The notes under the pieces were generated by a model. It saw only the letters and a list, made by a program, of their open reading frames with translations, was not told the DNA's origin and made no database searches. 16,128 bases of DNA, taken from NCBI GenBank assembly GCA_048884785.1, contig JBHLQM010000027.1, positions 1 to 16,128 on the forward strand. The letters are read 5' to 3'. Shown in pieces: positions 1-16,128 of this stretch; positions within the stretch are counted from its first letter, which is position 1, and the number at the start of each line of letters is the position of its first letter. This DNA is from Candidatus Thorarchaeota archaeon (GTDB lineage Archaea; Asgardarchaeota; Thorarchaeia; Thorarchaeales; Thorarchaeaceae). A program made the translations under genes and the position numbers.

Positions 1-2
1 TA

Positions 3-503
3 AGTCACTCTTTCGACAATCCTGAGGTCATAGATTTCACACAATCAGTCATAGAAACTTGGATGCCTTCGAAAAAACCAATCCTATTTGTTCCTTGTTC
101 GAAGCACAAGCCAATTCAAGAATCGCTGAGCCACAAACAGATGTTTCATCGTTTTCGAGATAAGCTCGATTTGCTAATCTTATCAGAACCTCTAACAATA
201 ATCCCCTATGACAGATTCGATTACCCTGATTATGATTATCCTCCCTACGCACTTTGGAGAATTGAAGGAGAATCTGACAAATTCAAGGACCGACTAACTA
301 CATTTCTTGAGATAAAGAAACTGAATAACTATTATTGCTTCTTCTTTACTCCCCACCATCATCTTATGGTCCTATGGCCAGCTTGGAAGAGGGCTTTTGG
401 TGACATTTCGGGGCTTCGTGGGTATTCATATACTCAAGCAACGAGATGGTTCTTTCTTCAGAAACTGGAACAGGATTTGTCAGGGTTCTATGATGGAGTG
501 TAG
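3..503 (+). CDS. DUF5591/archaeosine synthase (ArcS)-like domain protein, 5'-truncated by the window edge
   Basis: The frame is open from base 3 ([22 protein letters not shown]...). Motifs SFx[17 protein letters not shown] and SEPL..IP....YP.YDYPP resemble the ArcS/TgtA2 'PCS.KPYS.S.SH' domain. The stop overlaps the atpB 3' end. Confidence 0.6.
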
Positions 504-1888
504 GCTCGACGTTCCTTGGCCCAAGATATGGTCTCTGGATCGCATCTCTTCAATTCTCTCTCTGGAAACTCACTTAGAAGATTCCAACCAATATCGAGAG
601 TCTGTTCAAAGGACCTGTCCTCATACTCACCTTGGCCTATGAATTCCTCTTCAAATCGATCTGCAAATTTCAGATATTTTTGATCACGATCAGTTAGAGC
701 CTCAGAACCAACTACAGCAACCAGGTCACGTAAATCACGACCCTCAGAGTATGCATAGTATAGCTGTGCTTGGACCTCCTTGTGATCGAAGCGAGTCATT
801 CCTTCACCAATTCCCTCTTTCATCAGTCTGCTGAGTGACGGACCTGGATCAATTGGGGGATAGATACCTCTTCTGTGGAGGCCTCTTCCTACAATGGTCT
901 GACCCTCGGTGATATAGCCAGACAGGTCAGGAATTGGATGAGTCATGTCATCTTGGGGCATAGAGAGAATTGGCATCTGAGTGATAGTTCCCTTTCTACC
1001 ATTTATACGACCTGCACGCTCGTAGATGAGGCTTAGGTCAGTGTATAGGTAGCCAGGATACCCACGCCTGCCTGGAATCTCTGAACGAGCCGCACTGATT
1101 TCTCGCAGTGCCTCGGCGTAGTTTGTCATGTCAGTAAGAATGACCAAGACGTGCATATCTGATTCATATGCAAGATATTCCGCCGCAGTGAGAGCGGCTC
1201 TTGGTGTGATAATTCGCTCAATTGCAGGGTCATTGGCAAGGTTAAGGAAGAGTGTGGTATGCTCAAGTGCACCTGTTTCTTCAAAGGAATTGATAAAGTA
1301 TTGAGCTTCAGTGGCTGTAATGCCCATAGCGCCGAACACAATGGCAAAATCACCTTCCTCACCGGGGATTTTTGCCTGACGTACAATCTGGGCTGCAATT
1401 CTATTGTGCGGAAGTCCAGAACCTGAGAATATTGGCAACTTCTGTCCACGTACAAGCGTATTCAGACCATCAATAACAGATAACCCCGTCTGAATGGGTT
1501 GCCTAGGATACTGCCGTGCATAGGGATTTATCGGTGAGCCATAAATGTCCCAGTGATCTTCGGCTGTTAGCTGAGGACCTTTGTCAAGCGGATTTCCTGC
1601 ACCGTCTAGTACTCTACCAAGAATCTCTGTTGACACAGGAAGCTTCATTGTCTCGCCTGTAAAGCGAACTGCGGTCACATCGGAATCCAGTCCACTTGTT
1701 CCTTCAAAGACCTGAATGACTGCGCGACCACGACCTGTCTCTAAGACAGTACCGGTGAGTAGGTCACCATTTGGTGCCCTGATCTTGACGACCTCATTGT
1801 ATGATACGTTGTGTGTGCAATCCACAATCAGAAGTGGACCACTTACATCTGATACAGTTCTATAGACGATGGAGGACTCGTTTGCCAT
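488..1888 (-). CDS. atpB: A/V-type ATP synthase subunit B
   Basis: 466 aa with motifs [67 protein letters not shown]. Confidence 0.98.
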
Positions 1889-1945
1889 TGATTAACCCGC
1901 CTTAGTTTCTACTAAACCGATAGCGGCGCCTTAATGGTACACCAG

Positions 1946-1961
1946 TTTTAAGAGTTGCGAA
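1946..1961 (-). promoter_or_regulatory. Putative BRE-TATA promoter for atpB (TTCGCAACTCTTAAAA)
   Basis: Purine-containing BRE-like CGCAA followed by TTAAAA, about 60 nt upstream of the atpB ATG. The first 13 nt are identical to the element upstream of rpl35ae. Confidence 0.6.
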
Positions 1962-1976
1962 GTGTAATGTTGAACT

Positions 1977-2489
1977 TCAAATCCAAGGAGCGATATGCAA
2001 AAACGCGAGTATAGGAGCAAAAATCAGCGCTCGCACAACGAGCGAGTGACCGCGTGACTTTAGGTCTCCAGAAGTGGGATTAAAGTAGAGTATTGCACCA
2101 ACAAGCACACAGACCGCAGCCACAATATCTCCTATTGCAATAAGAAGTGCAACCAACTGACTTTCATACAATCCAAAGACACCATACCAAGTGGCTGTTG
2201 CGTTGTCAAATGAGAGCATTCCGAGTCCGGCTGCTGAAGCAAGAAAGTTGGCAAACATGGGACCAACAAAGTATATTCCAATTCCCGTAACCACAAGCCC
2301 CTTTGCAAATCCATCACTCAGACCTGTAGTGTATACCATGAATCCGATAAGGATGAACAATAGGTATCCGTTGACTGAAACGGCATAGAGTAGATTCAAT
2401 ATTGTTTCAATTACTCCAAGCCATTCAGGAAGTGGTGTGACCTCAAAGGGTGTCTGTAATAACAAGGCAAAGACGCTATTGAAAGCCAT
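1977..2489 (-). CDS. Membrane protein with two tandem VirB2/TrbC-pilin-like hydrophobic hairpin repeats
   Basis: About four hydrophobic helices. Internal repeat FILIGFMVY..GFAKGLVVTGI vs CVLVGAILYF..KSRGHSLVVRALI. GAGG SD precedes ATG 2489 (alternative GTG 2498). TTATAT TATA-like box near 2522-2527. Confidence 0.55.
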   Translation of the reverse strand: MAFNSVFALLLQTPFEVTPLPEWLGVIETILNLLYAVSVNGYLLFILIGFMVYTTGLSDGFAKGLVVTGIGIYFVGPMFANFLASAAGLGMLSFDNATATWYGVFGLYESQLVALLIAIGDIVAAVCVLVGAILYFNPTSGDLKSRGHSLVVRALIFAPILAFLHIAPWI

Positions 2490-2534
2490 TGGCCTCACAT
2501 AATATCAGTTTGTGACTGGTAATATAACCGCCAC

Positions 2535-3095
2535 TTATGCCAGTTCTTTCCTTAGTTTTTCGAAGTCTTTCCGCATTACCTCTTTCAGTTCAGGATTTCT
2601 AAGAGCTGCAGCGGGATGGTAGGTCATGAAGAATTTCTGTCCGTTTGCCTCATAGAACCTTCCATGAGCCTCATCAAGCTTCCATGGACCTATCAAATTA
2701 GAAATTGCGACTCCGCCTACTAATACGATTACCTTTGGGTTGATAACCGCAATCTGACGTTCAAGGTATGGTTTACAGGCCGTGACCTCTGACTTGTGTG
2801 GAGTTCGATTATTGGGAGGACGGGATTTCAGTATTGAAGTGATGAATACCTCATTTTCTGTGAGGCCTATTTCTGCAATCAGATTTCTCAGAAAGTTACC
2901 CGATCTACCGACGAAGGGACGTCCTGTGGCGTCTTCGCTTGCACCGGGTGCCTCACCGATGAACATCACCTTTGCATTCACAGGCCCTTCTCCTGGCACA
3001 GCATTCAAACGAGTTTCATGTAGCCCGCATTTGGTACATGCCGCAATCTCATTGTGAATTTCCTTGAGGATCTTTTCTGGATTCATCTTCAACAT
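2535..3095 (-). CDS. udg: Uracil-DNA glycosylase, family 4
   Basis: Motifs CxxC (CTKC), VPGEG, GEAPGxxED, PFVGRSG, RPPNNRTP and motif B YHPAAALR. The true start may be ATG 3086. Confidence 0.93.
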   Translation of the reverse strand: MLKMNPEKILKEIHNEIAACTKCGLHETRLNAVPGEGPVNAKVMFIGEAPGASEDATGRPFVGRSGNFLRNLIAEIGLTENEVFITSILKSRPPNNRTPHKSEVTACKPYLERQIAVINPKVIVLVGGVAISNLIGPWKLDEAHGRFYEANGQKFFMTYHPAAALRNPELKEVMRKDFEKLRKELA

Positions 3096-3106
3096 GTGTT
3101 GAACAT
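3085..3106. promoter_or_regulatory. Near-perfect palindrome over the udg start, candidate operator
   Basis: ATcTTCAACA-TG-TGTTGAAcAT, just downstream of a minus-strand TTTTTATTT TATA-like box (3111-3119). Confidence 0.4.
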
Positions 3107-3151
3107 CCCCAAATAAAAACCACTTCAGTAGATTAGTGGCTTGTTTTAGTA

Positions 3152-4954
3152 CTAAACAGAGGGGGCAACAACACCGCTCTCTGAGAGTTCCTTGTATAAA
3201 GCTTCGAACTCTCGATTCATCTTGTCTTCCAGTGCATCCATTGATTTATCATAACTGTCCCATGGGGCAAGCTTCATTCTCGCAATATTGTCAAGAACAC
3301 TGAATTCTAGGATTCTACGAACACTGACACCTAGAGAAACAGCCTCAGCCATCTTGCGCGAGAAGTTGATGATAATCCTCAGCATGCGGTATGTCTTTCC
3401 AAGAGGTGAATATGTATCAATCTCATGAATAGCACTCTGTGTCAGGAAGTCCTCCTTTATCATTCGAGCAGCTTCCAAGGTTGCACGCTCTGATTCAGGA
3501 AGTGCATCAGGTCCAACTAGCTGCACAATCTCACGAAGCTCCTGGTCCTTCTGCATCAATGCCATAGCCTCCTTTACTAGTTGAGGCCAATCTTCACCCA
3601 GATTCTCTTTGTGCCACTTATCCAGTGTTGTGTGATAGAGCGAGTAGCTTGTGAGGGCATTGATTGCAGGGAAGAAGCGTCTTGCTGCAAGATCCTTATC
3701 CAGCGCCCAGAAGACCTTAACGATACGAAGAGTAGCTTGGGTAACTGGCTCTGAGAAGTCACCACCAGGTGGCGATACTGCACCACAAATAGTAATCGAT
3801 CCGGCGCGATCCTCTTTACCAAGAGTCTTCACTCGGCCACCACGTTCATAGAATTGTGCCAGTCTTGATCCGAGGTACGCAGGGTATCCTTCTTCCGATG
3901 GCAGCTGACCTAGCCTACCGGATATCTCACGAAGTGCCTCAGCCCAGCGTGATGTGGAGTCTGCCATGAGTGCAACATCAAAACCTTGGTCACGGAAATA
4001 CTCGGCCAATGTTACTGCGACATAAATCGAGGCTTCACGTGCTGCTACAGGCATGTTTGATGTGTTGGCAATAAGAACAGTACGTTCCATTAGTGGCCTG
4101 CCGCTTTGAGGATCATTAAGGTGTGGCCACTCTTCAAGCGCCTCAGTCATCTCATTACCACGTTCACCACACCCCACATAAACAACGACTTGTGCATCCG
4201 CCCATTTAGCGAATTGATGAAGTGTCACTGTCTTTCCGGTACCGAATCCTCCAGGAATCGCTCCTGTTCCACCCTTTGCCTGAGGCATAAATGTATCAAT
4301 AACTCGCTGACCAGTGATAAGAGGTATTGCAAGGGGGACTCGTTCCTTAAATTGACGGCCAATTCTGACAGGAGTCTTTTGCATCATGATAACATCATGA
4401 ATGTCGCCATGTTCGTCCTTCACCTTGCATATTGTTTCGACAACTGTGTACTCTCCCTTTGAAACAATCTCTACAATCTCGCCCTTTACTCCGCGAGGAA
4501 TCATGATTCTTGAGGTAATGATTCCAGTTTCGGGGACTTCACCAATGAAGTCACCAGGTTCAACATGATCCCCCACCTTAACTGTTGGTCTGAATTCCCA
4601 CTTCTTGTTCCTATCAAGCCCTTCAATATAGAGACCACGAGTAATGAAATCACCCGAAAGCTCCTTCAAACCAGGCAAAGGTCTTTGAATTCCATCATAG
4701 ATTGATCCAAGCAATCCGGGACCAAGCTCAACTGAGAGGGCATCACCTGTTGCAACGACAGGCTCACCTGGCGCAAGGCCAGATGTTTCTTCATAGACCT
4801 GAGCAGTGAATTCCTTATCACTGACTTCGATAACCTCTCCGATTAGCCGTTCGTTTCCAACTCTGACAACCTCATACATACGTACTCCAGTAATGCCAGA
4901 GCATATAACGACGGGGCCCGCGATGCTCTCGATTTTGCCAACTTCTTCAGTCAT
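3152..4954 (-). CDS. atpA: A/V-type ATP synthase catalytic subunit A
   Basis: 600 aa with Walker A GGFGTGKT, YVGCGERGNEM, NTSNMPVAAREAS, MADSTSRWAEALRE, GAVSPPGGDFSEPVTQ. No intein. Confidence 0.98.
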   Translation of the reverse strand: MTEEVGKIESIAGPVVICSGITGVRMYEVVRVGNERLIGEVIEVSDKEFTAQVYEETSGLAPGEPVVATGDALSVELGPGLLGSIYDGIQRPLPGLKELSGDFITRGLYIEGLDRNKKWEFRPTVKVGDHVEPGDFIGEVPETGIITSRIMIPRGVKGEIVEIVSKGEYTVVETICKVKDEHGDIHDVIMMQKTPVRIGRQFKERVPLAIPLITGQRVIDTFMPQAKGGTGAIPGGFGTGKTVTLHQFAKWADAQVVVYVGCGERGNEMTEALEEWPHLNDPQSGRPLMERTVLIANTSNMPVAAREASIYVAVTLAEYFRDQGFDVALMADSTSRWAEALREISGRLGQLPSEEGYPAYLGSRLAQFYERGGRVKTLGKEDRAGSITICGAVSPPGGDFSEPVTQATLRIVKVFWALDKDLAARRFFPAINALTSYSLYHTTLDKWHKENLGEDWPQLVKEAMALMQKDQELREIVQLVGPDALPESERATLEAARMIKEDFLTQSAIHEIDTYSPLGKTYRMLRIIINFSRKMAEAVSLGVSVRRILEFSVLDNIARMKLAPWDSYDKSMDALEDKMNREFEALYKELSESGVVAPSV

Positions 4955-4983
4955 TAATAGGTATCTCCTTGTATCATATGGGA

Positions 4984-5307
4984 TTACATGTTTATCTCAA
5001 TGCCAACAGCTCGGCGAATCAGTTCCCTGAGAACCGATTCATATGCACCAGTCGACCCCTGCCTATCAGGAACCAGAAGAATTACAGGTACAGGCGCTTC
5101 TGACAGCTCCATGATGGTGTCTTCGACTTGTGTTGCAAGTGGTTCTGTGATAATAATCAAGCCCATCTCTGAATCTCTGAAGTATCTGAGTAGAGCTTTC
5201 CTGGTTTCTTCAGGTGTTTCTGGAATGTAACTCTCTCGAACACCAACCATACGGAAGCCAGTGACTGTATCACGGTCTCCGATGATAGCTATCTTGTCAC
5301 TGACCAT
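4984..5307 (-). CDS. atpF: A/V-type ATP synthase subunit F
   Basis: KIAIIGDRDTVTGFRMVGV N-terminus and LRELIRRAVGI C-terminus; directly upstream of subunit A. Confidence 0.95.
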   Translation of the reverse strand: MVSDKIAIIGDRDTVTGFRMVGVRESYIPETPEETRKALLRYFRDSEMGLIIITEPLATQVEDTIMELSEAPVPVILLVPDRQGSTGAYESVLRELIRRAVGIEINM

Positions 5308-5382
5308 AGAATCACGAAAAAAGCGAATCCACGTACTGCTAAAAAGGATTTGGAAATTGACTTTTGAATAGATGTTAATCGA

Positions 5383-5865
5383 TTATCGAGTAAATTGCGC
5401 GATAATATCTTCTTCTTCGATATGAGTCCAACAATATGTACACTTCAGTTTCATTGGTGATTTTGTGAGAACCTCATATTTGGGTTGTATCGGTTCCCTC
5501 TCTTTATTGGTCACACATCTCGAGTTGGGACATACTATTACGTTGGTTATTTTCTGGGGCAGTTCGACTCTTGTCTTGTCTTCGACCTTATAATCGCGAA
5601 TCGTGTTGATGGTTGCATCTGGGGCCACTAATGCGATCTTTGCAACCTCATTTGATTTCAGGAACCGATCTTCCAGTTTTACGATGTCTTTGGTTGTAAT
5701 TCGTGAGCTAGAGATATTCATAGCGATGGTCACAACGCTCTTCTCATGTCCTGTTATCCCAAGAATCTTCAGAACATCCAAGGCACGGCCCGCGCTGATA
5801 TGATCAATCACTGTGCCATCCTTAATCTTAACAATGCGAATCTTGGATTCCTTCTCGTCTCCCAA
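5383..5865 (-). CDS. pyrI: Aspartate carbamoyltransferase regulatory chain
   Basis: IKDGTVIDHISAG, KDIVKLE, APDATINTI and Zn ligands CPNSRC...CTYC. TTG start after an AGGTG SD. Confidence 0.96.
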   Translation of the reverse strand: MGDEKESKIRIVKIKDGTVIDHISAGRALDVLKILGITGHEKSVVTIAMNISSSRITTKDIVKLEDRFLKSNEVAKIALVAPDATINTIRDYKVEDKTRVELPQKITNVIVCPNSRCVTNKEREPIQPKYEVLTKSPMKLKCTYCWTHIEEEDIIAQFTR

Positions 5866-6006
5866 TAATGAACACCTCTTCTGATGTTTATCGAGTTACA
5901 CTTGGTTTTAGACCTTCCCATAGATTGCATCTGCTTGAGATTAGAGAAAGGCGAAGGTTGATATGCACTCCTTTCTGAACGCCTTCAGACAATATGGTGA
6001 GAAGAA

Positions 6007-7353
6007 GTGGTCCTAGAAGGCTTAGGTAAATCCCTGAACTCGGCACTAAAGAAACTGTTTGGTGCTAGTGTCTTTGATGAGGAGCTAGTGAAAGAGCTTG
6101 TCAAAGACATTCAAAGAGCACTGCTTGTGGCAGATGTTGATGTAAACCTTGTAATGGCAATCACAAAGAGAGTTCAAGAAAAGGCGTTAGATGAGAATCT
6201 GCCTCGTGGAGTTTCACGGCGCGAACACATCATTAAGGTAGTATGGGATACCCTGGCATTCTTCCTAGGAGAGAAGGCAATTCCTCTTCAGATTAACCCT
6301 GGCAAGCCCAATCTCGTGATGATGATTGGAATTCAAGGCTCAGGAAAAACAACTACTATCGGAAAACTCGCAAGGTATTATCAGAAGCGCGGCATCAAGA
6401 CCGGTGTAATCTGTGCCGATAATTTTCGGCCAGGAGCGTACAGTCAGCTGAAGCAACTCGCCGAAAGGTCGAATGTGCCATTCTGGGGCGATGAGGGGGA
6501 AAATGACGCTGTCAAACTCGCAAAGAATGGCTTCAAGGTGATGAAAGATAAAGGCATAGAACTGATTCTTCTAGATACCTCTGGTCGGCATCGAGAGGAA
6601 ACAGGACTCATCAAAGAGATGAGAGATATATCAAAAGCTGTCAAACCGCAAGAGATTGTATTGGTCGTTGACGGGACGCTAGGCCAGCAGGCGGGTGTTC
6701 AGGCGGGCGCATTCAAGAATGCCACGGACATTGGATCGATAATCGTCACCAAATTAGATGGCAGCGCAAAGGGTGGAGGGGCGCTTTCTGCAGTTGCCGC
6801 TACAGGTGCTCCAATCAAGTTCATCGGCACCGGTGAAGGAATGGATGCTATTGAATCATTCAACCCAACAAAATTCGCTGGACGCCTTCTTGGGATGTCT
6901 GATATCCGGGGTCTTATTGACAAGGTGAGAGAAGCCCAGATTGAGATAGATGAAGATGCAACTATGCGTATTATGAAGGGAAAATTTACACTCACAGACA
7001 TGATGGCACAGCTGAAGCAGCTCAAAAAGATGGGACCCATTGGAAAAGTCATGGAGATGTTGGGATTGCAGTACAAACTCCCAGACGATATAGCAGAGGT
7101 TCAAGAAGAGAATCTCAAGCGATTTGAGGTCATCATGAATTCCATGACCAAACAAGAGCTTGATGAGCCAAAGCTAATCAAATCTTCTAGAATCAAGAGG
7201 ATTGCGAGAGGCTCAGGGGCTTCTGAGAGGGATGTGAGAGAGCTGCTCAAACAATATGAGAATATGAAGAAAATGATGAAACAAATGGGCAAGTCGCGAA
7301 AACGAGGCGGCAGGGGAGGATTTCCAAATATACCCGGAATGCCTGGTATGTAG
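6007..7353 (+). CDS. srp54: Signal recognition particle 54 kDa protein
   Basis: NG domain with GIQGSGKTTT, DTSGRH, TKLDGSAKGGGALS; Met-rich M domain with SRIKRIARGSG. GTG start after GGTGA. Confidence 0.98.
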   Translation: MVLEGLGKSLNSALKKLFGASVFDEELVKELVKDIQRALLVADVDVNLVMAITKRVQEKALDENLPRGVSRREHIIKVVWDTLAFFLGEKAIPLQINPGKPNLVMMIGIQGSGKTTTIGKLARYYQKRGIKTGVICADNFRPGAYSQLKQLAERSNVPFWGDEGENDAVKLAKNGFKVMKDKGIELILLDTSGRHREETGLIKEMRDISKAVKPQEIVLVVDGTLGQQAGVQAGAFKNATDIGSIIVTKLDGSAKGGGALSAVAATGAPIKFIGTGEGMDAIESFNPTKFAGRLLGMSDIRGLIDKVREAQIEIDEDATMRIMKGKFTLTDMMAQLKQLKKMGPIGKVMEMLGLQYKLPDDIAEVQEENLKRFEVIMNSMTKQELDEPKLIKSSRIKRIARGSGASERDVRELLKQYENMKKMMKQMGKSRKRGGRGGFPNIPGMPGM

Positions 7354-7376
7354 TTCGTATTGATTAGAATAGGTGT

Positions 7377-7949
7377 TTGTACTTGACGCGCAGCTTTTTG
7401 GTGCTGTTTAATGATCTTCCAATTGAGCGGGATAGTGTGAAGAAAGGAGAAAACGGTCCTGAAGTTGTTACCGCGGCGAGATGTGTCAATGTTGGTCTAT
7501 TTCTATCTAATAGTCTGCGCCGAGATGTTGATGTTCATTTAGGCATACTGGAACATTCACAACTGGGGATTATATCATTCCCGGGTGAGAATCTAAAACG
7601 CGTTTCTCCGGATGAACGCTCAATCTCCTTCTTTTTGTTAAAGGCTATTGAGGTCTTAAACGGAATGAAGGAGGATGATGTTAAATCAATGGACAATGGC
7701 ATATGCATACAAAGAATGGCTCTTGACAGGTTCATATCAAGATGGAAAGGTGACCGCGTATTTGTTTCAATAAAACAAGATTACTTGGATCTTGAGGACT
7801 CTAATGGAACTGATGGACTCTACATCTACCAGATTGGTCAAGAGATGCACCCAGACCTCCTGAAATACAGTCAAGTGGGAAGACCTAGAACTCCTGAACG
7901 GTTTATCCTAGACATAAACTTGCGTTCTGATTTGCATATTAGCCTATGA
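7377..7949 (+). CDS. TrmY-like SPOUT protein (tRNA pseudouridine-54 N1-methyltransferase homolog) with divergent C-terminus
   Basis: Motifs RCVN..LFLS..RRDV and SPDERSI typical of TrmY. The SAM-knot motifs are not recognisable. TTG start at 7377 or 7383. Confidence 0.7.
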   Translation: MYLTRSFLVLFNDLPIERDSVKKGENGPEVVTAARCVNVGLFLSNSLRRDVDVHLGILEHSQLGIISFPGENLKRVSPDERSISFFLLKAIEVLNGMKEDDVKSMDNGICIQRMALDRFISRWKGDRVFVSIKQDYLDLEDSNGTDGLYIYQIGQEMHPDLLKYSQVGRPRTPERFILDINLRSDLHISL

Positions 7950-8009
7950 AGAAATCTTCATAATGATGTCGTCATAGAGTAGTAGTAATAATGAAAAAGG
8001 GTGCCTTCT

Positions 8010-9185
8010 GTGCCAACCAACGTAACTCCAGAATTTGACAAGCAAAGGCAGGTCTACGAGGATACAGAAGGCCTTGAACAGAGAATAGTGGAGCTAGAGA
8101 AGCTTCTTTCTCTCGCACCTAAACATAAAGGTGCTGAGCGAATGCGTGCCGACTATCGAAAGAAGCTTGCAACATTGAAAGCTCAATTGGAAAAGGAGAG
8201 GGAACAGAGCAGAGCGCGTCGTACTGGATCAAGTGATGAAGGCGTCATCAGAAAAGAAGGAGCTGGCCAGATTTGTCTAGTGGGAGTGACAAACAGTGGA
8301 AAGTCTACCATTATCAACTCTGTGACAAATGCGGAATTAGAGATTGCTACATATCCATTTACTACAGCACTTCCAACTCCCGCAATGCTTGCTTTTGAGG
8401 ATATCAATATTCAACTGGTTGAGATACCGGGTCTCTTTGAGGGGAGCTATGATTCCAGTATAGGAAGGCAGTCTCTTGGAGTGGTCCGAAATACTGATTG
8501 CATCGCAATTGTAATAGATCTCTCACAGGATATTGAGATGCAGATGAAAGCTATTCTTGGCGAATTGGATCGTGCCAGGATTAGACTGAACCATGAGAAG
8601 TCTGCAGTTAGAATTGAGAGAGTCGGAGTGGGCGGGCTGCAAATCTATGGAAGTCAATACTTTGATGGAACAAAGGAGGACGTGATGGAGTACCTTCGCG
8701 CCCGCAAGATCAGTAATATCATTGTAAGATTTCAGAAACCAGCAACATTCCAGCAGCTTGCAGATGCAATGGATGCAAGTGTGGCATATGTCCGTGCACT
8801 GATTATTGCGTCAAAGGGAGATGCTCCTGGATCGAAAGAGAGGTTCGCTGAACTGGAATCCGATTATGGAGATAGGTTTGATATAGTTCCGGTATCGGCT
8901 CAAAAGAAAGAGAACCTTGATGGAATGAGCTGGGCTTTCTATGATCATCTGGATATTCTAAGAATATACACCAAGATTCCTGGCAGGAAACGAGAAGACA
9001 AACCAATCGTACTACCAGTAGGTTCTGTGATAGAGGATGCAGCTGCCAAAGTACACAAGATACTGTTCGTGGAACGTTTCAAGTTTGCCACTATAATCAG
9101 AGAGAATGACAAAATCAAGCGCCGGCAAGTAGGCCTCAACTACCCTCTAGAAGAGGGGGACATTATTCAATTGGCACATAGATAA
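8010..9185 (+). CDS. OBG-family DRG-type GTPase with C-terminal TGS domain
   Basis: MPTN-type N-terminus (GTG 8010; alternative 8001), PKHKG, G1 GVTNSGKS, G2 YPFTT, G3 EIPG, G4 SKGD, TGS RIYTK.PG...VGLNYPLEEGDII. Confidence 0.92.
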   Translation: MPTNVTPEFDKQRQVYEDTEGLEQRIVELEKLLSLAPKHKGAERMRADYRKKLATLKAQLEKEREQSRARRTGSSDEGVIRKEGAGQICLVGVTNSGKSTIINSVTNAELEIATYPFTTALPTPAMLAFEDINIQLVEIPGLFEGSYDSSIGRQSLGVVRNTDCIAIVIDLSQDIEMQMKAILGELDRARIRLNHEKSAVRIERVGVGGLQIYGSQYFDGTKEDVMEYLRARKISNIIVRFQKPATFQQLADAMDASVAYVRALIIASKGDAPGSKERFAELESDYGDRFDIVPVSAQKKENLDGMSWAFYDHLDILRIYTKIPGRKREDKPIVLPVGSVIEDAAAKVHKILFVERFKFATIIRENDKIKRRQVGLNYPLEEGDIIQLAHR

Positions 9186-9203
9186 CAGCCGGAGGGTTCC
9201 GGA

Positions 9204-9944
9204 ATGGACAATGAGCATATCTATGGTTTTCCAGAAATGGTAGTTGTATTGGTTGGCCCTGAGAATCCAGGCAATGTTGGATTTACTGTGAGAGTGATGG
9301 CGAATTTCGGTGTTACTAAGCTCAGAATTGTTGGCGATGATTTTCGGAAGAATCAGTATGCACAAATCATGGCAGTACATGCCTTAGATATCCTTGAGAA
9401 TGCGGAAATACATCCTTCGCTGGATTCTGCCTTGGAGGATATTGAGGCTGCGTGGGCGGCAACTGCACGGAGAGGAAGTAATCATAATGTGACACGTGCT
9501 GTCATCCCGCTCGTGGAACTTCCTGACCCAAAGACGCTCCCTGCAAGAGTGGCACTTGTCTTTGGAAGAGAGTCTACTGGCCTTGTGAATGAGGAGTTGG
9601 CACTCTGCGATATTGCATTCTATATTCCTACGTCGCGCGACTACCCCAGCATGAATTTGAGCCATGCTGTAGCTGTTACATTGTACGAACTCTATAGAAA
9701 ATATGCAAAGACGCCTCCGCCACGACCAACGGAAATCAAACCTGCCACAAAAGAGGAAAGGGAGCTAGTAGCCAAATTCTTTGATGAACTGATAGAGCTG
9801 ACAAGCATCAAAGATTTCAAGAAACCTATAGCTAAGCAGGTCTTCAGAAACCTGATGAATCGCGCCTTCATGACTGGCCGTGAAATAGCCACTCTTACTG
9901 GTACTATTAGAAAGATTACAGAGCTAATAGAGAATGACGAGTAG
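9204..9944 (+). CDS. trmJ: tRNA (cytidine/uridine-32-2'-O)-methyltransferase, TrmJ/TrmH SPOUT family
   Basis: VVLVGPENPGNVG...MANFG, LVFGRESTGL.NEEL..CD, IPTS.DYPSMNLSHAV; GGAGG SD. Confidence 0.9.
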   Translation: MDNEHIYGFPEMVVVLVGPENPGNVGFTVRVMANFGVTKLRIVGDDFRKNQYAQIMAVHALDILENAEIHPSLDSALEDIEAAWAATARRGSNHNVTRAVIPLVELPDPKTLPARVALVFGRESTGLVNEELALCDIAFYIPTSRDYPSMNLSHAVAVTLYELYRKYAKTPPPRPTEIKPATKEERELVAKFFDELIELTSIKDFKKPIAKQVFRNLMNRAFMTGREIATLTGTIRKITELIENDE

Positions 9945-9945
9945 G

Positions 9946-10485
9946 CTATTGGCCGTATCCCATTTTCCTCTTGAGGTCTGGATCGATCTTGTCGAAGACG
10001 ACTTTGCATGGAGTTGGCAATTTTGGAGCAGCTTTCTTCAATGCGATCTGTGCGTGTTTAATGTACTCCCTGTTGGTTCGAATGGTAATGATGGGTTGAT
10101 TAGGTTTGATTCTTGCCGCAGAGCCAATGACCTTGCCCCATGCTCGACGCATTCCATCTTGTACTCGGTCCGCACCTGCGCCTGAGATCATCTTGTTCTC
10201 TCGCAGATAGTGGTATGGCTTAATTCGTACACGCAGATGGTAGTTCTTTCTTCCAGCGAACTTTGTCATATGACGATTAGAAGCGATACGAATAGCTTCA
10301 AGAGCCTGATTTCGTATCTGGCATCTCTCTAGACCAATCAGGGAAAGCTCAACCTCAAAATCGCCGCTTGGCTCACCCATGTCATAACTGACTATACGTG
10401 AGGCTGGTTGCCTGTGGATATAGCGGCGCCTTACAAATGGTTGGCGGTCGCATTCTCGGTAGCAGTGTCCGGGTCTCTTTCCCAT
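9946..10485 (-). CDS. rpl10e: 50S ribosomal protein L10e (uL16)
   Basis: MGKRPGHCYR, QIRNQALEAIRI, LRENKMISGAGADRVQDGMRRAWGK, KLPTPC. GGTGA SD before ATG 10485. Confidence 0.97.
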   Translation of the reverse strand: MGKRPGHCYRECDRQPFVRRRYIHRQPASRIVSYDMGEPSGDFEVELSLIGLERCQIRNQALEAIRIASNRHMTKFAGRKNYHLRVRIKPYHYLRENKMISGAGADRVQDGMRRAWGKVIGSAARIKPNQPIITIRTNREYIKHAQIALKKAAPKLPTPCKVVFDKIDPDLKRKMGYGQ

Positions 10486-10788
10486 ACTAATCACCTAGAT
10501 TGGTCTATACCCTGAGAGTAGGGTCATCGTCATCGGCTACGGAGTGAATAAAAGGATTATGGAGTGTGACGTAATGAGTATGTGGTTTTCTGCCAAACTT
10601 TGGTGATTACCATTTCGTTCCTAATCGTGCGGATTCTGAAGGAAATATAGTCACATTGAAACGGGTAGCAAGAACGAACTAACATTGCCTAGTATACTCT
10701 CATGAAATATTAGTTACATATTGGAAATCATAAGCAATATTAGGTTGTAGAATGTTACAATTTGCAGCTCACTTAGTAGGTGAATTCT

Positions 10789-11277
10789 ATGGATGGAATG
10801 CAATTACTTCTTGGAATATTAAACTGGCTTCATCTGGTAGCCACTGTGACCTGGTTTGGCGGCATAACAACTAATGCCATAGTTCTTGTACCGTCAATGG
10901 GAGCTTCTCTTGATCCACCAACGGCTGGCAAATTCATGAATATATACATGAAGAAGTTCAAACCATTGGTCTACATCAGCATTATAATTCTCATTTCAAC
11001 AGGTCTTATTATCACTGTTCTGTTGAATCCACTCTATCTTGCACTCTCAAGTGAGTGGGCGATAATATTGCTAATCAAGCATGTGTTTGTCGCGCTGGCG
11101 GTCTTGGCCACTCTATATGGCTTTGAGGTTCTCGCTCCCAAAATAGCGAAGCTTGCTGCACAGGGTCCATCACCAGAGCTTGCACAACTTCAGAAAGTGC
11201 AAATGACTTCCGTGAAGATGGCAGTCATTATAGCGTTCATCATTCTACTACTCACTGGATTCCAAACAGCTCTTTGA
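10789..11277 (+). CDS. Four-TM membrane protein, CopD/DUF4149-like
   Basis: WLHLVATVTWFGG motif in TM1 and KH in TM3. AGGTGA SD before ATG 10789. Confidence 0.55.
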   Translation: MDGMQLLLGILNWLHLVATVTWFGGITTNAIVLVPSMGASLDPPTAGKFMNIYMKKFKPLVYISIIILISTGLIITVLLNPLYLALSSEWAIILLIKHVFVALAVLATLYGFEVLAPKIAKLAAQGPSPELAQLQKVQMTSVKMAVIIAFIILLLTGFQTAL

Positions 11278-11287
11278 GCAGGGTATC

Positions 11288-11333
11288 TGCTGGTCCAATA
11301 GATTGTCCAAAGAACGATTCTATTGGACCGGCG
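11288..11333 (+). terminator. Long stem-loop downstream of the CopD-like gene
   Basis: TGCTGGTCCAATAGA...TCTATTGGACCGGCG, about 15 bp plus an inner extension. The G-U pairs favour the + strand. It starts 11 nt after the stop. Confidence 0.55.
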
Positions 11334-11455
11334 GCGAATCGATATCGATTTCACTACTAGAGCCAAATCCTTTCTTTGCTAATAGAGGAATTCAAAAAAC
11401 ACGTGATGTAAGGGATTCATATGCATTGAATGAAACCTTAGAAATGGAGATTAAT

Positions 11456-11674
11456 ATGACACGTAGTAGAGGACGCCTAATTGCGGCAGTATTGCTATTC
11501 ATAGTAGGATTGGTCGTCTTTTTAGATGACCTCCATGATTTTATTCCTGGTTTTGCGTGGTTGCATTGGATGCCTGAGTTCAATCCGATTATCATATTCG
11601 GGTTCCATCTACAGCATCTTTACATTGGTGGGCTCATTATGCTGATTGCGCTTATTCTGGCAGCCTACGCTTGA
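11456..11674 (+). CDS. Small His/Asp-rich two-TM membrane protein (72 aa)
   Basis: GGAG SD then ATG 11456; TM-DDLHD-WLHW-FHLQHLYIG-TM. The upstream extension to 11303 overlaps the hairpin and palindrome and is probably non-coding. Confidence 0.65.
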   Translation: MTRSRGRLIAAVLLFIVGLVVFLDDLHDFIPGFAWLHWMPEFNPIIIFGFHLQHLYIGGLIMLIALILAAYA

Positions 11675-11756
11675 ATTGAATAGGTTAGTATCGAGCCGTA
11701 TATTAAATAGGAAGAGCTGCAAATAGCACATAGGTGTTTTCACCGGAGGGAACTAT

Positions 11757-12170
11757 GTGTCAAAAGAACTGATTGATATGTTGAATGAAGCTATTGCACG
11801 AGAGATTCAAGTAAGTATTCAATACATGTGGCAACATGTCAGGATTTATGGCTTCGATCACTTGGCAATTGCAGAGGAACTCAAGAAAGTCGCAGTTGAA
11901 GAGATGAAGCATGCTGAAGCAATTGCAGAGAGAGTTGACTACCTTGGAGGCATTCCTACAACAGTACCGGCCAAGATAACAATAGGAGAGAAACCTGAGG
12001 AAATGATACAGCTCGACAAGAAGGCCGAAGAAGAAGCAATTGCCATGTACAAGAAAATCATCGAAAAGGCCGAGGCTGAGAAGGACTATGTCACTAGGGA
12101 CATGTTCGAAGGCATCCTCGGAGATGAAGAAGATCATCACAATGTTTTCAGAACCCTACTAGAGAAATAG
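11757..12170 (+). CDS. bfr: Short bacterioferritin/ferritin-like di-iron protein
   Basis: Ferroxidase ligands E(IQVSIQY), EEMKH, EEEAI..Y, DEEDH. Met in EEMKH is at the Bfr heme-ligand position. GGAGG SD, GTG start, TATTAAATA box at 11701-11709. Confidence 0.85.
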   Translation: MSKELIDMLNEAIAREIQVSIQYMWQHVRIYGFDHLAIAEELKKVAVEEMKHAEAIAERVDYLGGIPTTVPAKITIGEKPEEMIQLDKKAEEEAIAMYKKIIEKAEAEKDYVTRDMFEGILGDEEDHHNVFRTLLEK

Positions 12171-12183
12171 CAGCATATAGGAT

Positions 12184-12217
12184 ATGGCAAGAGCTCTACT
12201 GATCGAGCTCTTGCTAT
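12184..12217. terminator. Stem-loop between the convergent bfr and VOC genes
   Basis: ATGGCAAGAGCTC-tactgatc-GAGCTCTTGCTAT, 13-bp stem with one G-U. Confidence 0.65.
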
Positions 12218-12238
12218 TGAATTCTTAATTGTAGGAAT

Positions 12239-12631
12239 TCACTCTTTCTTTATTCTTGGATCAGCAACGATTTGGATAGGATTGCCTTCAGTATCTTCGA
12301 TGTTAAAGTATGAAACCATATCAGGGATATCAACAATATCACTGGGGGAGAGCCCTTTGCTCTTGAAATATTTCATTGTCTTATCAATATCGTCAACATT
12401 GATTGTTAGTAATCCAGACCCTTTCTTAATCTCACCTTCTTGAAGATTAAGACCTAGTCTTGCCCCTTGAACTGGGAGTTCAAACTCCATCCATCCAATT
12501 TCAGCTCCACCATCCCAGACCTTCTTTAGTCCCATGACCTCTTCATAGAATTTCTTTGCTCGGTCATAGTTGGTGATATGATATTGGAAGTAGATTGAGT
12601 CCCTCTTGTATGGAAATGGATATTCTTTCAT
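12239..12631 (-). CDS. VOC/glyoxalase-bleomycin resistance family protein
   Basis: ITNYDRAKKFYEEVMGL, WMEF, INVDDID, FNIEDTEGNPIQI. GAGGT SD before ATG 12631. Confidence 0.85.
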   Translation of the reverse strand: MKEYPFPYKRDSIYFQYHITNYDRAKKFYEEVMGLKKVWDGGAEIGWMEFELPVQGARLGLNLQEGEIKKGSGLLTINVDDIDKTMKYFKSKGLSPSDIVDIPDMVSYFNIEDTEGNPIQIVADPRIKKE

Positions 12632-12701
12632 AGCGCAAACCTCAGTATTGATGACAATATCTGTCATTTCAGAGTTACTGTCTGTATCTGTTTGCTCTCT
12701 A

Positions 12702-12764
12702 GAATACCGCCCACCCTCGGAGTATACCGAAAATAATCAGCTATCTAAAGGGCGAGTGGTATTC
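12702..12764 (-). repeat. Imperfect inverted repeat (16-nt arms) enclosing a small internal hairpin
   Basis: Minus strand GAATACCACTCGCCCT...AGGGTGGGCGGTATTC, with inner TCGG-tatact-CCGA. Lies just after the dhs stop. Confidence 0.55.
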
Positions 12765-12774
12765 GTATCTTGGT

Positions 12775-13695
12775 TCAACCTCCCAGTGCAGCAAGTATCA
12801 GCAGGGGAAAGATAATAGTTGCATCGCCTATAACAGACTCGAAGGAAGCCTCTGTCTGGACTTTCTGCCATGAAACTCCCTCTTCCAGCGGGGCTCCACC
12901 CAGACTTCCACCTTCTGGTCGGTCAAGCGTGATTTGAACAGCAAGATCAAGTCCACCTTTTAGAATCGTACTACCCATGGTAAAGTGCTTGGATAGTCCT
13001 CCACCAAGCATAATCGCGCCAGTCTTCCGAGAGTTGGTCACAATCTCCCCCAGTATTCGAAGGTCTTTAACAAAATCCAATGAGAGTTTGTTTGTAGTGC
13101 TGTAGGTGTACATATGGAAGCCCAACATCGAGTCCATGAGTCCTGGCGAGAAGATGGGGACTTTCTTTCGTGTCGCCTGAAATACAATGGACTCTTCATC
13201 TTCAATTGTGCTTCCAAGTTTGGTGAGAAACTCGCTTGGTGAGAATGTTGTTCTCTCTTCGACGCTGAGGCTATCGAGAAAGCTGTAGATTTGGGATTCA
13301 AAGGTTTCAAAGTCCTTCTCCTGTACATAGAGGTCAGCAATTCGGCCCATTCCTGCCGCCCTCAGCTCGGAGTCATCCTTGTGGCTTGGCACTCGGTAGT
13401 GAGCTCCTCCATATGCCTCTACAAGATCATGAACAATGTTGGCTCCGCTTGTGATTATGACATCTATGTATCCATCTCTGACCAGATGAGAAACGATTTT
13501 TCTTAGCCCTCCTGGAACCATAGGACCAGACATGGAGAGATATGTCAGATAGTCCGTTTCATTAAACAACTTGGATACGATTGCTGCCGCACGTCCCAGT
13601 CTTCCCGCCCCAAGCACTCCGACATCATTCATAGACTTTACGAGATCGGACACAGATGTGATATCGCCTAAGTCAATATGGGACACTCTCTCCAT
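12775..13695 (-). CDS. dhs: Deoxyhypusine synthase
   Basis: SGPMVPGGLR, TSGANIVHD, GRIADLY, PGLMDS, GGGLSKH, and GSLGGAPLEEGVSWQK with the catalytic Lys. True start is ATG 13695 after GGTGA; the ORF-track extension to 13836 is not DHS-like. Confidence 0.95.
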   Translation of the reverse strand: MERVSHIDLGDITSVSDLVKSMNDVGVLGAGRLGRAAAIVSKLFNETDYLTYLSMSGPMVPGGLRKIVSHLVRDGYIDVIITSGANIVHDLVEAYGGAHYRVPSHKDDSELRAAGMGRIADLYVQEKDFETFESQIYSFLDSLSVEERTTFSPSEFLTKLGSTIEDEESIVFQATRKKVPIFSPGLMDSMLGFHMYTYSTTNKLSLDFVKDLRILGEIVTNSRKTGAIMLGGGLSKHFTMGSTILKGGLDLAVQITLDRPEGGSLGGAPLEEGVSWQKVQTEASFESVIGDATIIFPLLILAALGG

Positions 13696-13810
13696 TATTA
13701 TCACCGGACATTCGACCAGTGAGCTGGAGAGATAAGTCATTCTGTTGGGATTGGGGTAGGTGTGCGGGGTCGAAGCACTTTGGGAGGGCTTGAATCGAGC
13801 CCGCACATCT
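13687..13810 (-). promoter_or_regulatory. Structured 5' leader of dhs (upstream hairpin plus SD/AUG-sequestering hairpin)
   Basis: Hairpin at 13758-13810. Second hairpin TCTCTCCA-gc-TCACTGG-loop-CCGGTGA-taataa-TGGAGAGA at 13687-13732 pairs the SD and the UG of AUG. Confidence 0.5.
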
Positions 13811-13968
13811 GAAAAAATCAATGCTATGTATATCACGAATGATGTTCAGGTTTTTCTTAGGTTGTAATTCATTCATTAGAACGGATGCGACATGGAGAGG
13901 GAACCGAAAGTATTTGCACTGCGCCCAGTTCCATAACCTTAAACATGCGAAATGATGAAGTCTTTTGT

Positions 13969-14604
13969 ATGCAGGCTTTCATCAGCGATACTATCATCAT
14001 GATTGTACTCACTGCTCTATTCGTCCAGATGGTATGGATGACTATTGCTCGCAGAGCACGAGATAGATACCTTCGAGATATGGCCAATTTCAGAAAACCA
14101 GAGTCCCCATTCTCACGCTATTACGGATGGCGAGTGGATAGCCTCCGCAACTCTATTCTCGATGGCGTCGCTGTTGAAGTCATTTTGATTGTATCATTGC
14201 TTCTACTGCTATTCCTTTCCCTAGAACCATTTGAGATTCCAAGTGTATTCCCCGTAGTAATCTTCGTTATAGTCCTCTCTTCTATGAGCACTGCTCAAAC
14301 AGCTTACAGAGTAAAGGGACTCAAATTCAGAGAAACCCTGATTTCAAAGGAATTGGAGCTTTCAGTAGACAAAGTGGCCGCTGCTAGGAACATGGCAATT
14401 AATCTTCTATCAGCTGGAAAGGCTGCAGATGGTAGAGTTTGGTTTGCATTGTATAGGGTGGGTCAAAGGCAAGATCCAATTGGCTGGTCGGTACGAGATG
14501 TTCTTCTAGATGAGGAATTGAAGTTTATGTATCAGGGGATGCCAATAGGTGAAGGGCCAAAAACCGATGAGGCCTCCTCTTCTGATGGTCCAGGTATCAA
14601 TTAG
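13969..14604 (+). CDS. Hypothetical membrane protein (about three TM helices)
   Basis: Long ORF with hydrophobic segments and an acidic low-complexity tail. The likely start is ATG 13969, about 25-30 nt after a CCTTAAAC TATA-like box (leaderless). Confidence 0.7.
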   Translation: MQAFISDTIIMIVLTALFVQMVWMTIARRARDRYLRDMANFRKPESPFSRYYGWRVDSLRNSILDGVAVEVILIVSLLLLLFLSLEPFEIPSVFPVVIFVIVLSSMSTAQTAYRVKGLKFRETLISKELELSVDKVAAARNMAINLLSAGKAADGRVWFALYRVGQRQDPIGWSVRDVLLDEELKFMYQGMPIGEGPKTDEASSSDGPGIN

Positions 14605-14639
14605 ATGCCTTGGAGGAGTTTTGAGAGAAACTGAGACCA

Positions 14640-14655
14640 TTCGCAACTCTTATAT
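14640..14655 (+). promoter_or_regulatory. Putative BRE-TATA promoter for rpl35ae (TTCGCAACTCTTATAT)
   Basis: About 50 nt upstream of the ATG; shares 13 nt with the atpB upstream element. Confidence 0.6.
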
Positions 14656-14703
14656 GATTCACCTAGGGCGTCAACGAGAATTCTTCTGAACGAGGGATAC
14701 TGC

Positions 14704-14988
14704 ATGTCGACAAGTGATACAATCAAAGGCCAAAAAGGCGTTGTCGTAAGCTATCGTAGAGGAAAGCATCTACTACATCCAAACCAAGTAATTCTTCTAT
14801 TTGACACTGTGAAGACTAGATCAGTTGCTGCATCCCTCGTAGGCCGTAAGGTCAAGTGGGTATCAGAGACCGGAAAGGACTTTCTAGGAAAGGTTCTCGG
14901 TGCACATGGAAACAGCGGTGCAGTTCGGGCAAAGTTCAGGACCAACCTTCCAGGTCAGGCTATTGGTACTCCCGTCTATCTTGAGTGA
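14704..14988 (+). CDS. rpl35ae: 50S ribosomal protein L35Ae (eL33)
   Basis: KGVVVSYRRG, LVGRKVKW, GKVLGAHGNSGAVRAKFRTNLPGQAIG. Confidence 0.96.
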   Translation: MSTSDTIKGQKGVVVSYRRGKHLLHPNQVILLFDTVKTRSVAASLVGRKVKWVSETGKDFLGKVLGAHGNSGAVRAKFRTNLPGQAIGTPVYLE

Positions 14989-15026
14989 TTTCATCAGTTT
15001 TATTTGTTCATCACAGGATGATAATA

Positions 15027-15099
15027 TGGCTCCAGTGATGACCATTGGCTAGATGAGGGTGAAAGCCCGATGATGTGTCATAGTTAGTCGGAGGAGCCA
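15027..15099 (+). ncRNA. Box C/D dual-guide methylation sRNA
   Basis: Terminal stem TGGCTCC/GGAGCCA; box C GTGATGA 15035-41; D' ATGA 15053-56; GGGT-GAAA-GCCC hairpin; C' ATGATGT 15070-76; D CGGA 15089-92. Spacers are 11 and 12 nt, and a T-tract follows. Confidence 0.85.
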
Positions 15100-15122
15100 C
15101 TTTTCTAATAGTAGGGATTCCA

Positions 15123-15665
15123 ATGATTCAATGGATTATCTATTTCTTTGCCTATCTGATGGCGGGACTCACTCTAAAGATAGGAGATGATTTGCTTGAT
15201 TTTTTGGACCGTCCCTCACTTGCATGGTATCCGCTTGGCATGTCGGGTATTCTATTTGGAGTTCTGATGACACTCAGCGAATGGGATTTAGTTCTTCTAT
15301 CTGCAATTGTGATTGGAGTCCTATTATCAGGAAAGGTCAATCATAGACAGTTTGGAGTGGGATTCATGGCAATCATTGTCATTTTGCTTATTCTTGGCCT
15401 TCCAGCTATCTCTGATCTCCTGAATTGGTTTGCCCTGCTATTCATGCTATTCATGGCTTCAGTACTTGATGAGAAAGGGAATGATTGGACTGACAAGGCA
15501 ACCAATCCACTTGCATCAATGTTCTTCAAATATAGATTCACACTCAAGGTGAGCGCGCTTTTACTGGCAATCCCGTGGCTTGGTTTCCTGCCTACTGCGA
15601 TAGGTCTATTGATTTTTGATGTGGGGTATGAGCTGGCAGGCTGGATGACTAGACACCTGATCTAG
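15123..15665 (+). CDS. Conserved-type archaeal multi-pass membrane protein with a KxxDDxxD motif
   Basis: About six hydrophobic helices; motifs KIGDDLLD, SGKVNH, LDEKGND, FFKYR. Confidence 0.7.
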   Translation: MIQWIIYFFAYLMAGLTLKIGDDLLDFLDRPSLAWYPLGMSGILFGVLMTLSEWDLVLLSAIVIGVLLSGKVNHRQFGVGFMAIIVILLILGLPAISDLLNWFALLFMLFMASVLDEKGNDWTDKATNPLASMFFKYRFTLKVSALLLAIPWLGFLPTAIGLLIFDVGYELAGWMTRHLI

Positions 15666-16128
15666 ACAATTCTAAAGGTGCTAGACTGCAACATACATCT
15701 CGAAATACAGGGCGAAGCCCGAGAGTGCGAGCCAAATCAACACCTCTCTGACTGATATATGCAATGCCATTGACACCGCTTCTCACTGCGTATTCATCAG
15801 TCAAGACCTTGTGAGTACCTATCGGACGTGCACACCCTAGCAAGAGAGGCACAGATTCCATTCCAATACGAGCAATGGTGATTACTCTTCCAATGATTTC
15901 AGGAGATGGTGGTTCCAGTCCGTGCATGGGCGTTCCACGCTGAGGACTCAGCGCTATAATCACAACAGCCTGTGGTTCTCTCTGAGCAATCATGTCAAGA
16001 GCCTCGAGTTCGCCGTTCAGCTTTCCGTAATCGAGCCCAACCAACACATGTGGTGCAATTGGAATTCCATTTTCTCTTAGAAGGTCTAGTGTCTTAGCCA
16101 TGCTAGCAGGTCCTGAATCTAGATGGTA
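15649..16128 (-). CDS. lipS1: Radical SAM protein C-terminus, LipS1-type lipoyl synthase component (biotin synthase-related), 5'-truncated
   Basis: Frame open to the window end. PHVLVGL, P.RGTPM, LGCARP and terminal VCCS match the GC(M/A)R and CC motifs described for Thermococcus LipS1. The CxxxCxxC motif lies outside the window. Confidence 0.7.
   Translation of the reverse strand, partial: YHLDSGPASMAKTLDLLRENGIPIAPHVLVGLDYGKLNGELEALDMIAQREPQAVVIIALSPQRGTPMHGLEPPSPEIIGRVITIARIGMESVPLLLGCARPIGTHKVLTDEYAVRSGVNGIAYISQRGVDLARTLGLRPVFRDVCCSLAPLELSRSGV

What the first reader, a model, noticed from the sequence alone, without database searches (positions are those of the whole stretch)
15027..15099. 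Unannotated dual-guide C/D sRNA aimed at 23S rRNA helix 69, the site equivalent to eukaryotic snR63/SNORD46 targets
Seen: both box pairs fold as K-turns (stem, 3-nt bulge, tandem G.A/A.G). The D guide contains GTCATAGTTA (15077-86), a perfect 10-nt complement of UAACUAUGAC, the H69 loop sequence in eukaryotes and several archaea. The N+5 rule from box D gives A1913 (E. coli numbering), equivalent to yeast 25S Am2256 (snR63) and the human SNORD46 site. The D' guide CCATTGGCTAG pairs with UAGCCAA(A)UG about 20 nt downstream, giving C1934. Targeting two nearby sites is typical of archaeal dual guides. Inference: a possibly Asgard guide for a modification site shared with eukaryotes, lying downstream of a ribosomal protein gene, which loosely recalls eukaryotic snoRNA host-gene linkage.
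Basis: partly seen in the sequence, partly recalled or inferred. Interest (0 to 1): 0.8.

Follow-up and report, generated by a model that had tools for sequence, protein, structure and literature searches.

The report
Thorarchaeal helix-69 methylation guide RNA
This is a real small box C/D guide RNA gene in an Asgard (Thorarchaeota) genome, conserved across Asgard archaea. It most likely directs 2'-O-methylation of the same ribosomal RNA nucleotide in helix 69 that yeast snR63 and human SNORD46 direct; it is a known kind of gene, from a family that RNA databases do not yet hold.

Summary
Window 15027-15099 (+) is a genuine box C/D sRNA gene. It has a 7-bp terminal stem, box C GUGAUGA, an 11-nt D' guide, D' AUGA, a 4-bp hairpin, C' AUGAUGU, a 12-nt D guide and a D box CGGA (most relatives have CUGA).

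- **Distribution:** single-copy in 80/86 genomes of its family (Thorarchaeota) and, with a broader model, in 123/151 genomes of the phylum.
- **Structure:** both stems covary (9/11 pairs changed on both sides).
- **D guide:** it pairs 11 contiguous bp with 23S helix 69 of a same-genus genome. That places the A1913 equivalent (yeast Am2256, snR63) opposite N+5. All 20 genomes holding both RNAs select the same A, with compensatory guide/target changes.
- **Correction:** this lineage's loop reads UAACUAUGAG, not ...GAC. G15077 is therefore unpaired and the duplex extends 3' instead. The window genome's own 23S is not assembled.
- **D' guide:** pairing to C1934 is short (7 bp here, 5-9 in relatives) and only moderately supported.
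- **Transcription:** the gene has its own conserved BRE/TATA-like element, so rpl35ae does not host it.

It is a new member of a known kind. No expression or methylation data could be obtained.

The parts
15027..15099 (+). Whole box C/D sRNA (about 73 nt)
   Evidence: Covariance-model hit at 15026-15100, 86.7 bits. It is the only copy in the genome. The MFE fold keeps both stems, z = -3.06.
14995..15004 (+). BRE/TATA-like promoter element (cAGTTTTATt), centred about 26 nt upstream of the RNA 5' end
   Evidence: Consensus AA(G/C)TTTTATC at -31..-22, 83-100% A/T, with the top base in 38-46 of 52 loci. Flanking positions vary. It is also present where rpl35ae is displaced.
15027..15033 (+). 5' strand of the terminal stem (K-turn C-stem)
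   Evidence: Pairs with 15093-15099. Six of the 7 pairs show changes on both sides in relatives.
15035..15041 (+). Box C, GUGAUGA
   Evidence: The UGAUG core is invariant in 20 homologues.
15042..15052 (+). D' guide (11 nt). The core UGGCUA is at least 90% conserved in the family.
   Evidence: Pairs 7 bp with UAGCCAA of 23S (E. coli 1931-1937), with N+5 = C1934.
15053..15056 (+). Box D', AUGA (variant of CUGA)
   Evidence: Aligned with CUGA in most relatives.
15057..15068 (+). Internal hairpin (4 bp plus GAAA loop) that serves as the C-stem of the C'/D' K-turn
   Evidence: 98-100% of cells paired; 3 of 4 pairs changed on both sides.
15070..15076 (+). Box C', AUGAUGU
   Evidence: Aligned with GCGACGA / AUGAUGA in relatives; the GA is invariant.
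15077..15088 (+). D guide (12 nt). UCAUAGUUA is invariant in 20 aligned family homologues (one G.U variant, G004, among 52).
   Evidence: 11 contiguous bp with helix 69 of the same-genus 23S. 0/500 shuffles reach it. N+5 (T15084) faces the A1913 equivalent.
15089..15092 (+). Box D, CGGA (variant; the GA is invariant)
   Evidence: Aligned with CUGA in most relatives. Also seen are CGGA (5 genomes of this genus), CCGA, CAGA and AUGA.
15093..15099 (+). 3' strand of the terminal stem
   Evidence: See the 5' strand.
14704..14988 (+). Context: ribosomal protein L35Ae gene, which ends 38 nt before the sRNA
   Evidence: Pfam PF01247, E = 1.4e-19. Within 120 nt upstream on the same strand in 46/51 loci.
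15123..15665 (+). Context: conserved 180-aa membrane protein gene with no known family, starting 23 nt after the sRNA
   Evidence: No Pfam or NCBIfam match. Within 150 nt downstream on the same strand in 48/51 loci.

Best explanation
Window 15027-15099 encodes a box C/D sRNA, transcribed from its own BRE/TATA-like promoter just after the rpl35ae stop codon. The RNA folds into two K-turns (C/D and C'/D') that L7Ae should bind, and these recruit Nop5 and fibrillarin.

The 12-nt D guide pairs with the loop and 5' stem strand of helix 69 of 23S rRNA. It places the A1913 equivalent (E. coli numbering) five nucleotides from box D, so that fibrillarin 2'-O-methylates it. This is the position of yeast 25S Am2256.

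The D' guide pairs more weakly with the strand 18-24 nt downstream (UAGCCAA). It either directs methylation of C1934 or merely helps hold the region open.

- **Shown here:** gene anatomy, conservation, stem covariation, guide/target complementarity and its covariation, presence of the core protein genes, and the conserved promoter-like motif.
- **Inferred:** transcription, RNP assembly and the methylation itself.
For: 1. **Anatomy.** All four boxes, 11- and 12-nt spacers, and two K-turn geometries are present.
2. **Family-wide conservation.** The gene is single-copy in 80/86 family genomes and in 16/16 genera.
3. **Phylum-wide conservation.** A broader model finds one hit per genome in 123/151 genomes of the phylum, covering 23/27 families. 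The 15 weak hits that were spot-checked all show boxes plus the ..AGUUA.. guide.
4. **Stem covariation.** 93% of cells are paired. 8/11 and 9/11 pairs change on both sides. 0/500 shuffles reach this, and slid controls pair only 26-51%.
5. **D-guide match.** It makes 11/12 contiguous pairs with helix 69, reached by 0/500 shuffled guides. It is the top-ranked site in the whole 23S in 9/9 family genomes.
6. **Same target A everywhere.** In 20/20 genomes with both RNAs, the same A lies opposite N+5.
7. **Guide/target covariation.**
   - C1910 pairs with guide N+2 G in the window's family f1 (Thorarchaeota) and in family f5 (family numbers are the search tool's anonymous labels). G1910 pairs with N+2 C elsewhere.
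   - CUGUGA in the rRNA goes with CACAG in the guide in G177.
   - UAUAA goes with UUAUA in G060, G038 and G048.
   - GACUC goes with GAGUC in G037.
8. **Core proteins.** Nop5 and fibrillarin are adjacent on C25, and two L7Ae-family genes lie on C19.
9. **Promoter.** A conserved promoter-like motif lies at -31..-22.
10. **Selection in the CGGA subclade.** Compensatory stem changes occur within the subclade that carries CGGA/AUGA boxes (G005 and G001 against G000). Selection therefore persisted after the box change.
11. **Literature.** Helix 69 is a known archaeal 2'-O-methylation hotspot (PMC4644070).
Against:
- The window genome's own 23S is unassembled, so the target is read from congeners.
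- The D box has G instead of U at position 2, giving U.G instead of U.U next to the sheared pairs. D' starts with A. Neither variant was tested for L7Ae binding.
- The D' duplex is only 7 bp here and 5-6 bp in G010 and G014. One relative (G014) changed the rRNA without compensating in the guide.
- Equally long matches of the D' core exist elsewhere in 23S and in tRNA D-arms.
Confidence: 0.85

Rival explanations
1. The RNA is a real C/D sRNA, but only the D guide directs methylation. The conserved D' core (UGGCUA) provides accessory pairing next to helix 69 (a chaperone or extra base-pairing role), or is a decaying guide. C1934 is then not methylated in this organism.
For: - D' pairing is 7 bp here and 5-9 bp across the family.
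- It is not significant rRNA-wide (344/500 shuffles).
- D' boxes have lost the GA in several genera (CCUAGG, CUUAGG, AAUGC), yet UGGCUA stays conserved.
- Extra pre-rRNA base-pairing that aids methylation is documented for yeast snoRNAs (PMC3116282, listed).
- Lui et al. describe dual guides within 100 nt as folding chaperones (PMC6009581).
Against: - The window's D' retains the GA and a full K-turn geometry.
- G004, G006 and G017 have 8-9 bp, and G017 carries a compensatory change (U1937 with guide A).
- Orthologues in other families have unambiguous 8-13-bp D' duplexes with covariation on the same strand.
Confidence: 0.35
2. The copy in this subclade is a decaying pseudogene. The D box CGGA and D' AUGA would abolish K-turn formation and L7Ae binding, so the RNA no longer works.
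For: Both D-type boxes depart from CUGA in the same five genomes of the genus (G000, G001, G003, G005, G006).
Against: - The sheared-pair GA dinucleotides are intact.
- The guide, the promoter-like motif and both stems are conserved within the subclade, with compensatory stem changes (GGCUCC/GGAGCC against GGUCCC/GGGACC; GGG/CCC against GGA/UCC).
- Position 2 of box D also varies elsewhere in otherwise conserved orthologues (CCGA, CAGA, AUGA, UGGA).
Confidence: 0.05
3. The element is not a guide RNA. It would be a K-turn-containing 5' leader that regulates the downstream membrane-protein gene through L7Ae binding, or a chance motif.
For: The sRNA ends 20-113 nt before the downstream gene on the same strand in 48/51 loci, with no room for a second promoter in the window.
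Against: - A regulatory leader would not need an invariant 9-nt stretch that tracks helix 69 sequence changes across 20 genomes.
- In other Asgard families the RNA occurs without that downstream gene.
- Chance is excluded by the covariation and shuffle tests.
Confidence: 0.03

Closest known systems
Archaeal box C/D sRNAs that target helix 69 of 23S rRNA (sets described by Dennis et al. 2015, PMC4644070; Lui et al. 2018, PMC6009581)
   Same: - Same RNP class and the same four-box architecture with roughly 12-nt guides and the N+5 rule.
- Helix 68/69/71 is a reported methylation hotspot with dense predictions around E. coli A1912.
- Two guides aimed at nearby sites are common: about 45% of sRNAs aim both within 100 nt.
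   Different: - Those sets come from Thermoproteota, Methanococcus, Methanopyrus and Nanoarchaeum; none is from Asgard archaea.
- This RNA is longer (73-77 nt). Its C'/D' motif is a full K-turn closed by a hairpin, not a short K-loop.
- The D box varies at position 2.
- The exact sites of the published guides could not be read from the held supplement because column spacing was lost.
Yeast snR63 / human SNORD46 (U46)
   Same: - Same target nucleotide: the second A of the UAAC in the helix 69 loop (yeast Am2256, two residues before Psi2258 = E. coli 1915).
- The guide next to box D is used, as in the Neurospora snR63/U46 homologue CD33.
   Different: - No sequence or structure match: neither family appears among the Rfam matches even at E <= 10.
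- The eukaryotic genes are intronic in Neurospora; this one has its own promoter-like element.
- Guide similarity is forced by the shared target, so homology can be neither shown nor excluded.
Yeast snR75 (Gm2288) and snR13 (Am2280/2281), the H70/71 methylation cluster (PMC4174444)
   Same: - The D' guide aims at the same strand between helices 69 and 71.
- In Asgard families f7, f8, f9, f13 and f18, the orthologue's D' guide puts the G1945 equivalent opposite N+5. By colinear numbering this is yeast G2288.
   Different: - In the window's family the D' guide has moved to C1934, which is yeast C2277, next to m5C2278. One search lists the methylations of this region (m5C2278, Am2280/2281, Gm2288), and C2277 is not among them.
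- The numbering transfer assumes no indels between E. coli 1915 and 1945. Only residues named in the paper were checked (U2268, U2269, U2274, A2275, G2283).
Rfam archaeal C/D families (sR11, sR14, sR22, sR34 and others)
   Same: Generic box similarity: all 11 sub-threshold Rfam matches are C/D-box families.
   Different: The best score is 16.1 bits against gathering cut-offs of 32-58. There is no hit at gathering thresholds, so it belongs to no curated family.

Membership tests
Box C/D sRNA (archaeal 2'-O-methylation guide) | Box C (RUGAUGA) near the 5' end and box D (CUGA) near the 3' end, brought together by a terminal stem into a K-turn (3-nt bulge, tandem sheared G.A/A.G) | tested here: met
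   - Box C is GUGAUGA; the stem has 7 bp; the bulge is AGU.
- Both sheared pairs are possible.
- Box D is CGGA, so the consensus U is replaced by G, giving U.G in place of U.U. Relatives have CUGA at the aligned columns.
Box C/D sRNA (archaeal 2'-O-methylation guide) | Internal C' and D' boxes | tested here: met
   D' is AUGA (15053-56) and C' is AUGAUGU (15070-76). Together with the hairpin 15057-68 they form a second K-turn.
Box C/D sRNA (archaeal 2'-O-methylation guide) | Guide spacers of about 12 nt between C and D' and between C' and D | tested here: met
   The spacers are 11 nt (15042-52) and 12 nt (15077-88).
Box C/D sRNA (archaeal 2'-O-methylation guide) | Guide complementarity to rRNA or tRNA with the target opposite the fifth nucleotide upstream of D or D' | tested here: met
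   The D guide makes 11 contiguous bp with helix 69. This is the top site in 9/9 family 23S rRNAs, with 0/500 shuffles reaching it, and covariation across 20 genomes.
Box C/D sRNA (archaeal 2'-O-methylation guide) | A second (D') guide with its own convincing target | tested here: inconclusive
   - 7 bp to UAGCCAA (C1934).
- Rrna-wide, 344/500 shuffles do as well.
- Within 60 nt of A1913, only 3.4% of shuffles do.
- Pairing is 5-9 bp in relatives.
- Rival 7-nt matches exist in tRNA D-arms and elsewhere in 23S.
Box C/D sRNA (archaeal 2'-O-methylation guide) | Core proteins L7Ae, Nop5 and fibrillarin encoded by the organism | tested here: met
   - Nop5 at C25:19593-20270.
- Fibrillarin at C25:20402-21073.
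- Two L7Ae-family genes on C19.
Box C/D sRNA (archaeal 2'-O-methylation guide) | Stable small transcript; methyl group present at the predicted site | not testable with these tools
No RiboMeth-seq data are on hand.
SNORD46 / snR63 (Rfam eukaryotic families) | Match to the family covariance model | tested here: not met
   Neither family is among the matches of 14990-15135 at E <= 10 against all 4227 Rfam models.
SNORD46 / snR63 (Rfam eukaryotic families) | Guides 2'-O-methylation of the helix 69 loop A (yeast A2256) | tested here: met
   The predicted target is the same nucleotide by numbering from Psi2258 = E. coli 1915. This is a prediction only.

The most novel reading that the evidence does not exclude
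This single-copy, pan-Asgard dual guide may be the archaeal lineage counterpart of eukaryotic snoRNAs. Its D-guide site (A1913) is the snR63/SNORD46 site. In many Asgard families its D' site (G1945) is the snR75 site. Guide RNA genes for these two sites would then have been inherited vertically from the Asgard ancestor into eukaryotes and later split into separate snoRNAs. Thorarchaeales would have re-aimed D' to C1934.
Probability: 0.15. Interest if true: 0.75.

Novelty: new member of a known kind. Interest (0 to 1): 0.45.

Why it matters
**A testable guide in a poorly charted group.** No catalogue of Asgard C/D sRNAs turned up in the held literature. This genome seems to hold only a handful of recognisable ones. 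This one is single-copy and was found in 23 of the 27 families sampled in the phylum.

**A shared modification site.** It predicts that the helix 69 loop A is 2'-O-methylated in the closest archaeal relatives of eukaryotes, as it is in yeast and human. Helix 69 forms intersubunit bridge B2a and contacts A-site tRNA.

**What it offers in practice.**
- A concrete site to test once Asgard ribosomes or RiboMeth-seq data are available.
- A covariance model with which the gene can be annotated.
- A natural series of D-box position-2 variants (U, G, C, A) for K-turn studies.

It does not change what is known about how C/D RNPs work.

Tried and rejected
- **Rfam.** Nothing at gathering thresholds. At E <= 10 there are only generic C/D-box similarities.
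- **Own 23S rRNA.** None is in the assembly. The one other UAACUAUGAC in the genome (C92) is not rRNA.
- **A second D-guide site.** A site 264 nt downstream of A1913 (ACUGACUAUG; 10 Watson-Crick pairs plus one G.U at N+4) recurs in about six family genomes. It is missing in G008, G015, G017 and in the other families, so I treat it as coincidental.
- **Coding-region candidates.** Three candidate sRNAs with D guides to the same H70 strand (C28, C7, C2) lie inside long same-strand ORFs and were dismissed.
- **D' guide against tRNAs.** It gives only 6-7-nt matches to D-arm UAGCCA. This is no better than the rRNA site and does not explain the 8-9-bp matches in G004, G006 and G017.
- **Strict four-box scan.** It finds only 4 candidates, 3 of them doubtful. 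The relaxed scan gives 25 against 11 in the control. The sRNA count of this genome therefore remains unknown.
- **Published helix 69 guides.** Their exact positions could not be read from the supplement because alignment spacing was lost.

Full report
**What is in the sequence.**
Window 15027-15099 on the + strand reads, in order:
- a 7-nt stem strand (15027-33) and one spacer base;
- box C GUGAUGA (15035-41);
- an 11-nt spacer (15042-52);
- AUGA (15053-56);
- a 4-bp hairpin with a GAAA loop (15057-68);
- AUGAUGU (15070-76);
- a 12-nt spacer (15077-88);
- CGGA (15089-92);
- the complementary stem strand (15093-99).

Each has a Watson-Crick stem, a 3-nt bulge and tandem sheared G.A/A.G pairs. 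The D box is not the consensus CUGA, because G15090 replaces the U and gives U.G where C/D K-turns normally have U.U. The minimum-energy fold keeps both stems (z = -3.06). Rfam has no family for it. There is nothing at gathering thresholds, and only sub-threshold generic C/D-box similarities appear at E <= 10 (best 16 bits).

**Whose genome.**
The window is contig C27 of a 3.6-Mb, 91%-complete assembly with 43.7% G+C. Relatives of its A-type ATPase A subunit are almost all 'Candidatus Thorarchaeota' MAGs. NCBI places these under Promethearchaeati, the Asgard archaea. The genome encodes Nop5 and fibrillarin side by side, plus two L7Ae-family proteins. Its 16S rRNA sits at the very end of a contig, and no 23S is assembled. 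All target statements therefore rest on the 23S rRNAs of relatives, including two of the same genus (G004, G006).

**It is a conserved gene.**
BLAST found homologues in same-genus and same-family genomes. An alignment of 20 shows invariant UGAUG, GGCU, the GA of each D-type box, and UCAUAGUUA. On the two stems, 93% of cells are paired. Eight of 11 pairs have changes on both sides, no shuffle of 500 reaches the observed values, and partners slid by 1-3 columns pair only 30-51%. With 47 distinct sequences the figures are 9 of 11 pairs and 48 doubly changed cells.

A covariance model from the 20 finds exactly one copy in 80 of 86 genomes of the family, in all 16 genera. A second model, built from the out-of-family hits, finds one hit per genome in 123 of 151 genomes sampled from the phylum, in 23 of 27 families. 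Its E-values are rough and the model encodes the guide. I therefore inspected fifteen of the weaker hits, and all show C, D', hairpin, C', the ..AGUUA.. guide and a D box.

**The D guide and helix 69.**
In all nine family genomes with a 23S, helix 69 reads GAC-UAACUAUGA-GUC. The window's guide pairs 15078-15088 with ACUAACUAUGA, which is 11 contiguous Watson-Crick pairs, and C15089 of the D box could add a twelfth. No shuffled guide of 500 does as well against 23S plus 16S. In all nine genomes this is the best site in the whole 23S locus.

T15084, the fifth nucleotide upstream of box D, faces the second A of UAAC. That A is A1913 in E. coli numbering, because the following CU is C1914 and U1915. 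Yeast Psi2258 corresponds to E. coli 1915, so the A is the position of yeast Am2256, guided by snR63 (PMC2794176). snR63 is listed with U46 as its homologue in Arabidopsis and human (PMC2780460).

It matches the eukaryote-like loop UAACUAUGAC rather than this lineage's UAACUAUGAG, so G15077 is unpaired here. The sister family of the same order (G037) has GACUC in its rRNA, and there the same G is paired.

**Guide and target change together.**
Across 20 genomes that hold both the sRNA and the 23S region, the same A lies opposite N+5, and the contiguous duplex is 6-12 bp (mostly 9-11). The differences are compensated:
- Thorarchaeota-type and f5 genomes have C before UAAC and G at guide N+2. The other families have G and C.
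- G177 has CUGUGA in the rRNA and CACAG in the guide.
- G060, G038 and G048 have UAUAA and UUAUA.
- One lineage (f6/f7) has an uncompensated A/C opposition at N+8.

I regard this as the strongest evidence that the D guide reads helix 69.

**The D' guide.**
The window's 11-nt D' guide pairs 7 bp with UAGCCAA, 18-24 nt downstream of A1913. Taken alone this is weak. 344 of 500 shuffled guides find a 7-bp run somewhere in the rRNAs. Equally long matches exist elsewhere in 23S and in tRNA D-arms.

Three things raise it:
1. Only 3.4% of shuffles find such a run within 60 nt of A1913. The figure is 0.2-1% for G004, G006 and G017, which have 8-9 bp. Kin are not independent.
2. G017 has U at 1937 and a compensating A in the guide.
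3. In every other family examined, the orthologue's D' guide pairs 8-13 bp with the same rRNA strand and shows clear covariation (UUGCCGGAU, UUGUCGGAC and UUGUCUAGU, each with its complement). That places G1945, or G1940 in f5, opposite N+5.

Against it:
- G010 and G014 have only 5-6 bp, and G014 changed its rRNA without compensation.
- Several genera have lost the GA of D' while keeping UGGCUA.

I put methylation of C1934 in this organism at about even odds. The alternative is accessory pairing of the kind described for yeast snoRNAs (PMC3116282).

**Transcription and linkage.**
The arrangement is 239-aa protein, then rpl35ae, then the sRNA, then a 180-aa membrane protein, all on one strand. 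It is conserved in the family. rpl35ae lies within 120 nt upstream in 46 of 51 distinct loci, and the membrane-protein gene within 150 nt downstream in 48 of 51. rpl35ae also directly precedes the sRNA in G037 and G060, which belong to two other families.

The sRNA nevertheless has its own promoter-like element. This is AA(G/C)TTTTATC at -31 to -22 from the RNA 5' end. It is strongly conserved while its flanks vary, and it is present even where rpl35ae lies 0.6-1.1 kb away. In the window it is 14995-15004, centred about 26 nt before 15027, the usual archaeal TATA-to-start distance (established knowledge).

The resemblance to eukaryotic host-gene linkage is therefore not supported. If anything, the downstream gene, which starts 23 nt after the sRNA with no room for another promoter, may be co-transcribed with it. 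That is inference.

**Box variants.**
Position 2 of box D is U in most orthologues. It is G in five genomes of this genus and in G187, C in genus g12, A in part of g4 and in G037, and other forms occur elsewhere. Within the CGGA/AUGA subclade the stems still show compensatory changes. This argues against decay.

**Comparison with what is known.**
Helices 68, 69 and 71 are reported 2'-O-methylation hotspots in archaea, with dense predicted sites around E. coli A1912 (PMC4644070). About 45% of Pyrobaculum sRNAs aim both guides within 100 nt (PMC6009581). Haloarcula has Gm at E. coli 1909 in the same helix (PMC2584109). The kind of element and the kind of target are therefore known.

What is new is the family, its presence throughout the Asgard sample, and the coincidence of its site with the eukaryotic one. 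I found no Asgard C/D sRNA catalogue in the held literature. Descent of snR63/SNORD46 from this family can be neither shown nor excluded, because guide similarity is dictated by the target and nothing else matches.

**Verdict.**
It is moderate for the D' target and not supported for the host-gene analogy. No expression or methylation evidence could be obtained.

Noticed in passing
L206, L211, L217, L095, L097, L103 (orthologous sRNAs of other Asgard families) against their 23S loci L036, L037, L035, L195, L196, L201: In families f7, f8, f9, f13 and f18, the orthologue's D' guide pairs 8-13 bp with E. coli-equivalent 1941-1953 and puts G1945 opposite N+5. By colinear numbering this is yeast Gm2288, the snR75 site. 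One Asgard sRNA thus covers two sites that separate snoRNAs guide in yeast. In f5 the D' guide has slid to G1940, and in Thorarchaeales to C1934.
   Followed up: partly
23S loci L039, L038, L040, L042, L043, L187-L193: The closing base pair of the helix 69 loop is flipped in the window's family and in f5. They have C before UAAC and G after UAUGA, where other Asgard families, E. coli and yeast have G...C.
   Followed up: partly
L034 (G038), L037 (G048), L199/L207 (G037): These 23S rRNAs carry short insertions of about 28-55 nt, or more, exactly between helix 69 (CUCUUAA) and GGUAGCC. The insertions may be introns or micro-expansions in an otherwise invariant stretch.
   Followed up: no
window 15123-15665 (+) and 13885-14604 (+): The 180-aa multi-pass membrane protein just downstream of the sRNA and the 239-aa protein upstream of rpl35ae match no Pfam or NCBIfam family. 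Both are conserved in position across the family. The downstream gene may share the sRNA's promoter.
   Followed up: partly
G000 contigs C13:22248-22315 (+) and C53:6926-6985 (+): Two further intergenic candidates for C/D sRNAs have 9-nt D-guide matches to 23S (positions 138 and 795 of the G006 23S). C43:27960-28017 (-) is a third candidate with a CGGA D box, but it overlaps a long open frame on the opposite strand. The genome appears to hold few recognisable C/D sRNAs.
   Followed up: partly
23S of G006, G014, G016, G009 and G004, 264 nt downstream of the A1913 equivalent: The D guide has a second near-complement there (ACUGACUAUG; 10 Watson-Crick pairs plus a G.U at N+4 for the window's guide). 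It is not conserved in G008, G015, G017 or in other families.
   Followed up: yes
G000 contig C29:35826-37319: The 16S rRNA ends one base before the contig end and no 23S is assembled. This is the usual collapse of the rRNA operon in a MAG.
   Followed up: yes
window 488-4954 (-), 6007-7353 (+), 8001-9185 (+), 12775-13836 (-): The remaining context is ordinary housekeeping: A-type ATP synthase B and A subunits, SRP54, a DRG-like GTPase with a TGS domain, and deoxyhypusine synthase.
   Followed up: partly
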